This document shows positions 1-64,000 of a stretch of 64,000 nucleotides of DNA, piece after piece. Every line of letters starts with the position of its first letter. Position 1 is the first letter of the stretch. The DNA comes from an uncultured Planctomycetaceae bacterium (GTDB lineage: Bacteria > Planctomycetota > Phycisphaerae > SM23-33): the NCBI GenBank assembly GCA_964401835.1, contig CAYNZP010000011.1, positions 18,812 through 82,811 of the forward strand, read 5' to 3'. The translations under genes were made by a program, and so were the position numbers. Below the pieces are notes generated by a model that saw only the letters and a program-made list of their open reading frames with translations, did no database searches and was not told where the DNA came from.

Positions 1-736
1 TTATCATCGCGGCGATGTATCCGCCGGCAAAACCGTTGTCAATATTCACCACGCTAACGTTTGAAGCGCAGCTGTTGAGCATCGTAAGAAGGGCTGAGAC
101 TCCGCCGAAACTCGCGCCGTAACCGACGGAAGTTGGCACGCCGATAACCGGCACGCTCACAAGTCCGCCGACGACGCTCGCCAACGCCCCTTCCATACCG
201 GCTACTACGACGACAACCCTAGCCGACTGGAGTTCTGCGCTTTGGGCCAGCAGTCGGTGCAAACCCGCAACACCGACATCGTAATGTGTGGTAACGTGCT
301 GGTCCATGATCTCGGCTGTTACCCGCGCCTCCTCAGCTACGGGCAGATCGCTCGTGCCGGCTGCAGCAATTGCTATATGTCCGACGGCTTCGGGCTTGTC
401 ACCCTGACGAAGAGTTATGCACCTGGCAAGTTCATCGAAGCTGGCCTTGGGAAATTTTTTTGCAACCGCATCGAAATTCTCCTTCGTTGCGCGTGTGGCA
501 AGAATATTCCCGCCAACCTCGGCAAGCCTGGTGAAAATCTCACCAATCTGCTCGGTGGTCTTGCCGGGGCAGTAAATAACTTCCGGAAAACCACAGCGTA
601 TCGCGCGGTGATGGTCGATAGTGGCAAATTCGGTCTGCTCAAATGGCAGGTGGCGCAGCTGCTCCACAGCCTTGTCGATATCGAGCTTGCCGCTGCTTAC
701 CGCATTCAACAATTTTTTCAGAGTTTCTTCGTTCAT
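1..736 (-). CDS. larB: Nickel-pincer cofactor biosynthesis protein LarB / AIR-carboxylase-like (3' end truncated by window edge)
   Basis: Not in the ORF track because no stop lies inside the window. Manual translation from ATG 736 gives MNEETLKKLL...FATIDHHRAIRCGFPEVIYCPGKT...AGTSDLPVAEEA...VAGMEGALASVVGGLVSVPVIGVPTSVGYGASFGGVSALLTMLNSCASNVSVVNIDNGFAGGYIAAMI, the typical LarB motifs. Confidence 0.9.
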   Translation of the reverse strand, partial: MNEETLKKLLNAVSSGKLDIDKAVEQLRHLPFEQTEFATIDHHRAIRCGFPEVIYCPGKTTEQIGEIFTRLAEVGGNILATRATKENFDAVAKKFPKASFDELARCITLRQGDKPEAVGHIAIAAAGTSDLPVAEEARVTAEIMDQHVTTHYDVGVAGLHRLLAQSAELQSARVVVVVAGMEGALASVVGGLVSVPVIGVPTSVGYGASFGGVSALLTMLNSCASNVSVVNIDNGFAGGYIAAMI

Positions 737-752
737 TCCGTCACATTACATT

Positions 753-1826
753 TTATCGTCGAACTGTGGCATATGCTTCAAGATCGAGGTCGGCAAATTC
801 TCCCCTGCTGAAATAATGATATCCAAGCCCGGCTATCATTGCAGCATTATCCACACAAAAACGAAGCTCGGGCAATCGCAGGTTACAGTGAAGCTTTTTT
901 GCCAGCTCTTGCGAAGCCTGCCGCAGACCTGAGTTGGCAGAAACTCCACCGCCGATAATCAGCGTCTTTGCGCCGGTGAGTTCGATAGCGCGACGCATTT
1001 TTATCCGTAGCACGTCAACAACAGCTGCCTGAAAACTGGCGGCTATATCGTAAATCTGCTTCTCGGAGAAATTCTCTATCCCGCGCGGACGATTGCGTGT
1101 CTCTTCGTCCATCTTTTCTTCTTTTGCTCCGGGTACGCCGTTGACGTGATAAAGCACGGCTGTCTTTATTCCGCTGAAAGAAAAATCCAGCGACTTGCCC
1201 TTCAGGAGCGTTCTGGGGAATTTTTTCGCATTCGCGTCGGCACCTTCCTGCCTGGCGATATGGTCTATAACGGGCCCGCCGGGATAGCCCAGGTTGAGTA
1301 TGCTGGCAACCTTGTCGAACGCCTCGCCGGCAGCGTCGTCTATCGTGCTGCCGAGAAGTTCGAGCTGCGTCGGTGAGTCGCAGCGGTAAAGTGCGGTATG
1401 GCCGCCGGAACATATTAAAGCGACGGCTGGGTATTCAATTGGTTCGCTATTCAAGGCTGCGGCGTAGGCATGTGCATAGACATGGTTTACCGCAACAAGA
1501 GGCACGTCCCATGTCCAGGCCAGAGTTTTGGCCGCCATCAGGCCGACAAGTAGCGAACCGATAAGGCCCGGCTCGTTAGTGGCAGCGACGGCTGATATCT
1601 GCTCTACAGCGACGCCCGACTCTTCCAAGGCTTTTTCGATAACCGTGTTGATTGCCTCGATATGCGCACGCGATGCAACTTCCGGCACGACTCCGCCAAA
1701 TCTTGCGTGAAGGTCTATCTGGCTGGCGACGACATTTGCCAAGACATCTCTGCCGTCAGCGACAACGGCGCAACTTGTCTCGTCGCAGCTGGATTCCACT
1801 CCAAGAATATATTTTACTTCACTCAT
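753..1826 (-). CDS. tsaD: tRNA N6-threonylcarbamoyladenosine transferase TsaD
   Basis: ILGVESSCDETS, HxxxGGVVPEVASRAH, HVYAH, SGGHT, DDAAGEAFDKVA, DFSFSGIKTA, CVDNAAMIA. Start moved to ATG 1826, which overlaps the upstream stop. Confidence 0.96.
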   Translation of the reverse strand: MSEVKYILGVESSCDETSCAVVADGRDVLANVVASQIDLHARFGGVVPEVASRAHIEAINTVIEKALEESGVAVEQISAVAATNEPGLIGSLLVGLMAAKTLAWTWDVPLVAVNHVYAHAYAAALNSEPIEYPAVALICSGGHTALYRCDSPTQLELLGSTIDDAAGEAFDKVASILNLGYPGGPVIDHIARQEGADANAKKFPRTLLKGKSLDFSFSGIKTAVLYHVNGVPGAKEEKMDEETRNRPRGIENFSEKQIYDIAASFQAAVVDVLRIKMRRAIELTGAKTLIIGGGVSANSGLRQASQELAKKLHCNLRLPELRFCVDNAAMIAGLGYHYFSRGEFADLDLEAYATVRR

Positions 1827-3174
1827 CTTCATCTTTTTCCTGCAGGGTTCTTTGGATTGCTGCCGCTTCGATGATATCGGCCATCTTTTCCGGCTCACGA
1901 AGCAGCTCCAATGCACGGGCCAACTGTTTATCTCGCCTTAATATCTCCCGGCGAATTTTATCCGGGTCGGCCCTGTCCTGCACATCAGCGATAACAGATA
2001 AAAGCTCGACACTCGCCTGGATTTTACCAAGAATTTCAAGGTCCTGGGGTTTTGTCACGACCTGCTCGTGAGGCTCAACACCCCAACTGTCAGAATCGGT
2101 TTTTTTTGTAATCGGCTGGTCGTTGGCAAGGAAAAATTCTGATGTCGTGAGGCTTAGCTTGCCAAGATTTCCGCTGAGAGGGAACATGCTCTGCACGCAG
2201 CCTTTGCCTCTGGTCCTGGTACCTACCAGCACACCCCTGTCGGAAAGCTTAATTGCACCTGCGACAATCTCTGCAGCCGAAGCTGTATCCGAGTCAACCA
2301 GAACGATAAGCGGAATCTGCTCGCAACTTCCGCCTCCGTGTGCCTGGTATGTCTTGCTCGATTTGTTCCTTGTAACAGCCTTGACGATTACGCCGTCGCT
2401 CAAAAACATGTCGGCGACCTCGGTTGCACTGTTGAGCAAACCGCCAGGATTGCCACGCAAATCCAGAACCAACCCCTTCAATTCTCCAACCTGCCGAAGA
2501 GCCAAGTGGAAATGCTCCGAAGTTTTCTGTACGAACTCTCTTACTCTCATATAACCAAGGCCGTTTTCAGGGTCGATAAGATGAATCCACCGTCCCTCAG
2601 CTTCGCGGCAAAGCCCGGTTATCGATTCAATGGGGTAACATTCGAGGGCAACTCTTAATTCAATCTCTCTGCCGGTGGGCTTGAGAATGGTTAAATCGAA
2701 TTTGTCGCCGGCCTCGCCTATTAATAAGTCTTGGACCTGGTCAAGCGTAAGGCCTTTTACTTCCTGTTCGTCGATAGCCAAAACCACATCACCGCCAACC
2801 AGGCCCGCTTTGGCCGAGGGGCTTTTTGGCAGGCAACCTACAACTTTTACCTCATCGCCGTCGAGTTCGAGCACCACACCCAAAGAGCACCTCTGGCCCA
2901 TAATCCGATCTTCAAATTTATCCGCATCTTCCGGGGAGATATAGGTCGAGAATTCATCGAGGGATTCGACCATGCCCTTAATCGAACCCTGATAGAGATT
3001 TTCCGGTTCGACGGGCTCGATATAATGTCTTCTAATCAATTCATAGGTCTGAACAAGAGGAAGATGCTTGACCTCCCGCGACGCTTCGGGAGATGGGGTA
3101 TTTCGCGAAACCCACATCGTTACCGCCGATGCGATGATAATGGCTAGAACCCAAATGAGATTGTGCTTTGACAC
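1819..3174 (-). CDS. S41A carboxy-terminal processing protease (N-terminal TM, PDZ, peptidase domains)
   Basis: LDEFSTY, PDZ (SPSAKAGLVGGDVVLAID), LVLDLRGNPGGLL, TASAAEIVAG, GTRTRGKGCVQ. Confidence 0.92.
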   Translation of the reverse strand: MSKHNLIWVLAIIIASAVTMWVSRNTPSPEASREVKHLPLVQTYELIRRHYIEPVEPENLYQGSIKGMVESLDEFSTYISPEDADKFEDRIMGQRCSLGVVLELDGDEVKVVGCLPKSPSAKAGLVGGDVVLAIDEQEVKGLTLDQVQDLLIGEAGDKFDLTILKPTGREIELRVALECYPIESITGLCREAEGRWIHLIDPENGLGYMRVREFVQKTSEHFHLALRQVGELKGLVLDLRGNPGGLLNSATEVADMFLSDGVIVKAVTRNKSSKTYQAHGGGSCEQIPLIVLVDSDTASAAEIVAGAIKLSDRGVLVGTRTRGKGCVQSMFPLSGNLGKLSLTTSEFFLANDQPITKKTDSDSWGVEPHEQVVTKPQDLEILGKIQASVELLSVIADVQDRADPDKIRREILRRDKQLARALELLREPEKMADIIEAAAIQRTLQEKDEDE

Positions 3175-3425
3175 GAATAAAAAAACCTATCTGTAAAATT
3201 TCAGGCAAAAGTAACGGCTAAAAGCCCCCTGAGATGTTATCAGAAAAGTCTGACCCTGTCAGGTGAATCTGTTTTGAACCGGCTTGGAGAAAATAATCAG
3301 CAGGATTATTACCCCCGGGCTCCATATAATACCTATCGAGAATTACTGATGTTAAACAAGCAAAAATGCCGAATGCTTTATTCTGAATACCAAAAAGTGC
3401 AAAAAATTTTGAAAGGAGCATTTCG

Positions 3426-3926
3426 ATGAAGACTGCCAAATTATTGGTTTTGTCGATTGTTGTTGTTTTCTTCGCTCTGAACATTGTCGGCTGCGGGGTA
3501 GCCAAAGAAGAACACGAACAGGTGGGTTCTGATCTGGAAAAAGCCCGCCAGGATATGAAAAACCTCCAAGCCGAAATGTCAGGGCTCGAAGAGGACCTAA
3601 ATTCGGCAAAACAGAAGACCGTGGAAGTCCAACAGGCTCATGCAAAACAAATGCAGCAGGCAGAAGCTTTGCTGACCGGTGCGAAGAAGGATGCGGCAGA
3701 GCTCAAAGTTGAACTTGATAAGGCAAATAGCGCTAAGGCACAACTTATTTCAGACCAAGTGGCATCGAAGGGGCAAATTGATCAGCTCAAGGCTCAGGTG
3801 AAAAAAATGACAACGGAAATGTCTGAGCTGAACCTGGCTATCGAGCAGTACAAGGTCACTATAGAAAAGCTGAAAAGTCAGATCGAGGCTTCGAAGCTCA
3901 AGGATGTAATCGCACCGCCTGAATAA
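3426..3926 (+). CDS. Coiled-coil lipoprotein, function unknown
   Basis: AAGGAG RBS, signal peptide with lipobox-like IVGC, heptad-rich helical body, terminator downstream. Confidence 0.75.
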   Translation: MKTAKLLVLSIVVVFFALNIVGCGVAKEEHEQVGSDLEKARQDMKNLQAEMSGLEEDLNSAKQKTVEVQQAHAKQMQQAEALLTGAKKDAAELKVELDKANSAKAQLISDQVASKGQIDQLKAQVKKMTTEMSELNLAIEQYKVTIEKLKSQIEASKLKDVIAPPE

Positions 3927-3948
3927 GAAGGTACAATAAACACGAAGC

Positions 3949-3985
3949 AAAAGAGGCTTTGAGTGATACGCTCAGGCCTCTTTTT
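3949..3985. terminator. Bidirectional intrinsic terminator between convergent genes
   Basis: aaaagaggc-tttgag...ctca-ggcctcttttt hairpin flanked by A and T runs. Confidence 0.7.
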
Positions 3986-5135
3986 CTTTTTGGTCTTCCT
4001 GTACCCTGCGAAGCTCGTCCGTAAAGACAGCCGGATGATTCGCCCACTGCTCCGCCTCCAGCGCTTCCACCGTGCCGTCCGCTACCAATGAAGCAAGTGA
4101 ACGTTCCAAAGTAATCATCCGCTCCTGCGGTATATCCTTCGTCCTGGTTTGCAGATGTGTGTATATTTGCTCCGTCTTGCGGACACGAATCAGGTTGGAG
4201 ACGGCATAGGTGTTGTTCAGTATTTCCATCGCAACTACTCGGCCTTTTTTGTCCGCAGTCGGTACGAGCTTCTGGGAAATGATATTGGCCAACCCCAGAG
4301 ACAACTGACTGGCCACCTCGTCCTGCTGGTTCGACGGGAACATATCCAGAAGACGCGTTATTGTTCCGCGGGCATCCCGCGTATGAAGCGTAGAAAACAC
4401 AAGATGACCGGTCTCTGCAGCGGTAAGTGTCCAGCTGGCAGATTCGCGATCGCGCATTTCGCCGACAAATATTACGTCCGGGTCTTCGCGCAAACAATCG
4501 CGCAGGCCGCGCGAATACCCGGGAACATCCCGTCCAACCTCGCGCTGAGAAATTATCGCCGACTGACTGCTGAGGCGATATTCTATCGGGTCTTCGAGAG
4601 TGATAATCCGGCAAGGCCGGCTCTTGGCGATATGATTAATAAACGATGCGATAGTCGTGGATTTGCCCGCGCCGGTAATACCCGTAACAAGCACAAGCCC
4701 CCACTGGCGATTGATAATATCCCGCCAAACCTGGTTCGGAAAGCCTATATCCTCTATTTCAATAGGCTCGGGGTCCAGTGCCCTGATGGCAACAGCCAAG
4801 CCCTCGCTGTCGTAAAAATAATTGAGCCGAAACTGCATCTTTTCCGAGATATACGAGCTATCCACGCTGCGGTCGCTTTCGAGCTGGGCAAGCTCGTTAT
4901 CAGCTAGCAGTGTACTGGCCAGCGAACTTACGGTCTTTTCGTCCATTGCCGGGCCCTTCATCTTCTGGAGCTTGCCATCGACGCGGTAAACCGGAGGGCT
5001 GCCAACCTTCAAGTGAAGGTCGCTCACACGTAGCGAGCCGTGCTTTACGAAGTAATCCAAAAGGTCCTGCATGCTGAAGGACTGGTCTTCGCTGATTGTA
5101 TAAATCTTTTCATCCATAGAATGTTTTGAAGTCAT
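3972..5135 (-). CDS. pilT: PilT/PilU-family type IV pilus retraction ATPase
   Basis: SDLHLKVGSPPVYRVDG, Walker A GITGAGKSTT, TLEDPIEY, QREVG, LREDPDVIFVGEMRD, AAETGHLVFSTLHT. ATG 5135 overlaps the upstream TGA. Confidence 0.9.
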   Translation of the reverse strand: MTSKHSMDEKIYTISEDQSFSMQDLLDYFVKHGSLRVSDLHLKVGSPPVYRVDGKLQKMKGPAMDEKTVSSLASTLLADNELAQLESDRSVDSSYISEKMQFRLNYFYDSEGLAVAIRALDPEPIEIEDIGFPNQVWRDIINRQWGLVLVTGITGAGKSTTIASFINHIAKSRPCRIITLEDPIEYRLSSQSAIISQREVGRDVPGYSRGLRDCLREDPDVIFVGEMRDRESASWTLTAAETGHLVFSTLHTRDARGTITRLLDMFPSNQQDEVASQLSLGLANIISQKLVPTADKKGRVVAMEILNNTYAVSNLIRVRKTEQIYTHLQTRTKDIPQERMITLERSLASLVADGTVEALEAEQWANHPAVFTDELRRVQEDQKEKEA

Positions 5136-5446
5136 GGCTGCTCCTTGGCTGCTAAAATCTCCGCATCGTAACATTTTTTGCACAAACGCCTGCCGGAAGT
5201 AAGAAAGAAAACATCCTCAATCGCCTGGCTGCAATTATCGCACAACCCCCTTTCTTTTAGGGGGTAAGGCTGGCCCAACGGATCGAACTTTTCCGTGAGA
5301 TCTTTATGCTCTTGAACTTTCTTTTCAAACCGGATACCAAGCCCATTGATGAATCTCAATAAAAGAGGAATTCCCTTCAACACCGCAATTAAAAGAAAGG
5401 GCCAGATAATGACCGCCATTATTAATGCATATATAAGCTTAACCAC
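5132..5446 (-). CDS. Small membrane protein with C-terminal CxxC-x16-CxxC zinc finger
   Basis: Hydrophobic N-terminus; GLCDNC...GRRLCKKCY; paralogous to the neighbouring ORF. Confidence 0.75.
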   Translation of the reverse strand: MVKLIYALIMAVIIWPFLLIAVLKGIPLLLRFINGLGIRFEKKVQEHKDLTEKFDPLGQPYPLKERGLCDNCSQAIEDVFFLTSGRRLCKKCYDAEILAAKEQP

Positions 5447-5472
5447 TAATAAAGCCTCGAAAAAGTCCTGTT

Positions 5473-5754
5473 TTACTCCACACTATTGGTATGCTTGGTA
5501 TAACAAATCTCACACAGCCGACTCCCGTCAGGCATACTAAAAACTCTCCGCGAAGCCTTGGCACAATTATCACATAAACCAAGTCCGCTCGGAGGGAATG
5601 ATCTTTCTTTATCAGCTTTGTGATCTGCGACTGACTGACGTATGCGCAAGATGAGCCAGTTTTTGAAAATCAAAATTGCTAATACAAGAAGAAAAATTAC
5701 TGCAAGAGCAATCGGCACAGCAATCAAAAGATATACGTACAGGTTAATAAACAT
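5473..5754 (-). CDS. Small membrane protein with C-terminal CxxC-x16-CxxC zinc finger (paralogue)
   Basis: AAGGGG RBS before ATG 5754; TM segment; GLCDNC...GSRLCEICY. Confidence 0.75.
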   Translation of the reverse strand: MFINLYVYLLIAVPIALAVIFLLVLAILIFKNWLILRIRQSVADHKADKERSFPPSGLGLCDNCAKASRRVFSMPDGSRLCEICYTKHTNSVE

Positions 5755-5908
5755 ATCCAGCCCCTTGGCAGCTATTATCGCACCTGGGCTGCCCAAAGGC
5801 CAGTTCGCAACTGAGATTATTCGTCTGAGGAAATGGTGAAGCTGACATCGGAAACAAGGACGAACCCGCTAATTTAAGCTATCTTGGTTTTCCTTGTCGT
5901 AACTTGTA

Positions 5909-7183
5909 TCAATATGCTCTGAAAAGGCTGGCTTGGGGATAATAGAAATCGAGAATCTCTTTTGCCTTCAGGCCCCTTTTGACCTTTCCTTCCACGCCCC
6001 ACTGACAAATCCCGACGCCATGGCCGAAACCCCGGCCTTGGGTAAACTCTATCGAGTCACCGGCATCGACAATTTTGCAGTTCATTGAAAAAAGCCTTTT
6101 GGCTTCTGGGATATTCGAACGCAAAATCGCCAGCCGCAAATCTTCAGCTCTCACTCGAACAGTCTTTCCTTGCGGATCGACGACATTAATCCATACGGGC
6201 CGTGCGCCGGGGGCGGTGGAAGTTACCTTTATCGTCTCCAAGCTGTTAAGTTGCTTTGCGGCAGGATATGCTGCGGAAATGACACGATGGATATCCGACT
6301 TTTTGATCGAAACGGTTTTCCAGCGATAACGGCTTGATGCTCGACAATCCTGGCATTTTGGGCCGCCGGCAAGTGGTGGAATCTCCGGTGCGTTTCGGAT
6401 TACATAGGCCCCGTTTACCACACCCCCGCAGGCTGAGGAATATTGGGACATGAAAATCTGTTCTTTTTTCTTCGGCCCATAGGCCAGAACCACACCGTGA
6501 GTTTTTCTGACCGCAGCCCAGGACTTGTCCGTCTCCCCAGTAAAGCCGCCGTAGACCTGCGAGGCCTGGGAATCTCCAAGATCGTACTGATGGGTCTTGC
6601 CGAAGGTCTTCATGTGATGGATAGCGAAGGTTCGTGCTGCCACGGCCAGTGTCTTGTATGTTTCCAGCTGCCACGATGGATAAAGTTCTTTCGAGAGAAC
6701 ACCGGCCAGATAGCTTTCCATATCGACATGGTTGACGACGAGGAAGCCCTTATCGCCAGTTGGCACTAATCGCATCATGCCACGATAGATGGTCTTATCT
6801 TTTCGTGCAAAACTGCCCGGAAGGGGTTTTATATCTATGCTTTCGCTTTCGACGGTCCGCCTGCCGATCTTCCAGGATTTGCCCGAACGTGTAACCTGGT
6901 TCAGAGCAAGCGGAGTCATTGATTCAACCAGCATGCGGTTTCCTGAAACAATCCGATAACCGCCCGTGGTGGAAATTGTCTCACTCGTTACGGGCCTGGA
7001 AGTAAGCAGTACGCGGATAATTGGGACGCCTTTGGTGGTCAGCGGCTGATCTGGAGGAAGTTGCGGTTCGACGCCACAGCTCCACAGGAACAACGCCGAA
7101 AGGATGCAAGCTATGGCCAGGCAAAGCGCCGGCCCAACAAGCGCGGCAAACTTTCCTAGTCGATATATTATCCAAGCCGTCAT
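5909..7183 (-). CDS. SpoIID/LytB-domain lytic transglycosylase-like protein
   Basis: YRGxMRL, VVNHVDMESYLAGVLSKE, AVAARTFA, SQVYGG, GRGFGHGVGICQWG, ILDFYYP. Confidence 0.88.
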   Translation of the reverse strand: MTAWIIYRLGKFAALVGPALCLAIACILSALFLWSCGVEPQLPPDQPLTTKGVPIIRVLLTSRPVTSETISTTGGYRIVSGNRMLVESMTPLALNQVTRSGKSWKIGRRTVESESIDIKPLPGSFARKDKTIYRGMMRLVPTGDKGFLVVNHVDMESYLAGVLSKELYPSWQLETYKTLAVAARTFAIHHMKTFGKTHQYDLGDSQASQVYGGFTGETDKSWAAVRKTHGVVLAYGPKKKEQIFMSQYSSACGGVVNGAYVIRNAPEIPPLAGGPKCQDCRASSRYRWKTVSIKKSDIHRVISAAYPAAKQLNSLETIKVTSTAPGARPVWINVVDPQGKTVRVRAEDLRLAILRSNIPEAKRLFSMNCKIVDAGDSIEFTQGRGFGHGVGICQWGVEGKVKRGLKAKEILDFYYPQASLFRAY

Positions 7184-7221
7184 GGCGTTTTCTTTCGAAA
7201 GTCGCCGTAAAGTTTAGCGAT

Positions 7222-8547
7222 CTAAATAGTCTCGCGCAGGCCCAGGCCATAATCCGAAAGACGTTGGCGTATCTCGTTCAGGCTGGTCTGGCCGAAGTTC
7301 CGGCAGGCCAAAAGTTCCGGCTCGCTCTTGGCCGCAAGGTCACCCAATGTGCTCACGCTGAGTCCTTCCAACGCTTTGCGTGCCCGGACAGAAAATTCAA
7401 TCTGTTCCAGCGGAGTGGAGAGGATGCCGCCGTCCGCATTTTCCGAAGGCTCTGAGTTGAATTTCAGAGTCATCTTTCGCTCTTCTTCCATTGCCTGGCC
7501 AAGTCGGAGGTTCTTCGCTGTGAGCATCTCTTTAATTTCCTTTAGCGATGTCTCGCCGAAGTTCTTATATGCCAGAAGCTCAACTTCGGTGGTTCTGACG
7601 AGGTCGCCAAGTGAGCGGATATTCATCTTCTTGAGACAGTTTCTTGCTCTTACGGAAAGCTCGAAGTCAGTAACGGGGATATCCAACACGGCATTGTGGC
7701 GTGCGATCTGCTTGGCCCGGTCTTCATCGTAGAACATCGTCATCGAAGATTCGATATCCTTGAGGAAAAGCTTAACCCTGGCGTGATTAGGGTTGCAGGC
7801 AATAAGACGCATCAGACATTCATACGCCTGTTCATATCTGCCGGCGTCTTCATGAAGGATCGCTAGATTCAAAAGTGCATTGGCAAAAATCGGAGGCTGG
7901 GATACGCACTTCTTGTATAGTTCAATAGCCTCTTCCTCTTCACCGTAAAGATCGCTGAGATAAGCCAGTCTGAACGTCGCGTTGATATGATCTTCATCAA
8001 TCTCGATTGCTTTGGTATAAGCGTCGGCCGCCTTCTGGCGCAGGCCCGCAAGGTCGTCCAGTAAGCCGCGAAGAAAATAAAAGTCTGCACTTTCGCCGAT
8101 CTTTCCGCTCAGCTTGTCCAACAGCTTTTCGGCGCCAGTAACATCACCGTCCAATGCCTGTGTCTCGACGAGAAGAAGGTCGACCTCAAGTCCGTCCCAA
8201 CCGCGGTCCTTGGCCCTTTGGAGTTCTTCCCCAGCCTCTTGATACTTATGAAGCATCTTGAGGCACTGGCCCTGGAAATAATGCCTGTCCTTGTTGTCGG
8301 TGCCATCGGCCAGAACACTGAGAGCTTCGCTGAATCTGCAAAGCATGAATTTCAGCATGCCAATCTTGAGAGCTGCTGAACCTTTGGGGGCGGGGTCCTG
8401 TTCTTCAAGCTCGATAAGTATCTGCCTTAACTTTCCAGTGGCGTCCTTGAAATCTACAACCTTCGAAAGGACCTCTTTATGATCTTCGAAAGACCATGCT
8501 TCCTTTGCGACGATTGCCCCTAACTCATCCTGTAGAACCTGATCCAT
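7222..8547 (-). CDS. TPR-repeat protein with two C-terminal RNA polymerase alpha-CTD-like domains
   Basis: TPR-like helices, then two copies: ELSVRARNCLKKMNIRSLGDLVRTTEVELLAYKNFGETSLKEIKEML and EFSVRARKALEGLSVSTLGDLAAKSEPELLACRNFGQTSLNEIRQRL. GGAGAAGG RBS before ATG 8547. Confidence 0.88.
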   Translation of the reverse strand: MDQVLQDELGAIVAKEAWSFEDHKEVLSKVVDFKDATGKLRQILIELEEQDPAPKGSAALKIGMLKFMLCRFSEALSVLADGTDNKDRHYFQGQCLKMLHKYQEAGEELQRAKDRGWDGLEVDLLLVETQALDGDVTGAEKLLDKLSGKIGESADFYFLRGLLDDLAGLRQKAADAYTKAIEIDEDHINATFRLAYLSDLYGEEEEAIELYKKCVSQPPIFANALLNLAILHEDAGRYEQAYECLMRLIACNPNHARVKLFLKDIESSMTMFYDEDRAKQIARHNAVLDIPVTDFELSVRARNCLKKMNIRSLGDLVRTTEVELLAYKNFGETSLKEIKEMLTAKNLRLGQAMEEERKMTLKFNSEPSENADGGILSTPLEQIEFSVRARKALEGLSVSTLGDLAAKSEPELLACRNFGQTSLNEIRQRLSDYGLGLRETI

Positions 8548-8670
8548 GAATACCTTCTCCAAAGAACTTATAACTTAATTACCTAGCAATTGGCCTAGGC
8601 GGCCAGATCGGGTATTATAGCGACGTTGAAATTAACTTCAAGCCGTTCCGCACGACGCGAAAATCGAGCT

Positions 8671-9612
8671 ATGACTGAAAACGACAAAAATAAACCGGTA
8701 CACATGATAATTAACCCGCACAGCGGATATGGCGGCCACCGCCTGATGCTGAGCGACTTCCGCGCCGTAGTGCGAAACGCGGGTCTGGAGATTGTCGAAT
8801 ATGTCACAAAGGCTCCCGATGACGCAACCCGCCGCGCCCGGGAAATAGCCGATAGCGCCTCGGCTGTCCTTGCATGGGGAGGCGACGGCACGGTTAACGA
8901 AATAGCCACCGCCCTGGCTGGAACAGACGTTCCGATTCTCGCCTGCCCGGTGGGTACGGAAAACCTGCTGGCAAAAGATTTACAGATTCCAGCCAACCCG
9001 AAAAAGATCATTGAACTTCTCCATGCACGGCGAGTTGTCGACTGCGACCTGGGAGTTGTCAATGGCCGACACTTCCTGCTTATTATGGGCATCGGCTTCG
9101 ACGGTGAAGTAGTGCGGCGCCTGGCTGCGACGAGAATAGGCCATATCTCGCACCTTAGCTACTTCTGGCCGATATGGCGCACATTCTGGGAGCACGATTT
9201 CCCGAGGATGAAGATCGTCGCAGACGGCGAGGAAATTTTCGATGACTTCGGCCTGGCCTTCATTGGCAACATTTCCCGCTATGCGGTGGGGCTGCGAATT
9301 TGTCGCGACGCCCTTTTCGACGACGGTTATCTGGACCTGGTCGTCTTTTCCTGTCGAGAACAAACCGCACTTATGCTCCATGCCACATGGACACTTTTGA
9401 GACGCCACCCTCTTAAAGGCAATGTCACTTACCGACGCGTTAAGGACGTAACGATCGAGACAGACCGCCCTGTCCCCAGCCAGATCGATGGAGACGTCGG
9501 GCCATCTACCCCGCTGCATGTTTCTGTGGAACCGAGCAAGGTAAAGCTTATAATTCCGCCACGGAAACCACCAAGCGTTCTTTGGCCATGGAGGGGAGGA
9601 CAAATAGTATGA
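8671..9612 (+). CDS. Diacylglycerol/lipid kinase family protein (YegS/BmrU-like)
   Basis: IINPHSG, GGDGTVNE, PVGTENLLA, GIGFDGEV, DDGYLD, QIDGD. Confidence 0.9.
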   Translation: MTENDKNKPVHMIINPHSGYGGHRLMLSDFRAVVRNAGLEIVEYVTKAPDDATRRAREIADSASAVLAWGGDGTVNEIATALAGTDVPILACPVGTENLLAKDLQIPANPKKIIELLHARRVVDCDLGVVNGRHFLLIMGIGFDGEVVRRLAATRIGHISHLSYFWPIWRTFWEHDFPRMKIVADGEEIFDDFGLAFIGNISRYAVGLRICRDALFDDGYLDLVVFSCREQTALMLHATWTLLRRHPLKGNVTYRRVKDVTIETDRPVPSQIDGDVGPSTPLHVSVEPSKVKLIIPPRKPPSVLWPWRGGQIV

Positions 9613-10442
9613 GCAATAAAAATGATTCAATAAAAACCTGCAGCATTTCAGACGTCCAGATAGGTGATGGCAAGCTCGCGCTTATCGCCGGGCCTTGCAT
9701 GGCAGAGAGCCTGCAGATGTGTGTCGATATTGCTGGCAAGCTTAAGGACGTTTGTAGCCGCGTTGGTGTTGGATATGTCTTCAAGGCCAGCTTCGATAAG
9801 GCCAACCGCTCCAGCGTAGAGAGCTACCGCGGGCCGGGGCTGGAAAAAGGGCTCGATTGGCTGGCGTCTGTGAAAGAGCAAATCGGCGTACCCGTGCTCT
9901 CAGATGTGCATGAAGTATCGCAGGTTGTTTCCGCAGCCGAGGTGTTGGACTGCATCCAGATACCTGCGTTTCTCTGCCGACAGACCGACCTTCTCGTAGC
10001 TGCGGGCTTATCCGGCAAGTGCGTCAATATAAAGAAGGGCCAATTCATGGCCCCGTGGGATATGTCCCAGGCGGTCAACAAAGTCCGCAGCACCGGCAGC
10101 GAAAAGGTACTGCTGACCGAGCGTGGAACCAGCTTCGGATACAACCGCCTTATAACGGATATGCGGGGCATTCCGCAGATGCAGGAATTCGCACCGGTAG
10201 TCTTCGATGCGACACACTCTGTCCAGGAACCCGGGGGGCTCGGAAATGCTTCCGGCGGGCGGCGTGAATATGCACTTACTCTGGCGTCAGCCGCACTGGC
10301 AGCCGGGGCAAACGCGCTGTTCATCGAAACCCACCCCGAGCCCGACAAGGCCAAATCTGATGCCGCCTGCCAAATTCCGGTTGATGAAATGGAACAAGTC
10401 CTGCAGCGATGCAGTGCTGTCTTCCAGGCCGTCAAAGGTTAA
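9609..10442 (+). CDS. kdsA: 3-deoxy-8-phosphooctulonate (KDO8P) synthase
   Basis: IAGPC, FKASFDKANRSS, QIPAFLCRQTDLL, NIKKGQF, ERGTSFGY, FDATHSVQEPGG. Confidence 0.95.
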   Translation: MSNKNDSIKTCSISDVQIGDGKLALIAGPCMAESLQMCVDIAGKLKDVCSRVGVGYVFKASFDKANRSSVESYRGPGLEKGLDWLASVKEQIGVPVLSDVHEVSQVVSAAEVLDCIQIPAFLCRQTDLLVAAGLSGKCVNIKKGQFMAPWDMSQAVNKVRSTGSEKVLLTERGTSFGYNRLITDMRGIPQMQEFAPVVFDATHSVQEPGGLGNASGGRREYALTLASAALAAGANALFIETHPEPDKAKSDAACQIPVDEMEQVLQRCSAVFQAVKG

Positions 10443-10453
10443 CCCCACCCGCC

Positions 10454-11614
10454 ATGTTCGAATTCAACGTAACCCAAAACATAACCCAAAAAAACTCCAA
10501 GGCGCGGCTTGGCAAATTGACCACACCTCACGGAACGGTCGAAACACCCGTGTTCATGCCAGTCGGCACAGCCGGCAGCGTAAAAGGCATAACACCGGAC
10601 CAACTTCAACAAACCGGCGCGCAGATAATTCTCGGCAACACCTACCACCTTATGCTCCGCCCGGGCGCGGACACCGTAGCGGCACTGGGCGGTCTGCACA
10701 AAATGATGGCCTGGGATAAACCCATCCTTACCGACAGCGGCGGCTATCAGGTATTCTCGCTAGCTCACCTGAGGAAAATCGATGACTCCGGCGTGGTCTT
10801 TCAGTCTCATGTAGACGGCTCAGAAGTGAACCTCTCGCCGCAAAAAGCGGTGGAGATTCAGCACAAACTCGGCAGCGATATTATGATGCAACTCGACGAA
10901 TGCGCGCCGGCTGACGCCTCCAAAGACGACGTCGCCCAAGCCGTCGAAAGAAGCGCTGCGTGGGCATTGGCGTGCAGGCAAGCCTGGGATAAACTCGGCC
11001 GAAAGTCTGCCCAGGGCCATGACCAGGCGCTGTTCGCAATCCAGCAAGGCGGCGTGTTTACCGACCTGCGAGCCGAGTCTGCCCAGCGGCTGGTCGAACT
11101 CGACCTGCCCGGTTACGCCATCGGCGGGCTTAGTGTAGGCGAAGGTCACGAGGCAATGTGCAGCGTGCTGGAACATATTGACGAGCAGTTCCCGCCGACC
11201 AAGCCCCGCTATCTGATGGGCGTCGGCGAGCCGCGGGACATACTCGCAGCTGTCCTGGCTGGGGTGGATATGTTCGACTGCGTCATCCCCACTCGCAACG
11301 GCCGAAACGCTCAGGCCTTTACCTGGTCGGGCAAGATTCGCCTGCGAAACTCCAAGTGGACCGAAGACACCGCCCCGATAGACGAAAACTGCGACTGCTA
11401 CGCCTGCCGGAATTTCTCGCGCGGGACGTTGCGGCATCTTTTCATGGCCAAGGAAATGCTCGGCCCGACACTGACGACGATACACAACCTGCATTTCTTC
11501 GCACAACTTACGGCAGCCATCCGCGGCGCCATAGCCGATGGCAACCTGGCCGAGATGGCGAAAAAGTGGGAAACGCAACTTTACACCGAGCAGGACAACG
11601 GAAGCGTCCAATAA
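10454..11614 (+). CDS. tgt: tRNA-guanine transglycosylase
   Basis: ETPVFMPVGT, LGNTYHL, LTDSGGYQVFSL, YAIGGLSVGE, YLMGVG, DMFDCVIPTRNGRN, CDCYAC, TIHNLHF. Confidence 0.96.
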   Translation: MFEFNVTQNITQKNSKARLGKLTTPHGTVETPVFMPVGTAGSVKGITPDQLQQTGAQIILGNTYHLMLRPGADTVAALGGLHKMMAWDKPILTDSGGYQVFSLAHLRKIDDSGVVFQSHVDGSEVNLSPQKAVEIQHKLGSDIMMQLDECAPADASKDDVAQAVERSAAWALACRQAWDKLGRKSAQGHDQALFAIQQGGVFTDLRAESAQRLVELDLPGYAIGGLSVGEGHEAMCSVLEHIDEQFPPTKPRYLMGVGEPRDILAAVLAGVDMFDCVIPTRNGRNAQAFTWSGKIRLRNSKWTEDTAPIDENCDCYACRNFSRGTLRHLFMAKEMLGPTLTTIHNLHFFAQLTAAIRGAIADGNLAEMAKKWETQLYTEQDNGSVQ

Positions 11615-11621
11615 GCTCTTA

Positions 11622-11650
11622 TTGACGTGGCGAAATAAATTTTGCACAAT
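11622..11650 (+). promoter_or_regulatory. Sigma70-type promoter candidate for yajC
   Basis: TTGACG-N17-CACAAT. Confidence 0.5.
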
Positions 11651-11695
11651 GCTCTACCGTTTTGCAGAACCAACTAACTTTGAAAGGAAATCGAC

Positions 11696-12229
11696 GTGAG
11701 AAAATCACTGATTGGTATTTTACTTGTTCTCGTATCGCTGACTGCCCTTGTGGCCGCTCCAGCAGTCACCTTCGCCCAAACAACAGCCGAAGAAGAAGCC
11801 AAAGAGGTCATCCGCGAAGCTGCCCCAGATGGCGAAGTTGTCGATGAAGCCGTCGAAGGCGCCCAAGAGACGGCCGAAGAAGGCATAGAAGGCGAGCCTG
11901 CAACCCAGCCGGCACAACGGCCGCAATCTTTCCTACAGAAGAACTTCATCTGGATAATGTTAGCTGTTCTCGTATTCATGTGGTTCTTTATGGGCCGGGG
12001 CCGACGCAAGAAAGAAGCCCAGCGTAAGGCCATGCTCGCAGCACTTGGCAAGGGTGACAAGGTAACCTCAATCGGCGGCATCGTCGGAACCGTCGTGGAA
12101 GTCCGTGACGATGAAGTTACCATCAAGGTCGACGAGACGAATAACATTCGCATGCGTTTCGCACGCTGGGCCATTCGTGGCATTGGCGAACAGGCCAAGA
12201 CCGAAACCCCCGAAGATCAGCAGAAGTAA
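11696..12229 (+). CDS. yajC: Preprotein translocase subunit YajC with N-terminal extension
   Basis: TM followed by RRKKEAQRKAMLAALGKGDKVTSIGGIVGTVVEV; extra signal-peptide-like N-terminus and acidic linker. Confidence 0.9.
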   Translation: MRKSLIGILLVLVSLTALVAAPAVTFAQTTAEEEAKEVIREAAPDGEVVDEAVEGAQETAEEGIEGEPATQPAQRPQSFLQKNFIWIMLAVLVFMWFFMGRGRRKKEAQRKAMLAALGKGDKVTSIGGIVGTVVEVRDDEVTIKVDETNNIRMRFARWAIRGIGEQAKTETPEDQQK

Positions 12230-12252
12230 ACTGAGCTTTCAGAAATGAATCC

Positions 12253-12287
12253 CGCCCGGAATTGTGATAATTCCGGGCGTTTTTTTT
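12253..12287. terminator. Intrinsic terminator after yajC
   Basis: cgcccggaatt-gtgat-aattccgggcg followed by T8. Confidence 0.85.
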
Positions 12288-12309
12288 ATGCTCACAAACC
12301 AGTAAAAAC

Positions 12310-13413
12310 TTAGCTGTTGTTTACAGCTTCTACGACAAGGTCGCCAACCTCTGTGGTCGAATAGCCCATCCTGCCGGCTGACTGCGTGTCCATCTTCGGC
12401 GTAACTTCGCGGATAGCCTTTTCAACTCTGTTGCCGGCGTCGACAAGTTTATCGTCGCCCTTGTTGGTGCCGGTTTCACGCAGCAGCATTGCCAGCGAGG
12501 CGATGGCCGCTATCGGGTTGATGACATTCTGGCCTGTGTATTTCGGGGCACTGCCGCCGATTGGCTCGAACATGCTGACGCCGCTGGGGTTGATGTTACC
12601 ACCAGCTGCCACGCCCATGCCGCCCTGAATCATCGCGCCAAGGTCGGTGATGATATCGCCGAACATGTTGCAAACGACGATCGTGTCGTAGTACTCGGGG
12701 TTCTTGACAAACCACATGCAGGCTGCGTCGACGTGGTTGTAGTCTTTCTTGATATCCGGGTACTCTTCGCCCACTTCCATGAACGCCCGATACCAAAGAT
12801 CGTGTGCGTAGGTCAGCACGTTGTTCTTGCCGACCAGTGTAACCATGTGTTTCGGGTTGTTGCGGCGTTTGCACAGTTCGAAGGTATAGCGGATCGCCCT
12901 TTCGACGCCGCGGCGGGTGTTGCACATTATCTGCGTCGCCACTTCGTTGTCGGTGCCCTTATACTGGAAACCGCCCATGCCGGTGTACAGCCCTTCGGTA
13001 TTCTCGCGGACCACGAGGAAGTCGATGTCGTCGGAGGTCTTGCCCTTCAGCGGCGTATCGACATTCGGGTACAGCGTAACCGGGCGAAGGTTAATGTACT
13101 GATCCAGCTCGAAGCGAACCTTAAGCAGCAGGCCTTTTTCCAGGATACCCGGGGCTACGTCGGGATGCCCGACCGCGCCGAGGTAGATGGCATCGAAGCT
13201 CTTGAGCTGCTCGATCTCTTCCGGATGAATGACCGGAATGGTCTGCTCGTTGGGGTCGCCGCCGGCCGCCAGGTAACGGTCGCCGCTGACGTTGAAGTCA
13301 GTGGTCTCGTACTCGAACCCAACCTTCCCGGCAACAGCTGCCAGAACCTTCAGGCCTTCGGCTACTACTTCCGGGCCAGTGCCGTCGCCACCGATAACTG
13401 CTATCTTAGTCAC
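12310..13413 (-). CDS. leuB: 3-isopropylmalate dehydrogenase (isocitrate/isopropylmalate dehydrogenase family)
   Basis: IAVIGGDGTGPEV, LRPV, VVRENTEGLY, NMFGDIITDLGA, MFEPIGGSAPK, NPIAAI. Confidence 0.85.
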   Translation of the reverse strand: MTKIAVIGGDGTGPEVVAEGLKVLAAVAGKVGFEYETTDFNVSGDRYLAAGGDPNEQTIPVIHPEEIEQLKSFDAIYLGAVGHPDVAPGILEKGLLLKVRFELDQYINLRPVTLYPNVDTPLKGKTSDDIDFLVVRENTEGLYTGMGGFQYKGTDNEVATQIMCNTRRGVERAIRYTFELCKRRNNPKHMVTLVGKNNVLTYAHDLWYRAFMEVGEEYPDIKKDYNHVDAACMWFVKNPEYYDTIVVCNMFGDIITDLGAMIQGGMGVAAGGNINPSGVSMFEPIGGSAPKYTGQNVINPIAAIASLAMLLRETGTNKGDDKLVDAGNRVEKAIREVTPKMDTQSAGRMGYSTTEVGDLVVEAVNNS

Positions 13414-13557
13414 TTTCCTATCCTTCCTGTTATTTTCAGGTTCTTCTTAATGTTCACAAAAGAGCCGGGTAGTTTACTGCTACGCCTGCCTTTAGGCAAT
13501 AGTTATCAGCTGCCCCGTTTGCTAAAAGTGCCCGAAGCTGCCGCTGCTTGCCGAAAG

Positions 13558-13647
13558 CTGCCCAAAACTGCCCAATTCTGCCCAGTTCTGCCCAGTTCTG
13601 CCCGATTCTGCCCAGTTCTGCCCAATTCTGCCCAATTCTGCCCAGTT
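13558..13647. repeat. Tandem repeat, 9 copies of a 10-bp unit CTGCCC(A/G)(A/G)(T/A)(T/A)
   Basis: ctgcccaaaa ctgcccaatt ctgcccagtt ctgcccagtt ctgcccgatt ctgcccagtt ctgcccaatt ctgcccaatt ctgcccagtt; degenerate units extend leftwards to about 13510. Confidence 0.95.
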
Positions 13648-13965
13648 TTAAAAATGTTAAGTTGATCTTTATTAATGACTTATCGATTCTGGGCCTTAAA
13701 AACGGAAAAAACCAGCTTTTGACGGACTCGGGCTCCTGACTACCGGCTCCCGGCTACGCTTGGTCATGTTATTTGGTTTTTAAAAGTAATCTGCACTCGA
13801 CACTCAGCGTCGTCATTGATTCGGAATTCGTGCTTCTAAATTCGGATTTCCACTTTTGTGGCGCTCCATATTACCTGCGATGACCGCGAAACCCCGCGCA
13901 AAGCGGTAACGTAATCCACGGATTACACGGATAAGTCCCGGCCGGGCCATGAAATGTTTTTTTGA

Positions 13966-14047
13966 AATTTTTTAGCATCACATTCAAACGCTGTACGCTA
14001 TCAATCCGCGCTGAATAACACCGCCGGTTTAGCTGGCTATGCCAAAA
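13966..14047. repeat. Diverged direct repeat, copy 1 (partner 14569-14650)
   Basis: aattttttagcat-c-acattc-a-aacg...cgctatcaatc-N29-gctatgcc; ungapped alignment at offset 603. Confidence 0.85.
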
Positions 14048-14164
14048 AATAGGGGTGGGCATGCTTGTTCGCCCTGCTGCCTCGCCCGATCTCCCAGCAT
14101 GGAAAAAAGTTAGGGCAATCAATTAAAGTATTCGAGAAAATTGCCGATAATAAAACTTTAGTAT

Positions 14165-14200
14165 AAAAAAAGGCCGACTTTGGAGTTTCGGTCGGCCTTT
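14165..14200 (-). terminator. Intrinsic terminator (minus strand) with no annotated upstream ORF
   Basis: Minus strand reads aaaggccgac-cgaaactccaaa-gtcggcc followed by T7. Confidence 0.75.
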
Positions 14201-14204
14201 CCCT

Positions 14205-14289
14205 TGGCGGGCATCGGGTGCTTACACGGCACCAGCAATTAAAGTCATGGGGTCGGGATGCTATTATTTTTAATTGCAATGATGCCCGC
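14205..14289 (-). ncRNA. Candidate structured small RNA (three-way junction, tRNA-like 3' end); family unassigned
   Basis: Stems GCGGGCATC/GATGCCCGC, GCAATTAAA/TTTAATTGC and GGTGC-cgtgtaa-GCACC; ends ...GATGCCC-GCCA just before a terminator. Confidence 0.5.
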
Positions 14290-14430
14290 TATGAGTTTTC
14301 GTACTGGTACTAAAGGAATTTGTCGGAAAATAAAAGGATATGCAAGCAAGACCCCAGTTGGCAGTATAGTTGAATACGTTTTCCCCGACCCAACCGATTT
14401 TATCTTCATAAAATCCACGGTTAAGCCCTT

Positions 14431-14480
14431 CCCTAAAACACCCCAAAAAATCTCAAAACACCCTAAAACAATCTTAAAAT
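14431..14480. repeat. Degenerate 10-bp periodic array with phased A-tracts
   Basis: ccctaaaaca ccccaaaaaa tctcaaaaca ccctaaaaca atcttaaaat. Confidence 0.6.
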
Positions 14481-14568
14481 GTTCCCAAGAAACCCCAAAA
14501 GGAGTGTGCTTATATTTACTTATTCGGCCTTTTCTTCTTACTAAATTAGAAAAAGAAAGAAAATCATG

Positions 14569-14650
14569 AATTTTTTAGCATAACATTCCAACGTAGGGCG
14601 CTATCAATCGACTTTGAACAACCAACTAAGGTTGGCAAGCTATGCCGAAA
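14569..14650. repeat. Diverged direct repeat, copy 2 (partner 13966-14047)
   Basis: aattttttagcat-a-acattc-c-aacg...cgctatcaatc-N29-gctatgcc. Confidence 0.85.
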
Positions 14651-14800
14651 ATTTTGGGGATTTTTGCGTGTGGCACGTCTTGCTCGCAAGGCGTGTTGTT
14701 TGATTTAAGAACATAGCTAGCGAGCTAGCCATGCCACCCGCGCAGCTAAACCCAAGCCGGGCCATGAAATGATTTTTTTGAGTTTTTTGGGGGTGTGGTT

Positions 14801-14893
14801 GTAGGCTGGGGCAAGTGAAACGCGCCCCACCGCGCAAAATGCAAAATGCCAGTAGAATTGCTTTCCCGCGAGCAAACAAGTTGCTCGCCCTAC
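14801..14893. repeat. GTAG-type REP doublet (REPIN-like) at the 3' side of the TIR gene
   Basis: Plus strand GTAGGCT-GGGGC...GCCCC at 14801 and, inverted, minus strand GTAGG-GCGAGCAA-cttgt-TTGCTCGC starting at 14893. Confidence 0.7.
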
Positions 14894-14907
14894 TTACTAC
14901 TTAGTTG

Positions 14908-15840
14908 TTAAAAAGGAATTTTGTAACTGGTTGTCTGCTCTTCAGGCTTTTCTTGGAAAAGAACTCTTCCATGCTTACCAAGTAGTTCGCCTATTTTTGA
15001 ACGGATTTCTGAAGAGTTTTGTATTAGTGGATTGCTTAGTGCATTATTTGATAAACGATCCAATTGTGTCTCTGGAATACTATCAACCTTATTTAATAGG
15101 TTAATTTTATTTTGGGCATCATTAATATTCTTTACTGATAATAAAAGACTACATAAGAGGCCGAGGATTTTGCTTTTTGTTTTGGGATTAAAAACAAGTA
15201 TGTTGAAAATTGCCTCTGCTACTTCGAATACCGTCTTGCCTTCTCCCTGCAATGCTTGAAATTTCCCCAAAAAACCATAGGGGTCTAATTCTTTCTTTAT
15301 TGGGATTACAAGAACATCTCTTCCTAAAGCAATCCCAACCTCTTGTCCAGTCCAATTGCTTTCCTTAAAGCCGGGGGTAAGAATTGCAGCGAAAGCGTCC
15401 ATAGAAAACAAAGCTCTCTCAATTTCGATTTCCCATTCGCGCGTAGGTTCGATGTCTGAATGAGCAACGAAGCCTGATATACCATATGTTAATAATTGTT
15501 TTTGTAGTTTTGCCGTCTTAACTTTAAAAGCTGAAATATGGCTCAAGAAAAGTTTAAAATGCCCTGGCTTCCAAAAAGTGCTTTCGGACAAGTCCAAATC
15601 TTTTGATACTGTATATCCATGTTCGATATCAAGTTCATCGGCTATTTTAATAATTGTTCCAGGAGGAACATCAGCCAATAACTCTTTTGTATATACCCAC
15701 TTACTATTTGCATCGGATGTTTCTTTTTTACAATTTACGCCATGACCTGATAAATAGACATTGATGTCAACATAGGTCATCTTGGCCTGCAATTTTCGGC
15801 CTATGGTATCGATCAAGTTGAATCTATCTATTTGTCTCAT
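14908..15840 (-). CDS. TIR-domain protein (TIR_2-like) with N-terminal helical domain, possible phage-defence protein
   Basis: FKLFLSH, GISGFVAHSDIEPTREWEIEIERAL, SNWTGQEVGIALG (Glu at the TIR catalytic position), VIPI, DPYGFLGKFQAL; clearly more AT-rich than flanking genes. Confidence 0.85.
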   Translation of the reverse strand: MRQIDRFNLIDTIGRKLQAKMTYVDINVYLSGHGVNCKKETSDANSKWVYTKELLADVPPGTIIKIADELDIEHGYTVSKDLDLSESTFWKPGHFKLFLSHISAFKVKTAKLQKQLLTYGISGFVAHSDIEPTREWEIEIERALFSMDAFAAILTPGFKESNWTGQEVGIALGRDVLVIPIKKELDPYGFLGKFQALQGEGKTVFEVAEAIFNILVFNPKTKSKILGLLCSLLLSVKNINDAQNKINLLNKVDSIPETQLDRLSNNALSNPLIQNSSEIRSKIGELLGKHGRVLFQEKPEEQTTSYKIPF

Positions 15841-15879
15841 TTAATTCTTTTAAGAAGCTGTAGGTATCTTTTTTAGTCT

Positions 15880-15955
15880 GTAGGGTGGGTTTTGCCACCC
15901 ACAGATTTATGTTATTGTCTGATATTATTCGCGTGGGTGCAAGCACCCACCCTAC
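15880..15955. repeat. GTAG-type REP doublet (REPIN-like) at the 5' side of the TIR gene
   Basis: GTA-GGGTGG-gttttg-CCACCC-ac ... inverted partner on the minus strand GTAGG-GTGGGTGC-tt-GCACCCAC; both begin GTAGGGTGGG. Confidence 0.8.
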
Positions 15956-15968
15956 CAAGACGTAAAAA

Positions 15969-15996
15969 GCTGAACGCTAATTGCTGAATGCTGAAA
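15969..15996. repeat. Heptamer tandem repeat (4 x GCT(G/A)A(A/T)N)
   Basis: gctgaac gctaatt gctgaat gctgaaa, immediately before the mnmE start. Confidence 0.6.
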
Positions 15997-16003
15997 GGCT
16001 AAA

Positions 16004-17428
16004 ATGCTTTTTGATACGGAAGACACGATTGCGGCGATATCCACAGCGGCTGGTACAGGCGCGCGGGCGATAGTGCGCGTAAGCGGCCCGGAAGCTTTCA
16101 ACATAGCAGCGGCTGTCTTCGCCCCGGCTGACGGTGAGCTTGCAGACATGGCGGGCTTCAGCTCTGCTTCCGGCATCATGCGAACCAACGCCGGAGCTGC
16201 CCCCATAGAGCTGCCGGGTGTAGCTTACGTCTTTCGCGCACCGAGAAGCTTTACACGGGACGACGTTGTAGAGCTTCACATACCCGGAGCGGCAGCTGCC
16301 GCTACTGCCCTGCTGGCTTCGCTGACGGCGGCTGGTGCTAGGCAGGCGAGGCCGGGCGAATTCACCGCGCGGGCGTTTTTCTCCGGCCGGATAGACCTTT
16401 CGGCGGCAGAGGCGGTGGCGGACATAATAAACGCAGCCGACGACGCGCACCTGCGCTCGGCAGTGGCGGCGCTGGGAGGCGAGGTTTACCGTCTGTGCAG
16501 CGGCGCCAGCGAGCAGCTCACCGAGGCACTGGCCAACGTCGAAGCTTCGATAGACATGGCAGAAGAAGATATCCAGTTCGCCACGCCGGCAGCGCTGGCT
16601 GCGCAACTGCACGAACTTTCCGCGAAACTGTGCGGCATAGCCCAAAAAGCGGCCAGCATGCCCGACAAGGCCCAGCTGCCCTGCGTCGCCATCGCGGGCA
16701 GGCCCAACGTCGGTAAAAGTTCGCTGCTAAACGCGCTGAGCGGAACCGACCGTGCGATTGTCTCGGCCCTGGCTGGAACGACGCGCGATGTCCTGACAGC
16801 TACGATGAACTTCGCCGACGGCTCGGCGGCTGTGCTGCAGGACGTAGCCGGCTTTATCGAGCCAGACAGCGAGATAGCCGCAGCTGCCGATAGCGCCGCG
16901 CGGCAGGCGGTTACCGCGGCCGACGTGATAGTTTTCGTGGTCGATATCTCGGAAAAAAGCTTCGAAGCAGACGCCCAGTTGCTCGCGCAGGTCCGCTCGA
17001 CAAACCGTCGCTGCCCGCTGGAATTACTAGCCAACAAAACTGACCAGGTGAAAATTTCGCAAATTCAAAAAAAAATAGATGGCTTGGAAAAGGACATGCA
17101 ACTGGCGGCTATGGGGGTTTCCTGCGAAAGCGGAGCGGGTTTGGACGAGTTCAAAACCACCCTCGAGCAGCGTCTCGGCCTGCACGCCGAGCGAAGCGGG
17201 GTTGCCCTTGGGCTGCACGAGCGTCAGAAAAACTGCCTTATTTCCGCGTCCCAGGCGTCCAAACGCGCGGCTGAGCTCTTGCAAAACTGCGTCCAAGTGG
17301 CTGATTCGGCGGAACTTGTAGCTATCGAGCTGCGGGCGGCGTTATCTCAAATCGGCCTAATAAGCGGACAGGTTGTCACAGAAGACATACTGGGCAGTAT
17401 TTTTTCCCGCTTCTGCGTGGGAAAATAA
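16004..17428 (+). CDS. mnmE: tRNA modification GTPase MnmE/TrmE
   Basis: DTIAAIST, IVRVSGP, PRSFTRDDVVELH, ARPGEFTARAF, GRPNVGKSSLLNAL, GTTRD, DILGSIFSRFCVGK. Confidence 0.96.
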   Translation: MLFDTEDTIAAISTAAGTGARAIVRVSGPEAFNIAAAVFAPADGELADMAGFSSASGIMRTNAGAAPIELPGVAYVFRAPRSFTRDDVVELHIPGAAAAATALLASLTAAGARQARPGEFTARAFFSGRIDLSAAEAVADIINAADDAHLRSAVAALGGEVYRLCSGASEQLTEALANVEASIDMAEEDIQFATPAALAAQLHELSAKLCGIAQKAASMPDKAQLPCVAIAGRPNVGKSSLLNALSGTDRAIVSALAGTTRDVLTATMNFADGSAAVLQDVAGFIEPDSEIAAAADSAARQAVTAADVIVFVVDISEKSFEADAQLLAQVRSTNRRCPLELLANKTDQVKISQIQKKIDGLEKDMQLAAMGVSCESGAGLDEFKTTLEQRLGLHAERSGVALGLHERQKNCLISASQASKRAAELLQNCVQVADSAELVAIELRAALSQIGLISGQVVTEDILGSIFSRFCVGK

Positions 17429-17560
17429 CGCACCGGTCGCGCGGGGGCGGTTGTTTGGCGGCACTTGCGGTGAATACAATGAATTAGAAGAACTTTCCAG
17501 GTTCCGGCGTTTGCGCGGAACGGTTAAAACCATATCGGAAATCGTGAAAGGGGCAACAAA

Positions 17561-18019
17561 ATGAAAGTCGAACAACTTTTACGCGAGAACGGAGTCCCAT
17601 TTACAGTGCACGAGCACCCGCCGGCATATACCGCCCAGGAAATAGCCGCCGAGGAACACGTAACCGGCAACATGATCGCAAAGGCTGTCATCGTCAAAGC
17701 CGACGATAATTTCGCCATGTGCGTGCTGCCGGCGAGTTACAAGCTGGACATGAAAAAAGTCGCCAAGGCCCTCAAGGCCAAGAAGACGCGGCTGGCGGAT
17801 GAACCAGAGATGGCCAAGATTTTCACGGATACCGAAGTCGGTGCCGAACCGCCGTTCGGAAACATTTACCACCTGCCGACAGTGGCCGATAACCATCTGG
17901 CGGAATACGAAGAGATAATCTTCCAGGCGGGTTCACACAGACAGGCTATCCGGATGAGATTCGAGGACTATAAAAATCTGGCCAAACCGGAAATGGCCGA
18001 CCTGGGCGTGCACCTGTAA
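17561..18019 (+). CDS. YbaK/ProX-family aminoacyl-tRNA deacylase
   Basis: HPPAYTAQEIA, AKAVIVKAD, RLADEPE, EVGAEPPFGN, IFQAGSH. Confidence 0.88.
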   Translation: MKVEQLLRENGVPFTVHEHPPAYTAQEIAAEEHVTGNMIAKAVIVKADDNFAMCVLPASYKLDMKKVAKALKAKKTRLADEPEMAKIFTDTEVGAEPPFGNIYHLPTVADNHLAEYEEIIFQAGSHRQAIRMRFEDYKNLAKPEMADLGVHL

Positions 18020-18060
18020 ACAAAACCGGCTTTCTTATCAGCCGCAAACGAAGGTGATGC

Positions 18061-18597
18061 TCATTTATAGATAAGCCGTTCAATTTTGGGAACGGCCCTT
18101 AAAAGCTGACTTCCGTGCCTGTCCAAAATGAAAGCCGACAAAATAATTGCCGGTAAAATGACTCCGATAGTAAAAGCAACAAGTACTTTGACCCTGTATC
18201 TATTTATATATTGGACGGGAGATATCTGTCGGGACTGTTTTGCCCGGACAAGCCAATAGATTGTCAAAAAAGCTATGGGAAAAAACCACCACGACAAAAA
18301 ACAAGACCAAAATGCTCTCTGGGCGCATTGATCAGGAGTGTATTCTTTTTTTGGAGCGGGTTCTTGTGGTTCCGGAAGCTTCAGGATTTCTCTGGCTTGG
18401 TCAATATCGTCCGCACTGACAATAAGTCGAATTCCATTTGGATTCAGAGCATAAAAAGCCTGTGGATAAATGTGACTGACATTCTCGCCGATTATTGTCG
18501 CGTCGATGCCGGAAGAGTTCAGCACGGCTTTCATGACGTCAGCGTGCTGCAATGTGTTTGCAGAAGCTACAACGACTAATTCATCTCTTTGTCCCAC
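18061..18597 (-). CDS. Membrane protein with N-terminal DUF2007-like (putative signal-transducing) domain
   Basis: ADVMKAVLNSSGIDATIIGEN...GIRLIVSADDIDQAREIL, then two hydrophobic segments; GGGGAG RBS. Confidence 0.65.
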   Translation of the reverse strand: MGQRDELVVVASANTLQHADVMKAVLNSSGIDATIIGENVSHIYPQAFYALNPNGIRLIVSADDIDQAREILKLPEPQEPAPKKEYTPDQCAQRAFWSCFLSWWFFPIAFLTIYWLVRAKQSRQISPVQYINRYRVKVLVAFTIGVILPAIILSAFILDRHGSQLLRAVPKIERLIYK

Positions 18598-18615
18598 AGC
18601 TTATCTCCCCTAATA

Positions 18616-19161
18616 TCAATGTTGCAATTTTGCCTTTTGTATGGCGTCGGTGGCTATATTATTGACCTGTTCGGGCTGGGAAATGTTCACCCAGTTTACT
18701 TCGCAAATCTTGCCTTCCTGCATCTCGAAGAACAGGCTGCCCAGGCCCAGATACCCCTCAGCCCGGCCCGCGATTGGCATCGTCTGGTTTATATTTTTAA
18801 GTGGACACTGCGATATATCAACGTGCACCAGCCCGCGCAGCCTCATCACGCGGCGGTTGGTCAAAATATAAAGCCGCCCCATCCATTGAAAGCTCGCAAC
18901 GACCAGCCGGGCACACAAGGCAGCCAGGCAGATTGCGAAGATCATGTTTACGCCATCGGTCTGGAAAAGCAGTTCGCCAGCAAAGAAGACGACCGCTGCC
19001 GCAACGCCAACGATGGTCAGAATCGGCAGCGATATGAGTAGCACAAACCACGGGCTTGGCTTCATCGCGAGAATAACTATCTCGCCTTCCTGAAGCACGC
19101 CTTCGGGTACGAGGCTTTCGGTGGCTACCGAAGTACTAGCTGGATCAGCTGACGGGCTCAT
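18616..19161 (-). CDS. Bacterial PH-domain (bPH_2-like) membrane protein
   Basis: Two TM segments followed by YILTNRRVMRLRGL...CPLKNINQT...LGLGSL. Confidence 0.75.
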   Translation of the reverse strand: MSPSADPASTSVATESLVPEGVLQEGEIVILAMKPSPWFVLLISLPILTIVGVAAAVVFFAGELLFQTDGVNMIFAICLAALCARLVVASFQWMGRLYILTNRRVMRLRGLVHVDISQCPLKNINQTMPIAGRAEGYLGLGSLFFEMQEGKICEVNWVNISQPEQVNNIATDAIQKAKLQH

Positions 19162-19745
19162 TGCCGGCCTCCAATAATTTTCCTATCCGGGACGCAAACA
19201 TCCGGCAGGTTGCGATACAGGTTGTTAAAGTCCAGGCCATAACCAACGACAAACTCGTTTTCTATATCGAAGCCTATAAAATCCGCGTCCATCCTTTCGG
19301 GCAAATCCGGCCGCTGCTTCTTTAATAATACGCACGTCCGCACTCTGGCGGGTTTGCGGGCACTGACAAAATCCACCAGGGCGCCCAGCGTAGCTCCGCT
19401 ATCGAGTATATCGTCAACGATGAGTATGTCTCGCCCGACGATGCCGACGGTCTCCAACAGTGGGATTTTAAATTTCGGGCCCTGGCTGACAGTAGAAGCG
19501 CCCGGGTAAGAGCTTACCGAAACAACGTCGATTCGCATCATCAACGGCAGGTGTCGGATAAGGTCGGCAAGGAATATCACAGAACCCGTAAGAACGGGCA
19601 GGATCATGACTTCGTTGTCCTTGTAGCAATGGCTGATATCGCGGGCCAGCTCTTTAACACGAGCAGCGATGCGGTCACGGGAAATAATTATCCGCGAGAC
19701 ATTTTTTTGAACAAATTCCTTATTTGCGGCGTCTAAGTTGTGCAT
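19158..19745 (-). CDS. hpt: Hypoxanthine phosphoribosyltransferase
   Basis: VLTGSVIFLADL, ILIVDDILDSGATL, DFIGFDIENEFVVGYGLDFNNLYRNLP. Confidence 0.95.
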   Translation of the reverse strand: MHNLDAANKEFVQKNVSRIIISRDRIAARVKELARDISHCYKDNEVMILPVLTGSVIFLADLIRHLPLMMRIDVVSVSSYPGASTVSQGPKFKIPLLETVGIVGRDILIVDDILDSGATLGALVDFVSARKPARVRTCVLLKKQRPDLPERMDADFIGFDIENEFVVGYGLDFNNLYRNLPDVCVPDRKIIGGRQ

Positions 19746-20022
19746 GAGGCGTTTCCCAAACGGTAAGCTTAATTAAATCCTACACCTATACAATCAGGAA
19801 TGCAATTGTGGGGAATTTACCTATGGGGGCACGATAAAAGTGCTTTTTACGTTTTTATTACAAACGAAATTATCAGGGAATTGTCTTAGCTATTCATTGT
19901 AGGGGGCGAATCCGGAAAAATATGCCTTGAATTCGGACATGCAAAAAGGATAGATTGCTTATTCTCAACTTATGTTTTGCGGGATTTAAATGGGTTACGA
20001 ACATTCCTCCAAGGAGAAAACA

Positions 20023-21888
20023 ATGCGCATAGTTATGACTGCCGTTTGCCTGCTCTCACTGATTCTATTTCCCTGGATTACTTCTGCTCAGGAAAATGGC
20101 AGCCCGGAAGCTGCCACACTGCCAGCAGTTGAGCCCGTAACCAGTCATATCCCCGCCGGGGCTATGGGATTTTTTGTCATCAACAACATCCAGGCAACCA
20201 CAAGCAATTTCGATGCCTATCTCGATCGTATCGGTCTTAGTGAGATGACCCAAACCATGATGCCGACCGGCTCGCTGGATATGATAAAGATGCTGACCTT
20301 CCTAGGAGAAGGCTTCAATCCAAACGGCGGCCTGGCGGCGGTCATGCTGGACCCGCACCAGTTTGGAGTGGACTTACTTGCCATGATGGGCCTGTCCGAT
20401 GGCGAGCCCGCCGGCGAAGTCAAGCTGCCATTTATCATTCTGGTTCCCGGCAGCAGCGTTGAGGAAGTTTTCGGCTTCTACCCGATAACTGAAGATGGTA
20501 AATACAAAACGGTTCAGCTGCGCATGGGCGAAATGATAACTTCTCAATGCGGCAGCTACGTCGCACTGAGCCCAACAGCCGAAGCACTGGACGCATTTTT
20601 GTTGGCCGAGAGGAAAGTAGATTTAAACACGGACAAGTCAGCCCTCATCACACGCAGCGATTTCGCGCTCCAAATTAACATGAAAATCGCCACCCCCATT
20701 ATCACAAAGATGATGGACAAGAACCTGGAAAAAGCAATGGCTACGTCCGCCCCGGCTGAGGTGGAAACTGTAAAAGAACTCTCCTCGAAATCGATGAAAA
20801 CGTACATGGAAATGTACAAAAACATTCTCGCCCAGATAAATGAAGTTACCTGTGGTCTGCAACTTGGCGAGACAGGCCTTATCGGCGAAGAAATCGTGGA
20901 CTTCGATCCGCAAAGCCAGGCCGGAAAAGTTCTCGCCGCCTTTAAGCCCGTCTCTGCACCAACCCTTGACCGCGTGCCGAACATCGGCTACGTGTTGGCT
21001 GCATCAGCTATCGATTCCCCAAGTGAGGCGAATACAGATCTGACGACGGACATGATTGATAATTTCCTGGCCTCAGAAACCTTCGCTAATGTAGATGACG
21101 AAACAAAGGCAGCGCTAAAAGACCTGTCGCTTCAGCTTGACGACCAGATCACCAATGCCCAGTTGGTTATCGGCGGAGCTCCAGAGGGCAGCGGCGTGCT
21201 GGGGATATCCTGTGTAATGGATTGCAAGGACTCAGCCAAGGTCAAGGAACTGCTTTCCAGCTCAGCCGGCCTGAGCGAGACTCTCATCAAGGCAATGTGC
21301 GAAGATGAGCAATTCCAGCAGCTTGGCATCTCTTATGCTAAGGACGTTGACAAGATCGGCGAAATCGCTGTCGATGCAATAAATATTACTCACCCGGAAC
21401 TGGATGAACTCGAGCAGGAAAAACGTGAGCAGTTGAAGAATATTTTGGGAAGCGACACGTTTACCGCTTATATAGCCGCTACCGATGAAAAACATGTTGT
21501 TGTAACCTTCGGTGGAGCAAAAGCGTATCTGGCAGAGGCTGTCAAAGCAGCCGGCGGTAGCGAGAACATCCTCGCAAGCGAATCGGCGTCAGAGGCAATG
21601 AAGCATATGCCCAAAAACGCATCCGGCGTGGTGCTGCTCAATGTCCCCAACCTTCTGGAACTCGCCTCGAAAGTCCAGGAAGCGTCAGATCAGCCGACCA
21701 TGGGCCTTCCGAAGTTGACCAGCCAGGCGCCTATTACCATCGGCGCCGGAATATCAGGCTCGCAAGGGCACGTCGTAGCCTACGTGCCGAATGAACTCAT
21801 AGAAGAACTCGTCCAGCTTGGAATGAGCATGGCAAGGCCTCAAACCCAGCCGACCCAGCCGCAGGAAGACAACGGCGAAGAGTTTTAG
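20023..21888 (+). CDS. Large secreted/periplasmic protein of unknown function
   Basis: AAGGAG RBS, signal peptide (SAQ cleavage-like), 621 aa, no recognisable catalytic motif, terminator downstream. Confidence 0.8.
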   Translation: MRIVMTAVCLLSLILFPWITSAQENGSPEAATLPAVEPVTSHIPAGAMGFFVINNIQATTSNFDAYLDRIGLSEMTQTMMPTGSLDMIKMLTFLGEGFNPNGGLAAVMLDPHQFGVDLLAMMGLSDGEPAGEVKLPFIILVPGSSVEEVFGFYPITEDGKYKTVQLRMGEMITSQCGSYVALSPTAEALDAFLLAERKVDLNTDKSALITRSDFALQINMKIATPIITKMMDKNLEKAMATSAPAEVETVKELSSKSMKTYMEMYKNILAQINEVTCGLQLGETGLIGEEIVDFDPQSQAGKVLAAFKPVSAPTLDRVPNIGYVLAASAIDSPSEANTDLTTDMIDNFLASETFANVDDETKAALKDLSLQLDDQITNAQLVIGGAPEGSGVLGISCVMDCKDSAKVKELLSSSAGLSETLIKAMCEDEQFQQLGISYAKDVDKIGEIAVDAINITHPELDELEQEKREQLKNILGSDTFTAYIAATDEKHVVVTFGGAKAYLAEAVKAAGGSENILASESASEAMKHMPKNASGVVLLNVPNLLELASKVQEASDQPTMGLPKLTSQAPITIGAGISGSQGHVVAYVPNELIEELVQLGMSMARPQTQPTQPQEDNGEEF

Positions 21889-21915
21889 CAATAAGCAATC
21901 AGTGATGATTGAAAT

Positions 21916-21953
21916 AAAAAGCGGCGGCCCGGCAATTCAGGTCGCCGCTTTTC
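21916..21953. terminator. Bidirectional intrinsic terminator
   Basis: aaaaagcggcggcc-ggcaattca-ggtcgccgctttt between convergent genes. Confidence 0.8.
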
Positions 21954-21983
21954 TTATGGAGTTTTTTAAAGAGCCCCTTAAAA

Positions 21984-22484
21984 CTATTTCAGTCTTTTGT
22001 ACAAGTCTTTCAAAAAGCCCTTCCTGACATTTTTGGGGATGTAATCCAGCGTCGGTTCGACAGCTTTATCAGTCATGAAATCCTCAACGGCATGCGTTCC
22101 TATCGGGCCGAACTTTATCAGCTTCTTGGCGTTTACCTCCGCCTGCTCGAGCCTTCCGCCAGCCATATCGAGGACATAGTTCACGACGAAATGATATAAG
22201 TCAGCAGTTGTGGGGTTTTCCATCTGTTCGGCCGACGCTTCAGCCTCGCCGCCGGTTTCGGCGATAAGGTCGTGCTCGGATTCCATAAGCTCTTTAATCT
22301 TTTCCGCTCGCTGACGTTCTTCTGCCTCATCAATCGGCGCCAATGGAACCAACTCGTCTTCGGAAACTGGAGCGGGGATATAGCTGCTCTGGTCGCAATA
22401 TGGACACTTGCCGCGTCGACCGCCTGCGCTATCAGGTGCCTGGACATTCTTATGACAGTGCTCGCATCGGAACGTAATACTCAT
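21984..22484 (-). CDS. Zinc-ribbon protein (CxxC...CPxC N-terminus, acidic linker)
   Basis: MSITFRCEHC...GRRGKCPYC. Confidence 0.75.
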   Translation of the reverse strand: MSITFRCEHCHKNVQAPDSAGGRRGKCPYCDQSSYIPAPVSEDELVPLAPIDEAEERQRAEKIKELMESEHDLIAETGGEAEASAEQMENPTTADLYHFVVNYVLDMAGGRLEQAEVNAKKLIKFGPIGTHAVEDFMTDKAVEPTLDYIPKNVRKGFLKDLYKRLK

Positions 22485-22486
22485 GG

Positions 22487-22900
22487 CTATTCTCCCATTG
22501 CTTTAATCACCAACCGTTTCGGACGCTGGCCATCGAACTCGGCATAGTAAACCTGCTGCCACGGGCCCAGGTCGAGCTGGCCCTTCGTTATCGGCAAAAT
22601 CACCTGATGGTGAACGAGAAGGTTTTTCAGATGCGAATCGCCGTTAGTCTCGCCCGTTCGATGATGGCGATAGTCGTCGCGGTAAGGCGCCAACCCCTCC
22701 AGCCATTCATCAATATCCGCCAGCAGTCCGCTCTCGGCGTCGTTTACGAAAACGCCGGCGGTAATGTGCATCGCCGAGACCAGAACCATCCCCTCCGCAA
22801 TACCGGAGGAGGACACCACCTGCTCGACCTCATCGGTTATAAGAACGTATTCGCGGTGTTTTTTGGTGTTGATCGTCAGATACTTTGTGTTCGACTTCAT
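22487..22900 (-). CDS. YjbQ/UPF0047 family protein
   Basis: [46 protein letters not shown]. Confidence 0.92.
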
Positions 22901-22924
22901 GTTGATCCCTTATTGACAAAAAAA

Positions 22925-23110
22925 CTAGATCCTTCGCAGTATGAACCCGATTATCAGCAGAATAAGCCCGGCCAGAACAATCGCACCAGCATAATGCCAC
23001 GCAAGAGTGATAAGCAGTTTGATAAGCACGAGTAAAATGCCGAAAGCAAGCACCCCGCCACCTACCATACTCAACGTTATTCCAGCACTAAGCCGCTGAT
23101 TGCGATTCAT
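22925..23110 (-). CDS. Small two-TM membrane protein
   Basis: 61 aa, two hydrophobic segments, GGGGAAG RBS, co-oriented with yjbQ. Confidence 0.6.
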   Translation of the reverse strand: MNRNQRLSAGITLSMVGGGVLAFGILLVLIKLLITLAWHYAGAIVLAGLILLIIGFILRRI

Positions 23111-23235
23111 AATCTTCCCCTGAATTTGCTAACCGTTAATATTCTAAGACTTTTTAAGTTGCAATGTTACCATTATGATAAAAATGTTGGAGCAAAGAGC
23201 CTATCCATATTTTAAGGATTTGAGGTAAATAAAAC

Positions 23236-25017
23236 TTGGCCAAGACAAATTTAGGACAATTGGTTAGCCGGGAACTTCTGCCACGCGTACAAAAGCCCGG
23301 CCAGTACATAGGCCTCGAGCCAAACGCCCGCTGCAAAGACGTGGACGAGGCCGAGGTCGCAGTTACGTTGGCCTTTCCGGACACCTACGGCATTGGCGTC
23401 AGCCACCTTGGCAGCCAGGTGCTCTATCAAATGCTTAATGACATCGATGGCGCAAGCTGCGACCGCACCTACTGCCCTCAGTCTGACGCAGAAGCCGTGA
23501 TGCGCAACCAAAACATTCAGCTTTTTAGCTGGGAGTCGCGGCGGGCTGTGCGTGATTTTGATATCCTGGGCTTTTCCCTTGCCTACGAGCTTTGCGTAAC
23601 AAACGTGCTTACTATTCTGGACCTGGCCGGTATCCCTCTGCATACAAACCAGCGAAGCCAGGCCGACCCGATTGTCATTGCAGGTGACGCACTGGCTGAC
23701 ACGCCGGAACCAATGGCTGACTTTATCGATTTATTCATCGTCGGAGACGGAGAAAAACCAACAGGGCAACTCGTAGAGCTTGTAAAGGAAATGAAACGTT
23801 GCGGTGCCAAGCGAGATGAAATAATTCTCGAAGCAACCAGAAAGATTCCCTCTGTTTATGCGCCCGCATATTACGAAGCATCGTACAACTCCGACGGCAC
23901 GTTGAAAAGTCTTTCACCAACCCAGCCCGATCTGCCGGAAGTTGTCGAGCACGCCTTTCTAGAAAAACTCTCCGACTCGCCGGGAATTACCGCCCCGCTT
24001 GTTCCGCTTTCCGAGGCTGTGCACGAGCGGGTCGTCATAGAGATAATGCGAGGCTGCCCGAACGGCTGCCGGTTCTGCCAGGCGGGCCACGCAAGGCTGC
24101 CGGTCCGCTGGCGAAGTGTTGATGAGATCGTAGACGTCGCCCGCAAGGCAATCGCAGCTACCGGATACAGCGAGATCTCATTGCTGAGCTTATCGACAAG
24201 CGACTATCCAAAACTCAACGAACTCATCGACCGCCTGAACGCTGAATTCGCTGATAAAAAAATCTCAATATCGCTGCCCTCGCTGAGAGTGGACTCTCAA
24301 CTCCGCCAACTTCCCAAGCTGACAAGCAAGGTGCGCAAGGGCGGACTTACCATCGCCGCCGAAGCAGCCCTTCCACGAATGCGAGAGGCTATCCGCAAAA
24401 ATATAACCGACGAAAACATGATCGCCGGTGTCAAGGCTGCCTACGAAGCAGGCTGGCAGAAAGTGAAGGTTTACTTCATGGCCGGTCTGCCGGGCGAGAC
24501 ACCCGAAGACATCGACGGTATTTTCGATCTTTGCAAAAGACTCTCGGACTCACGCAGGGAAGTGGACGGCCAGCGAGGGGCAATTTCGGCCAGCGTCTCG
24601 TGGATGGTTCCCAAGCCGCACACACCAATGCAGTTTTGCGCTATGCGCAAGAGCGATTATTTCTTCGAGGTCCGCCACCGCCTCAAAGACTTGTCCCGCC
24701 GAAGCCCCGTGAACTTCAGGTTCCACTGGATCGAGCGGAGTTTTCTGGAAGTTGTCCTGGCTCGTGGCGACCGGCGAGTTGGCAAGGCAATCGAAGCCGC
24801 CTGGCAAAATGGTGCCCGCATGGACAGCTGGGATGAATGCTTCGATTTCGAGAAATGGACCACTGCCTTTGCCCAGGCCGGCATCGACCCAGACTTCTAC
24901 GCCCACCGCGAAATCCAGCCCGACGAACTGACACCATGGTCGCACATACGCTGTTTTAGGGGCGAAGAATTTTTGAAAGACGAATACGCTCGAATGAACG
25001 AGATTCTGGCTGAGTAG
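23236..25017 (+). CDS. TIGR03960-type B12-binding radical SAM protein
   Basis: VQKPGQYIGLE, LAFPDTYGIGVSHLG, IEIMRGCPNGCRFCQAG (CX3CX2C), PKPHTPMQ. Confidence 0.88.
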   Translation: MAKTNLGQLVSRELLPRVQKPGQYIGLEPNARCKDVDEAEVAVTLAFPDTYGIGVSHLGSQVLYQMLNDIDGASCDRTYCPQSDAEAVMRNQNIQLFSWESRRAVRDFDILGFSLAYELCVTNVLTILDLAGIPLHTNQRSQADPIVIAGDALADTPEPMADFIDLFIVGDGEKPTGQLVELVKEMKRCGAKRDEIILEATRKIPSVYAPAYYEASYNSDGTLKSLSPTQPDLPEVVEHAFLEKLSDSPGITAPLVPLSEAVHERVVIEIMRGCPNGCRFCQAGHARLPVRWRSVDEIVDVARKAIAATGYSEISLLSLSTSDYPKLNELIDRLNAEFADKKISISLPSLRVDSQLRQLPKLTSKVRKGGLTIAAEAALPRMREAIRKNITDENMIAGVKAAYEAGWQKVKVYFMAGLPGETPEDIDGIFDLCKRLSDSRREVDGQRGAISASVSWMVPKPHTPMQFCAMRKSDYFFEVRHRLKDLSRRSPVNFRFHWIERSFLEVVLARGDRRVGKAIEAAWQNGARMDSWDECFDFEKWTTAFAQAGIDPDFYAHREIQPDELTPWSHIRCFRGEEFLKDEYARMNEILAE

Positions 25018-25023
25018 CTAAGA

Positions 25024-25998
25024 CTAATGCCAGATAATACTTCCTGCCTCGAAGACCGGTCCGTCGCTGCAGCAGAGTTTGTACGACCAGCCCTGCTCGC
25101 TATCTTCGCGGATTTTGACAATGCAGGATTGGCACGTCCCCATACCACAGGCCATATGGCGTTCGAGGGCCAGCTGGCATTCAATCTCGTTTTCGATGCA
25201 GCAATCCCCCGCTGCCTTCATCATCAGCTCAGGCCCGCAGCTGTACACAACCAAATCCTGCGGATCGATCTTTTCCTTTTCGAGCCAACTGCGAAATGCC
25301 ACGTCGATAAAACCTCTATAGCCAAGCGAGCCGTCATCCGTTGTAATTACCGCATTAACACCAACAGCTGAGAATTCATCCGCAGATAGGCCGGGCTTGC
25401 CGTCGGCTGCGACTTTTGCCGAGTCGATTTTCAAGGGCAGCAATGACGCCGTCCGGACGCCGTTAAACGCGACTGCATCTTTGCCTTGTTTGGCTAACTC
25501 TCCGGCAAGGTAAATCATCGGAGGAATGCCCACACCGCCGCCGATAAGGGCAGCTTTGCTTTTCGATTCGTTGATTTCAAACCCATTGCCCAGCGGACCA
25601 AGGATACTGAGAGAATCTCCGATTTTGACCCCTCCCAGCCAGTGCGTTCCGATACCCACTGTTCGGTAGATGATATCCAACTCGACATCGCCGCCTTGCT
25701 CCCGCCTGCCAGCAAGACTGAATGGCCGGCGCAAGAGCGGCTCCTTGCCTATCAGTTCAGGCTGGGTGAATTTTGGCGGAGCGTTTTCGGCCCATTGGGA
25801 AATCTTCTCGTCGGCTTGCTCACCCAGGCCGCGACACTGGACCTGAACGAACTGTCCGGGCCTTGTAGCTGGAAAGCTCTCGAACGAAAGCGTCAGGCGA
25901 TAGTGTTCGTCGCACAGCGCATCGCTTGCCGAGACTTGCCCGACAAAAATTCCACGCCCAGACTTTTTAGATTCACTAACCCATGACATGGAAGACAT
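25024..25998 (-). CDS. pyrK: Dihydroorotate dehydrogenase electron transfer subunit (PyrK-like FAD/2Fe-2S)
   Basis: PGQFV, LRRPFS, GPLGNGF, GGGVGIPP, TDDGSLG, CGPELMM, MACGMGTCQSC, LCCSDGPVF. Confidence 0.85.
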   Translation of the reverse strand: MSSMSWVSESKKSGRGIFVGQVSASDALCDEHYRLTLSFESFPATRPGQFVQVQCRGLGEQADEKISQWAENAPPKFTQPELIGKEPLLRRPFSLAGRREQGGDVELDIIYRTVGIGTHWLGGVKIGDSLSILGPLGNGFEINESKSKAALIGGGVGIPPMIYLAGELAKQGKDAVAFNGVRTASLLPLKIDSAKVAADGKPGLSADEFSAVGVNAVITTDDGSLGYRGFIDVAFRSWLEKEKIDPQDLVVYSCGPELMMKAAGDCCIENEIECQLALERHMACGMGTCQSCIVKIREDSEQGWSYKLCCSDGPVFEAGSIIWH

Positions 25999-26110
25999 GT
26001 TAATGGAATGCTGCCGCTACGGCAACTTCTGATACCTTTTGCAAATTTATCACGACAAGCTCAAACCTTTGTGTCGAACAAAAACTTACCCATAAAGTAA
26101 GTCCGGCACG

Positions 26111-26139
26111 TTGACAGAAAACAAAAAGCCCTCTACTAT
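26111..26139 (+). promoter_or_regulatory. Sigma70-type promoter for the argH-thiL-tsaE operon
   Basis: TTGACA-N17-TACTAT. Confidence 0.65.
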
Positions 26140-26169
26140 CGCTTGCGAAAGGCTCTAAGGAGAACTCCC

Positions 26170-27588
26170 ATGGCCGCTAAGAAAAGTAAAAAAACAACAA
26201 GTTCGAAGAAATCATGGCAAGGGCGACTAAAGGCTGAAGCCGACGAAGTAACCGCCAATCTGCTGGCGAGTCTGGACGTGGATCGTCAGCTGTGGCGATA
26301 CGACATTGTCGGCTCGATTGCCCATGCGCGGATGCTGAGCAATGTCGGCATAATCACGAAGAAAGATTTTGCGTCGATAAAATCCGGCCTGCTGTCTATC
26401 GGCAAGGATATCGAAGCGGGCAAGCTAAAGATGCCCATCGAGCTCGAAGACATACACATGATCATCGAAAAGGCACTGATAGACCGGACAGGCGACGCTG
26501 GAGCGAAATTGCACACCGGCCGAAGCCGAAACGACCAGGTTTGCCTGGACCTGCGATTATGGGCACGGGATGCCGTTGATGAGCTTATCGAGGCCATTGG
26601 AAACCTGCAGAAACAGTTCGTAGCTGCCGCTGCCAAATACGAAAAAACGGTCATTCCGTCATACACACACCTGCAGCGGGCCCAGCCGACACTCGTCGGT
26701 CATGTGCTGTTGGCCTATGTTGAGATGCTGCAGCGCGATGCGGACCGGCTGGCGGATGCACGCCTGCGGATAAACGTCAGCCCGCTCGGAAGCGGCGCTG
26801 TAGCTGGTACGTCACTGCCTTTGGACCGGGAGATGACCGCCAAGGAACTCGCCTTCCCAATGCTAAGCCGAAACAGTATCGACGCCACAAGCGATCGGGA
26901 CTTTTTGGCTGAGCTGTGCTTCTGCTGCGCGATGCTGGGTGTGCATCTTTCACGATGGGCTGAGGATTGGATTATCCAATCGACCACGGAGTTCGGAGCA
27001 ATCGAGCTTTGCGACGCATATTGCACGTCGAGTTCGATGATGCCGCAAAAGAAAAACGCCGACACTCTCGAGCTGATTCGAGGCAAAAGCGCCGGCGTTA
27101 TCGCCCAGCTTACGGGCATGCTGACCCTGCTAAAGGGACTTCCGCTGGCCTACAACCGGGACTTGCAGGACGACAAACGGTTCGCATTCGCAGCTGTCGA
27201 GTCAATGAGCCAGTCACTGGCTGTGGCTGCGGGAATTGTCTCCACCGCCAAGTTCAAGCAGGACAAGATATCCGAAAATATTGACGAGGGTTTTTTGGAC
27301 GCAACGAGCCTGGCGGAGTATCTGGTAGGCAAGGGTATCCCCTTCCGAAAAGCTCACGGGATCGTCGGCAAGCTGGTAGCCAAAGCGGACGTCGAGAATA
27401 AAAAACTCTCGGAGCTGAAATTGGAAACTCTGCAGTCAGCCTGTGCTAAAATTCAAAAGGACGTTTTCGGTTATCTTGGCTCGGGGAACGTCGTCAAGCG
27501 GTACTGCCCCGACGGTGCCGGTGGAGCAAAGCAGCTCCGCAAGCAACTGGCCTTCTGGAAAAAGTTTTTGAAAAAGAAGCTCGCCTGA
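26170..27588 (+). CDS. argH: Argininosuccinate lyase
   Basis: KLHTGRSRNDQV, PSYTHLQRAQP, SPLGSGA, SSMMPQKKN, YNRDLQDDK. Confidence 0.96.
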   Translation: MAAKKSKKTTSSKKSWQGRLKAEADEVTANLLASLDVDRQLWRYDIVGSIAHARMLSNVGIITKKDFASIKSGLLSIGKDIEAGKLKMPIELEDIHMIIEKALIDRTGDAGAKLHTGRSRNDQVCLDLRLWARDAVDELIEAIGNLQKQFVAAAAKYEKTVIPSYTHLQRAQPTLVGHVLLAYVEMLQRDADRLADARLRINVSPLGSGAVAGTSLPLDREMTAKELAFPMLSRNSIDATSDRDFLAELCFCCAMLGVHLSRWAEDWIIQSTTEFGAIELCDAYCTSSSMMPQKKNADTLELIRGKSAGVIAQLTGMLTLLKGLPLAYNRDLQDDKRFAFAAVESMSQSLAVAAGIVSTAKFKQDKISENIDEGFLDATSLAEYLVGKGIPFRKAHGIVGKLVAKADVENKKLSELKLETLQSACAKIQKDVFGYLGSGNVVKRYCPDGAGGAKQLRKQLAFWKKFLKKKLA

Positions 27589-27590
27589 AA

Positions 27591-28484
27591 ATGCGGGAAC
27601 TGGACTTTCTAGATTGGATTCGATCTCAAAGCGACTTCGACCCGGCTGTCGTACCGGTCGGCCCGGGCGATGACTGCGCCGTAATAAATCACGGCAACGA
27701 GAAGTTAATCGTAACGACCGACCAGCTTCTCGACGGCGTGCACTTCCAGCTCGAAAAATGCGGCCCGAAACTCGCCGGCAGAAAAGCCATGGCCCGGAAT
27801 CTGTCGGATATCGCCGCAATGGCCAGTGAGCCGACGGCGGCTACGGCTACTGTCGCGCTGCCGCAGGGTTTTTCGCAGACAGACGCACAGGAGCTTTACC
27901 GAGGCCTGCGGGAAATCGGCGATAAATTCAACTGCTGTCTGGTCGGTGGAGATGTCGGCAGCTGGGATAAACCGCTGGCAATCAGCGTTACCGTCTTCGC
28001 CAGCCCCAGCGGAATTGAGCCGGTCCTGCGAAGTACTGCCAAAGCCGGTGATGCCGTCTGTGTCACGGGCCAGATGGGCCGGGCGTGGAAGACTACAAAG
28101 CATCTGGAGTTCACCCCGCGAATCCGGGAGGCGAGAGAACTCGCTTCACAATATGGACTCAGCGCGATGATAGATATCTCAGACGGGTTGGCCATCGATT
28201 TGGGCAGGCTTTGCAAGGCGTCCGGTGTTGGGGCCAGGATAAACTCCCCATATATTCCGCTGAGCGAAAGCGCCAGCCTGGCCGAAGCACTTGGCGATGG
28301 CGAGGATTACGAGCTGTTATTTACTCTGCCACAAGATAAAGCGAGAGAACTTTTGGACTCTCAGCCTTTGGGCGTAAAAGTCGCCCAAATCGGCGAGATA
28401 ACCGAAGCTACCGAGCTTTTGCTGATAGAAGCTGACGGACAGGGTCAGCCGTTAAAGCTCAGCGGTTGGGAACATAAGACTTAA
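27591..28484 (+). CDS. thiL: Thiamine-monophosphate kinase
   Basis: GPGDDCAVI, GVHF, RNLSDIAAM, LVGGD, MIDISDGL, GEDYELLFT. Confidence 0.92.
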   Translation: MRELDFLDWIRSQSDFDPAVVPVGPGDDCAVINHGNEKLIVTTDQLLDGVHFQLEKCGPKLAGRKAMARNLSDIAAMASEPTAATATVALPQGFSQTDAQELYRGLREIGDKFNCCLVGGDVGSWDKPLAISVTVFASPSGIEPVLRSTAKAGDAVCVTGQMGRAWKTTKHLEFTPRIREARELASQYGLSAMIDISDGLAIDLGRLCKASGVGARINSPYIPLSESASLAEALGDGEDYELLFTLPQDKARELLDSQPLGVKVAQIGEITEATELLLIEADGQGQPLKLSGWEHKT

Positions 28485-28493
28485 TAAAACAAA

Positions 28494-28943
28494 ATGGAAA
28501 CATTCGAGACAAAAAGTGTAAAAGGCACGTTCGGCCTTGGCAAGAAGCTGGGCAAGCGTTTCGCAGCCGGCGATTGCGTCGCGCTTACCGGCCAACTCGG
28601 CGCGGGCAAGACCGCACTTGTGCGCGGCATAGCTACCGGCCTGGGTCTTGGCGACGAAAGATTGGTTTCGAGCCCGACCTTTGTACTCATCCAGGAATAC
28701 CCGGCTTCACTTCCGGTCTATCATGTAGACCTCTACCGGCTCAGTGATGCGGAAACCGAATTTGTCGACCTCGGCATCGATGAGATGCTACTCGACGGCG
28801 TAGTGCTCATAGAATGGGCTGAGCGGGCGGCTGCTGCCCTGCCCAAGCCTTATTGGCAAATCACCATAGACATTCTTTCCCAAAAAAGCAGGCGGTTTAC
28901 ACTTCAGCGTATTTCGGCAAAAGCCGGCAATGGATTGACATAA
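28494..28943 (+). CDS. tsaE: t6A biosynthesis ATPase TsaE
   Basis: GQLGAGKT, VSSPTF, HVDLYRL, LIEWAE. Confidence 0.93.
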   Translation: METFETKSVKGTFGLGKKLGKRFAAGDCVALTGQLGAGKTALVRGIATGLGLGDERLVSSPTFVLIQEYPASLPVYHVDLYRLSDAETEFVDLGIDEMLLDGVVLIEWAERAAAALPKPYWQITIDILSQKSRRFTLQRISAKAGNGLT

Positions 28944-28963
28944 ATCGCCTTGCGCGTTAGTGT
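28935..28963 (+). promoter_or_regulatory. Internal sigma70-type promoter candidate for argB-argF
   Basis: TTGACA-N17-TAGTGT overlapping the end of tsaE. Confidence 0.5.
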
Positions 28964-28988
28964 TTCCCTTTCTCTTTCCGGAGCAAAA

Positions 28989-29861
28989 ATGGAAAAAGCT
29001 ATCGAAAAAGCACAGACGCTTATCGAGGCCCTGAGCTACATTCAGTGCTTCGCGGACAAGATCGTTGTCGTCAAGATGGGCGGCTCGGTGATGGACGACG
29101 AGCGCGCACTGACCGACCTGCTGACGGACATAGTGTTCATGAATACTGTAGGCATGCGGCCGGTTATCGTACACGGTGGCGGCAAGGCTATATCCGACGC
29201 GATGGAAAAGCGGGGTCTGGAAGTGCAGTTCGTCCAAGGCCGACGCTACACCGACCAGCGGTCACTTAATGTTGTCGAACATGTCCTCTGCAACGAGGTA
29301 AACCAGCACATCGTAAAAGTAATCGAGTCGCTTGGCTCGAGCGCGATGGGTTTGCATACGCTGAGCAGTGGTGTGCTTTTCGGTGAAAAGCTCTTCCTCG
29401 AAGATGAAGGTCGTAAGGTAGACCTCGGCTTTGTCGGGAAGGTCAACAGCGTAAACGCGAAGCTTGTCGAGCTTCTGTGTCATTCGGATACCATCCCTGT
29501 CATTGCCCCACTTGCTCGAGACAAGACCGGCACGAAGCTTAACTGCAATGCCGACACAGCCGCCGGCGAGGTAGCAGCTACCCTCAAGGCGGAAAAACTC
29601 GTTATGGTTACCGACACGCACGGAATCCGGCAAGACCCCGAAGACGCAGAAAGCGTAATACACACCGCAAACGAAGAGGAAATCCGAATGATGATAGACG
29701 ACGGTACGATTGCCGGCGGAATGCTGCCGAAAGTCGAATCGTGTCTGCGGGCTCTCGATGCCGGTGTGAGTCGCACGCACATCATCGACGGACGATTCAG
29801 CCATTCGCTGCTTTTGGAGATATTCTCCGACAAGGGCGTTGGCACGCTCATTCAAAAGTAA
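28989..29861 (+). CDS. argB: Acetylglutamate kinase
   Basis: VVKMGGS, IVHGGG, GRRYTD, NCNADTAAG, GGMLPKV, HIIDGR. Confidence 0.95.
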   Translation: MEKAIEKAQTLIEALSYIQCFADKIVVVKMGGSVMDDERALTDLLTDIVFMNTVGMRPVIVHGGGKAISDAMEKRGLEVQFVQGRRYTDQRSLNVVEHVLCNEVNQHIVKVIESLGSSAMGLHTLSSGVLFGEKLFLEDEGRKVDLGFVGKVNSVNAKLVELLCHSDTIPVIAPLARDKTGTKLNCNADTAAGEVAATLKAEKLVMVTDTHGIRQDPEDAESVIHTANEEEIRMMIDDGTIAGGMLPKVESCLRALDAGVSRTHIIDGRFSHSLLLEIFSDKGVGTLIQK

Positions 29862-29877
29862 CAGTTGAGGTTTTGAA

Positions 29878-30798
29878 GTGATGGCCAAAGATTTTATCAA
29901 TTTAACTGATTTCAGCTCAAAGCAGCTTTTGGCGCTGCTCGACCGCGCTATTGCCGACAAGGCCTTATTAGCGAAAGGCAAGCTCCCTGCCTCTTTAGAG
30001 CGAAAGACCCTTGCCATGATCTTTGAGAAGCCCTCACTGCGAACCCGCGTGAGCTTCGAAACGGCCATGACTCAATTAGGCGGGCACGCGATATACATGA
30101 CTCAGGCAGATATAGGCCTGGGCAAGCGGGAAGAAACCAAAGACATCGCACGGGTCCTTGATCGGATGTGCGAAGGTGTCATCGCCCGTACGTTCAGCCA
30201 CGAGCTAATCGAGGAATTGGCCGGCTGTTCTTCAAAACCAGTTGTAAACGCCCTGACGGATTATTCCCATCCCTGCCAGGCGATGGCTGACGTCATGACA
30301 GCCAAGGAGCATTTCGGCGACCTTGCGGGCAAGACAATCGTCTTCGTAGGCGACGGAAACAATGTAGCGCGAAGCCTGGCTGTGGCGTGTGAAAAGCTGG
30401 ACATGAAGTTCATCCTGGCCTGCCCGGCTGGCTATGAACTGGAAAAGTCTTTTACGCAGTCAGTTTCTGCCCAGTCCTATGGCTGCACCAATGATCCCGT
30501 TGAAGCCGTCAAAAAAGCTGACGTAATATACGCCGACACTTGGATATCGATGGGTCAGGAAGAGGAAAAACAGAAGCGGCTGAATGACTTTTCCGGCTTC
30601 CAGATAAATTCCGAACTTATGGCAGTTGCGCCAAGCTCAGCCGTCGTCATGCACTGTCTGCCGGCTTATCGGGACTATGAAATTACAGATGAGGTCTTCG
30701 AAGCCAATGCCCAAATCATCTTCGAAGAGGCGGAAAACCGGCTCCACTTCCAGCGATCTCTGCTCAATATCCTGATTGCTGAAGGTGGAATCGGTTAG
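29878..30798 (+). CDS. argF: Ornithine carbamoyltransferase
   Basis: FEKPSLRTRVSFE, HPCQAMAD, GDGNNV, YADTWISMG, MHCLPA, AENRLH. Confidence 0.95.
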   Translation: MMAKDFINLTDFSSKQLLALLDRAIADKALLAKGKLPASLERKTLAMIFEKPSLRTRVSFETAMTQLGGHAIYMTQADIGLGKREETKDIARVLDRMCEGVIARTFSHELIEELAGCSSKPVVNALTDYSHPCQAMADVMTAKEHFGDLAGKTIVFVGDGNNVARSLAVACEKLDMKFILACPAGYELEKSFTQSVSAQSYGCTNDPVEAVKKADVIYADTWISMGQEEEKQKRLNDFSGFQINSELMAVAPSSAVVMHCLPAYRDYEITDEVFEANAQIIFEEAENRLHFQRSLLNILIAEGGIG

Positions 30799-30818
30799 TC
30801 GAGTATCCGTGAGATGTC

Positions 30819-31676
30819 GTGATGAAAGTAGCAAAAGCACAAAAGGGAAGTTTTGTATGGGGAGACATGGGGATGTCCGAGAGCCAAATAAGAGTAATTT
30901 TCGATGAGGATGCAAAATTGTATGATGAAATGCGTCCTGGGTATCCAGAGGCGCTTGTCCGTGATATCTTGGAGCTATCAGGGATATCGGAAAATTCGAA
31001 AATTCTGGAGATAGGGTGCGGCACGGGTCAGGCAACAAAGCCATTTGTACAACGAGGATTTCCGATACTCTGTTTGGACGTTGGGAAAAACATGATAGCC
31101 GTTGCATGCCAAAAGTTCCGTAATTTCAGCAACGTGAAGTTCCTAGCTGTATCGTTTGAAGAGTGGTCCGCAGGGAAGGAACAATTTGATCTGGTGATTT
31201 CCGCTACAGCCTTTCATTGGATTACACCGGAAATTCGCCTCAAAAAAGCAGCAACTATTCTTAGAGATGGAGGGGACATCGCTGTTTTTCGAAACGTATA
31301 TCCAGATACAGATAAAGATAAAGATTTCTTCTGTGCACTTCATGATGTCTACCGGGACAGTGTGCCGGAATGGAACATCTCTCAGAAGGAGAAAAAATAC
31401 AAGTCAAATTATGAGCGTAAGATCAAGATGCTGGAAGATGAAATCGACAACACAGGGCTGTTCCACAAAACCAGTATTAGACGATATCCATGGAGTGTTA
31501 AGTATTCTTCTGAAGAGTATGTCAGGCTTCTCAATACGTATTCTGACCATCGTAACTTGAAAGAAAGCACAAAACGGAAGTTGTTCTACAAAATTGTCAA
31601 GTTAATAGACCAGTTTGGTGGAACTATCACAAGACCATATCTTTCGGTTCTCCATTTTGCCAAGAAAAAGGGATAG
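30819..31676 (+). CDS. Class I SAM-dependent methyltransferase (AT-rich, orphan)
   Basis: RPGYP, ILEIGCGTGQAT, FDLVISATAFHW; exact start uncertain. Confidence 0.85.
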   Translation: MMKVAKAQKGSFVWGDMGMSESQIRVIFDEDAKLYDEMRPGYPEALVRDILELSGISENSKILEIGCGTGQATKPFVQRGFPILCLDVGKNMIAVACQKFRNFSNVKFLAVSFEEWSAGKEQFDLVISATAFHWITPEIRLKKAATILRDGGDIAVFRNVYPDTDKDKDFFCALHDVYRDSVPEWNISQKEKKYKSNYERKIKMLEDEIDNTGLFHKTSIRRYPWSVKYSSEEYVRLLNTYSDHRNLKESTKRKLFYKIVKLIDQFGGTITRPYLSVLHFAKKKG

Positions 31677-31713
31677 TATTGCTCACCCCCTATTTTCCGT
31701 TCCAGCCTAAGTG

Positions 31714-31741
31714 GCGTGAACGCAGTTCAAGCAATACCTAC
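31714..31741 (-). repeat. Single REP-like hairpin with GTAG foot
   Basis: Minus strand GTAG-gtatt-GCTTGAAC-tgc-GTTCACGC (7 of 8 pairs). Confidence 0.35.
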
Positions 31742-32006
31742 AACAGCAGCATCGGCGCGGGGAACTGATGAAAAAGGTCAGCGAGCTTTCAGCTAAGCGA
31801 GCTCAATTCGTCAAAGATAAACTTGCCAAAGATAAAGGCTCTAAAAAGGGTTTTGACCAAAAGGTTATAGAAGTTTTGCGGATTCAGGCTGCAAAAAAGA
31901 ACATTACTTACAAATAACTTAAAAGACCAAGCTTAGCAGCCATAGAGCCACGGCGGATTAATCTGAATCCGTCGTGGTTTCCGACTTTCTGTCCGCAATA
32001 CCCGCA

Positions 32007-33812
32007 CTATCCGACAGCTACCGGTTCACGTTGCTCGTCCGCAGAGACAGCCCTTGCCAGAGGCTCCAAAACATGGGGCGTGACGAAACGGCACAACGCC
32101 GGGACGGTTCGATCCCCGTACCGGTAGTTCTTCTCGTAGAACATTGGTGGTTCGTAGGTCCAGCCTGCGGCAAGCCGCTTTCCTTCCTTGCGGACCTTCC
32201 ACAATATGTATCGTCCGCCTATGGCCGCAAACAATCGTGACTTGAGTCCGAACTCGTAATGAAGATCCTTCAGGATGGCAGACATCTTCTTTCGCATCGT
32301 GATATTCTTGCTGTAGTAGAGCCTCATGGCCTTGATCGCTGCAGAGAATGCGGTCCCAAGCTCACTGGCCTCCCGTTCGTAGCGGCGCCGGATCCGCAAG
32401 TTCGGATGATTCTTGTAGCGTTTCCAGCCGGCCAGAGTCGTCCGCACGATCCTCGCCACGCTGGGGCCGTTGACTTCAAAATCGCGATCGAACGCCCGCC
32501 AAATGAACTCGCTTTCCTGTCCGTCAGCAATATAGGGATGGCGGTAGTTGAATATCAACTGTCCGTGAATGTCGGCCTCTTCATACTCGTCGGGATGCTT
32601 CATCCTGCCCAGGGCCGACAGCTCGGAATGAAGCGGCGTGCCGGGGATGGGAGTATAGAGCATGAACTGATGGAAGTCGGTATCATGCTGGACGGCGTAA
32701 TCGATTGCCTGGTCCATATTCTCGGGCGTATGCTCTTCCAGGCCGATGATGCTTGAACCGAGCACGCGAATGCCATGTGATTGCAGCTCGCCTACCAGTT
32801 TCCGCGCGTCGATGCCGTGTAGCTTGGTATATTGGCTGTCCTGGCCCTCAAGGCCCATCCAAACCCATGATATCCCCAGTCCCACAAGCTGATCAAAGGT
32901 ATACGAACGCAGCACGTTGGCGGAACTGAAGACATACAGAGCCCATGCTTTGTCGTGGAGTTCCATCAACTCCAGCAGCCGCAGTGCCCGTTTGCGGTGC
33001 AGCAGGAAGTTCTCGTCCATGATGAAGAAGGATTGAACCTGCATCGACTCTTCGAGCTGGCACATCACGTCGAACAGCTCATCGCCGGTTTCATAGAAGT
33101 TGATAAACTTTCCCTTGCCGCCGAACATAGCCGACGTGGAGCAGAAGTTGCATCCTAAAGGACAGCCTACCGACGGGATGATGGTAGCCGCTACATCGCC
33201 CGGGTTCTCCTTGAGAGTTATGCCCATGTTCCGCGTCCCGATGCCTGAAAAGATCATGGGATGCCGAACGGGTCGATCCTCATCTTCTCCAAGATATCGG
33301 CGGAACCATCGCACCCCTTCGCCCTTGACGATGATGTCCGCATCGATCCGAGCATCGAGGTCCGGCATGTTGGCGATGTGCCCTCCGATAACGATAGTCG
33401 CGTCCGGCAGATATTGCCGCACCAGTTCGCACATTTTCCGAACCTTAAGTGTGTTTGGAATAATGCTGCTTATCCCGACGACGTCGTAGGAGTTGTCGCG
33501 GATCTCCTGGACGAAGCGGTCGAGTGTCGGGAAGTCCAGCAGCGTGCAAGGAGCCTCGATATTCGCCTGGATCAGCATCAGGCCCCAACTGCGGTGAAAC
33601 ATTCGCAATGAGAACGGGCCCTGAACTCTGGTGACCTGGTTGTGGTATAACTCCATAGGGTTTATAGCCCGGCTGCCGTACTCGTCGTCCTGAGCGTACG
33701 GGCCGAACACGCTGCTCAACAGGACCTTCGCCTTGGATGCGAGCGGATGTGCCGGCTGCGGGGGCCGGGGAGCTTCTCTCTCTGCTTTAATGATGTTAGC
33801 GTCTTGTATCAC
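32007..33812 (-). CDS. Cobalamin-dependent (class B) radical SAM protein, substrate unknown
   Basis: N-terminal B12-binding-like region (DVVGISS...IVIGGH), SVGCPLGCNFCS, MDENF, GLE, YTPIPGTPL. Confidence 0.85.
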   Translation of the reverse strand: MIQDANIIKAEREAPRPPQPAHPLASKAKVLLSSVFGPYAQDDEYGSRAINPMELYHNQVTRVQGPFSLRMFHRSWGLMLIQANIEAPCTLLDFPTLDRFVQEIRDNSYDVVGISSIIPNTLKVRKMCELVRQYLPDATIVIGGHIANMPDLDARIDADIIVKGEGVRWFRRYLGEDEDRPVRHPMIFSGIGTRNMGITLKENPGDVAATIIPSVGCPLGCNFCSTSAMFGGKGKFINFYETGDELFDVMCQLEESMQVQSFFIMDENFLLHRKRALRLLELMELHDKAWALYVFSSANVLRSYTFDQLVGLGISWVWMGLEGQDSQYTKLHGIDARKLVGELQSHGIRVLGSSIIGLEEHTPENMDQAIDYAVQHDTDFHQFMLYTPIPGTPLHSELSALGRMKHPDEYEEADIHGQLIFNYRHPYIADGQESEFIWRAFDRDFEVNGPSVARIVRTTLAGWKRYKNHPNLRIRRRYEREASELGTAFSAAIKAMRLYYSKNITMRKKMSAILKDLHYEFGLKSRLFAAIGGRYILWKVRKEGKRLAAGWTYEPPMFYEKNYRYGDRTVPALCRFVTPHVLEPLARAVSADEQREPVAVG

Positions 33813-33991
33813 TTAACTTCTTTTCTGTATTGCCGTTACAAAGCCATCATTCCTCGATAGACCATCTTGGTGAACAACATACCTCTTGATTCGTTACCAA
33901 GCAGCTGAGGATTATACCCGAACCGGACAAAAAAGAAGAGAAAAGTTGCGGGCATGGAAAACTGAGTTGGCTTTGGTTAGACTATTGACCC

Positions 33992-34720
33992 ATGGCAAAA
34001 ATTAAAAGACACGACGGAAGAGCTCCTAGCCAGCTCAGAACAGTAAAGATTACTCCAGGTTTTGTCCGTTCAGCTGACGGTTCGTGCCTGATGGAGATGG
34101 GCGGAACGAGGGTTATCTGCACGGCAAGCTTTGTCGAGGGTGTTCCGAAATGGCGAGAGAATACCGGCCTTGGATGGGTTACTGCGGAGTATGCAATGCT
34201 ACCGGCCTCTACCGGGGCGAGGAAAAGACGCTCTGTCGGCAAACCTGACAGCAGAGGAGTCGAAATAGAACGTCTGATCGGCAGGGTTCTGCGAAGCGTC
34301 GTTCGCTTTGCCGCTCTGGGTGAAAACACAATTTACCTCGACTGCGACGTTCTGGAAGCTGACGGAGGGACGCGAACAGCTTCTATTACGGGCGCCTACG
34401 TCGCTTTGGCGCTTGCGGTAAAGAAAGCTGCCGCAGCAGGTCTTTGCAGGCCCAGCGCATTAAAGGGCGCCGTAGCGGCTGTGTCTGTCGGCATTGTCGA
34501 AGGCGTTGCGGTACTTGATCTGGACTATGTGGAAGACTCAGCAGCTGACGTGGATATGAACATAGCTTTGACAAGCGGGGGTAAATTTGTCGAACTTCAG
34601 GGAACCAGCGAACAAAAGCCTTTCGACTCCAGCGACCTGTCAAAAATGCTCAGTCTTGCACGGCGAGGAATTAATAAGCTTCTAAAAGAACAGCGAAAGG
34701 TTATTTCGGGAGGCAGGTAA
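33992..34720 (+). CDS. rph: Ribonuclease PH
   Basis: RHDGR, GWVTAEYAMLP, EIERLIGR, DCDVLEADGGTRTASITG, DLDYVEDS, ELQGTSE. Confidence 0.95.
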   Translation: MAKIKRHDGRAPSQLRTVKITPGFVRSADGSCLMEMGGTRVICTASFVEGVPKWRENTGLGWVTAEYAMLPASTGARKRRSVGKPDSRGVEIERLIGRVLRSVVRFAALGENTIYLDCDVLEADGGTRTASITGAYVALALAVKKAAAAGLCRPSALKGAVAAVSVGIVEGVAVLDLDYVEDSAADVDMNIALTSGGKFVELQGTSEQKPFDSSDLSKMLSLARRGINKLLKEQRKVISGGR

Positions 34721-34722
34721 AA

Positions 34723-35541
34723 ATGAAATTTATTGCCCTAACCTTGGTAACACTGACAGCTGCCCTTTTGGTCGGTTGTCAGCACAGCGGAAATACACAA
34801 CCGGCTGCGGGGCCAAGCCTTTTTTCGACCAAAAGCCACACTAATGGCGGGTATACTATTCTGCTGAAAACGTTTGGCGGGCCGGACCATAACGCAGAAA
34901 CGCGCAGGTATAAACAGGAAACCGAAAAACACGCAAAGTGGCGCGACCTTTACATTCTCCACGGCGATGGTAAGAGCGTGCTTTATCGCGGCAATTATAA
35001 ATCTCTTGAATCCGGCCAAAAGACTCTCAAAAAGGTTAAGGAGTGGACAGCCCCGGCAGGCATGAACATTTACGCCAAGGCATTTATCGTGCCACTGCCC
35101 GGCTCGGATCCGGGCCCGGTGGAATGGAAAATTTCTAACACCGCCGGCAAATACACCTATCTGGTGGCAATTTTCTATGACGAACCGGAAGCGAAGCCCC
35201 CTTACATCGGGCGAAAAGAGTTTGCCGTGCAATATTGCCGGCAACTTCGCCAAGAGGGCGAGCAAGCTTACTTCCACCATGGCCCGTCCCAATCGTGGGT
35301 TACTATCGGTTCTTTCCCACCTGAGACGGTGGTAAAGGTTCAGCGGGGTGAGAAGATAAGATTCGAAATTCACGACAAACGTGTTGATGAGCTTGGCCAG
35401 AAATATCCTTTCCTTGCGGTAAATGGACGAACAGAAAAAAGATGGCAAATAAACGCTCAAACCAAAATGGCTGAACTTGCTCCGAGAAAATGCGAACTGG
35501 TGGACATTCCCCGAAAAAAACCCGAAAGAAAGGTTCCCTAA
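34723..35541 (+). CDS. Lipoprotein of unknown function
   Basis: Lipobox LVGC after signal peptide; tightly packed between rph and rdgB. Confidence 0.75.
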   Translation: MKFIALTLVTLTAALLVGCQHSGNTQPAAGPSLFSTKSHTNGGYTILLKTFGGPDHNAETRRYKQETEKHAKWRDLYILHGDGKSVLYRGNYKSLESGQKTLKKVKEWTAPAGMNIYAKAFIVPLPGSDPGPVEWKISNTAGKYTYLVAIFYDEPEAKPPYIGRKEFAVQYCRQLRQEGEQAYFHHGPSQSWVTIGSFPPETVVKVQRGEKIRFEIHDKRVDELGQKYPFLAVNGRTEKRWQINAQTKMAELAPRKCELVDIPRKKPERKVP

Positions 35542-36183
35542 GTGAAAAGTCGTTCAATAGTCCTGGCCAGCCGGAATAAAGGAAAAGTTCGCGAAATTGA
35601 AGCTGTTCTGGCGCCGCTGGGAGTGAGGGTAAAAAGTCTTGATGATTACCCTGATATAACCGAGCCGGCTGAAGAAGGCGAGACTTTTGCCCAAAACGCG
35701 CGAGACAAAGCCATCTATTATGCCAAGGCTACCGGGCAATGGTGCCTGGCAGACGATTCCGGACTCGAAGTAGATGCCCTCGATGGCGCCCCCGGCGTTT
35801 ACAGTGCACGCTGGTCAACTGACCAATGCGATGAAAATGCCCCGCGGGAGGTCATAACTAATGCCAATAACGAAAGATTGCTGCGAGAACTTGCTGAAAC
35901 ACCGGACGAAAAAAGGACCGCACGGTTTGTTTGCCACCTTGCACTTGCAGAAGATGAGCGGGTAATTATCGAAACTTTCGACACACTAGAGGGAACGATT
36001 GCAAACCAGTTGCGTGGTAAGAATGGATTCGGATACGACCCCCTGTTTTTTCTGCCGCAGAGAAGCTGCACTGCAGCAGAGCTGACTGCCCAGGAAAAGA
36101 ATGAGATAAGCCATCGGGGAAAGGCTGTGCGCCATTTCGCCAAACTTCTGGGAAGTTTTCTTACTGCCCAGCAAAACAAGTAA
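35542..36183 (+). CDS. rdgB: XTP/dITP diphosphatase (RdgB/HAM1)
   Basis: LASRNKGK, CLADDSGLEVDALDGAPGVYSAR, GFGYDPLF, EKNEISHRGKA. Confidence 0.95.
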   Translation: MKSRSIVLASRNKGKVREIEAVLAPLGVRVKSLDDYPDITEPAEEGETFAQNARDKAIYYAKATGQWCLADDSGLEVDALDGAPGVYSARWSTDQCDENAPREVITNANNERLLRELAETPDEKRTARFVCHLALAEDERVIIETFDTLEGTIANQLRGKNGFGYDPLFFLPQRSCTAAELTAQEKNEISHRGKAVRHFAKLLGSFLTAQQNK

Positions 36184-36277
36184 ACCTTGACCAGGCTCTC
36201 TGCAAAGCTGTAATTAAAAAGGCCACGCTCAATTATTTGAACGTGACCTTTTATTTTTTCGTTACTCACCCTCAAAG

Positions 36278-39200
36278 TTACGGGAACTGACGCTCCTCTT
36301 CTTCTCGTTGAATAATAATCTTCGGCTTGATGAGAATCAGCAGCGTCTGCTCGTCCCGAACCGTGCCGCGGTTTGTAAAGGCACGATTAATGACGGGAAC
36401 CTTGCTCAACAAAGGTACGCCCTGCTCGCGTTCCACCTCACCGGCAAGTTTCTGGCCGCCAAGAAGCAGCGTTCCTCCATCCGGAACCGAAACTGTCGTT
36501 TCAAGTCTCTGGACAGTAACGTTAGGCTGCTGAAGGAAACCAGAACCGAGGGGATTGCCTGCCGCGTCTGTTCCGGCAGCGGTTACAACATAGGTGGAAA
36601 AATTGTTAAGCAAAGTCACCTGAGGCCGAACTGTCAAGGTAACATAGCGCCTGTCTGCCGACACCGTAGCCTCAACATCCAGCACAGTACCGGTATTGAC
36701 ATAGGCAGGCTCTGGGTCAAATGAAACCGCGTTTTCGGCCACAACAGGGGTAAGATCCCTGACATAGGACTGATAGGTGCCTATGCTCACGTATGCCCGC
36801 TGACCGTTGAACAGGGTCAACCTGGGAGCCGTCAAGCTGCGAGTTGCGCTGTGGGCCTGTGTGGCCTGGATAAGGAAATCTACCTGGATATCATCCAGGA
36901 AGGTGCCTGCAACAGTCAGCGACTGGTTCCCCATCAGCCCGCCAATACTGTTTGGAACCGGCGTTGAAACTCCGAGCATATTAGTAAACACATTGGAACC
37001 CTGCAGGGCAGATATAGGTGTGAAATTATTGCTACCCGGCGGAGTTGTTCCCCATCCGCTTGTTCCGCCCTTGGTCGGTACTGTCGCTCCCGTCCATGGG
37101 TCGGTTACAGTTGTAGAACCAAGTGCCGAACCAATATTAAAGTAGAAATCCAGATCAATACCTATGCTGTTCAGGAAGCCGGTATTAACAGTAATGAACC
37201 TCGCCTCGATGGCAACTTGCAGGGCCTTGGACTCTCTCAATTGGTTTATCAGGTCCAGTACCTTCCCATGATTTTCCTCTGTCTGGGTTATTATCAACTG
37301 GCCATGCAAGTGACGAATGGAACCTGTCTCTCCCGGGCCCGCATTTTGGCCTATAATACGCCATGAATTCGGGTCAACCGTATCGGCAATCATCTGAATG
37401 ATTTCGTTTATCAATTCACCCTTCGAAAGAACTTCTCCCTCTTCTTCATCTCTGTCTTCATCAGCGAACAAATCACCACCACCGCCGCCGCCACCTTCTG
37501 CGCCAACATCTTCCAATTCCAAGCTCGGGCCTGCAAAATTAGGCACCCTGACGATGAGGTCGCGGACATCGTAAACTCGCGTTATTGTTCTTGTTTCGAG
37601 GTCGTCCTTTGTGGAAACGGTGATAACGCCTTCATCAACAACAAAACTAAGAGGTTGAAACCCGCCGACATCTTCAAGGATAACACGAAGAGCCTTTTCA
37701 AGCTTCACGTCGTCCAGCCTGATTGTTACCGGCGTGGACCTGTCGATGCCAAGCAAATCAAGCGACATCCACTTAACGTGGAAGTTCGCACCAGAGACGT
37801 CCTGGAGAAAATCGATAACATCGCCAAATTCAGATTCATCAAATTCCAGCTTTTGGATGCGCTGGTTGAGTTTCGCTCGAACAGCCCTGTCAGCTTCAGA
37901 CTCCACCCGTCCTGTAGCGCTGAATGGTTCACGAATCTTTGTGATTTCCTTCCAGTTTCGAGGATAGAGAAGAAGTTCATACCAGGGGATCTCAGCCTCA
38001 CGTAAATCAAGAAGTGACTTTTGCTCTTCGCGAAGCTGCGTCTTGTCTAAATCGCGCTCTTCCAGGGCAAGGATGAACTGCTCGACCATTTCCTTCCTTC
38101 CAGCTGCCCAATTATCCTTTGGATCAAGCACAAGTATCCGGTCAAGCTCATCGGCTGCTGCTTCGTAATTATATTCTGCCAGGTGTGTCTCGGCATTTTC
38201 CCTGAATCTTTCTATTTTGGCCTGTCTTTCACCCTCGAGCTTTTGCTTTCGCTGCTGCTGCTGAATGCGAATTTGTTGCATTTGAATCTGGACTTGCTCT
38301 TTTTCCCATTCTTCGCGGCGCATTTCAACATATTTGAGTTGTTCATCCACTTCGAGCAGCTTAGCCTGATATTCCTGGGCGGTATAGTAAGTCTTGTTTG
38401 TTTCAAGAACGTTCTGTGCTACACGAGCGGCATCGGCTGCACTGTTAAACTCACCCTTGCTGTTTGCACGAGAAATAACTTCCCGGCTTCTTGTCATCGC
38501 TTTATCAAAGGCCAGGTCAGAAGCCTGACGAGAGATGCGGCGTCTTTCCTCAAGGCGGGTCAATGTGTTATTGCTAGTTACGCCCAAAGTCATCTTGCGT
38601 GACTGATCGAGTAGCTTCTGGGCTTGTTGAGAATCTGGATCAAGTGCCAGGGCCTGCTTGAAATAACCGACTGCCCTTTCCGGCTGAGATTCATCCAGGG
38701 CGGCCTGGCCCCGCATGATAAGTTCATCAACCTGCTGCTGGCGGGCCTTGATGTCTTCCAACATTTTCTGTGCCCTGATCCGGCTGGCATCATCTGCCTG
38801 GACAACTGGTTTGTCGGGCTCAGCCTTGACTTCGGTCTTAACAACCGCCGTCCCTGTTTTGGCTTCGACGGGTTGAGCTTTAATCTCGGGCACCTTTGGC
38901 GGAGCTGGTGCTGCCTTTGCCTGGGCTGCTGCGGCAAGCTCCAGCCGTTTCTTTACCAGTGCAAGCTGGGCCTTGGCATCCTGACGGGTCGGGCCATCGA
39001 TATATTCACTGGCCGAGGCCTTGGCGAATAATTGTTCCGCTCTAGCGATATCACCGTCTTTGAGACTTTTAATGGCCATGCTGTAAGCCTCACGGGCTGA
39101 CCGTTGCTTCCTGATTGCGGTATCGACCTTTCCAAGGTATTCATCGAGAACCTTCTTATCGGCTTGGCCGAGAGAGCTTCGGTCGATTTTGAGGAAAGAG

Positions 39201-39364
39201 GCTTTTGATGCCTGGAAGTCGAGGCTTTCGTACTGCGAAATGGCTTGCTTCAGTGTAGCTTTAGCCTGGTCTGAACTTGCGTCTTGGGCTTCAAGAGCAC
39301 AGGTAAATGTTAAGATTAAAATGACTGGGATGGAAACTCGCAAAAATCGGCTAAGAGCTAGCAC
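36278..39364 (-). CDS. Secretin (PilQ/GspD family) with long TPR/coiled-coil N-terminus
   Basis: Signal peptide, TPR-like repeats, N-domain (TRVYDVRDL), QVAIEARF, APRLTLFNGQRA, TTVSVPDGGTLLLGG, GVPLLSKVP, LLILIKPKII. Confidence 0.88.
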   Translation of the reverse strand: MLALSRFLRVSIPVILILTFTCALEAQDASSDQAKATLKQAISQYESLDFQASKASFLKIDRSSLGQADKKVLDEYLGKVDTAIRKQRSAREAYSMAIKSLKDGDIARAEQLFAKASASEYIDGPTRQDAKAQLALVKKRLELAAAAQAKAAPAPPKVPEIKAQPVEAKTGTAVVKTEVKAEPDKPVVQADDASRIRAQKMLEDIKARQQQVDELIMRGQAALDESQPERAVGYFKQALALDPDSQQAQKLLDQSRKMTLGVTSNNTLTRLEERRRISRQASDLAFDKAMTRSREVISRANSKGEFNSAADAARVAQNVLETNKTYYTAQEYQAKLLEVDEQLKYVEMRREEWEKEQVQIQMQQIRIQQQQRKQKLEGERQAKIERFRENAETHLAEYNYEAAADELDRILVLDPKDNWAAGRKEMVEQFILALEERDLDKTQLREEQKSLLDLREAEIPWYELLLYPRNWKEITKIREPFSATGRVESEADRAVRAKLNQRIQKLEFDESEFGDVIDFLQDVSGANFHVKWMSLDLLGIDRSTPVTIRLDDVKLEKALRVILEDVGGFQPLSFVVDEGVITVSTKDDLETRTITRVYDVRDLIVRVPNFAGPSLELEDVGAEGGGGGGGDLFADEDRDEEEGEVLSKGELINEIIQMIADTVDPNSWRIIGQNAGPGETGSIRHLHGQLIITQTEENHGKVLDLINQLRESKALQVAIEARFITVNTGFLNSIGIDLDFYFNIGSALGSTTVTDPWTGATVPTKGGTSGWGTTPPGSNNFTPISALQGSNVFTNMLGVSTPVPNSIGGLMGNQSLTVAGTFLDDIQVDFLIQATQAHSATRSLTAPRLTLFNGQRAYVSIGTYQSYVRDLTPVVAENAVSFDPEPAYVNTGTVLDVEATVSADRRYVTLTVRPQVTLLNNFSTYVVTAAGTDAAGNPLGSGFLQQPNVTVQRLETTVSVPDGGTLLLGGQKLAGEVEREQGVPLLSKVPVINRAFTNRGTVRDEQTLLILIKPKIIIQREEEERQFP

Positions 39365-39620
39365 TGAAAAACTCCTTTCAATTGGCTCGCCGGAACCCGC
39401 AACAATATCGCCGCGTCAAAACAATCGGCTACCGGAGCAACCTTAAACATCGGTACTTAAAACTAATGCAGGCACTAGGTTATACACTTTTGGCAGGACA
39501 AAACTTCTTGTCCAATTCGTCGCCCCACAGGGCCACCAAGGTTGGTTAAAAGGCAGGGCCTTCTTGGCCGAAGAGGATACGCCACAAACCACACATTTTG
39601 CAAGTTTAAAATTGCTTTAC

Positions 39621-41402
39621 CTAGTGTATATTGGCCGCTTTGACTTCCGCGTCCAGCTTCTTGTAGCTATCTGACTTCCTGTCATGGGCAAGGATACGGG
39701 TCTTTAGCTCGCCGTCCTCATCCAAATAGACCATTTCTGTAGTGGTTTTGGCAAACGTTCCCTTGTAAACAGTCTTATTGAAATCCAATCCAACGACCAT
39801 CGAACCAGTGGAAAAATCTACTTCTTCCTTCTGGTCTTCCTTAGTAGCTGGATTGACCAGCGTAACTTTCCTGGGTTGGCCTATGACATCACCAACTCCG
39901 ATAGTGAATGTCTTTTTTACCCGCTGGCCGAGGCTATACGCAAACACTGCGACCTTAACCGTTTGCGACATTCCAGTAGAACCTACCAGGTAAAAATCCG
40001 TCTCCTTGCCTATAGTTACGGGATCGGACCAGTCGCTAAAGGGTGTTTCGACAACAGCGACGCGAGCGTCCTCGGGCTGCTTAACCTCATCATCCCAGGT
40101 TAATAGGGGGTTGATTAGTTTCAAGCGGACCCGATACCTGTAAGCCTTCGTGCTTTCCAGGGAAGTATCGTGGAACCACCCAAGGAGGTTGCCGCTTTCA
40201 ATCTGCTCTGTAAGTGACGGATAGGTGGTTTCTTGCGGTATCTCGATCTCTCTTGGCTCATCACGCACAACTCTTGTCGGTGCTGCGGGAGTCCTGGTCC
40301 TTGGTATAGTAGTCCTGCGAACCGGCTGTCGTGTAGTAGTCCGGCGAGCGGTCGGCCTTCCCGGCATAGCCATGCCTGGATCATATGCGGCGCCTGGCCT
40401 GGCAGGGGTGGCGCGAGTGGGCTTGGGGGTTGTTCTGGCCGGGGCAGCTGTCGGCATCCTGGCGGCAACATCTGGCGCAGTAGGGGCAAACGTCATGGTT
40501 CTTCTGGCAGCTGGAGTTTTTTCCATCCAGTCTTTACTTACCGATGTAACGGGTAGATTGATAACCCAACTCAGCCATTGCCGGCTAGGTGTGTGCCAGA
40601 CATCCCAATAACCGGGTTCGAGGATGAATTCCTGCCAATCCACCGCTGCCATATTCTCCATCCAATTTCGAACACTGTCCGAATTAGAGCCTCTATACTT
40701 GGGGACTGGGGGCAATTGAATCGGACGGACGAATTCATCGACAACACTGGAAACCATCTTTACCTGCTTAGGAGCAGACCAGGAGCCATCCGAAAGCCTT
40801 TCCTGAACTTCGGCTTCAACCCCTAGGCAAACAGCCTTCCATGTGATAGTGGTTCTGCGAAGCCTGTCGCGCCAAATGGACTTCAACTCTGATATGGGAT
40901 AGACAAAGGCAACGTGTGCGGCAGCTACATCGGCGGGGTTTTCCATACGGACGAATTCCCGACCTGCCCATGTTTTTGGTTTTTGGGGCTTTGGTATAAC
41001 CGACTGAATATCCGCTACTGTCGGTTTGTCGGGTATTTTCCTGCTCGTCTCTTCTCGAATTGCTGGCCGAGCCGATGAAATATCAACCATTTCCCGGAAT
41101 CCATCCAGCGATTTGAGGGAACGGTAATCTTCAATTATCCCTTCGTATGGAGGTAATGCCCGCGGTTCTGCGCTAGCTTTTTCGAAACTGTTTTGGAGTC
41201 TAAGTGAAACTTCGGACAATTCCGTGTCTACTTTGTCGGGAGCTACGGCCTTGGGCGTTCCAATTGGCTGTGGAACTTCTATCTCACGGGGCGACGATGT
41301 CACCCAATGAAAAATCGCATAAAGTAAAAAGATAAAACACACAAACAGCACGGCTTTTTCCAGGTGCTGTTCTAAGAAGTTCATGTCAGAACTCTTGGCC
41401 AT
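39621..41402 (-). CDS. Membrane-anchored protein in PilP-like position of the pilM-secretin cluster
   Basis: N-terminal TM; Pro/Thr/Arg-rich linker; FN3-like YRYRVRL segment; role assigned by synteny only. Confidence 0.6.
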   Translation of the reverse strand: MAKSSDMNFLEQHLEKAVLFVCFIFLLYAIFHWVTSSPREIEVPQPIGTPKAVAPDKVDTELSEVSLRLQNSFEKASAEPRALPPYEGIIEDYRSLKSLDGFREMVDISSARPAIREETSRKIPDKPTVADIQSVIPKPQKPKTWAGREFVRMENPADVAAAHVAFVYPISELKSIWRDRLRRTTITWKAVCLGVEAEVQERLSDGSWSAPKQVKMVSSVVDEFVRPIQLPPVPKYRGSNSDSVRNWMENMAAVDWQEFILEPGYWDVWHTPSRQWLSWVINLPVTSVSKDWMEKTPAARRTMTFAPTAPDVAARMPTAAPARTTPKPTRATPARPGAAYDPGMAMPGRPTARRTTTRQPVRRTTIPRTRTPAAPTRVVRDEPREIEIPQETTYPSLTEQIESGNLLGWFHDTSLESTKAYRYRVRLKLINPLLTWDDEVKQPEDARVAVVETPFSDWSDPVTIGKETDFYLVGSTGMSQTVKVAVFAYSLGQRVKKTFTIGVGDVIGQPRKVTLVNPATKEDQKEEVDFSTGSMVVGLDFNKTVYKGTFAKTTTEMVYLDEDGELKTRILAHDRKSDSYKKLDAEVKAANIH

Positions 41403-41459
41403 ATTGGCTTCCTCAAATAACTTCTCTATAACTCAAAACTTCGAAAACAAAAACCTGCA

Positions 41460-42986
41460 TTATATTCTGTCGTTTAGGCGATCAATATCTTCACGACGAA
41501 GCACACCGGCTTGGTCAAGATCCCCCAAAACATCTATTGGCATAAGAGGTTGATACTTTTCGAACCACTTTTTATTTTTGGAGTCGTACTTGCCCCTTTC
41601 CCAGTCGGTCATAAGGAGTAACTCGCAGTACATGGTGACTTCCATTACAGGCTCGGGGCCATAGTAGTAGTATTTATCCTCGACCTGGGGAACTTCCTGC
41701 ATTTCGACAGAAAGTACGGTGTGATAATTACGAGCCATCAATGCTCTCTCGAGCTCAAGCAACTTTCGCGAAGACATTATCACGGTGAAGCTGTAGTGAA
41801 TAACGTCATACTGCTGATTACATATACGCTGGGTCAGTTGCCCCATGCCAGTTGAAACAGCGCTGGGACCTGAACTTCCAGCTGCAGCCACTCTGGCAGG
41901 TTTGCCAGGGGTGTAACCCGGCGGCATCGCACTTGTCATTGCTGGATATCCCGTAGGCCTGCCCGGGATGGCTGGTGACCTTCTGGGCGATGTTCGCGTT
42001 CGCGCTGGCGATCTTGATCTCAATCCAGTTCCACCTGGGGAGACGACATATTCCTCGTTGATTTCGATAGAAACTAAACGCTTTACCGCAGAATTCATGA
42101 CGCTATCAGAAGAGTCCGGTTCTTTTTCCTTAAGGGACTTTTTGTTTGTCTGGGAAATAGCCTCGACAATATCCTCAGTTATCCACAGGTTAAGCTGCGC
42201 TTGCCAAAGCTTGGTATCCGACGCGGTGGCTACAGCGGTTGGAAAGACAACGTCGAATTCATCCAGCGAAGCGTAAACCGAACCTTCCATCGCCCGTTTC
42301 AGGGTCAATGCGTCGATGGCCTGTTGCTGGGCCTTTTTGCTTATGTCAGAAGTGACCCCTGTTGTTCTGGCTCGCGTCACACCCGCTGGAAGAATTGCCC
42401 TAAGTTCAGTTCGTGAACGCGCAACACCTGTCGACTCGACAATTTCTCCACTTTCCGCAGCCTCCCTTTCCCTGATTTTTCTTTCGCGTTCTTCTTTACG
42501 CAAAAGCTCCAGCTCGATTTGCTTCGTTTCGTTTTCAATCTCGAGATCATTCGGCGGGGATGTGGGATTAAGTCGTTTGACCAACTCCTTTATCTCGTAG
42601 TCATATTTTTCCGTGAAGACGTATATAAGGCTGTAATCTCTATAAAGCCTCTGATCTATCGGGAACGCACTTACGGTTCTTCCGTCAGAAGTCTCCAATT
42701 CAAGGACTGAATAGTTCCTCCGGTTCCACTCTACATTGTTCTGGACAACATCTATTATGGCTTTGCGAACTGTCTCAACACGGATTTTCTCAGCCTCTAC
42801 GACTTCCTTGTTGACCTTCTTGGCCCTAATTAAGAAATTTACCCTGTTGATGACATTCTCGCGGTCTACAAGCCTTTTATCGACTGTGCCTGAAACACTC
42901 AAATCGACGAAAGAAATTATCCCCGCCAGGACAACGACTGTCCCGATAAGACAGACATAAAAGATATTATCTCGAATAAACTGCAT
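41460..42986 (-). CDS. Membrane-anchored protein in PilO-like position of the pilM-secretin cluster
   Basis: N-terminal TM, coiled coil, low-complexity insert; role assigned by synteny only. Confidence 0.6.
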   Translation of the reverse strand: MQFIRDNIFYVCLIGTVVVLAGIISFVDLSVSGTVDKRLVDRENVINRVNFLIRAKKVNKEVVEAEKIRVETVRKAIIDVVQNNVEWNRRNYSVLELETSDGRTVSAFPIDQRLYRDYSLIYVFTEKYDYEIKELVKRLNPTSPPNDLEIENETKQIELELLRKEERERKIREREAAESGEIVESTGVARSRTELRAILPAGVTRARTTGVTSDISKKAQQQAIDALTLKRAMEGSVYASLDEFDVVFPTAVATASDTKLWQAQLNLWITEDIVEAISQTNKKSLKEKEPDSSDSVMNSAVKRLVSIEINEEYVVSPGGTGLRSRSPARTRTSPRRSPAIPGRPTGYPAMTSAMPPGYTPGKPARVAAAGSSGPSAVSTGMGQLTQRICNQQYDVIHYSFTVIMSSRKLLELERALMARNYHTVLSVEMQEVPQVEDKYYYYGPEPVMEVTMYCELLLMTDWERGKYDSKNKKWFEKYQPLMPIDVLGDLDQAGVLRREDIDRLNDRI

Positions 42987-43024
42987 TAGCTTTTCTCCAA
43001 GCCGTCGTAATTTCCATTATTTCC

Positions 43025-44905
43025 TCAGCGTCGGCCGGAACTCGTTGCTTCAGTATCCGGCAGCTCAATTCCATCGCCCTCGATCTGTATCACCCAGCCA
43101 ATTTCGAAGTGAGTGTCACTTGCCATGCTCTCGCCGGGGAAAATCGGATCCGGATCGACAACTTCCGCCCCGCCAGCTATCGAAGCTCGAACGGAAGGCG
43201 TTATCTCTTTGAATTTCGGCAAGTCCGCTTTAACTATCGAAAGGGACTTGAGCTGTTCAGCTATTCCGCGACTTTTTCGCGATAGCGTACTTAACATTGC
43301 GTTTGCCTGGGCTTTCGGAAGAGGGGTTCTGCCTTCAATATTAATCCTGTAACCGCGCTTGGCGGATTGTCTACCTGGCCGCCCTGCCGATGTCGTTCCT
43401 GTTTCGGCTGTTATGTCTTCCAGATATACGCTCGTGAGTTTGGTTACAAAAATAAGTTGGCGCATTTGACGAGGTTTGGACTTGAGTTGCTCCAGGGCTT
43501 CGGCTCCGCCCGACAACGACCCCTGATCAGTTGCGACTTCCTGTATCGATTTGGAAACCAGCGTCTGCACGGAGGGCCAAAAGTCGCGATAGCCGAAAAG
43601 CTTTGCACTTTCTCGAAGCTGCTGCTCTTCCTGCTTTCCCTGATTCTTCACACCATTGTAATCTCTAACAAGCTTGTCCAGCTGGTCAACGATTGTCCTG
43701 GACTCGCGAAGCTCTGGACTCGGCGCCAGGTCTCCCCTGTCCATAAATGGCCGCGAAGCCTTGCTGATAAGCGCCAAAAGAAGCACGGCTGCCGCAGCCA
43801 CAAACCATGGCTTTTTGTTACTCCACATCCTGCGGCGGGTAATTTGTTTCGGAAGAAGGTTCGTTTCTACCTTGGCCAGTTCCAGCCCCTGTACCGCCAA
43901 GCCGTATGCCACGCCCAGGGACAACACGCTTTCGTTAAGTTTGGGCTCATTTACGCCGGCCCCCGCTGTTAGCCTGTTAAAAGCATCTACTCTTGCCACC
44001 TGCACATTTAGGTTTTGCTCGAGAAATTTCTGCAATCCCGGCAGGCGGAAGCCATTGCCCAAGCCTATCAGTTTCTTGAGCCGGGTCTCGCGGTGCAGCG
44101 AGGTGTAATAACCGATCGATCTCTGTATTTCCTGGACAAGGTCAGAAAAGACCGGCCTCATCGCCTGGAATATCTGGCGGGCATATTTACTCGTAGCTGC
44201 AGACCGCTTGAGCTTCTCTGCCTTGGCAAAAGAAAGCTTGAACGACCGTACAAGAGCTTCCGTAAAATTATTGCCGCCAATCTGTATCGTGCGGGTCCAT
44301 ATTCTGGAACCATCAGACACGACCAGGTCTGTCTTATTCGCACCAATATCTGCCAGAAGCGTCGCGCCGTCCTCAGCCACCTGTTCGTCAAACGTCATGA
44401 AGTTGTAAAGCCCCAAAGGCGCAATCTGAACATGGTCGACAAGGATATCCGCATCGGAAAAATGATCCAGCACCTCAGTGACGTCCACCTTCTTCATCGC
44501 GAAGATGCCGGTTTCCACATCGGGCGAATCCGGATCGCGGAACGTCTGCCAGCGCCAGATGACATCATCAATAGGGAAAGGAATCTGCTGCTCGGCTTCG
44601 AAGCGGACAATGTCGGGAATCTTTTTCGGATCGACCGGCGGAAGCTTGACGAATCTGGTAAAACTGCTTTGGCCAGGAACCGATACAGCGATAGAAGAAT
44701 CGCCCAGGTCGTTACGGGAAATAAACTGCTCAAGCGCTTCTCGGATAATTTCTTCTTTGTTGATTTCGGGCTCGGAAAGAATCTTGGGATGGTCTATAAC
44801 GTCGAAGCCTTCAACATGAAGTTCACCTTCAACTTCACGGAGCTTTAACGCTTTGAGAGCACATTGTCCAATGTCTATTCCCCAAACGCTCTTAGCTTTA
44901 GCCAT
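43025..44905 (-). CDS. pilM: Type IV pilus assembly protein PilM with C-terminal PilN-like extension
   Basis: WGIDIG, AVSVPGQSSFTRFVKLPP, EAEQQIPF, DIGANKTD, EIQRSIGYY, GNGFRLPGL, TNLLP followed by a TM and periplasmic domain. Confidence 0.88.
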   Translation of the reverse strand: MAKAKSVWGIDIGQCALKALKLREVEGELHVEGFDVIDHPKILSEPEINKEEIIREALEQFISRNDLGDSSIAVSVPGQSSFTRFVKLPPVDPKKIPDIVRFEAEQQIPFPIDDVIWRWQTFRDPDSPDVETGIFAMKKVDVTEVLDHFSDADILVDHVQIAPLGLYNFMTFDEQVAEDGATLLADIGANKTDLVVSDGSRIWTRTIQIGGNNFTEALVRSFKLSFAKAEKLKRSAATSKYARQIFQAMRPVFSDLVQEIQRSIGYYTSLHRETRLKKLIGLGNGFRLPGLQKFLEQNLNVQVARVDAFNRLTAGAGVNEPKLNESVLSLGVAYGLAVQGLELAKVETNLLPKQITRRRMWSNKKPWFVAAAAVLLLALISKASRPFMDRGDLAPSPELRESRTIVDQLDKLVRDYNGVKNQGKQEEQQLRESAKLFGYRDFWPSVQTLVSKSIQEVATDQGSLSGGAEALEQLKSKPRQMRQLIFVTKLTSVYLEDITAETGTTSAGRPGRQSAKRGYRINIEGRTPLPKAQANAMLSTLSRKSRGIAEQLKSLSIVKADLPKFKEITPSVRASIAGGAEVVDPDPIFPGESMASDTHFEIGWVIQIEGDGIELPDTEATSSGRR

Positions 44906-45007
44906 AACTACTCCTTGGCTTGTTCCCGTAGATTTTAATACGCTTCAACAATCTGTAACTCGATACTGCTTCGCCTTAATATCGCTCGGGCGAGAAGCCC
45001 GGGTTGG

Positions 45008-45036
45008 CTGACACAGGCGTGGCAGAAGAGTATAAT
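45008..45036 (+). promoter_or_regulatory. Sigma70-type promoter candidate for mtaB-udg
   Basis: CTGACA-N17-TATAAT. Confidence 0.6.
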
Positions 45037-45129
45037 ATATTTTTTAAGTCCAAACAGCAACGATGCTTTAGGGAGCAATTCCTGTTAAGGTTATTTTAAA
45101 TCAGGATTTTTCAGGAACGCAATTAACCG

Positions 45130-46560
45130 GTGCTTTCTTTCTCTATTACAACACTTGGCTGCAAGGTAAATCAATACGATAGTTGCTCTATCGCAGCTTC
45201 GCTCGAGAAAAAAGGCTTAACCGCCCTTGGCCCATGCGAAGGGAAAACCGATCTTGTTGTCATAAACACTTGCTGCGTAACAACTACCGCGATGCGGAAA
45301 AGCCGCCAGGCCATCCCCCGCGCCATCAAGCTCTCTCCCGGTGCTGCTGTGCTCGTTACGGGTTGCTATAGTGACTATAATGCGAGAAAGATACGAAAAC
45401 TGCTGGAGTCTCTGGATATCCCGCCTCAGCGCCTCTTTATAGTCGGCCACCACGATAATTTATACGCCTCTCTGGAAGAGGTGGTTCAGGCGCTGAAAAA
45501 TGAACACCCAGCCGAGGTAAAACCAGCAAGCGAAGATAATCGTAGCCCCGATACCATCCGAAAACGCCGCCAGGCAGCCCTGGCCCGTCAAGCCGAAGAC
45601 AAGAGCAAGCAAGATGGCATAGAAAAATTTCACGGCCACCAGCGGGCGTTCGTAAAGGTTCAGGACGGCTGCGATGCTTTCTGCGCTTATTGCATCGTGC
45701 CATATACTCGGCCCAGGGTTTGGTCGCGAGCGATTCAAAGCGTTGTACATGAATGCCGCACCCTGGTCGCATCCGGGCATAAGGAGATCGTGCTGTCGGG
45801 AGTGTTCCTCGGCGCATTTGGCAGAGACACGTCTGTCAGGCGAAAATGGAGCGATGAAGACTCCAAACTGCCGCAGCTTCTTCGAGAGGTAGCCGATATC
45901 GACGGGCTCTGGCGGGTACGGCTGAGCAGTCTCGAGCCACGCGACATGACAGAGGAACTGCTGTGGGTTTGTAGGGAAACACCAGCGGTTGCGCCGCATT
46001 TTCATCTCCCGCTCCAGTCCGGCTCGCAGAAAATCCTCAAAAAAATGAACCGGCAATACACAGCCGACGAGTTCAGGCAAACTATCGACCTGCTCAGGGG
46101 CTCGCTGGAAAATCCGGCGATAACAACTGACATAATCGTCGGCTTTCCGGGCGAAACTGACGAGGATTTTGCAGCGACGATGGAGATGGCTCGAGATGCG
46201 GGCTTTGCAAAGATTCACGCCTTCCCGTTCAGTGCAATTGAAGGCACAGCCGCCTGGGAATTTCGCAATGAGTCGCCTAAGCCAAATGTAGTCAAAGAGC
46301 GAATGGCCCAGCTAGGCCAGCTCGAAACGCAGCTCGCACAGGCCTACCGAACCAATTTCGTGGGCAAAACCATGGAAGGCCTCGTTGAAAAGGCTCGCAA
46401 AGGTTCAAAATCCCGCCAGGCCATGACCGACCGTTACATTACTGTGAAATTCAAACCGGATGCAAACTCAGACGAGTTGACCGGAAAGGTCGTCAGGCTC
46501 GGAATCGAAAAGGTTACCAGCCAAGGCCTGGACGGGAAATTCTTGCAGCTACAGCCATGA
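45130..46560 (+). CDS. mtaB: tRNA t6A methylthiotransferase MtaB
   Basis: TLGCKVNQYDS, INTCCVT, RAFVKVQDGCDAFCAYCIVPYTR, RVRLSSLEP, HFHLPLQSGS, TDIIVGFPGET. Confidence 0.9.
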   Translation: MLSFSITTLGCKVNQYDSCSIAASLEKKGLTALGPCEGKTDLVVINTCCVTTTAMRKSRQAIPRAIKLSPGAAVLVTGCYSDYNARKIRKLLESLDIPPQRLFIVGHHDNLYASLEEVVQALKNEHPAEVKPASEDNRSPDTIRKRRQAALARQAEDKSKQDGIEKFHGHQRAFVKVQDGCDAFCAYCIVPYTRPRVWSRAIQSVVHECRTLVASGHKEIVLSGVFLGAFGRDTSVRRKWSDEDSKLPQLLREVADIDGLWRVRLSSLEPRDMTEELLWVCRETPAVAPHFHLPLQSGSQKILKKMNRQYTADEFRQTIDLLRGSLENPAITTDIIVGFPGETDEDFAATMEMARDAGFAKIHAFPFSAIEGTAAWEFRNESPKPNVVKERMAQLGQLETQLAQAYRTNFVGKTMEGLVEKARKGSKSRQAMTDRYITVKFKPDANSDELTGKVVRLGIEKVTSQGLDGKFLQLQP

Positions 46561-46600
46561 CAGTTGTTCCTGCCGCCGGTAAAGCTTAGAATCTCGGGCA

Positions 46601-47362
46601 ATGACAGACTCAGCGGAAAAACTCATCAAGGCTGCCAGGCAATTAATCGAAACAGATAAAATGCTGGGCGGCGATTTTATCCCCGCAAGCCGCAACCCAC
46701 TGCCCGCTTGCGAGGTGTTTTCCGAAAAAAATCATGGACAGACCCGGGTACATTTAGAAATGACTCCAAAACAAAAAGCCGCCGCTCTCGAAGAGCTTAA
46801 ACAAAACGAAATCCAGCGCTGCAAAAAATGCCCGCTAGCCGAGACTCGCACCAATGTTGTTTTTGGCGAAGGAAGTCCCTCTGCCGAACTGGTCTTTGTC
46901 GGAGAAGCCCCGGGAGCCGACGAAGACGCTACAGGCCGGCCGTTCGTTGGGCGGGCGGGGGAACTTCTGACAAATATGATCAAGGCGATGGGGCTCACCC
47001 GCGATGATGTCTTCATCTGCAATATCCTCAAGTGCCGCCCTCCCGGAAACCGCAACCCAGCTCCGGAAGAAATCCAGTGCTGCTGGAATTATCTCGTCCG
47101 CCAGCTTGAAATCATTTCCCCCAAGGTCATCGTAACCCTCGGCAACCCGGCTACGCAGAACCTGCTGAATACCCGCACGGGCATAACCAAACTGCGCGGC
47201 ACGTGGCAGGAATTGCCGGACTTCAGCGAGGCTCTGGAAGGAACTCCGGTCATGCCGACATTCCACCCCGCCTATCTGCTGCGTCAATACACTCCGGAGC
47301 ACCGAAAAAAGGTCTGGTCCGATTTGCAGAAAGTAATGGCCAAACTCGGCCTAAAAAAATAA
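46601..47362 (+). CDS. Family 4 uracil-DNA glycosylase (4Fe-4S)
   Basis: [48 protein letters not shown]. Confidence 0.93.
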
Positions 47363-47520
47363 ATCCAACTCATCCCGATTAGCGGCTGGCAAATCCAAAT
47401 CTTAAATTCCTTTAGAAGGTTCTCGAGGCCCTCGTGCTTCTATGTTCGGCTGCAGGTGGTGGTGGCGGCGCCGCGGTGGCGTCGGATCTGCAGCGGGGAA
47501 TCTGCACAGGATGCTGAAAA

Positions 47521-47736
47521 ATGTTACGGAAACGAGCTACATTTCTCGCCCTCCTTTTGGCGTGGATGCCAATCGGCGGGCAAATTCAATTGGCCTTGGC
47601 GGACCACATGCCCGGGATCGAACTTCCGCCATTCAAGGCAGCTTTCTACTTTGATGCCTACCAAATGGCTTTGATTTGCGGGTGTGTGTGCGTGCTGGCA
47701 TTGACAGCTGGCATGCGTTTCATGGACAGAAAGTGA
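47521..47736 (+). CDS. Possible small membrane protein
   Basis: 71 aa, signal-like N-terminus and C-terminal TM, AGGA 9 nt upstream; no family recognised. Confidence 0.35.
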   Translation: MLRKRATFLALLLAWMPIGGQIQLALADHMPGIELPPFKAAFYFDAYQMALICGCVCVLALTAGMRFMDRK

Positions 47737-47790
47737 AACCTGCGTTAGCGAGGCAAACAACCTACATATCTTCATGCGGCCGTTTGTAAT

Positions 47791-48501
47791 TTACAGGCCG
47801 AACTGTATCGCAAGGCCACACAGTAGAATTGTGGCCCCGGCAAAAGCATGGCTGAACCTTTCGAGCTTGCCTGCATGAACAAACTTCAGGCCGCTGCTGG
47901 CCAGCATGACAACCACCATCATAGTGCTGATTGTCGCTACTGCGAAAGTTGCCGTAATCAAGCAAAGTGCGAAAAGACTCTGCTTGGCAGCGGGGTACAT
48001 CAAAATCGGGATAAGCGGCTCGCATGGGCCGAAGACAAAAATCGTAAACAGAACCCATGGCGTAAAGTTCCTGGCGGACTTTCGATCGTGAACGTGCGTG
48101 TGCTCGTCGTTGTGGGAATGTTCATGCGCGTGCAAATCGGCATCGGCATGGGCGTGAATGTGGGTGTGCTTCTTCCCGCGTATAGCTCTGCGGAGACCCC
48201 ATGCGAAATAGACAAGCCCGAAAGAAGTCAGAAGCCAGCCGGCAATCTCGCCGCGGAAAGATTCAACGAATTCCAGCTTCGTCAGCGCAATACCAAACCC
48301 CACGCCAGCAAGACCAAGGATAACCGAGCTGGCAACGTGGCCTAAACCACATAGAAGAGTTATCAAGGCGGTTTTAACTTTCGACCAATTCCGCGCCTTG
48401 CTCATAGCCACAAATGGCAAATAGTGGTCAGGACCAAGCAAGGTATGAACCAGACCTATAGAACCAGCTGTTGCGGCGAGTGCGAGTATTTCCGATGGCA
48501 T
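47791..48501 (-). CDS. Nickel/cobalt transporter-like membrane protein (UreH/HupE/NiCoT-related) with His-rich loop
   Basis: HTLLGPDH, GLGH, HTHIHAHADADLHAHEHSHNDEHTHVH, GPCEPL, several TM segments. Confidence 0.8.
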   Translation of the reverse strand: MPSEILALAATAGSIGLVHTLLGPDHYLPFVAMSKARNWSKVKTALITLLCGLGHVASSVILGLAGVGFGIALTKLEFVESFRGEIAGWLLTSFGLVYFAWGLRRAIRGKKHTHIHAHADADLHAHEHSHNDEHTHVHDRKSARNFTPWVLFTIFVFGPCEPLIPILMYPAAKQSLFALCLITATFAVATISTMMVVVMLASSGLKFVHAGKLERFSHAFAGATILLCGLAIQFGL

Positions 48502-48734
48502 CTTACAACTCCAAACAACCAGACAAACAATACGTATTATTATTCTAGCTTTTTTTACTACGAAAACCGTTATTACGAAAGCTAAAAATCGTATTACTTG
48601 GAAATTTTCGTGTTAAATCCACTCTGTCCCACTCAAAACCCTCTTTAAATAAAGAAAAATTTTGGTAAGATGCCTGGTTCTGCTAACTTGAGGATGTTGA
48701 AAGTAAGAAGTAATTAACCACAGGATTTGAAGAA

Positions 48735-49733
48735 ATGTCAAAGCATGTTGCGATAATGGGCGCCACAGGCGCGGTTGGTCAGGAATTTTTAGAGATTCTC
48801 CAGCAGCGGAACTTTCCGCTTGCGAGTTTGAAGCTGCTGTCTTCTTCTCGCTCAGCCGGTAAGAAAATAAACTTCGCCGGCGAAGAGCTTACAGTTGAAG
48901 AGCTTGACGAAAACAGCTTCGAGGGAATCGATCTGGTTCTGTCCTCAGCCGGTGGCAGCATCTCCGAAAAGTACGACCCGATAGCTGTCGAAGCTGGCGC
49001 GGTCGTGGTCGATAACACTTCGGCGTTCCGAATGGACCCCGAAGTGCCGCTTGTCGTTCCGGAAGTCAACCCCGAGGACATCAAAAGCCACAAGGGAATC
49101 ATCGCCAACCCGAACTGCTCGACGATCATCATGAACGTGCCGGTCTGGCCGCTGCACCAGGTACATACGCTTGAACGTGTTGTTGTCAGCACATACCAGG
49201 CTGCCAGCGGTGCAGGCGCCGCGGCGATGGCTGAGCTTAAAGAAGGCGCAAAGGCTTTTCTGGAAGGCAGGGAATTTACGCCAACAGTCCTGCCACACCC
49301 GGCTGCCTTCAACGTATTCAGCCACAACAGCGATATTGGCGAAGACGGCTACAACGTCGAGGAGCGCAAGATGATCCTCGAGACGCGGAAAATCTTCCAC
49401 GAAGAGAAGATTCGTATCACCGCCACCTGCGTACGCGTGCCGGTAATGCGGGCCCATTGTGAGTCGATAAACCTGGAATTCGCCAACCCGATAAGCCCGG
49501 ATGAGGTTCGGGAAATTCTCTCGGGCGCACCGGGCATAAAGATCGTCGACGATGTCGAGAAGAACTACTTCCCGATGCCGCTGGACGCTACAGGCCAGGA
49601 TGATATCCTCGTCGGCAGAATCCGCCAGGACCTCTCGCAGGGCGAGAACCGCGGAATTGAACTGTTTGTCAGTGGCGACCAGATACGCAAAGGCGCTGCA
49701 CTCAACGCAGTCCAGATAGCTGAAATGCTTTAG
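48735..49733 (+). CDS. asd: Aspartate-semialdehyde dehydrogenase
   Basis: GATGAVG, VDNTSAFRM, IIANPNCST, STYQAASGAG, TCVRVPV, DQIRKGAALNAVQIAE. Confidence 0.96.
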   Translation: MSKHVAIMGATGAVGQEFLEILQQRNFPLASLKLLSSSRSAGKKINFAGEELTVEELDENSFEGIDLVLSSAGGSISEKYDPIAVEAGAVVVDNTSAFRMDPEVPLVVPEVNPEDIKSHKGIIANPNCSTIIMNVPVWPLHQVHTLERVVVSTYQAASGAGAAAMAELKEGAKAFLEGREFTPTVLPHPAAFNVFSHNSDIGEDGYNVEERKMILETRKIFHEEKIRITATCVRVPVMRAHCESINLEFANPISPDEVREILSGAPGIKIVDDVEKNYFPMPLDATGQDDILVGRIRQDLSQGENRGIELFVSGDQIRKGAALNAVQIAEML

Positions 49734-49766
49734 AGCATTTAGCCCTCAGCAGTCAGACTTATTTAT

Positions 49767-49796
49767 GCGGCGGTCTTCCAAGGCCGCCGCTTTTTT
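49767..49796 (+). terminator. Intrinsic terminator after asd
   Basis: gcggcggtc-ttccaa-ggccgccgc followed by T6. Confidence 0.8.
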
Positions 49797-49806
49797 GTAA
49801 CAATAA

Positions 49807-50583
49807 ATGCGGAAAAGTGCGGAAATGAACGAACAGGCACCACGTCGAAATATAAAACTTGTTGTCGCATACAACGGCGCCGCCTACCACGGCTGGCAGA
49901 GGCAGGCTGATGGTATCGAGACTGTCCAGGAGCATATCGAGAATGTCGCAGGCAGGCTTATGCGGCATCCGGTGATTGTTTTCGGTGCAGGCCGGACCGA
50001 TGCCGGCGTCCACGCAGCGGGCCAGGTAGCGAATTTTTATACGACTAATTTCTCTATTCCGCTCAAGGGCATGCGCCGGGCTATGAATTCCCGACTGCCT
50101 CGTGATATCGCGATTCGCTCTGCAACCGAAGTGCCGGAAAGCTTCCATGCCTCACGTTCGGCTGTCGGCAAGACGTACCATTACCGACTTTACGTCGCAC
50201 CCACACGGCCGGTCGAGCTGCACAAGCTGGTTTACCACTACTGGCGCCCACTGGATATTGAACCCATGCAGGACGCCGCACGCCGTCTGGTCGGTGAGCA
50301 TGATTTTCGCGGCTTCGCCTCGTCAGCTGAGGACCGTGAAACAACTGTCCGAACCATCTACCGCTGCGAGGTCTGCCAGGACGGCCCGGAAGTGCAAGTA
50401 AGCGTTCAGGGCAACGGGTTCCTGTATAACATGGTGCGTAATATCGTCGGGACGCTGATAGAGGTAGGCCGGGGCCACTGGGAGCCGGCAAGAATAGACA
50501 AAATAATCGCCTCATGCGACCGCCACGACGCCGGGCCAACCGCCCCACCTGACGGCCTGTCGCTTATGTGTGTTCATTACTAA
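49807..50583 (+). CDS. truA: tRNA pseudouridine(38-40) synthase
   Basis: YNGAAYHGWQRQ, GAGRTDAGVHA, HDFRGF, GNGFLYNMVRNIVG, TAPPDGL. Confidence 0.95.
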   Translation: MRKSAEMNEQAPRRNIKLVVAYNGAAYHGWQRQADGIETVQEHIENVAGRLMRHPVIVFGAGRTDAGVHAAGQVANFYTTNFSIPLKGMRRAMNSRLPRDIAIRSATEVPESFHASRSAVGKTYHYRLYVAPTRPVELHKLVYHYWRPLDIEPMQDAARRLVGEHDFRGFASSAEDRETTVRTIYRCEVCQDGPEVQVSVQGNGFLYNMVRNIVGTLIEVGRGHWEPARIDKIIASCDRHDAGPTAPPDGLSLMCVHY

Positions 50584-50624
50584 ATAAGCATGCTATAATA
50601 CCTTCCGGGAAAAGGACCTCTTTC

Positions 50625-50879
50625 ATGACAGATACGAAGGAAAAAGCACACCTGCCTTTGGGATTGCGCCTGATGGCAGCCTTTTGCAAAATATGCCCGT
50701 GTTGCCTAATTTCGCACCGCTGGCCAAATTCAACATTTGCCAGAAAATTCAAGCAAATTCAGCACCTTTGCCCGTTCTGCCGAGCCCAGGAAAAAGTAAT
50801 AAAGATAAAGGCAGAATTCGAACGTGAAAAACAGGTCCCTGTAAACACCTATCGCAAAGAGCCCGCTTCGGCTAAATAG
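50625..50879 (+). CDS. Small Cys-rich protein (CxxCPCC...CPFC)
   Basis: AAAGGA RBS before ATG 50625; FCKICPCC...HLCPFCRAQ; terminator downstream. Confidence 0.6.
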   Translation: MTDTKEKAHLPLGLRLMAAFCKICPCCLISHRWPNSTFARKFKQIQHLCPFCRAQEKVIKIKAEFEREKQVPVNTYRKEPASAK

Positions 50880-50899
50880 GACAAGCCAAGTGTCCAAAT

Positions 50900-50933
50900 A
50901 AAAAAGGCGAGTCAAATGGCTCGCCTTTTTTTT
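50900..50933. terminator. Bidirectional intrinsic terminator
   Basis: aaaaaaggcgagtc-aaat-ggctcgcc followed by T8. Confidence 0.85.
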
Positions 50934-50960
50934 AAACTTTTTTGCATTATATTATTCAGA

Positions 50961-52007
50961 TTATTTCTTTCTCCGTTTGAACCTTATCACTGCCAAGCTG
51001 CCAACGGCCAACAGCGACAGCGTGGCTGGCTCTGGAACAACAATGCTTAATGGGTCCAGAGTTTGGGATAAGTTCATGTCATAAAATGACGGCTTGCCAT
51101 TACCTTTACCGCCCCCATTTCCACCGCCATTGCCACCGCCGTTTCCTCCCCCTTTACCTGGCTTACCGCCTCCACCGCCTCCGGAAATTACATCTTCAAT
51201 CCAGCCGCTGAAAACGGAAACCCGGGTAAATCCCCCAATATCACCATAATCGGCATCAAGATCGCCATCGAATGTAGCTAAAAATGAATTTACGCCAGCC
51301 AAAAGTGGACCGGCTTCATCTCCAACTAAATCAATAAACACCCCGCCGCCACTGTCGCCCGGAGCAATCTGAAACTCTAAATCCAACGGAAGGGACGAAC
51401 CGTAGGAATTGTCAGCCGGGTCGAGTGGATTATCGAAGTCCGAAAGGAATATTTGCGGAGTCTTTTTAGGATGTGTCCTATAAAATGCGTCTATCGTGTT
51501 CTCGCCGGCACGCTTTTGTCCGTCATAGGTGGTTGCGCCGCTCAGTCCATCTCCAGTTAAGCCATAGCCAACAGAAACGCCATCAGTGCCAAATTCATTC
51601 CGGCCCGAATAAATCGCAGCCGGGTTAATCCCGGAAACTTCTGAGTCCAACCTGGCCAACCCAACATCATATCCCTTAAGCAAATCGCCTTCCCACTTTG
51701 GATGGGCAATCCAGTCCACAGCTGAAAAGGTCTGTCCGCCAATGGTGAAATCAAGCGACGACGCGCTATCCACAACATGGGCAGCCGTCAGGACCCAGTT
51801 AGATGATACCAGCGTCCCGGAAGCGAGATAATTGTCCGCTCCGATGCTGAAATCGAATCTGCCTACCGGGTTGTACGAAGAACTTGCCGCAAGATTCAAA
51901 TATGATTGCGGGTCAACATCATGGCGTATTGTTCCTGCAAAAGTCGATGCGGACAGGCCAAATGAAACTATAAGAACGGCTGCAAGGAAATATCTTGGCA
52001 CTTGCAT
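50961..52007 (-). CDS. Secreted trypsin-like (S1) serine protease with PEP-CTERM sorting signal
   Basis: Signal peptide, VLTAAH, YDVGL, GDSGG triad motifs; Gly-rich linker; VPEPATLSLLAVGSLAVIRFKRRK. Confidence 0.92.
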   Translation of the reverse strand: MQVPRYFLAAVLIVSFGLSASTFAGTIRHDVDPQSYLNLAASSSYNPVGRFDFSIGADNYLASGTLVSSNWVLTAAHVVDSASSLDFTIGGQTFSAVDWIAHPKWEGDLLKGYDVGLARLDSEVSGINPAAIYSGRNEFGTDGVSVGYGLTGDGLSGATTYDGQKRAGENTIDAFYRTHPKKTPQIFLSDFDNPLDPADNSYGSSLPLDLEFQIAPGDSGGGVFIDLVGDEAGPLLAGVNSFLATFDGDLDADYGDIGGFTRVSVFSGWIEDVISGGGGGGKPGKGGGNGGGNGGGNGGGKGNGKPSFYDMNLSQTLDPLSIVVPEPATLSLLAVGSLAVIRFKRRKK

Positions 52008-52176
52008 GCTATTAATCCTCCAGAATAGGTTTTTGTGCCTTTAATCAAAGGCAACAGGCTCGATAAAGATTATATAGGAGGACCCAGAAACTGGCAAGAA
52101 ATGATATTTGGCACTTTTGGCGCATAAAAATGGTGGCACTAAGCCATTTCCCGCTAAAAGCCTTTCCTATTGCCAC

Positions 52177-52205
52177 TTGAAACGTCTCGCATTGCAACGT
52201 ATAAA
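52177..52205 (+). promoter_or_regulatory. Sigma70-type promoter for dnaN
   Basis: TTGAAA-N17-TATAAA. Confidence 0.6.
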
Positions 52206-52248
52206 CACGCATTGGAAATCTGACATTTCAAAGAAGGAAGAATCGATT

Positions 52249-53349
52249 ATGAAGGTTATCGCACAGACAACTGCGTTGCAGGAGGCATTGGCACTTGTCG
52301 GCAGTATCGTAGCGACACGCACTCCCAAGCCGGTATTGCAATGCGTCAAACTCATCGCCAAGGACGACACACTGACACTGCTGGCAACCGACCTCGAAGC
52401 CGGGGCCCGTTATCAGATAACAGCTGTACAGATCGAGGCCGAAGGCGAAGCACTTATCCCGGCAGACAGGCTCAGCGGCATTGTTCGCGAGTCATCCTCT
52501 GAAGAGAGCCTGACGATTGAAACCGACAAGCAGACAGTTCACGTCGAAGGTGCCGGCAGCCACTTTAAGATTTTCGGTTATGACGCGGGCGAATACCCAG
52601 CCGTCGCAGAATTCAACGAAGACCCGGATTTTCAGGTCCCCGCGACAGTTTTGGCTAATGCCATCGGCAAGACTCTTTTCGCCACTGCTAAGGCACACAG
52701 CCATTATGCGATAAGCGGCGTTCTCTGGGAAGCATCCGGCAAGAAGCTGATGCTGGTAGCGACAGACGGGCATCGCCTTGCACAGGCCAGGGGTTCGCTT
52801 AGCAAGTCGACCAAGGGCGACATTGCAGCTATCGTTCCAGCCAAGCTTATGGGTCTTATCCAGAGGATAGCCGGCGACGGCGAAGAAACTCTCGATATCA
52901 AGATCAGCGAAAATCAGATCCTTATCCGCACCGCAAGAGCGGTTCTTGTCAGCTCGCTTGTCCAGGGCAACTTCCCGAAATATGGAGATGTAATACCCAA
53001 GGACTGCTCTATAAAGGCTACTATAAATACCGGGGAATTAGAGCATCGCACCCGACAGGCGGCCCTGCTGACAAACGAAGAATCCAAGGGCGTCAGGTTA
53101 AGTTTCAAGTCAGGGCAGGTGACACTTTCCAGCCGGGCACCGGAAACCGGCGAGGCGGAAGTAAACTGCCCAATAGAGTACGAAGGCAGCGATCTGGAAA
53201 TTGCGTTCAACCCGGCATTCCTGACCGACGCAATGCGTGTAATCGAGACAGACCAGATTACCATTGAGATGAATGCCTCAAACAAGCCGGCAGTTATCAA
53301 GTCCGGAAGCGACTTTTTATACGTTTTGATGCCTGTCGATCTGGGTTGA
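52249..53349 (+). CDS. dnaN: DNA polymerase III beta sliding clamp
   Basis: ATDLE, VATDGHRLA, GNFPKY, IAFNPAFL, YVLMPV; AAGGAAG RBS. Confidence 0.95.
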   Translation: MKVIAQTTALQEALALVGSIVATRTPKPVLQCVKLIAKDDTLTLLATDLEAGARYQITAVQIEAEGEALIPADRLSGIVRESSSEESLTIETDKQTVHVEGAGSHFKIFGYDAGEYPAVAEFNEDPDFQVPATVLANAIGKTLFATAKAHSHYAISGVLWEASGKKLMLVATDGHRLAQARGSLSKSTKGDIAAIVPAKLMGLIQRIAGDGEETLDIKISENQILIRTARAVLVSSLVQGNFPKYGDVIPKDCSIKATINTGELEHRTRQAALLTNEESKGVRLSFKSGQVTLSSRAPETGEAEVNCPIEYEGSDLEIAFNPAFLTDAMRVIETDQITIEMNASNKPAVIKSGSDFLYVLMPVDLG

Positions 53350-53515
53350 TTTTTTTCTTCAAATAAATATAAAAGTTTCTGTCTTGACTATGGCGATGAA
53401 ATTAATAGTCTGTTGGCAATAGCAGTGTGTAACAGCCTGCTGAATCCGCCCGAGTTTTTTGATTTTGCGGATGCTTGCGGTCAAGGATGTCCGAGCCGGT
53501 AACTAAGGTGCACTC

Positions 53516-53896
53516 ATGGATGATGCTCAACTGAGAACTATCTGGCAGCAACGACAAAAACGCCCAGGTTTTGGGCACCTCAGCCAGTCTCTAACCTTCC
53601 TGATGAAACGCACTCTTGCAAAGAAAGTACGCCAGCTTCAAAACCTGGCGGAAATCTGGGATGAAGTCATTCCACAAAACCTGGCCGAACACACAGCCCT
53701 TGAAAGCTTCAGCCAAGGCGTATTGACCGTAATCGTCGATTCAGCCTCGCACCGCTTTCATCTTGAGACGCTACTGAGAAGTGGGATATTCAAAGAGATT
53801 CAATCCCGCTCTATCGGAGCAATCAACAGAGTAAAGATCGTGCCGGGACAGTTCAGCTCGGTGGACATGGCCGGTCAGCAAAGATACGAATTTTAG
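53516..53896 (+). CDS. DUF721/DciA-family protein
   Basis: LAEIWDEVI...HT..ESFSQGVLTVIVDSASHRFHL; position directly after dnaN. Confidence 0.75.
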   Translation: MDDAQLRTIWQQRQKRPGFGHLSQSLTFLMKRTLAKKVRQLQNLAEIWDEVIPQNLAEHTALESFSQGVLTVIVDSASHRFHLETLLRSGIFKEIQSRSIGAINRVKIVPGQFSSVDMAGQQRYEF

Positions 53897-54018
53897 ATTA
53901 GTCGCCGGAAGCTCTTTTTGTTCAACGCTTCTGCTTAACTTGCTTAAGTACTAAATAAGCCAAACAGCGGTCGTCTGTTCTTCCCCTTTGGGGATAGTTG
54001 GCCAGCATAGCAGTGATA

Positions 54019-54058
54019 ATCTGCCGGTGGATCCCTCCTCCATCGGCAGATATTTTTT
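54019..54058 (+). terminator. Probable terminator of the dnaN-DUF721 transcript
   Basis: atctgccg-g-tgga...tcca-t-cggcagat followed by aT6. Confidence 0.6.
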
Positions 54059-54205
54059 GGGGGAAATTTTTGGGGCAGAAATTACTGGGTCTTTTTTGCT
54101 CGGGGTTGAAACCAGGGCAAATTCCTCTGATAATGCCCGCATGAATCTTTTCGTCTGGAATGAACGTCTTTGAGGTAGGAAGGATTCTTTCACATCGGAG
54201 TAACT

Positions 54206-55078
54206 ATGGCTGAACCAATTGCATGCATCGCCGGCGAGGAAGTTTATCGACAGTGGGAAGCCGGAAGAATTTCCGGAAAAAAACTTGGCTCGCAGGAAAC
54301 ACCTTTTGGAAAAAGCGGCGAAATTTTTCTCGTCCGCTCAGACGGAGAAGATTTCTACCTACTGAGCCGCTACGGGCTGGGCATGGACAAAACTGCGCCG
54401 GGCACGGTCAACTATCTGGCCAACATGTATGCGATAAAGGAACTCGGCGTGCAGTACGTCCTGGCCTGGGGCCCGGGCGGTGCGATAACGCATAACATCG
54501 CAGTCGGCGATCTGGTGGTTCTGGAAGATGTAATCGATAGGACCCATCTTCGCTCAAAGACCTTTTTCGAGAATTCTCCACTCGGTTTTTTGCGGCAGTT
54601 TCCTGTTTTCTGCCCGACACTTCGCCGCGTTGCAGGCCAGGTTCTGCACGACATGAAGCTGCTTTATCACGGTTCGACGACAGCTGCCGTATGCGAAGGT
54701 CCCCGGTTTGAAACTCCCGCAGAGGTCAGGGCACTGGCAGCAGCCGGGGCCGAGATAGTAACGCACGCATTCGTGCCGGAAGTGTTTCTGGCCAAGGAGT
54801 TGGAGCTTTGTTATTCGGCGGTATGTTACATCGTCAATTTCGCCGAGACGGGCAGCCAGCATCGCCCATTTGCCGGGGCGGACCTTTTTGGCGGCCTGAC
54901 GCAGGTCTCCGACAGCGAGCGTCTCGCCGGTTCGGTCGGCGCTATGAGCCAGATAGTGGCCAAACTGGCAGCAGCTATTGACGAAAACAAAAAGGTCTGC
55001 GATTGCGATAAGACGCAGCAGGCCAACGTCTGCGATTATAAACTTTCCGAGGATTGGCAGGACTGGTTCGAACGATGA
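54206..55078 (+). CDS. MTAP-family purine nucleoside phosphorylase (probably methylthioinosine-type, divergent)
   Basis: ETPFG, VNYLANMYAIKELGV, FCPTLR, EGPRFETPAEV, EVFLAKELELCY, IVNFAE. Confidence 0.8.
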   Translation: MAEPIACIAGEEVYRQWEAGRISGKKLGSQETPFGKSGEIFLVRSDGEDFYLLSRYGLGMDKTAPGTVNYLANMYAIKELGVQYVLAWGPGGAITHNIAVGDLVVLEDVIDRTHLRSKTFFENSPLGFLRQFPVFCPTLRRVAGQVLHDMKLLYHGSTTAAVCEGPRFETPAEVRALAAAGAEIVTHAFVPEVFLAKELELCYSAVCYIVNFAETGSQHRPFAGADLFGGLTQVSDSERLAGSVGAMSQIVAKLAAAIDENKKVCDCDKTQQANVCDYKLSEDWQDWFER

Positions 55079-56292
55079 GCAACTCTGACGCCTGGAGCAT
55101 ATCGGCTGACTGGGTTATACCCGCTGACGGCAGCTGTCTCCGCAACGGCGCAGTTCGGGTGCGGGGCGAAACAATCGAAGCCCTCGGGCCAGCCGGCGAA
55201 GTAACTCCAGCCAAAAACCACCGCCACATCGAAAATGCAGCTATCCTGCCCGGACTCGTAAATGCCCATACGCATCTGGAACTTTCTCACTTACGAGGGG
55301 AACTGCCGCCCCACCGCCCCATGACGCAATGGCTGTTCGGCGTTTTTCGGCGAATGCCCCATGATTTGCAAATAGATTCTGCGGTCTCCGACGGCGCGAA
55401 AGAGGCCATTGAAACCGGCACGACTACGATAGCTGATATCTGCCATAACAACCGCTCATGGCAGACGCTGAAACAAAATCCGCTCCGTAAAGTCTGCTTT
55501 GCGGAAGTAACCGGCATAGGCCCAGCGGCAAAAGGCGCAGCCGGGCGTCTCGAAAGAAGCATAGAAGATGTCGAACCGGACGAGCGTTTGAGTTTCGGCC
55601 TGACGCCACACGCACCCTATTCAACCTCCGAGGAAATTTATCTACAGACCGTCGAGATGGCCCGAAAGCGCGGCTGGCTTTTATCGACGCACCTTGCTGA
55701 GACGCAGGAAGAGCGTGAGTTCATGCTGGAAGGCTCGGGCAAGTTCTTTGACTTTCTCGGACATCTGGGCCTGTTGAGCTCTTCGTTAGCTGTGCATAAG
55801 TGTAAGCCAGTTGAGTTCGCCCGACGTGTTGGCCTGCTCGAAGCCGGAGCCATACTGGTCCATTGCAACTATATAGATGACGACGAACTGAAGTTGCTGG
55901 CTGACTCGCCGGTGAGTGTTGTTTACTGTCCAAGGTCGAGCGACTTTTTCGCCCGCACCGGCCATCGCTATGGGCAAATGCTGGAGATGGGAATAAACGT
56001 CGCCATGGGAACAGACAGCCTTGCAAGCAACAGTTCACTGGATATGCTCGAAGAGATGCGGCGTATTCGCAAAGACAGCCTCGTCGATAATCAGACAATC
56101 CTGGAAATGGCTACCATAAATGGCGCAATAGCCCTGCGTATGGACTGCCAGATAGGCTCGCTGGCACCCGATAAATTTGCAGATTTCATAACCGTTGAAA
56201 TATCCCCGGATACAAAAGACCCACTCGAAGAAATCCTCACTGGCGATGGAAAAATTACAGAGACCTTTATCGCCGGGAAAAGTGTTCTTTAG
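55075..56292 (+). CDS. Metal-dependent amidohydrolase (MTA/SAH or aminofutalosine deaminase family)
   Basis: PGLVNAHTHLE, PHAPYS, THLAET, LVHCNY, CPRS, MGTDSLAS; ATG overlaps the upstream TGA. Confidence 0.88.
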   Translation: MSNSDAWSISADWVIPADGSCLRNGAVRVRGETIEALGPAGEVTPAKNHRHIENAAILPGLVNAHTHLELSHLRGELPPHRPMTQWLFGVFRRMPHDLQIDSAVSDGAKEAIETGTTTIADICHNNRSWQTLKQNPLRKVCFAEVTGIGPAAKGAAGRLERSIEDVEPDERLSFGLTPHAPYSTSEEIYLQTVEMARKRGWLLSTHLAETQEEREFMLEGSGKFFDFLGHLGLLSSSLAVHKCKPVEFARRVGLLEAGAILVHCNYIDDDELKLLADSPVSVVYCPRSSDFFARTGHRYGQMLEMGINVAMGTDSLASNSSLDMLEEMRRIRKDSLVDNQTILEMATINGAIALRMDCQIGSLAPDKFADFITVEISPDTKDPLEEILTGDGKITETFIAGKSVL

Positions 56293-56521
56293 AAAATAAA
56301 CTTAAATAGTCAATTTGCTATGTGAGTATAGTGGTGGGAGCCACCTTGTAGCATACCAATATTAGAGCCTTTCAGTTGGCCGTGTGGTGGGATTTGGGTT
56401 TGATTTTTCTTCTATTTTCATCTGCTTCTGGGCTTTTTCAGATGAAGATTGAGTTTGAACACAGGATTTCGCATAGACCACAAAAAAGGCAATAATAATC
56501 CAACTCACCAAACACGGACCG

Positions 56522-57262
56522 TTAATGCTTAATTATGAAAGTGATAATTGTAATAACAATTGTCAAAACCATTCCAGCTATAGCCCAATTACGAGCTCTT
56601 TTTGCATGAGCGGTTTGTTGGTCGGCGGAAGCCCTGTATTGTTCATAGGCTTGCTCATCTTCCATGGCAAGCTCTTTTTCAACTTCCAAAAGCTCAGGTT
56701 CGTGGCTTTCTAGCTCTTCAAGGATATCTTCTAGAGATTCTATAGCATCTTTGTATTTCTTGAAGAATGCTGGATGCTCATCTACTTTTTCCGGTTCAAC
56801 ATCTTTACCAAGTTTAGCTTCATTACACAATTCTAGCGCTTTTTTGAGTGGTTCTCTGATTCTTGTAGAGTAGCTATTCATAACTGTACACAAAGTGGTT
56901 ATCCTGAAACTATCCAGAATATATCTATTGATTTTTCTTACCCTATCGAGGGCTATTATGTCCAGAGCATCGTATCCTGCTCGATAAACGTGCCCAGTAG
57001 CTTTTTCGAGGTTTTTGTAAGAATATAAATAAGGATTTGGCTCTGTCCCTTCTTTCGGATCCTGGCCCTGTCGCCAAACCGCCTCAGCACGTATGTTGTG
57101 GTCAAAGGCATTTCTGAGTTCATTTAAAGCGGGTACCGAGACACGGCTTCTTTTCGACAATTTTTCGCTGCTTATTACGTACCCTTTTACTTCCCAATAC
57201 AGCTCTACAAGTTTTTCTACAAGGTCTCGTAATTTAAGGTCTTGCTCAGGATTCAAAGACAA
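56522..57262 (-). CDS. AT-rich helical protein with Rx4H (HEPN-like) motif and C-terminal TM anchor
   Basis: NELRNAFDH; HVYRAGYDALD; C-terminal WAIAGMVLTIVITIITFII; AAGGGG RBS before TTG. Confidence 0.75.
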   Translation of the reverse strand: MSLNPEQDLKLRDLVEKLVELYWEVKGYVISSEKLSKRSRVSVPALNELRNAFDHNIRAEAVWRQGQDPKEGTEPNPYLYSYKNLEKATGHVYRAGYDALDIIALDRVRKINRYILDSFRITTLCTVMNSYSTRIREPLKKALELCNEAKLGKDVEPEKVDEHPAFFKKYKDAIESLEDILEELESHEPELLEVEKELAMEDEQAYEQYRASADQQTAHAKRARNWAIAGMVLTIVITIITFIIKH

Positions 57263-57324
57263 CGCCCCTTTTGGAAAAGAAACAATTCAAATAAATGACA
57301 GAAACTCAAGATGTGTTAAGAGAA

Positions 57325-57528
57325 TCAAGCGGTCTCAAGCCGAGCAAGAAGTCGGGTCGTTTCATGGTCCCAATCAGCTTCGACTTCGTCACGATAAATC
57401 GCTTCTTGATTGGCGAGGTTGACATTCCCCCGCACTTCTGCGCCTTCCGGCCAAGCGAAGTCACCAGCACATGAAGCATTCAATCCATCGCAATTGAAGA
57501 CTTTGTCCTTAATGATGTTTGTCACCAT
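57325..57528 (-). CDS. Small acidic protein co-oriented upstream of the Rx4H gene
   Basis: 67 aa; GAG/GGGG RBS; TATAAT about 23-28 nt upstream of ATG; 62-bp gap to the next gene. Confidence 0.6.
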   Translation of the reverse strand: MVTNIIKDKVFNCDGLNASCAGDFAWPEGAEVRGNVNLANQEAIYRDEVEADWDHETTRLLARLETA

Positions 57529-57593
57529 ATTTTCCCCACTCTCATAAGTAATTATACGCCGAAACTATTCGGCATTATGTCCAAAAACATAAA

Positions 57594-57623
57594 GGCAGCC
57601 TCTCTATCCTAGAGAGAGCTGCC
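57594..57623 (-). terminator. Hairpin (probable terminator) upstream of the two-gene unit
   Basis: ggcagc-ctctct-atcct-agagag-a-gctgcc; T-rich tail on the minus strand. Confidence 0.45.
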
Positions 57624-58280
57624 GAATCCTTCCTGATCCATTTTGATGGTTTAGCTTCCATGCCTTGGGTTTATCGACAAAACTAGGGGTGTTGCTTTGC
57701 AAAAACACCAAAACCTCCATTCATGATCGCCGTATTTGAATCACAGTCAAGGATAAATCAGCAAGAATTACGCACATTCTCATGCTTTCAACTCCTGCTG
57801 TTAATGCCTAAATATGCAGTAAGTCCTTACAAAAACAACCCCTATGACTTAAGGCCAGTTCTTTTGGATAACCTCATTTCATGTTTTTTGCGGATTATTA
57901 TCCGTTCATGCATCATCTTGAGCAATTTTCTTGCGTCTCATCATGATGGTAGCAGTTGCTCAGATTCATGATCAATCCTCAAGATGAACTCATCCTCACA
58001 GATTGAGCAATTCCTGCAAACCACCTCATCCTTACCATCACAACCATAATTATTCATACAAACCGGTTATCAAAAATATATCCAAGAACTTTAAGAGCTT
58101 ACGATATGGGGATTAAAAATGTTTTAAGTTGCCTGTTCAGCAGCACGTTTGGTTTGCCTTGCTGCGTAAGCATCTTAGGGCAATAAGACTGCTAACTCTT
58201 GTTATGGCCATTAACTGTTAACTCGCAGTTACTAACCTTAAGCTCTTCCAAAATAATACGTTATGCCAAGTGCTGCTATG

Positions 58281-59519
58281 TCAAAGGTTATCCAGCATGT
58301 GGCCCATCTTGTCTTTCTTGGCCTGCAGGTAATCGCGGTTATGGTCGTGTGCCTCGACTTCCACCGGCAAGCGCTCGACGATCTTCAGGCCGAAGCCTTC
58401 CAGTCCGTGAATCTTGCGAGGGTTGTTGGTCATGATCTTCAGCTTACGCAGGCCAAGGTCGCGAAGTATCTGGTTGCCCACACCGTAATCCCGCCTGTCA
58501 TCTTCGAAGCCGAGATGCAGATTCGCTTCGACAGTGTCCATGCCCTCTTCGATCTGGAGCTTGTAGGCTTTGAGCTTATTTACCAGACCAATTCCGCGCC
58601 CTTCCTGCCGGACGTAAACAACCGCGCCCTTGCCTTCTTTGGCTACCTGACGGAGGGCGGTTTTCAACTGTGACCCGCAGTCGCAGCGCATCGAGCCGAA
58701 CACGTCGCCGGTTAGACACTCACTGTGGACTCGTACTACCACGGGCTCTTCGTGGATAATCGGCTTCCCCTTCTTATCAAGCTGACCGACGCCGCCCATA
58801 CAAAGGGCGATGTGCGGATCGGGATCGACAACGGAAGTATAGGCGACCAGGTGGAACAGTCCCTCTTCGAGTTGCAGGTCTATTTCCACAGCCCGCTCGA
58901 TAAGCCTCTCACTACGCAGTCGATGGCGGATGATATCAGCCACGCTGCACATCTTGATATCGTGCTGCTTGCAGAACTTTTCCAGATCGTCGCGGCGTGC
59001 CATCGAACCGTCTTCGTTCATTATCTCGCAGATGACAGCCATCGGCTTCATTCCGGCAAGGCGTGCCAGGTCTACCCCGCCCTCGGTCTGGCCGGCACGG
59101 ACCAGAACACCACCATCGCGCGCACGCAACGGGAAGATATGCCCCGGCCGGGCAAGGTCAGTTGGCTTGGCGTCTGTTTTGCAGGCAACCTGAATGGTTC
59201 TTGCCCTGTCGGCCGCCGAAATACCGGTCGTTATTCCGGTAGCTGCGTCGACACTCACGGTAAATGCAGTGCTCAGCTTTGCGGTATTCTCAGTCGTCTG
59301 CGGATGCAGCGCGAGCTGGTCGGCAATGGCGTTCGTCATCGGCAGACAAATCAGGCCGCGAGCGTGCTTGGCCATGAAGTTGACAATCTCCGGCGTGGTC
59401 GCCTCAGCTGCGCAGACAAGGTCGCCCTCGTTCTCGCGCGACTCGTCGTCGACTAGGACTATCATTTTGCCAGCCTTGAAGTCAGCCAGGATTTCTTCAA
59501 TTGTTAAATAGTTACTCAT
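58281..59519 (-). CDS. ribBA: Bifunctional DHBP synthase / GTP cyclohydrolase II
   Basis: VDDESRENEGDL, RPGHIFPL, GQTEGGVDLA, VRVHSECLTGD, RCDCG, QEGRGIGL, MTNNPRK. Confidence 0.96.
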   Translation of the reverse strand: MSNYLTIEEILADFKAGKMIVLVDDESRENEGDLVCAAEATTPEIVNFMAKHARGLICLPMTNAIADQLALHPQTTENTAKLSTAFTVSVDAATGITTGISAADRARTIQVACKTDAKPTDLARPGHIFPLRARDGGVLVRAGQTEGGVDLARLAGMKPMAVICEIMNEDGSMARRDDLEKFCKQHDIKMCSVADIIRHRLRSERLIERAVEIDLQLEEGLFHLVAYTSVVDPDPHIALCMGGVGQLDKKGKPIIHEEPVVVRVHSECLTGDVFGSMRCDCGSQLKTALRQVAKEGKGAVVYVRQEGRGIGLVNKLKAYKLQIEEGMDTVEANLHLGFEDDRRDYGVGNQILRDLGLRKLKIMTNNPRKIHGLEGFGLKIVERLPVEVEAHDHNRDYLQAKKDKMGHMLDNL

Positions 59520-60171
59520 TTTCCAAAACTTCCCTGCCGCCATTTTCATCGAGCGGCTTTTGTCCCTCGGCTACAAATTTCAGCCCGAGGCGTGTATAGC
59601 TTATAACTGACAGCACACTTGTAAGCACCACGGCCCAGCCAAACACCCTTGCTATCCAGCTGCCAAGACCGTCCATGGCCAAGTTAAGGTCGGGCGCTAT
59701 CAGCACAAAGCCGACCATCAGTAATTGCAATAACGTACAGGTCTTGCCTACTCTTGTCGGCTGGACCTTAAATCGGTCCGTAACCAAGTATATCACGACA
59801 AAACCTAAAACCATCCATAAGTCTTTGCCGACAACCGCAACGACGACCCAGTTGTCTATTTTCGCAGACGGTACAGCTGAGGCCGGCAATGACAGCAAAA
59901 CGACGGCACATACCACCAGCACCTTATCGGCCAACGGGTCAAGTATCGCACCCAATCGAGTCTTGGAGTTCATCCTCCGGGCCAACATACCGTCGGCAAG
60001 ATCGCTCAGGGCCATTATTATAAAGATTCCCAGCGACATATGGCGGGCAAAAAGCCAATTATCCTGATTTAACAGCAGCACCATAAAAGGCGCCACAAGC
60101 ACAAGTCTCAGTATACTTATGCGGTTAGGCCAACTCAGCGAAGCCCAAGGTTTTACCTCGGTCGAATTCAT
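59512..60171 (-). CDS. CDP-alcohol phosphatidyltransferase (PgsA/PssA family)
   Basis: PNRISILR, SDLADGMLARR...TRLGAILDPLADK. Confidence 0.9.
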   Translation of the reverse strand: MNSTEVKPWASLSWPNRISILRLVLVAPFMVLLLNQDNWLFARHMSLGIFIIMALSDLADGMLARRMNSKTRLGAILDPLADKVLVVCAVVLLSLPASAVPSAKIDNWVVVAVVGKDLWMVLGFVVIYLVTDRFKVQPTRVGKTCTLLQLLMVGFVLIAPDLNLAMDGLGSWIARVFGWAVVLTSVLSVISYTRLGLKFVAEGQKPLDENGGREVLENE

Positions 60172-60304
60172 TTAAGCTCTCCCCGTCTCACCAAGTCAAT
60201 TTTGTATATCATCATTAAATTTCGAAGAACTATAATTTCCTGATGATACAATACTAAGCAAGACTGGCCAATTTTTTTAACAGGTATTTTAGTGGAGCTA
60301 AACC

Positions 60305-61177
60305 ATGAACATACGTCAACCTGTACGTGCAGGCAGCTTTTACGAGGCAGCTCCGGACTCATGTAGGCTCCATGCCGACAAGCTTCTGGACTCGGCAGGG
60401 CTGGGCGAGGACTTGCCAGCCAAGTGCTACGGGGGACTGGTTCCCCACGCCGGCTGGACGTATTCCGGCCGAATCGCAGCCAAAACCTTCAAGGCACTGA
60501 CACGGGTAGCCAAGGTGGAAACCATCATTCTGCTGGGGGCAGACCATCACGGAACCGTCAGAGTTGGCGAGGTTTATGATTCCGGCGTATGGCGGACACC
60601 ACTTGGTGAAATTGAGATTAATAATGAACTTGGCCAGGCGATTATCGATTCGAGCGATCTCCTGCGTTCAAACCCAGCCGCACACCAATACGAACACTCG
60701 ATAGAGGTCCAGGTTCCGCTAATTCAGGCAATGGACGAGTCGCTGCGTATCCTCCCGATAGCCGTACCCCCTGCTGACGAGGCTGTCCAAATCGGCGCAG
60801 CTATCGGCAAAGTTGTTGCGGAAAAATTCCCCACAGTAGCAGTCGTCGGCAGCAGCGACCTGACACATCACGGCGGACATTTTCCATCTCCCGGCGGACA
60901 TGGAAGCGAAGGCGCACAATGGTCTGCTAAGAACGACCGCCGCATGCTGGACCTTATCGAGAACCTCTCTGCGGAAAAAATCGTGCCGGAATCGCAGCAG
61001 CAGGGAAATGCCTGCGGAGCCGGCGCAATAGCTGCAGCTATCGCCGCCTGCCGTGAAATGGGCGCAACGCAGGGCATGGTCCTCGAATACACAAACAGCT
61101 ACGAAATCATGCACGAGAGGTATCCGGACGACCCCGACGACACGACCGTCGGCTACGCCTCGGTAATCTTTGCCTAG
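60305..61177 (+). CDS. MEMO1-family protein (AmmeMemoRadiSam protein B)
   Basis: [47 protein letters not shown]. Confidence 0.9.
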
Positions 61178-61259
61178 ACCCCTTGCCGAAAGGTGCGTTT
61201 TACCCTTATACTCTTGGGCTGCAAAAATGAGGGCCCAAATAGGCCTAGGGAGCAAAACA

Positions 61260-61742
61260 ATGAAAGAATATCATGGAGAGCTGGTCGCACCCGCCAAGGC
61301 GAAGTTTGCAATCGTGGTCAGCAGGTTCAATGAATTAATAACGAGCAAGCTTTTGGGCGGTGCTATCGACGCCTTGACACGCCACGGCGTTACCGAAGCC
61401 AGCGTCGAGGTAATCTGGTCGCCGGGCAGTTTTGAAATTCCTCTGCTGGCCCAGAAGCTCGCAGCCAGCAAGAAATATTCAGCAGTAATCTGTCTCGGCG
61501 CAATTATTCGCGGCGGAACGACCCATCATGAATATATAGGTTCGGAAGTCGCCAAGGGCGTCGCCCAGGCTGGCATGGATACAGGCGTTCCGTGCATCTT
61601 CGGTGTTTTGACCTGCGATACGATAGAGCAGGCTGTCGAACGCGCTGGCACTAAGGCTGGCAACAAGGGCGCAGACGCGGCTGTTTCCGCCATTGAGATG
61701 GCCAACCTTATCAGTCAGCTTCCCGCAAAGAGCGGGAAGTAA
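61260..61742 (+). CDS. ribH: 6,7-dimethyl-8-ribityllumazine synthase
   Basis: [50 protein letters not shown]. Confidence 0.96.
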
Positions 61743-61794
61743 GCCGTTTACTGAAAGTTTTGAAAGTTTTTAAAAGTAAAGTAGAGAGAAGACC

Positions 61795-62211
61795 TTGAGT
61801 CAGCGCCATCGGGCAAGACGGCTGGTTTTACAGGGGCTGTGCTGCCTCGATGCGCAGGGGACGGATGCCTGGAATCTTGTAGAACTTTTCATTGAAGACA
61901 GCCGCGAGTCAGCCAATATTATCTCAACCGCCAAACAGCTCCTCAACGAAGCTGTGAATGATAAAAGCGAATGCGACAGCCTTCTTCTTCGCCATGCCAG
62001 AAACTGGGAGCTGGGGAGACTGGCAATGGTAGACAGGAATATCCTGCGGCTGGCCGTTCACGAATTACGAAATAGCGACCTGTCAAAAAAAATCGTAATC
62101 TCAGAAGCGATCCAATTGGCCAAGGAATTCTCAACCGCCGAAAGTCCTAAATTCGTCAACGGCGTGCTGAGTTCCGTCGCTAAGGAAATTGATAAAGACT
62201 CAGGGGATTAA
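61795..62211 (+). CDS. nusB: Transcription antitermination factor NusB
   Basis: RHRARRLVLQ, WELGRLAMVDRNILRLA, EAIQLAKEFS, FVNGVL. Confidence 0.92.
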   Translation: MSQRHRARRLVLQGLCCLDAQGTDAWNLVELFIEDSRESANIISTAKQLLNEAVNDKSECDSLLLRHARNWELGRLAMVDRNILRLAVHELRNSDLSKKIVISEAIQLAKEFSTAESPKFVNGVLSSVAKEIDKDSGD

Positions 62212-62219
62212 GTAAAAAG

Positions 62220-63137
62220 ATGGCGTTATTTAAAAAAGCAATCGAAAAGCTATCAACCGGTCTAAGCCGGACTCGGGAAAAATTTCTAAGCTCCCTCCGG
62301 TCGCTCCTGGCTGGGCGGCAGCTGAATGAAGATATACTAGACGATCTTGAAGGCAAGCTCATCGAGGCGGATATCGGTATATCGGAAGTCATGAAGATAT
62401 GCGAAGACCTCCAGGCGGCTTATAAAGAAAAGCGAATCGAAACCGGCGACCAGGTCATAGATTTTCTCAAGCAGGAACTCAAGAAATACTGGCCTGAGTC
62501 CGACAGGACAGTTCACTTTGCCGAATCCGGCCCGACGGTAATACTGGTTGCCGGAATCAATGGCTGCGGTAAGACAACCTCCGTCGCCAAACTCGCCAAC
62601 ATATTCAAGCAGGAAGGCAAGAACGTCTGTCTGGCAGCAGCTGACACCTTCCGCGCCGCAGCCCAGCAGCAGCTTGGCATCTGGGCTGAGAGAATCGGCG
62701 TTGATATCATCTCCGGCAGCGGCACGGACCCGGCAGCGGTGACCTTCGACGCATGCGACGCAGCCCTGGCCCGCAAGGCGGATATATTGCTGGTAGATAC
62801 TGCCGGCAGACTTCACACACAGGACAACCTCATGCGTGAGCTGACCAAGATACGCAATGTGGTTGCCAAGAAAATCCCCGGCGCTCCACATGAGGTGCTT
62901 CTGGTGCTCGACGCGACAACCGGCCAAAATGCCATCAATCAGGCAAAGGCCTTCACCGATGCGATAGATGTCTCGGGCATATTCCTTGCCAAACTCGACG
63001 GCACGGCAAAAGGCGGCATCGTCGTAGCTATCAGAAACGAAGTCGATCTGCCGGTAAAATTCGTCGGCCTCGGTGAAACATACGAAGACGTGGAACACTT
63101 CGACCCTGACCAGTTCGTCGAAGCACTTTTTACATAA
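62220..63137 (+). CDS. ftsY: Signal recognition particle receptor FtsY
   Basis: GINGCGKTT, DTFRAAA, DTAGRLH, DATTGQNA, KLDGTAKGG. Confidence 0.95.
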   Translation: MALFKKAIEKLSTGLSRTREKFLSSLRSLLAGRQLNEDILDDLEGKLIEADIGISEVMKICEDLQAAYKEKRIETGDQVIDFLKQELKKYWPESDRTVHFAESGPTVILVAGINGCGKTTSVAKLANIFKQEGKNVCLAAADTFRAAAQQQLGIWAERIGVDIISGSGTDPAAVTFDACDAALARKADILLVDTAGRLHTQDNLMRELTKIRNVVAKKIPGAPHEVLLVLDATTGQNAINQAKAFTDAIDVSGIFLAKLDGTAKGGIVVAIRNEVDLPVKFVGLGETYEDVEHFDPDQFVEALFT

Positions 63138-63356
63138 TTCACCCAGTACTTCCACCTCGGCCAGATGTAGCACAAAACAGCTCAAAAACATGGAAGAAAT
63201 CGCAAGACAACCCGCTGAAGAATTTTGATTTAGCACCATAATTAAGCCCAAAAAGCTTTGACAGCGGTTTGCTGGTGATATAACTTTTTTGAAGACACAT
63301 CGAAAGTCCCAGGGACGGGACGCGACAAATCTTTGAAATACGGGAAGGAGAAAGCC

Positions 63357-63821
63357 ATGGAATCTAATGGCAATGCAGAGGCCGCTGGTGCCGCAATTGG
63401 AATTCTTTGTGTTTTTTGGGCCATCGGGCTCGCGATAGCTGTGCTGATGATCATCGCCACATGGAAGGTCTTCGCCAAAGCCAGCAGACCAGGTTGGGCG
63501 GCCATAATCCCCATTTACAACATCATCGTTTTGCTGGACGTCGCAGGCAAACCGATATGGTGGATTATCCTGTTCCTGTTGGCCCCCATTCCAATTGCCG
63601 GTCCGATTATCGTTTTCGTCGTAAGCCTGCTGGTGAATCTGGCACTTGCCCAGAACTTCGGAAAAAGCGCAGGCTTTGGTGTCGGCCTTTGGCTGCTGCC
63701 GATAATCTTCATGCCGATACTCGGCTTTGGAGATGCACAATATTCCGGGGCGCCAAAACCAACAGCCGCTGGAGTGCCTTCAACCCCGGAGCCACCGGCT
63801 GAGCCGCCAGCTCAGGCGTAA
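63357..63821 (+). CDS. DUF5684-like membrane protein with Pro/Ala-rich tail
   Basis: WKVFAKASRPGWAAIIPIYN, LAQNFGKSAGFGVGL, LGFGDAQYSG; AAGGAG RBS. Confidence 0.85.
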   Translation: MESNGNAEAAGAAIGILCVFWAIGLAIAVLMIIATWKVFAKASRPGWAAIIPIYNIIVLLDVAGKPIWWIILFLLAPIPIAGPIIVFVVSLLVNLALAQNFGKSAGFGVGLWLLPIIFMPILGFGDAQYSGAPKPTAAGVPSTPEPPAEPPAQA

Positions 63822-63922
63822 AAAAATTGAATTTACAAAGCAGTTGCTGAGTCTATGCTAATAGGGTTGGCGCGTAAGCGCCCGCCCTATTTCATAAATC
63901 AAGATAGCGGGAGACGCGGAAG

Positions 63923-64000
63923 ATGAAATCCTGGCATGCATACGTTGGCGACAAACAATATGGCCCGGTCGGGGAAGACGTATTAAAAAGGTGGATATCA
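63923..64000 (+). CDS. GYF_2/DUF4339-like domain protein (truncated by window edge)
   Basis: Manual translation MKSWHAYVGDKQYGPVGEDVLKRWIS matches the W...G.Q.GP.....L..WI pattern; GGAGA RBS. Confidence 0.65.
   Translation, partial: MKSWHAYVGDKQYGPVGEDVLKRWIS

What the first reader, a model, noticed from the sequence alone, without database searches (positions are those of the whole stretch)
14801..15955. TIR gene bracketed on both sides by GTAG...CTAC REP doublets: a possible REP-bounded cargo cassette
Seen in sequence: the AT-rich TIR ORF (14908-15840) sits 14 bp from one inverted REP pair (14801 GTAGGCT-GGGGC...GCCCC ... GCGAGCAA-acaag-TTGCTCGC-CCTAC 14893) and 39 bp from a second (15880 GTAGGGTGG...CCACCC ... 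GTGGGTGC-aa-GCACCCAC-CCTAC 15955). Each of the four units is a hairpin with a GTAG foot. Established: GTAG-footed REP hairpins are substrates of HUH/Y1 RAYT (TnpA-REP) nucleases and occur as REPIN doublets. Inference: a defence gene may have been captured or moved as a REPIN-gene-REPIN unit, without integrase or IS. No RAYT gene is in this window.
Basis: partly seen in the sequence, partly recalled or inferred. Interest (0 to 1): 0.8.

Follow-up and report, generated by a model that had tools for sequence, protein, structure and literature searches.

The report
Foreign TIR gene inside REP cluster
A horizontally acquired TIR-domain gene sits between genuine GTAG-footed REP repeats in a Phycisphaerae genome, but the repeats look like resident genome elements that fill this intergenic hot spot, not the ends of a mobile gene cassette.

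Summary
All four GTAG(G)-footed hairpins are at the stated coordinates, 14 nt and 39 nt from a 310-aa TIR_2 ORF with GC3 0.31 (neighbours 0.66-0.75). They are real REPs, not chance.

- Each has other copies in different contexts in the source metagenomes, with breaks exactly at the unit ends.
- The 14801 family (GTAGGCTGGGGC..GCCCCACC) has at least 171 units in one Phycisphaerae MAG.
- The 14868 family (GTAGGGCGAGCAAC..) directly flanks a bona fide RAYT gene on another contig (NCBIfam REP_Tyr_transpos, 3.6e-52).

The cargo-cassette reading is not supported.

- The four units belong to three families. Only 15880-15955 is a true inverted homodimer.
- The gene is found at one locus only. No contig in three metagenomes skips it.
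- Other copies of the flanking repeats lack it, and TIR homologues elsewhere lack such flanks.
- In the REP-rich MAG, REP-bracketed segments have ordinary GC.
- A relative without the TIR gene also has a REP dimer just upstream of mnmE.
- The leuB-mnmE gap also holds at least four non-GTAG repeat families, while other intergenic regions sampled in the window hold none.

Most likely a foreign gene landed in a BIME-like REP cluster at a synteny breakpoint. No RAYT is in the window. Side note: this TIR family ends in an SSB-tip-like DDDIPF motif.

The parts
12310..13413 (-). leuB-like isopropylmalate/isocitrate dehydrogenase gene; left border of the variable gap
   Evidence: Pfam Iso_dh 1.4e-79; GC 0.575, GC3 0.745
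13549..13647 (.). 10-bp tandem repeat (CTGCCCARTT, about 9.6 copies) upstream of leuB
   Evidence: the repeat finder D1; Tandem Repeats Finder
13861..14047 (.). Non-GTAG interspersed repeats A (13861-13949) and B copy 1 (13937-14047). Both have other copies elsewhere in the metagenome
   Evidence: read laying depth 41-47 against an 11.9 baseline, with loose ends at 13861, 13895 and 13954; direct repeats D2 and D4
14048..14562 (.). Unique AT-rich non-coding segment (GC 0.41) bracketed by the two copies of repeat B
   Evidence: Baseline depth only; GC; small ORFs here have no Pfam hit
14563..14660 (.). Repeat B copy 2 (about 80% identical to 13966-14019)
   Evidence: the repeat finder D2
14666..14741 (.). 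Repeat C: 76-nt long-hairpin element without a GTAG foot, multi-copy
   Evidence: Inverted repeat I1; DNA fold z = -3.8; depth about 81 against 11.9; copies in contigs of 15.5, 17.2 and 7.1 kb with 7-8 differences
14742..14800 (.). Repeat D: GCCGGGCCATGAAATG-T7-GAG-T6-GGGG module, multi-copy. In some other copies it is joined directly to REP unit 1
   Evidence: Depth 65-81 against 11.7; other contigs match 14745-14831 and 14756-14831 as one piece; second copy in the window at 13932-13973
14801..14831 (+). REP unit 1, family GTAGGCTGGGGC-loop-GCCCCACC
   Evidence: Sequence; depth 118-126 against 11.7, with loose ends exactly at 14801 and 14831; same foot and stem in 171 or more units of Phycisphaerae MAG JAWLCG01 and in other metagenome contigs as inverted dimers
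14868..14893 (-). REP unit 2, family GTAGGGCGAGCAAC-loop-GTTGCTCGC (read on the - strand). With unit 1 it forms a hybrid dimer with the GTAG feet outside and a 36-nt spacer
   Evidence: Sequence; one extra copy in the metagenome and a further inverted pair on a 2.7-kb contig; the same family flanks the RAYT gene in L044 on both sides; variants with compensatory stem changes in L011, L012 and L062
14908..15840 (-). TIR_2-domain gene, 310 aa, horizontally acquired. Architecture: N-terminal helical domain, TIR domain (about residues 95-196), C-terminal helical domain
   Evidence: Pfam TIR_2 6.2e-11; GC3 0.31; AlphaFold pLDDT 83, Foldseek hits to MAL, AbTir, SARM1, SpbK and SPARTA TIR domains; W163 and E167 invariant in 37 homologues; more than 1000 homologues, the best 58% identical, in unrelated phyla
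15880..15955 (.). REP homodimer with the GTAG feet outside (REPIN-like). Unit 3 is 15880-15902 (+), unit 4 is 15933-15955 (-), spacer 30 nt, unit GTAGGGTGGG-N6-CACCCAC. It ends 48 nt before the mnmE start codon
   Evidence: Inverted repeat I2, 83% complementary; fold z = -5.6; one other copy (10 differences in 81 nt) on a 1959-nt contig with unlike flanks, breaks at 15875 and 15955
16004..17428 (+). mnmE (tRNA modification GTPase); right border. Synteny is conserved downstream and broken upstream in relatives
   Evidence: Pfam TrmE_N, MnmE_helical, MMR_HSR1; relatives L009-L012

Best explanation
**What it is.** The leuB-mnmE gap of this uncultured Phycisphaerae-like planctomycete is a variable, non-coding hot spot at a synteny breakpoint. 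It is filled with a BIME-like mosaic of the genome's own short interspersed repeats: three GTAG-footed REP families and at least four non-GTAG repeat families.

**The REPs.** They belong to the REP/RAYT kind. They are ssDNA hairpins with a GTAG(G) foot, of the type that a REP-associated tyrosine transposase encoded elsewhere in the genome recognises and propagates.

**The gene.** The TIR gene is a separate, foreign, single-gene insertion (986 bp at 36% GC, running from REP foot to REP foot). It came to lie between two neighbouring REP elements. The likely routes are illegitimate or REP-assisted recombination, or insertion of DNA between REP dimer partners. It was not carried there by the REPs.

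**Present roles (inferred).**
- The REPs probably act as hairpin punctuation: 3'-end stabiliser or terminator for the TIR transcript, and an insulator between the divergent TIR and mnmE genes.
- The TIR protein is probably a stand-alone NAD+-consuming abortive-infection or defence effector.

**Shown:** the REP identity, the multi-copy status, the family assignments, the foreign composition of the gene, and the absence of a second copy or an empty site.

**Inferred:** the order of events, the insertion route, the REP functions and the TIR activity.
For: **REP nature.**
- Other copies in unlike flanks, with breaks at the unit ends.
- 171 or more units of the unit-1 family in one Phycisphaerae MAG, mostly as inverted dimers.
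- A RAYT (NCBIfam REP_Tyr_transpos 3.6e-52; Pfam Y1_Tnp 29.6 bits against a cut-off of 23) flanked on both sides by the unit-2 family, with unit-1 family copies nearby.
- Related Planctomycetota RAYTs flanked by GTAGGG hairpins.
- Contigs at the organism's own depth (10-11.7) carry RAYT motifs.

**Resident cluster, not cassette ends.**
- Three different families flank the gene.
- The gap also holds repeats A to D.
- Other intergenic bins of the window are at baseline depth, and none of the families recurs elsewhere in the window.
- The relative L011/L012 has a feet-outside REP dimer 73 nt upstream of mnmE and no TIR gene.
- REP-bracketed segments in the REP-rich MAG have normal GC.

**Foreign gene.**
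- GC3 0.31.
- Best homologue 58% identical; the few homologues that carry a source name are from Desulfobacterota, Gammaproteobacteria and Brevibacillus. Contexts examined include an integrase/TraG-bearing element and a toxin-antitoxin-rich island.
- Absent upstream of mnmE in relatives.

**Literature.**
- GTAG REPs occur in the PVC superphylum. [quoted passage not shown]
- REPs are hot spots for insertion of mobile DNA (PMC1525189).
Against: - The low-GC segment ends exactly at the GTAGGG feet on both sides (14 nt after the stop codon, 39 nt before the start codon). That is tidier than random landing in a 2.6-kb gap would predict.
- The two inner feet face the gene. This is the same geometry as the dominant feet-inside dimer (CCTAC-N16-GTAGG) of MAG JAWLCG01.
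- The outermost feet share GTAGG-N-TGGG.
- No close relative (MnmE identity 61% or less) was available, so a true empty site was never seen.
- The complete genome was not available, so REP density and the cognate RAYT in this organism are not established.
Confidence: 0.6

Rival explanations
1. REP-bounded cargo cassette. A RAYT acting on the outer feet (14801 and 15955) or the inner feet (14893 and 15880) excised and re-inserted the REP-gene-REP segment as single-stranded DNA. The TIR gene would then travel without an integrase or IS.
For: - The units are genuine RAYT-type REPs.
- The foreign segment ends exactly at the REP feet.
- The outer units have the same feet-outside topology as the REPs flanking RAYT genes.
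- The outer feet share GTAGG-N-TGGG.
- A CT dinucleotide, the cleavage site of characterised RAYTs (PMC8266576), directly precedes GTAGGG at 15878-15879.
Against: - The ends belong to different REP families with different stems, and characterised RAYTs depend on their own REP's foot, stem or loop features (PMC8266576).
- The other three feet are not preceded by CT.
- There is only one locus for the gene, and no skipping contig in three metagenomes.
- Other copies of the flanking repeats lack the gene.
- TIR homologues elsewhere lack REP flanks.
- REP-bracketed segments in JAWLCG01 show no unusual GC.
- No mention of cargo or passenger genes was found in the RAYT paper searched for those words.
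Confidence: 0.08
2. REPs arrived afterwards. The TIR gene was inserted first, by any route. REPINs and the other repeats later colonised its flanks, because AT-rich, non-essential, newly acquired DNA tolerates insertions.
For: - The whole gap is a sink for at least seven repeat families.
- REPIN populations are replicative (PMC3116915, listed).
- Repeats are absent from the other intergenic regions sampled in the window.
Against: - A REP dimer upstream of mnmE also exists in a relative without the TIR gene. This suggests that REP occupancy of this position predates or is independent of the gene.
- The order of events cannot be read from one haplotype.
Confidence: 0.2
3. The hairpins came in with the gene, as part of the donor fragment.
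For: They abut the gene closely, at 14 and 39 nt.
Against: - The hairpins are GC-rich (about 0.49-0.50) against 0.36 for the gene.
- Their families are found in Phycisphaerae and Planctomycetota genomes and around their RAYTs.
- Homologous TIR genes in other lineages have no such flanks.
Confidence: 0.05
4. Chance hairpins or ordinary terminators that merely resemble REPs.
For: - The terminator and promoter scan lists 15885-15902 and part of unit 1 as terminator-like.
- Other copies of unit 1 are followed by a T-run.
Against: - Counts in that scan do not exceed the shuffles.
- The units are multi-copy with exact boundaries.
- They belong to families with hundreds of copies and RAYT association.
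Confidence: 0.02

Closest known systems
GTAG-type REPs, BIMEs and REPINs with their RAYT (TnpA-REP; 'REPtron') of Proteobacteria, e.g. E. coli, Pseudomonas, Stenotrophomonas (PMC3733652, PMC8266576, PMC3116915)
   Same: - A 23-31-nt GC-rich hairpin with an unpaired 5' GTAG(G) foot.
- Multi-copy and extragenic.
- Inverted dimers with 16-40-nt spacers, including hybrid dimers between families.
- Mosaic clusters with other motifs.
- The same family flanks a single RAYT gene in inverted orientation (L044, L169, L170).
   Different: - The host is a Phycisphaerae (Planctomycetota) lineage.
- The foot is GTAGG(G/C).
- In this 64-kb window the REPs are rare and confined to one gap.
- The cognate RAYT of this organism was not recovered.
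[quoted passage not shown]
   Same: Foreign DNA is found precisely between neighbouring REP units in an intergenic REP cluster.
   Different: The insert is a bare gene with no transposase, no terminal inverted repeats of its own and no target duplication. The insertion route is unknown.
IS200/IS605 elements and their non-autonomous PATE derivatives (Y1 HUH transposition between subterminal hairpins)
   Same: Hairpin ends that could be recognised as ssDNA by a Y1 HUH enzyme, so a segment between two hairpins could in principle be excised.
   Different: - IS200/IS605 ends are a defined, matched left/right pair that carries tnpA or tnpB.
- Here the flanks are unrelated REP families in inverted dimers.
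- There is no transposase and no second copy.
Stand-alone bacterial TIR-domain defence effectors such as SpbK of ICEBs1 (PMC11984713), AbTir, and the ThsB component of Thoeris
   Same: - TIR fold (Foldseek hits to SpbK, AbTir and SARM1 TIR domains).
- An invariant Glu in an SNWTxQE motif.
- A single gene with no conserved neighbour, found in an integrase/TraG-bearing element and a toxin-antitoxin-rich island in other genomes.
   Different: - Distinct N- and C-terminal helical domains with no structural match.
- Only weak PADLOC and NCBIfam hits, far below the cut-offs.
- No ThsA or other partner gene.
- The family tail DDDIPF resembles the SSB C-terminal tip.
- No activity has been tested.

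Membership tests
GTAG-type REP / REPIN-RAYT system | Short (20-40 nt) GC-rich imperfect palindrome with an unpaired GTAG tetranucleotide at one end | tested here: met
   All four units
GTAG-type REP / REPIN-RAYT system | Many dispersed, mostly extragenic copies in the same genome | tested here: inconclusive
   Extra copies at the organism's depth in the same metagenomes, but none elsewhere in the 64-kb window. The whole genome was not available. The unit-1 family has 171 or more units in another Phycisphaerae MAG.
GTAG-type REP / REPIN-RAYT system | Units paired in inverted orientation (REPIN/BIME dimer) able to fold as one long hairpin | tested here: met
   15880-15955 is a homodimer, z = -5.6. 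14801-14893 is only a hybrid of two families, z = -2.0. Dimers dominate in JAWLCG01.
GTAG-type REP / REPIN-RAYT system | A cognate RAYT gene flanked by the same REP family | tested here: inconclusive
   Met for the unit-2 family on another contig, L044, and for GTAGGG hairpins around Planctomycetota RAYTs. No RAYT in the window. RAYT-motif contigs at the same depth in the source metagenome could not be linked to this genome.
GTAG-type REP / REPIN-RAYT system | Cleavage and strand transfer by the RAYT at a CT/CA site next to the hairpin | not testable with these tools
   Biochemical assay needed. Only unit 3 is preceded by CT.
Hairpin-bounded mobile cassette (IS200/IS605-like or REPIN-gene-REPIN) | Matched ends of one family that define the element | tested here: not met
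   The units belong to three families. The outer feet share only GTAGG-N-TGGG.
Hairpin-bounded mobile cassette (IS200/IS605-like or REPIN-gene-REPIN) | Evidence of movement: a second copy, an empty site or an excision joint | tested here: not met
   One locus only. No joint skipping the gene in three metagenomes. Relatives are too distant for an empty-site test.
Hairpin-bounded mobile cassette (IS200/IS605-like or REPIN-gene-REPIN) | REP-bracketed genes enriched for foreign or defence cargo | tested here: not met
   13 REP-bracketed segments in JAWLCG01 have GC equal to their surroundings. This was tested in another genome only.
TIR-domain NADase defence effectors | TIR fold | tested here: met
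   Pfam TIR_2 6.2e-11. AlphaFold pLDDT 83, with Foldseek hits to MAL, AbTir, SARM1 and SpbK TIR domains.
TIR-domain NADase defence effectors | Conserved catalytic glutamate | tested here: inconclusive
   E167 in SNWTGQE is invariant in 37 homologues. Its equivalence to the catalytic Glu is inferred from the motif, not from a superposition.
TIR-domain NADase defence effectors | Membership of a named system (Thoeris ThsA+ThsB, CBASS, Pycsar, SPARTA, retron-TIR) | tested here: not met
   PADLOC hits only E = 0.004-0.011. NCBIfam 27 bits against a cut-off of 600. No partner gene here or next to homologues.
TIR-domain NADase defence effectors | NAD+ cleavage and phage protection | not testable with these tools
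   Needs expression and assay.

The most novel reading that the evidence does not exclude
A RAYT-type HUH enzyme can mobilise a whole gene that lies between REP units. This TIR gene would then be a REP-bounded single-gene cassette, a route for spreading defence genes without an integrase or IS. The exact coincidence of the foreign segment with two inward-facing GTAGGG feet, the same geometry as the common CCTAC-N16-GTAGG dimer, would be its footprint.
Probability: 0.07. Interest if true: 0.75.

Novelty: new member of a known kind. Interest (0 to 1): 0.3.

Why it matters
If the cassette idea were right, it would add a new vehicle for defence-gene mobility and give RAYTs a function beyond maintaining REPINs. 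The evidence points to the ordinary alternative: REP clusters mark, and may create, soft spots in a genome where foreign genes accumulate.

Three results are still useful.
- GTAGG-footed REP families and their RAYTs are abundant and conserved across Phycisphaerae. One MAG has at least 171 units in the roughly 0.7 Mb sampled.
- A single intergenic gap can hold a mosaic of seven repeat families.
- The TIR gene belongs to a large, uncharacterised, highly conserved single-gene family whose C-terminus copies the SSB tip motif. That suggests a testable link between TIR signalling and the SSB interactome.

Tried and rejected
- **Rfam on the whole window:** no hit.
- **Genome-contig scan with MnmE:** no close relative. 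The nearest MnmE homologues are 61% identical or less, so a true empty-site comparison was impossible.
- **A '290-aa TIR' next to an identical MnmE (L006, L008):** it looked like alternative cargo, but it is the same DNA with a later start codon called.
- **Flanks of TIR homologues (L013-L016):** no GTAG-footed hairpins.
- **Promoter and terminator scan of the gap:** counts no higher than in shuffles.
- **20-kb read laying at 80% likeness:** coding bins are inflated by homologous genes of other community members. Only the intergenic bins could be read, and they were at baseline.
- **Search for a RAYT:**
  - A first strict HUH regex found nothing.
  - Pfam on 55 ORFs from the window's first 4 kb and REP-bearing loci showed no strong Y1_Tnp.
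  - A looser regex found L044.
  - tblastn with it found no other RAYT in 1.2 Mb of fetched loci.
  - The two RAYT-motif contigs of the source metagenome were not among the 120 listed homologues, so the organism's own RAYT was not recovered.
- **PMC2884548:** its 'flanked by rep...' hits mean 'repeats', not REPs.
- **Papers linking DDDIPF with TIR:** none found.
Full report
**1. What is in the sequence**

- Unit 1: GTAGGCTGGGGC-aagtgaaacgc-GCCCCACC at 14801-14831.
- Unit 2: GCGAGCAA-acaag-TTGCTCGC-CCTAC at 14868-14893.
- A 310-codon ORF on the minus strand at 14908-15840.
- Unit 3: GTAGGGTGGG-ttttgc-CACCCAC at 15880-15902.
- Unit 4: GTGGGTG-caag-CACCCAC-CCTAC at 15933-15955.

The gaps to the ORF are 14 and 39 nt. 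The ORF is a TIR_2 protein (Pfam 6.2e-11, residues 98-196). Its neighbours are a leuB-type dehydrogenase (12310-13413, -) and mnmE (16004-17428, +).

Composition marks the gene as foreign. The segment between the two inner REP feet (14894-15879) is 35.9% GC. GC3 of the ORF is 0.31, against 0.745 for leuB and 0.657 for mnmE.

**2. Are the hairpins more than chance?**

Yes.
- GTAG and CTAC are half as frequent as expected in this window.
- CCCTAC occurs twice in 64 kb, both times as the foot of units 2 and 4. These are the only perfect hairpins with a stem of 7 bp or more and a 3' CTAC foot.
- GTAGGGTGGG with up to one mismatch occurs three times, all around this gene.
- Units 3 and 4 are inverted copies of one 23-nt unit, GTAGGGTGGG-N6-CACCCAC. 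Together they fold as one long hairpin, z = -5.6.
- The left pair is different. Its two units share only the GTAGG foot and fold as two independent hairpins, z = -2.0.

**3. Source and relatives**

- The same DNA is on contigs from JGI metagenomes 3300013118/9 and from ENA and Logan assemblies of one marine-metagenome study. All show the same arrangement.
- A '290-aa TIR' call is only a later start codon on identical DNA.
- The nearest MnmE homologues are 61% identical at most, and those that carry a name are Phycisphaerae or Planctomycetota. A scan of GTDB species genomes with MnmE found no close relative.
- In the nearest relatives, gene order downstream of mnmE is conserved (mnmE, YbaK-like, bPH_2, phosphoribosyltransferase and onward). 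Upstream it differs in each, and none has the TIR gene or leuB there.
- The gene therefore sits at a synteny breakpoint.

**4. The hairpins are interspersed repeats**

I laid the Logan contigs of three runs from the source study on the region at 80% likeness.
- The 15875-15955 dimer has one other copy: 10 differences in 81 nt, on a 1959-nt contig, depth 8.4 against 11.7. Its flanks are unlike on both sides, with breaks exactly at 15875 and 15955.
- Unit 1 has many other copies. Depth is 118-126 against 11.7, with breaks exactly at 14801 and 14831.
- Unit 2 has at least one other copy and a further inverted pair on a 2.7-kb contig.

None of these other copies is attached to the TIR gene.

The same experiment showed that the rest of the gap is also built of multi-copy modules.
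- 13861-13949.
- 13937-14047, with a second copy at 14563-14660.
- A 76-nt long-hairpin element at 14666-14741 (z = -3.8).
- A T-rich module at 14742-14800. In other places this module is joined directly to unit 1.

None of these families recurs elsewhere in the window. The intergenic bins of two 20-kb stretches are at baseline depth. The repeats are therefore concentrated in this one gap.

**5. They are REPs of the RAYT kind**

*Unit-1 family.* A pattern for it (GTAGGCTGGGGC-N5-15-GCCCCACC) gave two results.
- It found inverted dimers in several metagenome contigs.
With up to three mismatches this is 171 units, with a 33-34-nt consensus.
- Dimers there are mostly feet-inside, CCTAC-N16-GTAGG (29 of 30 '-+' pairs at 15-16 nt). 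Some are feet-outside with 26-41-nt spacers.

*Unit-2 family.*
- One metagenome contig, L044, encodes a 183-aa protein that is a bona fide REP-associated tyrosine transposase: NCBIfam REP_Tyr_transpos 3.6e-52, 176 bits against a cut-off of 80; Pfam Y1_Tnp 29.6 bits against a cut-off of 23.
- It is flanked upstream by GTAGGGCGAGCAAC-tgg-TTGCTCGCGG and downstream by GCGAGCAAC-loop-GTTGCTCGC-CCTAC. That is the family of window unit 2, which reads GTAGGGCGAGCAAC-ttgt-TTGCTCGCGGG on the minus strand.
- Unit-1 family copies lie a few hundred bases away.
- Variants of this family with compensatory stem changes (GCGTGCAAC/GTTGCACGC, GCGGGCAA/TGCCCGCC) occur in the MnmE relatives L011 and L012 and in JAWLCG01.

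*The RAYT clade.*
- Homologues of the L044 RAYT that carry a name are annotated as Phycisphaerae or Planctomycetota REP-associated tyrosine transposases.
- Two that I inspected are flanked in the same inverted way by GTAGGG-footed hairpins with other stems.
- In the source metagenome, two contigs at depth 10-11.7 (the depth of the window's organism) carry RAYT signature motifs: VWQRRFWEH and HVDYIxANPVKHG. I could not link them to this genome.
- The window itself has no RAYT, from the gene-call Pfam lists and tblastn.

*Literature.* GTAG-tagged REPs in the PVC superphylum, head-head and tail-tail dimers, hybrid dimers between families, clusters, and DNA inserted between dimer partners are all described (PMC3733652). 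The need for the GTAG foot and cleavage at CT next to the hairpin are shown for E. coli and other RAYTs (PMC8266576).

**6. Was the gene moved by the REPs?**

Nothing I could test says so.
- The exact protein is encoded at this locus only, and the next homologue is 58% identical.
- No contig in three metagenomes skips the gene.
- The flanks belong to three REP families, not a matched pair.
- Four loci with homologous TIR genes in other lineages show no GTAG-footed hairpins. In the loci examined these genes lie among toxin-antitoxin genes, in an integrase/TraG-bearing element and beside NYN-domain genes.
- In JAWLCG01, 13 segments of 0.9-3.5 kb are bracketed by REP units. Their GC equals that of their surroundings. 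Bracketing of ordinary genes by REPs is therefore commonplace where REPs are dense.
- L011 and L012, which lack the TIR gene, carry a feet-outside REP dimer (GTAGGGCGTGCAAC family, 72 nt) 73 nt upstream of mnmE. That is the same place as the window's dimer, which lies 49 nt upstream. This argues that the right-hand dimer belongs to the mnmE upstream region and not to a cassette.

Some points keep the idea alive at low probability.
- The foreign segment runs exactly from one GTAGGG foot to the other.
- The two inner feet face the gene, as in the CCTAC-N16-GTAGG dimers.
- The outer feet share GTAGG-N-TGGG.
- Unit 3 is preceded by CT.

**7. Best account**

A resident, BIME-like REP cluster occupies a variable gap at a synteny breakpoint. 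A foreign single gene came to lie between two of its units, through insertion between dimer partners or REP-associated recombination. REPs are documented hot spots for incoming mobile DNA (PMC1525189). Whether the REPs were there first, as L011 suggests, or colonised the flanks later cannot be settled from one haplotype. The hairpins probably now serve as 3'-end and insulator structures, which is inference.

**8. The TIR gene**

- The family has more than 1000 members of about 311 aa. Mean column identity is 63% among the 37 aligned.
- The AlphaFold model (pLDDT 83) has an N-terminal helical domain, a TIR domain and a C-terminal helical bundle.
- Only the TIR part matches solved structures: MAL, AbTir, SARM1, SpbK, SPARTA.
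- W163 and E167 (SNWTGQE) are invariant, consistent with an NADase-type TIR (inference).
- PADLOC and NCBIfam hits are far below their cut-offs. No partner gene is conserved.
- It is best described as a stand-alone TIR effector of unproven, probably defensive, function.
- The family's C-terminus is (D/E)DD(I/V/L)PF, the same as the C-terminal tip of E. coli SSB (my own knowledge). The window's copy ends in SYKIPF. I found no paper linking the two.

**9. Verdict**

- The REP identification is supported.
- The cargo-cassette mechanism is not supported.
- The feature is a new member of a known kind: a REP/BIME cluster, here in Phycisphaerae, next to a horizontally acquired gene.
- Interest is modest for the finding as posed. 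The SSB-tip-like tail of the TIR family is the most promising side lead.

Noticed in passing
window 14908-14931 (C-terminal codons of the TIR ORF); alignment A2: The TIR family (more than 1000 members, about 311 aa) ends in an almost invariant (D/E)DD(I/V/L)PF. This is identical to the C-terminal tip of E. coli SSB that recruits SSB-interacting proteins (own knowledge). The window's copy has SYKIPF, keeping IPF but not the acidic residues. No paper linking DDDIPF and TIR was found.
   Followed up: partly
window 13549-13647: A 10-bp tandem repeat (CTGCCCARTT, about 9.6 copies, 88% matches) lies 136 nt upstream of the leuB start codon. Its function is unknown.
   Followed up: partly
window 13861-14800: A mosaic of at least four non-GTAG multi-copy modules. 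Two copies of module B (13937-14047 and 14563-14660) bracket a unique 515-nt AT-rich segment (14048-14562). In other places of the metagenome the modules are joined differently (13949 to 14745, and 14047 to 14668). This suggests a duplication or insertion inside an older A-B-C-D array.
   Followed up: partly
window 14666-14741: A 76-nt long-hairpin element without a GTAG foot (35-nt arms, z = -3.8). It has about six further copies on long contigs at the organism's depth. It is REPIN-like in form but belongs to a different family.
   Followed up: partly
L011 7857-7928 and L012 1190-1261: A Phycisphaerae relative (MnmE 58% identical) has a feet-outside REP dimer of the GTAGGGCGTGCAAC family 73 nt upstream of mnmE. 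It is embedded in direct and inverted copies of a 'ttggttgactgg..ttaactggttgattgggaacag' motif. So a REP dimer upstream of mnmE recurs in a distant relative, though from a different family.
   Followed up: partly
L044 1-1560: A RAYT gene (697-1245) is surrounded by at least four kinds of GTAG/CTAC-footed hairpins: GTAGGGCGAGCAAC, GTAGGCTGGGGC, GTAGGGCGAGAAGG and GTCGGGCA..GACCTAC. This is a multi-family REP nest around one RAYT.
   Followed up: partly
The dominant form is a feet-inside dimer with a fixed 16-nt spacer. A second family (GTAGGGCGAGCAAC paired with GTAGGGCGTGCAAC) occurs three times within 8 kb in L062. No RAYT was found in the fetched part.
   Followed up: partly
window 52108-53349 and neighbours; window end: dnaN (DNA_pol3_beta), a DciA-domain gene, mnmE and the start of mnmG (GIDA) all lie in this window. 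The region may be close to the replication origin.
   Followed up: no
window 14801-14831 compared with other copies: In other copies, unit 1 is followed directly by TTTTTG or TTTTGG (terminator-like). In the window it is followed by GCGCAAAATG. The family may double as intrinsic terminators elsewhere.
   Followed up: no

What the first reader, a model, noticed from the sequence alone, without database searches (positions are those of the whole stretch)
14908..15840. Stand-alone TIR protein retaining the catalytic Glu, with no partner effector gene
Seen in sequence: TIR core with SNWTGQE, preceded by an ~90-aa helical N-terminal domain and followed by an ~90-aa C-terminal region; no co-oriented neighbour. 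Established: bacterial TIRs act as NADases or make signals in Thoeris, CBASS and Pycsar-type systems. Inference: a single-gene defence system in which the N-terminal domain (reminiscent of AbiJ-type N-terminal domains) senses infection, or a signal generator acting on an unlinked effector.
Basis: partly seen in the sequence, partly recalled or inferred. Interest (0 to 1): 0.6.

Follow-up and report, generated by a model that had tools for sequence, protein, structure and literature searches.

The report
Stand-alone TIR enzyme with SSB-like tail
A horizontally acquired single gene encodes a probable NAD-destroying TIR immune enzyme from a large, unstudied family whose members end in a copy of the docking peptide of the host's own DNA-binding protein SSB, hinting at a new way for a one-protein anti-phage system to sense infection.

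Summary

The family is large: 1349 clusters at 50% identity, found in 297 species genomes across many phyla and on Klebsiella conjugative plasmids. No neighbour is conserved across 77 loci, and none of 40 relatives of this genome carries the gene. It most likely acts alone as an abortive-infection NADase. The closest studied analogue is SpbK of Bacillus subtilis.

In 57 of 68 genomes the residue before Pro-Phe is the same as in the host's SSB. In two genomes the last nine residues are identical but encoded by different codons.

The window's own copy is an outlier. It ends SYKIPF, with the acidic residues lost, and has G165 where 98% of relatives have Asp.

The AbiJ idea is only partly supported: some relatives carry AbiJ_NTD3, but this protein matches no AbiJ model.

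Other agents of this scan noted SSB-tail mimics on other defence proteins before. I found no paper describing it.

The parts
14908..15840 (-). TIR-family gene, 310 codons plus stop (protein P0001)
   Evidence: ORF list and translation. TIR_2 at 43.3 bits. More than 1000 full-length relatives at 50-58% identity, whose conserved residues 1-20 support the ATG at 15840 over the Met-21 start of the database's 290-aa version of this protein.
15616..15840 (-). N-terminal four-helix domain (residues 1-75), probable sensor or adaptor
   Evidence: Helices 3-20, 23-32, 47-55 and 60-69 in the model, pLDDT above 90. Conserved motifs NSKW and IADEL-IEH. No Pfam family. Weak profile match to the SpbK N-terminal region (E 0.0022). 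Replaced by other N-domains in some relatives.
15232..15564 (-). TIR domain (residues 93-203)
15340..15354 (-). WxxxE catalytic motif: W163-T-G-Q-E167
   Evidence: Read directly from the sequence. W163 and E167 are invariant in 106 sequences and align to AbTir W204/E208. G165 replaces an Asp present in 98% of relatives.
14971..15231 (-). C-terminal helical domain (residues 204-290), unassigned fold, always joined to this TIR subtype
   Evidence: Six helices with pLDDT 95-98. Kept in relatives that have other N-domains. No confident fold or family match.
14911..14970 (-). Disordered linker (residues 291-307) and SSB-Ct-like tip ending I-P-F
   Evidence: No secondary structure and lower pLDDT. 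The family consensus tip is D-D-D-I-P-F. This copy ends S-Y-K-I-P-F, and the host SSB ends G-E-E-I-P-F.
13450..16000 (.). Low-GC islet (37-48% GC against 52-63% around it) that holds the gene
   Evidence: Composition profile. The gene was not found in 40 related genomes.
13932..14788 (.). Copies of a dispersed intergenic repeat of this genome, downstream of the gene
   Evidence: Repeat families D3 and D4. 22 matches across the genome.
15880..15955 (.). Palindromic element (23-nt arms) between the TIR gene and mnmE, also a dispersed repeat
   Evidence: Inverted repeat I1. 7 matches in the genome, several next to the other repeat type.

Best explanation
The gene encodes a self-contained, one-protein anti-phage system of the abortive-infection type.

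Shown: the TIR domain has the fold and the WxxxE catalytic motif of NAD-cleaving TIRs such as AbTir and SARM1. The gene travels alone between distant phyla, plasmids and genomic islets. The family ends in a flexible linker plus an acidic-[ILV]-P-F tip that equals the SSB C-terminal docking peptide and usually matches the host's own SSB.

Inferred: in uninfected cells the protein is dispersed and inactive. During infection a multimeric phage (or other mobile-element) protein binds the non-catalytic parts, and this brings TIR domains together. TIR NADases need such self-association to build their active site, as shown for SpbK on the dodecameric portal YonE. NAD+ is then destroyed and the infected cell stops supporting the phage.

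The SSB-like tip is most simply read as bait for proteins that have evolved to grab the host SSB tail. Phage recombinases of the Red-beta/RecT kind are known to do this with host specificity.

The window's copy keeps the I-P-F end but has lost the acidic residues, so its tip may bind more weakly or differently.
For: TIR identity and catalytic residues.

Autonomy: among 77 loci the most common neighbour cluster occurs in 6 loci, at scattered positions. The 142 immediate neighbours fall into 150 Pfam families, and none is found in more than 4 of them.

Mobility and defence-like distribution: 297 species genomes across many phyla, including candidate phyla radiation bacteria. IncF conjugative plasmids, beside IS26. 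Type I R-M subunits and transposases are the commonest neighbours. 37% GC islet. 0 of 40 relatives carry the gene.

SSB-like tip: 117 of 121 close relatives and 77 of 148 wider relatives end in [ILVM]PF. In 79 tails, positions -6 to -4 are D/E in nearly all. The E. coli SSB tip is MDFDDDIPF (PMC7913777). The residue at -3 equals the host SSB's in 57 of 68 genomes, against 31 expected under random pairing. The rare Val at -3 is matched in two genomes. The last nine residues are identical in two genomes, encoded by different codons.

Precedents: activation of SpbK by clustering on YonE (PMC12847820). Red-beta and RecT read the last 7 residues of the host SSB (bioRxiv 10.1101/2020.04.14.041095). 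Phage SSB or replication proteins trigger other defences (bioRxiv 10.64898/2026.02.22.705581; PMC11350192).
Against: No experiment exists for any member, so NADase activity, defence and tip binding are all inferred.

The match between TIR tip and host SSB is largely structured by clade. On the TIR tree, Ile/Leu changes only 6 times in the tip and 4 times in the host SSB, and the test on independent pairs has no power.

About a quarter to a half of the wider family lacks the tip, so the tip is not essential to the core function.

This copy deviates at two strongly conserved features: the acidic tip is lost, and position 165 is Gly instead of Asp.

PADLOC and NCBIfam have no specific model for the family, so no curated source calls it a defence system. 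No member was found in 50,697 phage records or in complete E. coli genomes. That neither helps nor hurts the reading.
Confidence: 0.55

Rival explanations
1. Same enzyme, different use of the tip. The SSB-like peptide docks the protein onto the host's own SSB-interacting proteins (such as PriA, RecQ, ExoI, RecO or the clamp-loader chi subunit). The TIR enzyme then waits at replication and repair sites, or guards these proteins, and fires when phage factors disturb them.
For: The tip equals the peptide that recruits more than 17 host proteins and follows the host's SSB version. Host partners are always present and would select for a match just as well as phage partners would.
Against: Constant competition with SSB for essential partners should be costly. 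Nothing explains how docking would switch the enzyme on. The family moves freely between phyla, which is easier if the target is supplied by the invader. No data separate this reading from the bait reading.
Confidence: 0.2
2. A signal-producing TIR of the ThsB kind. It makes a cyclic ADP-ribose-type messenger for an effector encoded elsewhere in the genome.
For: The TIR core gives weak matches to ThsB models (PADLOC E 0.0085-0.011; NCBIfam Thoeris type III ThcB4 E 1.6e-4, far below its cut-off). The WxxxE Trp is linked to cyclic product formation in AbTir.
Against: No conserved neighbour in 77 loci. A gene that transfers alone cannot rely on an unlinked partner. This genome has no ThsA-type gene: its only SIR2_2 hit is a SIR2-HerA pair on another contig. 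This is the only TIR_2 gene in the genome.
Confidence: 0.07
3. Not an anti-phage gene. It is a mobile-element factor that plugs into the SSB interaction hub for the element's own benefit, for example by modulating host repair or replication during transfer. Alternatively it is an NAD-linked regulator of DNA metabolism.
For: Members sit on conjugative plasmids. Earlier notes of this scan report phage and plasmid proteins of other folds that also carry SSB-like tips (unchecked). The neighbourhoods are not dominated by defence genes.
Against: An invariant catalytic Glu in a SARM1/AbTir-like TIR points to NAD+ cleavage, which is toxic. No member was found in phage genomes.
Confidence: 0.1
4. The window's own copy is a decaying or disabled member. 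The ORF is intact, but the tip has lost its acidic residues and Asp165 next to the catalytic Glu has become Gly. It may no longer respond or cleave NAD+ as its relatives do. This can hold together with any reading of the family.
For: It is the only one of 79 tip-bearing sequences with no acidic residue at -6 to -4, and it has Lys at -4 where all others have D/E. G165 stands against 98% Asp. Its nearest relative is only 58% identical.
Against: The full-length ORF has no stops. All 46 family-invariant positions are kept, including W163 and E167. AbTir is active with Asn at the position equivalent to 165. The final I-P-F, the part seen bound in SSB-partner structures, is kept and equals the host's own SSB ending.
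Confidence: 0.2

Closest known systems
SpbK (YddK) of Bacillus subtilis ICEBs1, a single-gene TIR abortive-infection protein (PDB 9phb; PMC12847820)
   Different: SpbK has no C-terminal helical domain and no SSB-like tip. The sequence relation is marginal (20.8 bits). The trigger of the present family is unknown.
AbTir / BtpA / PdTIR-type bacterial TIR NADases and the SARM1 TIR domain
   Different: Those proteins have other partner domains: coiled coil in AbTir, ARM-SAM in SARM1. None carries the N- and C-terminal domains or the tip seen here. Sequence identity is only 17-20%.
C-terminal tip of bacterial SSB (SSB-Ct; E. coli MDFDDDIPF), the docking peptide for SSB-interacting proteins
   Same: It sits at the extreme C-terminus after a disordered linker. 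It has an aromatic residue at about -7, three acidic residues, then [ILV]-P-F with a free carboxylate. It usually matches the host's version.
   Different: Here it is carried by an enzyme with no OB fold and no basic DNA-binding domain. The linker is about 15 residues, against about 56 in E. coli SSB. The window's copy has lost the acidic part.
Thoeris ThsB and CBASS/Pycsar TIR effectors (TIR-SAVED, TIR-STING, Cap12)
   Same: TIR domain with a catalytic Glu. Weak HMM matches restricted to the TIR core.
   Different: Those are parts of multi-gene operons (ThsA, a cyclase) or carry ligand-sensor domains. None of these is present here.
AbiJ-NTD3-fused effectors (Pfam PF18860)
   Same: Some relatives of this TIR plus C-domain core carry AbiJ_NTD3 at the N-terminus (P0148, P0241, P0264).
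   Different: The window protein has no AbiJ_NTD match. In P0148 the AbiJ_NTD3 sits upstream of this family's own N-domain, so they are separate modules.

Membership tests
TIR domain superfamily (Pfam TIR_2, PF13676) | HMM match above the curated cut-off | tested here: met
   43.3 bits against a cut-off of 28, residues 98-196. All 25 aligned relatives match.
TIR domain superfamily (Pfam TIR_2, PF13676) | Flavodoxin-like TIR fold | tested here: met
Catalytic (NAD-cleaving) TIRs | Conserved catalytic Glu, here within WxxxE | tested here: met
   W163 and E167 are invariant in 106 sequences and align to AbTir W204/E208.
Catalytic (NAD-cleaving) TIRs | NAD+ hydrolase or cyclase activity that depends on self-association | not testable with these tools
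   Needs a biochemical assay.
Thoeris (ThsB) | Linked ThsA effector gene (SIR2-SLOG or Macro/TM) | tested here: not met
   No conserved neighbour in 77 loci. The window's neighbours are housekeeping genes. The genome's only SIR2_2 gene belongs to a SIR2-HerA pair.
Thoeris (ThsB) | Match to ThsB family models | tested here: inconclusive
   PADLOC ThsB E 0.0085-0.011. NCBIfam ThcB4 at 20.7 bits against a cut-off of 220.
CBASS/Pycsar TIR effectors | Adjacent cyclase gene and a nucleotide-sensor domain (SAVED, STING, Cap12 N-domain) | tested here: not met
   No such neighbour or domain. The SAVED_TIR model matches only the TIR part, E 0.0039.
SpbK-like single-gene TIR Abi | Stand-alone gene with an N-terminal helical sensor domain plus a catalytic TIR | tested here: met
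   Architecture from the model. Stand-alone status.
SpbK-like single-gene TIR Abi | Sequence homology to SpbK beyond the TIR core | tested here: inconclusive
   Profile against 9phb_G: E 0.0022, 20.8 bits, query 8-123 to chain 53-166. The SpbK N-domain did not appear in the fold matches: the only 9phb alignment that gives a range covers model residues 95-248.
SpbK-like single-gene TIR Abi | Activation by an oligomeric phage protein; abortive infection | not testable with these tools
   Needs phage challenge and escape mutants.
AbiJ N-terminal domain proteins (PF18860, PF18863, PF18865) | HMM match to an AbiJ_NTD model | tested here: not met
   No AbiJ_NTD hit at E up to 1 for the window protein or for 25 relatives. 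Atlas look-alikes score only 0.77. AbiJ_NTD3 is present only as an extra domain in P0148, P0241 and P0264.
SSB-Ct-type docking tip | Extreme C-terminal [ILV]-P-F after a disordered linker | tested here: met
   The window protein ends I-P-F after residues 291-307, which have no secondary structure. The family.
SSB-Ct-type docking tip | Acidic residues at -6 to -4 | tested here: not met
   The window copy has S-Y-K. 78 of 79 relatives have at least one acidic residue there and 74 have two or three. The feature is met for the family, not for this copy.
SSB-Ct-type docking tip | Binding to SSB-interacting proteins | not testable with these tools
   Needs peptide binding or pull-down assays.

The most novel reading that the evidence does not exclude
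The family is an 'integrated decoy' immune receptor of bacteria. Its flexible C-terminal copy of the host SSB tail baits phage proteins that must seize the host SSB (annealases, helicase loaders, SSB-hijacking factors). Capture by such multimeric proteins clusters the TIR domains and triggers NAD+ destruction. The bait is kept matched to each host's SSB by selection.
Probability: 0.3. Interest if true: 0.85.

Novelty: new variant of a known kind. Interest (0 to 1): 0.62.

Why it matters
How one-protein defence systems tell infection from normal life is an open question for most of them. A short, host-matched copy of the SSB docking peptide on a TIR NADase gives a concrete, testable answer. The peptide can be deleted, swapped between hosts or used as an affinity handle to fish out the trigger.

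If it acts as bait, it would be a bacterial counterpart of the integrated decoys of plant immune receptors. It would also explain why phage replication and recombination proteins so often trigger defences. The family is large (over a thousand sequence clusters, many phyla, clinical Klebsiella plasmids) and is absent from the defence HMM libraries searched here. Annotating it would therefore fill a gap.

For this window itself the result is more modest. It holds a recently acquired, somewhat atypical member in a Phycisphaerae-like genome.

Tried and rejected
I took genomic context from the search for related loci instead.

2. No sequence match to it appeared in the PDB searches. I rejected it as a relative and kept it only as a precedent for SSB-linked sensing.

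3. The C-domain matched the DNA polymerase beta 8-kDa domain at E 0.07 with a 25-sequence profile. The match vanished with the 106-sequence profile, so I rejected it.

4. The AbiJ_NTD identity of the N-domain is not supported.

5. Folds of the N- and C-domains alone could not be tested. The Atlas look-alikes scored below 0.8. I make no claim that these folds are new.

6. Phylogeny-aware test of tip and host SSB co-variation: only 4 to 6 independent contrasts, none in the opposite direction, no statistical power. The permutation p-value is not corrected for relatedness.

7. Recent gene conversion between ssb and the TIR gene as the source of the identical 9-mers is rejected. The codons differ (for example Ser AGT against TCC) and the downstream DNA is unrelated.

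8. A basic, DNA-binding surface that the acidic tip could cover in cis: net charges are about -3 (N-domain), -1 (TIR) and 0 (C-domain), so there is no sign of one.

9. No member was found in the phage collection or, at the DNA level, in complete E. coli genomes.

10. Synteny with relatives is uninformative. The nearest MnmE is 57% identical, and the dehydrogenase gene that flanks the islet here is not adjacent there.

11. In this one genome only SSB and this protein end in [ILVM]PF among 3372 ORFs of at least 100 aa. About one or two such endings are expected by chance, so this count alone proves nothing.

12. Literature searches for a TIR linked to the SSB tail found no paper. The Swarozyc preprint does not mention SSB.

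Full report
**What is there**

Window 14908-15840 (minus strand) is an intact 310-codon ORF with an ATG start.
- Pfam TIR_2 matches residues 98-196 at 43.3 bits, above the 28-bit cut-off.
- The defence library PADLOC gives only weak matches to the TIR core (ThsB and SAVED-TIR, E 0.004-0.011).
- NCBIfam gives only far-sub-threshold matches to retron-TIR and Thoeris type III models.
- The database's own version of this protein (290 aa, P0002) starts at Met-21. Residues 1-20 are conserved in relatives (L9, D11, G14, R15, L17, Q18), so the longer ORF is the right one.

The gene lies in a stretch of 37-48% GC (about 13450-16000), while the surroundings are 52-63% GC.
- On one side is an isocitrate/isopropylmalate dehydrogenase gene (12310-13413, minus strand). 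On the other is mnmE (16004-17428, plus strand).
- The window has no tRNA gene and no Rfam match.
- The 1.5 kb downstream of the gene holds no ORF with a family match.
- That stretch contains a 10-bp tandem repeat and copies of a roughly 110-bp element with 22 matches across this genome.
- The 160 bp upstream holds a palindromic element with 7 matches in the genome.
- By TGT similarity (71% to a Phycisphaerae MAG) the host is probably a member of Planctomycetota, class Phycisphaerae. The genome is 2.5 Mb in 23 contigs and carries a single copy of the gene.

**Structure and catalytic site**

With a 25-sequence alignment the model was poor (pLDDT 72.5). With 106 sequences it reached pLDDT 93 and pTM 0.77. 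It shows four parts:
- a four-helix N-terminal domain (residues 3-69) and a linker;
- a TIR core (about 93-203);
- a six-helix C-terminal domain (204-289);
- about 20 residues without secondary structure.

A family profile aligns the window's W163-T-G-Q-E167 to the D-W-T-N-Y-E-L stretch of AbTir (E 0.0013). That stretch holds the WxxxE motif, whose Glu208 is catalytic and whose Trp204 influences cyclic product formation (PMC10641520). W163 and E167 are invariant in 106 relatives.

**The family and its contexts**

- The word-indexed search found more than 1000 clusters at 90% identity. Most are about 311 aa long and 50-58% identical over the full length.
- The exhaustive profile search found 1349 clusters at 50% identity with E below 1e-30.
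- In one genome per species (185,579 species), 297 stretches encode a relative. They come from Pseudomonadota, Desulfobacterota, Acidobacteriota, Bacteroidota, Bacillota, Cyanobacteria, Planctomycetota, Latescibacterota, Chloroflexota and several candidate phyla radiation lineages.
- Two Klebsiella pneumoniae IncF conjugative plasmids carry a member beside IS26.
- No phage record and no complete E. coli genome gave a match.
- None of 40 related genomes (24 of the same family) has the gene.

I called ORFs within 5 kb of the gene in 77 loci and clustered them. The most widespread neighbour cluster occurs in only 6 loci, at scattered positions and on both strands. The 142 immediate neighbours fall into 150 Pfam families, and none occurs more than four times. 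The top ones are type I restriction specificity and R subunits, DNA methylases and transposases. In three Balneolaceae genomes the gene sits inside a type I R-M locus.

The gene is therefore truly stand-alone, mobile and patchily distributed, with a mild link to restriction loci and mobile elements.

The modules vary:
- Many relatives replace the N-domain with other domains of about 120 aa.
- Some add an 80-aa N-terminal extension.
- Three (P0148, P0241, P0264) carry a true AbiJ_NTD3. In P0148 it sits upstream of the complete 310-aa module.
- The TIR plus C-domain core stays constant.

**The C-terminal tip**

In the first alignment the last two residues (Pro, Phe) were invariant and the consensus ending was D-D-D-I-P-F.
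- 117 of 121 close relatives and 77 of 148 wider representatives end in [ILVM]-P-F.
- In 79 tip-bearing sequences, position -4 is D/E in 78, position -5 in 68 and position -6 in 57. An aromatic residue is common at -7.
- This is the consensus of the SSB C-terminal tip. In E. coli that tip is M-D-F-D-D-D-I-P-F, and it recruits more than 17 genome-maintenance proteins (PMC7913777).
- As in SSB, it follows a disordered linker.

I then took the SSB genes of the same 80 genomes and compared the tails.
- In 68 genomes with both tails, the residue before Pro-Phe (Ile, Leu or Val) is the same in 57. Random pairing gives 31 (none of 20,000 permutations reached 57).
- Further upstream (-10 to -4), true pairs share slightly more residues than pairs shuffled within the same Ile/Leu class (2.5 against 2.2 of 7, p about 2e-4).
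- The rare Val is matched in a Planctomyces and an Oleiagrimonas genome.
- In a Kerfeldbacteria genome both proteins end T-I-S-I-E-D-I-P-F. In a gammaproteobacterial MAG both end E-E-F-D-D-D-I-P-F.
- The DNA under these identical peptides uses different codons (Ser AGT against TCC) and the downstream sequence is unrelated. The identity is therefore kept at the protein level and is not a recent copy.

Caveat: on a tree of the TIR proteins built without their tails, Ile/Leu changes only 6 times in the tip and 4 times in the hosts' SSB. That leaves 4 independent contrasts, none in the opposite direction and too few for a test. Most of the concordance therefore reflects large clades, such as Bacteroidota with Leu and Proteobacteria with Ile. 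The permutation p-values overstate the number of independent events.

**The window's copy**

Its host SSB ends G-G-E-E-I-P-F. The TIR protein ends T-S-Y-K-I-P-F.
- It keeps the I-P-F that equals the host's. Pro-Phe is the part seen bound in the RecO-peptide structure.
- It is the only one of 79 tails with no acidic residue at -6 to -4.
- It also has Gly at position 165, where 98% of relatives have Asp. AbTir has Asn at that position, so this change need not inactivate the enzyme.
- All other conserved positions are kept.
- In the whole genome only SSB and this protein end in [ILVM]PF among 3372 ORFs of at least 100 aa. About one or two are expected by chance, so this is only a consistency check.

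**How it most likely works**

Shown: a TIR with the catalytic motif; autonomy; mobility; an SSB-like tip that usually matches the host.

Inferred from established knowledge:
- Bacterial and animal TIR NADases are active only when TIR domains self-associate.
- The single-gene system SpbK is switched on when its N-terminal domain binds the dodecameric phage portal YonE and the TIR domains cluster (PMC12847820).
- Phage Red-beta and RecT proteins recognise the last seven residues of the host SSB with host specificity (bioRxiv 10.1101/2020.04.14.041095).
- Phage SSB and replication proteins trigger several other defences.

My best reading (0.55) is a one-protein abortive-infection NADase. Its non-catalytic parts, including the SSB-like tip, are bound by a multimeric phage protein, and this clusters the TIR domains and depletes NAD+. 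Within that reading, the tip as bait for phage proteins that target the host SSB tail has a probability of about 0.3.

The main rivals are:
- the tip docks the enzyme on the host's own SSB partners (0.2);
- the gene serves a mobile element rather than defence (0.1);
- it is a ThsB-like signal generator with an unlinked effector (0.07). This is unlikely because the gene moves alone, and the only SIR2 gene in this genome belongs to a separate SIR2-HerA system next to a serine recombinase.

A role of the tip as a cis-inhibitor covering a DNA-binding surface finds no support, because none of the domains is basic.

**Comparison with known systems and novelty**

The closest studied system in mode of action is SpbK. 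A weak profile match (E 0.0022, 20.8 bits) covers the N-domain and the start of the TIR. Membership in one family with SpbK is not established.

The protein is a member of the TIR superfamily and of its catalytic branch by every sequence and fold criterion tested. It is not a Thoeris, CBASS or Pycsar component, and it carries no AbiJ_NTD itself.

I found no paper that connects a TIR or any defence enzyme with the SSB tip. The Swarozyc preprint does not mention SSB.

Other agents of this scan have noted SSB-tail mimics on other DNA: a TIR-wHTH protein, a Swarozyc-like NADase, a Shedu nuclease and a kinase. I saw the tip here before reading those notes, and they are not independent evidence.

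I class the finding as a new variant of a known kind: a single-gene TIR NADase defence with an undescribed sensor and docking arrangement.

**Limits**

- No experiment exists for any member.
- Defence-island enrichment was judged only from immediate neighbours.

Noticed in passing
window 13932-14060, 14569-14650, 14747-14788: A roughly 110-130 bp intergenic element occurs several times downstream of the TIR gene and has 22 matches across the 2.5-Mb genome. It looks like a MITE/REP-type dispersed repeat of this Phycisphaerae-like genome.
   Followed up: partly
window 15880-15955: A palindromic element (23-nt arms, 30-nt spacer) lies between the TIR gene and mnmE and recurs 7 times in the genome. 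At three sites (contigs C8, C1 and C17) it sits next to the repeat above, so both may be parts of one composite element that brackets the islet.
   Followed up: partly
window 13529-13657: A tandem array of about 13 copies of a 10-bp unit (consensus CTGCCCAGTT) lies just downstream of the dehydrogenase gene. Its function is unknown.
   Followed up: no
G000 contig C17:17198-20784 (locus L288:1699-5287): A separate SIR2-HerA defence system sits beside a large serine recombinase gene (PADLOC SIR2 1.6e-73, HerA 3.1e-130). An upstream RNase H/exonuclease-like gene lies just before it.
   Followed up: partly
loci L037, L040, L060 (Balneolaceae genomes): The TIR family gene is embedded in a type I restriction-modification locus. 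It directly follows the specificity-subunit gene, which follows a 491-aa gene conserved in the three loci (probably the methylase), and the large R-subunit gene lies 0.8-3.5 kb downstream.
   Followed up: partly
proteins P0034, P0046, P0050, P0053 and similar (392-394 aa): A subgroup of the family has a conserved 80-residue N-terminal extension with no Pfam match.
   Followed up: no
SSB loci of Bacteroidota genomes (e.g. L106, L143, L172-L177): Bacteroidota genomes carry several SSB paralogues that end without the acidic tip (endings such as LLLGK), in addition to one SSB with a D-D-L-P-F tail. In two Flavobacterium genomes no tip-bearing SSB was recovered.
   Followed up: no

What the first reader, a model, noticed from the sequence alone, without database searches (positions are those of the whole stretch)
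56522..57573. Two-gene AT-rich unit: small acidic protein plus membrane-anchored Rx4H (HEPN-like) protein
Seen in sequence: an AT-rich insertion between the amidohydrolase and ribBA carries a 67-aa acidic ORF (…LNASCAGDFAW…YRDEVEADWD…) followed 62 bp later by a 246-aa helical protein with NELRNAFDH and one C-terminal TM helix. Established: Rx4-6H is the catalytic signature of HEPN RNases used in toxin-antitoxin and abortive-infection systems. Inference: an undescribed toxin-antitoxin or anti-phage pair in which the small protein neutralises or triggers a membrane-tethered RNase.
Basis: partly seen in the sequence, partly recalled or inferred. Interest (0 to 1): 0.7.

Follow-up and report, generated by a model that had tools for sequence, protein, structure and literature searches.

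The report
Conserved small-partner plus membrane-anchored protein cassette
The two AT-rich genes are a real, unannotated pair, a ~70-residue protein followed by a membrane-anchored helical protein with an invariant R-x4-H motif. The pair recurs across bacteria and archaea and looks like a mobile toxin/defence-type module, but a HEPN RNase fold could not be confirmed.

Summary
A 67-aa ORF (57325-57528, -) lies 62 bp upstream of a 246-aa all-helical protein (56522-57262, -). The large protein carries NELRNAFDH and one C-terminal TM helix. Both sit in a ~2-kb AT-rich tract between an amidohydrolase gene and ribBA.

- The large protein belongs to a big unannotated family (1080 clusters at 50% identity).
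- H55, H91 and R94 are invariant. E48, R50, D54, R58, K87, D98 and D101 are at least 90% conserved.
- A homologous small ORF lies just upstream in all 24 loci that have upstream sequence, in both bacteria and archaea.
- The two proteins co-evolve (Mantel r 0.85) and both are under purifying selection.
- The pair sits at a different place in each genome and is always more AT-rich than its host.

- None of 136 members hits a Pfam HEPN model.
- Foldseek with confident AlphaFold2 models finds no HEPN structure and no other significant match.
- The motif lies mid-helix in helix 2, not at the end of helix 3 as in HEPN.
- PADLOC is negative and neighbours are mostly housekeeping genes.
- The small protein's acidity is not conserved.

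Best reading (confidence about 0.35): a mobile toxin-antitoxin or abortive-infection-like cassette whose membrane-tethered effector has a HEPN-like, non-canonical catalytic centre. This is inference only.

The parts
57325..57528 (-). Small partner gene (67 aa). Core motif is WPEGAEVRGNVNL...RDEVEADW. In most relatives the motif reads D[IV]WDxDF...RGSVR[LI]SxGLFYTxEEF...PLP at the C-terminus.
   Evidence: ORF. One close homologue lies next to a large-gene homologue. A homologous ORF lies upstream of the large gene in all 24 loci with upstream sequence. A profile search finds 43 proteins, all 58-101 aa and hypothetical. dN/dS is 0.10-0.39.
56522..57262 (-). Large partner gene (246 aa from TTG 57262; 244 aa from TTG 57256 as called publicly). 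It encodes a tail-anchored, all-helical protein.
   Evidence: The family has 1080 clusters at 50% identity with E<=1e-3. dN/dS is 0.18-0.23.
57089..57121 (-). Motif 1, E48-L-R50-N-A-F-D54-H55-N-I-R58 (ExR-polar-x2-DHxxR).
   Evidence: H55 is invariant. E48, R50, D54 and R58 are at least 90% conserved in 136 diverse members. The motif lies inside helix 43-63 of the model.
56960..56995 (-). Motif 2, G90-H91-V-Y93-R94-A-G-Y-D98-A-L-D101 (GHxYRAGYDxxD) on the long helix 77-118.
   Evidence: H91 and R94 are invariant; D98 and D101 are at least 97% conserved. Y80, N84, K87, H91, R94, D98 and D101 lie on one helical face.
56531..56587 (-). C-terminal transmembrane helix W226-I244, with KRAR before it and only KH after it.
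   Evidence: A C-terminal hydrophobic segment is present in about 151 of 168 family members.
56300..58280 (.). AT-rich tract that holds the pair, plus about 750 bp of upstream DNA (57529-58280) without a supported gene.
   Evidence: Composition. No Rfam family. No excess of promoter or terminator matches. No flanking repeats. The pair is 5-20 GC points below its flanks in all 20 loci measured.

Best explanation
This is a horizontally mobile two-gene cassette whose products work as a complex at the cytoplasmic face of the membrane.

The large protein is tail-anchored. Its cytoplasmic helical domain shows an invariant set of polar residues on facing helices: K26 and E33 on helix A; E48, R50, a polar residue at 51, D54, H55 and R58 on helix B; and Y80, N84, K87, H91, R94, D98 and D101 on helix C.

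The most likely reading is a metal-independent, HEPN-style R-polar-x3-H ribonuclease centre carried on a non-canonical scaffold. The small, co-translated and co-evolving protein would be its cognate inhibitor, regulator or sensor. Loss or displacement of the small partner would then unleash the effector and arrest growth, as in toxin-antitoxin or abortive-infection systems.

Shown here: the pair, its conservation, its co-evolution, its membrane anchoring and its mobility signature. Inferred: the enzymatic activity, which partner is the toxin, and any defence role.
For: - The pair is conserved in 24 of 24 loci with upstream sequence, from Planctomycetota, Desulfobacterota, Omnitrophota, Leptospira, Bacteroidales, Bacillota and five archaeal lineages.
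- The gene spacing runs from a 4-nt overlap to 72 bp, with one case of 255 bp.
- Identity matrices of the small and large proteins correlate, Mantel r 0.85, with 0 of 5000 permutations as high.
- Both genes are under purifying selection.
- The R-[N/D/S/H]-x3-H motif is conserved exactly as described for HEPN active sites (PMC3710099).
- A second invariant motif, HxYR...D, is present.
- The neighbourhood differs in every genome, and the cassette is always more AT-rich than its host.
- Some loci lie next to type IIG restriction-modification genes plus a transposase, MADS genes, or an ApeA-type HEPN gene.
- The large gene is disrupted while the small ORF stays intact in L022 and L029; L019 also has a disrupted large gene, but its upstream region is cut by the contig end.
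- In Monoglobus the TM anchor sits on the small partner instead, which argues for a physical small-plus-large complex.
- A phage protein family of unknown function (phrog_9168) shares the motif region with 47 of 136 members, best E 1.1e-8.
Against: - No HEPN profile or structural relationship was detected.
- hhalign against an ApeA-type HEPN protein aligns only the 14-residue motif, at probability 0.15%.
- The motif is mid-helix in helix 2, not at the end of helix 3.
- There is no PADLOC hit.
- Only a few of 122 neighbouring ORFs are defence-like, and most are housekeeping.
- No copies were found in phage records or IMG/VR contigs, and only one was found in the plasmid records.
- The small protein has no recognisable DNA-binding or antitoxin domain.
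- The Monoglobus variant has lost R50 and H55 but keeps the pair. The conserved partnership therefore does not strictly need the Rx4H residues.
Confidence: 0.35

Rival explanations
1. The large protein is a non-enzymatic membrane effector. It would be a tail-anchored coiled-coil protein of the phage XhlA or holin kind that perturbs the membrane. The conserved polar stripes would be the docking surface for the small partner, which gates it. The cassette would still be a conflict-type module, but it would kill or arrest through membrane damage rather than RNA cleavage.
For: - The architecture is a helical domain, a coiled-coil stalk and a C-terminal TM helix.
- Members give weak PHROG hits to 'hemolysin' (phrog_937 in 7 members, phrog_1193 in 2) and to holin, over the stalk and TM region.
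- The conserved residues of helix C form a stripe of about 21 residues on one face, which is longer than a compact catalytic site and looks like an interface.
- The Monoglobus variant lacks R50 and H55 yet keeps the pair, with the TM on the small partner.
- No nuclease fold was detected.
Against: - Invariant His, His and Arg plus Asp, Glu and Lys across more than 130 diverse members is more typical of catalysis or ligand binding than of a protein-protein interface.
- The PHROG hits to hemolysin and holin are weak (E>=4e-4) and could reflect composition only.
- A single tail-anchor with 1-3 external residues is a minimal pore former.
Confidence: 0.25
2. The pair is an accessory but non-conflict membrane-associated complex. 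Examples would be an envelope or membrane stress factor, or a regulator that binds a small ligand or nucleic acid. It would be neither a toxin nor a defence system.
For: - Neighbours are overwhelmingly housekeeping or metabolic genes with no recurrent third partner.
- There is no PADLOC hit.
- The family is absent from the phage collection and from IMG/VR contigs, and nearly absent from plasmids.
- The weak top Foldseek hits include VIPP1/PspA and ESCRT-III.
Against: - The distribution across distant phyla and two domains is patchy, and the insertion site differs in each genome.
- The cassette is always 5-20 GC points below its host.
- Disrupted copies occur.
- A phage family is related.
- The Foldseek hits are not significant (E>=0.1).
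Confidence: 0.2
3. The ORFs are chance reading frames in AT-rich non-coding DNA.
For: - The large ORF has a TTG start.
- There are no database annotations.
- Rx4H is common by chance.
Against: - The large protein has 1080 homologous clusters.
- The AlphaFold2 model has pLDDT 95.5.
- The small ORF is conserved between bacteria and archaea.
- dN/dS is 0.1-0.4 for both genes.
Confidence: 0.01

Closest known systems
HEPN superfamily RNases, such as Abi2/Swt1, ApeA, RnlA and the KEN domain (Anantharaman et al. 2013, PMC3710099)
   Same: - Both are all-alpha.
- The R-[N/D/H/S]-x3-H motif is invariant, with a polar residue after R.
- Conserved acidic residues lie nearby (E33, E48).
- Both occur in small mobile operons.
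- Membrane-tethered HEPN proteins are already known, in three groups.
   Different: - No profile or structural similarity to any HEPN family was found.
- The motif is mid-helix in the second helix, with only one helix before it.
- Extra invariant residues are present: D54, R58, and HxYRxxxDxxD on the next helix.
- The anchor is a C-terminal tail anchor, unlike the three TM-HEPN architectures described.
Type II toxin-antitoxin modules with HEPN toxins (HEPN-MNT, RnlAB/LsoAB)
   Same: - It is a two-gene, co-oriented, tightly spaced and co-evolving pair.
- The distribution is patchy and the location in the genome varies.
- Disrupted copies of the putative toxin gene occur.
   Different: - The partner is not an MNT nucleotidyltransferase and has no HTH, RHH or AbrB domain.
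- Toxicity, neutralisation and autoregulation are untested.
- The effector is membrane-anchored.
PICI-encoded HEPN/TM anti-phage system (named in PMC12948488; DefenseFinder 'FS_HEPN_TM', recalled from my own knowledge)
   Same: It combines a HEPN-type motif with a transmembrane element in a small anti-phage cassette.
   Different: - The comparison could not be run, because no model or sequence was available here.
- PADLOC-DB 2.0.0 gives no hit.
- That system comes from enterobacterial satellites, whereas this family is found mainly in uncultured anaerobes and marine Planctomycetota.
PHROG 9168 (phage protein family, function unknown)
   Same: It shares the conserved core, residues ~12-91: the end of helix A, the ExRx4HxxR helix and the start of the GHxYR helix. 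47 of 136 members match, best E 1.1e-8.
   Different: - The profile is 267 positions long with about 120 positions before the shared core. This implies a different architecture, probably without the stalk and tail anchor.
- No member could be retrieved for inspection.
- The window protein itself matches only at E 0.0065.
Phage XhlA-type 'hemolysin' and holin-associated tail-anchored proteins
   Same: Both have a coiled-coil followed by a single C-terminal TM helix. Weak PHROG hits cover that region.
   Different: - XhlA-type proteins are short and lack the conserved N-terminal domain.
- The matches are weak and possibly compositional.

Membership tests
HEPN superfamily | Conserved Rx4-6H motif with a polar residue (N, D or H) after R | tested here: met
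   R50 is present in 124 of 136 members and H55 in 136 of 136. Position 51 is N, D, S or H. The criterion comes from PMC3710099.
HEPN superfamily | [quoted passage not shown] | tested here: not met
   The AlphaFold2 models (pLDDT 95.5 and 87.9) place the motif in the middle of the second helix, 43-63. Foldseek against the PDB gives no HEPN chain. Best E-values are 0.1-0.6 with TM-scores <=0.42. A KEN-like circular permutation is not excluded, but nothing supports it.
HEPN superfamily | Profile-level similarity to at least one recognised HEPN family | tested here: not met
   No HEPN Pfam model is hit by any of 136 members at E<=0.1. NCBIfam gives none. PDB profile searches give none. hhalign against an ApeA-type HEPN protein aligns 14 columns at probability 0.15%. 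A full HHpred against Pfam and PDB70 was not available.
HEPN superfamily | Second conserved acidic residue, typically Ex3[KR] in helix 2, close to the motif | tested here: inconclusive
   E33 (130 of 135) and E48 (133 of 136) are conserved, but not as Ex3[KR].
HEPN superfamily | Metal-independent RNase activity that depends on R and H | not testable with these tools
   This needs biochemistry.
Type II toxin-antitoxin module | Two adjacent co-oriented genes inherited as a unit | tested here: met
   The pair is present in 24 of 24 loci. Spacing runs from a 4-nt overlap to 72 bp, with one case of 255 bp. Mantel r is 0.85.
Type II toxin-antitoxin module | Antitoxin with a DNA-binding domain, or a recognisable antitoxin family | tested here: not met
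   No Pfam family is found for eight small-partner sequences even at E<=10. All 43 homologues are unannotated.
Type II toxin-antitoxin module | Toxicity of one product that is neutralised by the other | not testable with these tools
   This needs expression experiments.
Known anti-phage defence systems (PADLOC-DB 2.0.0) | Match to a model of a known or candidate defence protein | tested here: not met
   There are 0 families for either protein at E<=1.
Known anti-phage defence systems | Enrichment next to defence genes (defence islands) | tested here: inconclusive
   Among 122 neighbouring ORFs from 23 loci, hits include 2 type IIG restriction-modification proteins, a few MADS proteins, and single CARF, AriA and DinG-like proteins. 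Most neighbours are metabolic or housekeeping. The sample is too small and no background was computed.
PHROG 9168 | Significant match to the family profile | tested here: inconclusive
   The window protein scores E 0.0065 over residues 30-108. 47 of 136 family members match, best 1.1e-8. This indicates a related core domain, not membership.

The most novel reading that the evidence does not exclude
The pair defines a previously undescribed conflict system that is widespread in both bacteria and archaea. Its effector would be a tail-anchored protein with a new all-alpha fold that has no neighbour in the PDB or BFVD. That fold would have arrived independently at, or diverged beyond recognition from, a HEPN-type R-x4-H ribonuclease centre. 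A new ~70-residue partner family would control it. A phage-encoded relative of the core domain (phrog_9168) hints at an arms-race role.
Probability: 0.25. Interest if true: 0.75.

Novelty: new variant of a known kind. Interest (0 to 1): 0.58.

Why it matters
Both gene families are absent from Pfam, NCBIfam and PADLOC. The large one nevertheless comprises more than 1000 clusters at 50% identity, spread over many bacterial phyla and at least five archaeal lineages, and it always keeps the same partner.

If the effector is an RNase or a membrane toxin, this would add a new membrane-tethered toxin-antitoxin or abortive-infection family, one that is prominent in poorly studied anaerobes, ANME and methanogenic archaea, and marine Planctomycetota. 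It would also supply a new fold carrying a HEPN-like active site.

If it is not a conflict system, it is still a conserved two-protein membrane complex of unknown function that is worth characterising.

The case also shows that an Rx4H motif on its own is weak evidence, because it arises in a third of shuffled sequences.

Tried and rejected
- **Structure search.** Foldseek of the full model and of the N-terminal domain model against the PDB and BFVD gave no significant hit.
- **PDB sequence search.** Sequence and profile searches returned only coiled-coil or TM noise such as SNAREs and fusion glycoproteins.
- **Family libraries.** Pfam, NCBIfam and PADLOC gave nothing for either protein. A Pfam scan of small-partner homologues also gave nothing, including no SHOCT hit, an idea I had from the GLFYTxEEF...K..VL pattern.
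- **Phage copies.** No confirmed locus was found in IMG/VR. tblastn against phage records with four queries, including a family consensus, gave only chance hits. One, in a Pseudomonas phage, turned out to be a 92-aa protein.
- **Empty site.** I looked for an empty site in relatives using the flanking amidohydrolase, but only relatives at 25-38% identity were found.
- **Reads.** Only three marine-metagenome DNA runs hold the sequence. One lacks contigs over 56540-58850, but depth there is about 3x and no joint was seen, so this is uninformative.
- **Integration hallmarks.** There are no tRNA-like or Rfam features, no flanking repeats, and no excess of promoters or terminators.
- **Third gene.** The 49-aa ORF at 56362-56511 and the 82-aa ORF at 57723-57971 have no counterpart in other loci, and no recurrent neighbour exists.
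- **Domain fusions.** Longer family members contain only a tandem duplication of the PDYY...KDV module or Pro/Ser-rich tails.
- **Literature.** Searches for a TM-anchored HEPN pair of this kind found only the three TM-HEPN groups of PMC3710099 and the PICI HEPN-TM system.

Full report
**1. The observation**

- The small ORF is 57325-57528, 67 aa, with an ATG start.
- The large ORF is 56522-57262, 246 aa from a TTG. The public gene call for the identical protein is 244 aa, which means it starts at the next TTG, 57256.
- The gap between them is 62 bp.

The small protein is acidic, with pI 4.35. The large protein contains NELRNAFDH at residues 47-55. It ends with KRARN-WAIAGMVLTIVITIITFII-KH, so it has one C-terminal TM helix with positive charges on the N-terminal side and two residues beyond it. 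That makes it a tail-anchored protein with a cytoplasmic N-terminal domain.

GC is 37-46% from about 56300 to 58280, against 52-59% on either side. The flanking genes are housekeeping: DnaN, DciA, a PNP-family phosphorylase and an amidohydrolase on one side, and RibBA, a CDP-alcohol phosphatidyltransferase and Memo on the other.

An Rx4H motif on its own means little. It appears in 33% of shuffles of this protein, and Rx4-6H in 70%.

**2. The large protein belongs to a big, unannotated family**

Pfam, NCBIfam and PADLOC give nothing, and PHROGs gives only one weak hit. A word-indexed search found 25 homologues, from Phycisphaerae MAGs and one Methanomicrobia MAG. A profile search of the 50%-identity representatives found 1080 clusters at E<=1e-3 and 685 at E<=1e-10.

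In an alignment of 136 diverse members:
- H55, H91 and R94 are invariant.
- K26, E33, E48, R50, D54, R58, Y80, K87, A95, D98, D101, K153, D154 and Y170 are at least 90% conserved.
- ExRx4HxxR is present in 141 of 168 sequences, HxYRxx[YFW]D in 142 of 168, and a C-terminal hydrophobic helix in about 151 of 168.
- The residue after R50 is N, D, S or H. This matches the HEPN description, 'typically polar, mostly N, D or H' (PMC3710099).

Longer members carry only a tandem duplication of the PDYY...KDV module, or Pro/Ser-rich tails beyond the TM. None has an enzymatic fusion.

**3. The small ORF is a real, conserved partner**

A same-strand ORF of 59-102 aa lies just upstream of the large gene in every locus that has upstream sequence, 24 unique loci in all. 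Gene callers had missed it in some of them.

The alignment shows an N-terminal D[IV]WDxDF, a central RGSVR[LI]SxGLFYTxEEF and a C-terminal PLP in most lineages. The clade closest to the window (Phycisphaerae-type MAGs) has a WPEGAEVRGNVNL...RxEV variant. One Arg (R33 in the window protein) is invariant.

Further properties of the small partner:
- The spacing between the two genes runs from a 4-nt overlap to 72 bp, with one case of 255 bp.
- Small-protein and large-protein identity matrices correlate strongly. Mantel r is 0.85, with 0 of 5000 permutations as high.
- dN/dS is 0.10-0.39 for the small gene and 0.18-0.23 for the large gene.
- A profile search finds 43 small proteins. All are 58-101 aa and unannotated, and none is fused to another domain.
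- Net charge ranges from -9 to +13, so acidity is a local feature and not a family trait.
- No DNA-binding or antitoxin domain is detectable.

**4. Distribution and context**

Species-representative genomes with the pair include Phycisphaerae, Planctomycetaceae, Ca. Scalindua, Deltaproteobacteria, Omnitrophota, Leptospira, Bacteroidales and Gallionellaceae. Archaeal carriers include Methanothrix, Archaeoglobaceae, Methanophagales, ANME-2 and Nanoarchaeia. A divergent copy is in Monoglobus pectinilyticus, a member of the Bacillota.

The neighbours differ in every genome, and there is no recurrent third gene. Of 122 neighbouring ORFs from 23 loci, most are metabolic or housekeeping. A minority are defence-like: two type IIG restriction-modification enzymes (one beside a Y1 transposase), MADS components, and an ApeA-type HEPN protein three genes away in one archaeon. 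This gives at most a weak association with defence.

The pair is 5-20 GC points below its flanks in all 20 loci measured. This fits repeated horizontal acquisition, although the Lys/Glu/Ile-rich composition of the proteins also contributes.

The large gene is disrupted in three loci:
- L019 and L029 have frameshifts.
- L022 has an internal deletion plus a stop codon.
- The small ORF is intact in L022 and L029.

No copy was found in IMG/VR contigs or phage records, and none in plasmid records apart from Monoglobus. The window comes from a marine metagenome, and only DNA runs hold it.

**5. Is it HEPN?**

At motif level, yes. At fold and profile level, no support was found.
- AlphaFold2 gives a very confident all-helical model (pLDDT 95.5, pTM 0.82). 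Its helices are 5-35, 43-63, 77-118, 121-127, 131-154, 157-186 and 188-245.
- The N-terminal 158 residues modelled alone give pLDDT 87.9.
- The Rx4H lies in the middle of the second helix. In HEPN it lies at the end of helix 3 of a four-helix up-down bundle (PMC3710099).
- A KEN-like circular permutation could in principle reconcile the helix order, but nothing supports that.
- Foldseek of both models against 350,542 PDB chains returns no HEPN chain and nothing with E<0.1. Top hits are designed bundles, VIPP1/PspA and BAR domains, with TM-scores <=0.42. BFVD is equally empty.
- None of 136 members hits any Pfam HEPN model, and PDB profile searches find none.
- hhalign of the family profile against the ApeA-type HEPN protein of locus L010 aligns only ELRNAFDH with KIRNQITH, which is motif on motif. 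That is 14 columns at probability 0.15%.

The conserved polar residues of helix C (Y80, N84, K87, H91, R94, D98, D101) form one continuous stripe on a single face, with resultant 0.85. This is longer than a compact catalytic site. It could be an interface or a groove for an extended ligand.

**6. Two side observations that bear on the mechanism**

- **PHROG 9168.** This phage family of unknown function is matched by 47 of 136 members, best E 1.1e-8. The match covers residues ~12-91, which correspond to profile positions 121-200 of 267. The conserved core therefore also exists in phage proteins with a different architecture. I could not retrieve a member.
- **The Monoglobus copy.** Here the small partner carries an N-terminal TM helix. 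The large partner has no TM and has lost R50 and H55, while keeping H91, D98 and D101. Since the anchor can sit on either partner, the two proteins most likely form a complex at the membrane. The partnership also survives loss of the Rx4H residues.

**7. Interpretation**

The best-supported statement is that this is a mobile, autonomous two-gene cassette encoding a membrane-tethered complex. What it does is inference.

| Reading | Confidence | Main basis |
|---|---|---|
| Toxin-antitoxin or abortive-infection-like module with a HEPN-style RNase centre on a non-canonical scaffold, controlled by the small partner | ~0.35 | Invariance of the R-polar-x3-H motif plus His, Arg and Asp residues; selfish-element behaviour of the cassette |
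| Non-enzymatic membrane effector gated by the small protein | ~0.25 | Weak XhlA and holin-like hits; the long polar stripe; the Monoglobus variant |
| Non-conflict membrane-associated complex | ~0.2 | Housekeeping neighbourhoods; no defence-database hit |

Chance ORFs are excluded.

**8. Novelty and verdict**

Neither family is described in Pfam, NCBIfam, PADLOC or the literature I could search. The membrane-associated HEPN groups already described have different architectures.

I rate it a new variant of a known kind, namely a small mobile effector-plus-partner cassette with a HEPN-like motif. There is about a 25% chance that it is a new fold and a new system.

Its interpretation is partly supported. 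The conservation tests were passed, the HEPN-fold test failed with the tools available, and function remains untested.

Noticed in passing
L036:5112-6618 (Monoglobus pectinilyticus 'plasmid 3', NZ_OY725727.1): This is a divergent version of the pair. The 102-aa small partner has an N-terminal TM helix plus the family's MGLFYSDE...IKLP tail. The 240-aa large partner lacks a TM and has lost R50 and H55 (SLKNAYENIIH), but keeps H91, D98 and D101. The two genes overlap by 4 nt, and a 159-aa four-TM protein lies directly upstream.
   Followed up: partly
L019:66-747; L022:3986-4700; L029:4010-4700: The large gene is disrupted in three species-representative MAGs. Two have frameshifts, and one has an internal deletion with an in-frame stop. 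The small ORF is intact in L022 and L029. These could be pseudogenes or assembly errors.
   Followed up: partly
window 56522-57262 (residues ~12-108) and family alignment A2: The phage family phrog_9168 (unknown function, 267 profile positions) is matched by 47 of 136 family members, best E 1.1e-8, over the conserved motif region. No phage member could be retrieved to see its genomic context.
   Followed up: partly
All related loci (L002-L034) and window 56300-58280: The two-gene cassette is 5-20 GC percentage points below the surrounding DNA in all 20 loci measured. This holds whether the host genome is 34% or 68% GC.
   Followed up: yes
L010:726-2189 and L006:3652-4656, 6796-9873: In a Methanomicrobia MAG an ApeA-type HEPN protein lies three genes from the pair. 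In a Phycisphaerae MAG the pair sits between a Y1 transposase and an MmeI-type IIG restriction-modification enzyme. These are isolated hints of defence or mobile context among otherwise housekeeping neighbourhoods.
   Followed up: partly
window 57529-58280: About 750 bp of AT-rich DNA between the small ORF and the end of ribBA has no supported gene, no Rfam match and no repeats. Long upstream spacers of 200-680 bp also precede the pair in other loci. The region could hold regulatory elements.
   Followed up: partly
window 56362-56511 (-): A 49-aa ORF starting 10 bp after the large gene has a hydrophobic N-terminus. It has no counterpart downstream of the pair in 18 other loci, so it is probably not a gene.
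   Followed up: yes
window 52108-53896: dnaN is followed by dciA just upstream of this region, so the cassette may lie near the chromosomal replication origin. This was not examined further.
   Followed up: no
window 56540-58850, run X3: One of three marine-metagenome runs holds contigs for both flanks but none across the AT-rich tract. Depth is only about 3x and no joint was seen. A strain without the cassette can be neither claimed nor excluded.
   Followed up: partly
Family members P0047, P0061, P0067, P0069, P0104, P0136, P0144, P0148, P0157: Members of about 300-366 aa contain a tandem duplication of the 'S..aI.aV.PdYY..I.P...KDV' helix module before the stalk and TM. Others (P0014, P0016, P0076, P0091) have Pro/Ser/Thr-rich tails beyond the TM helix.
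   Followed up: partly
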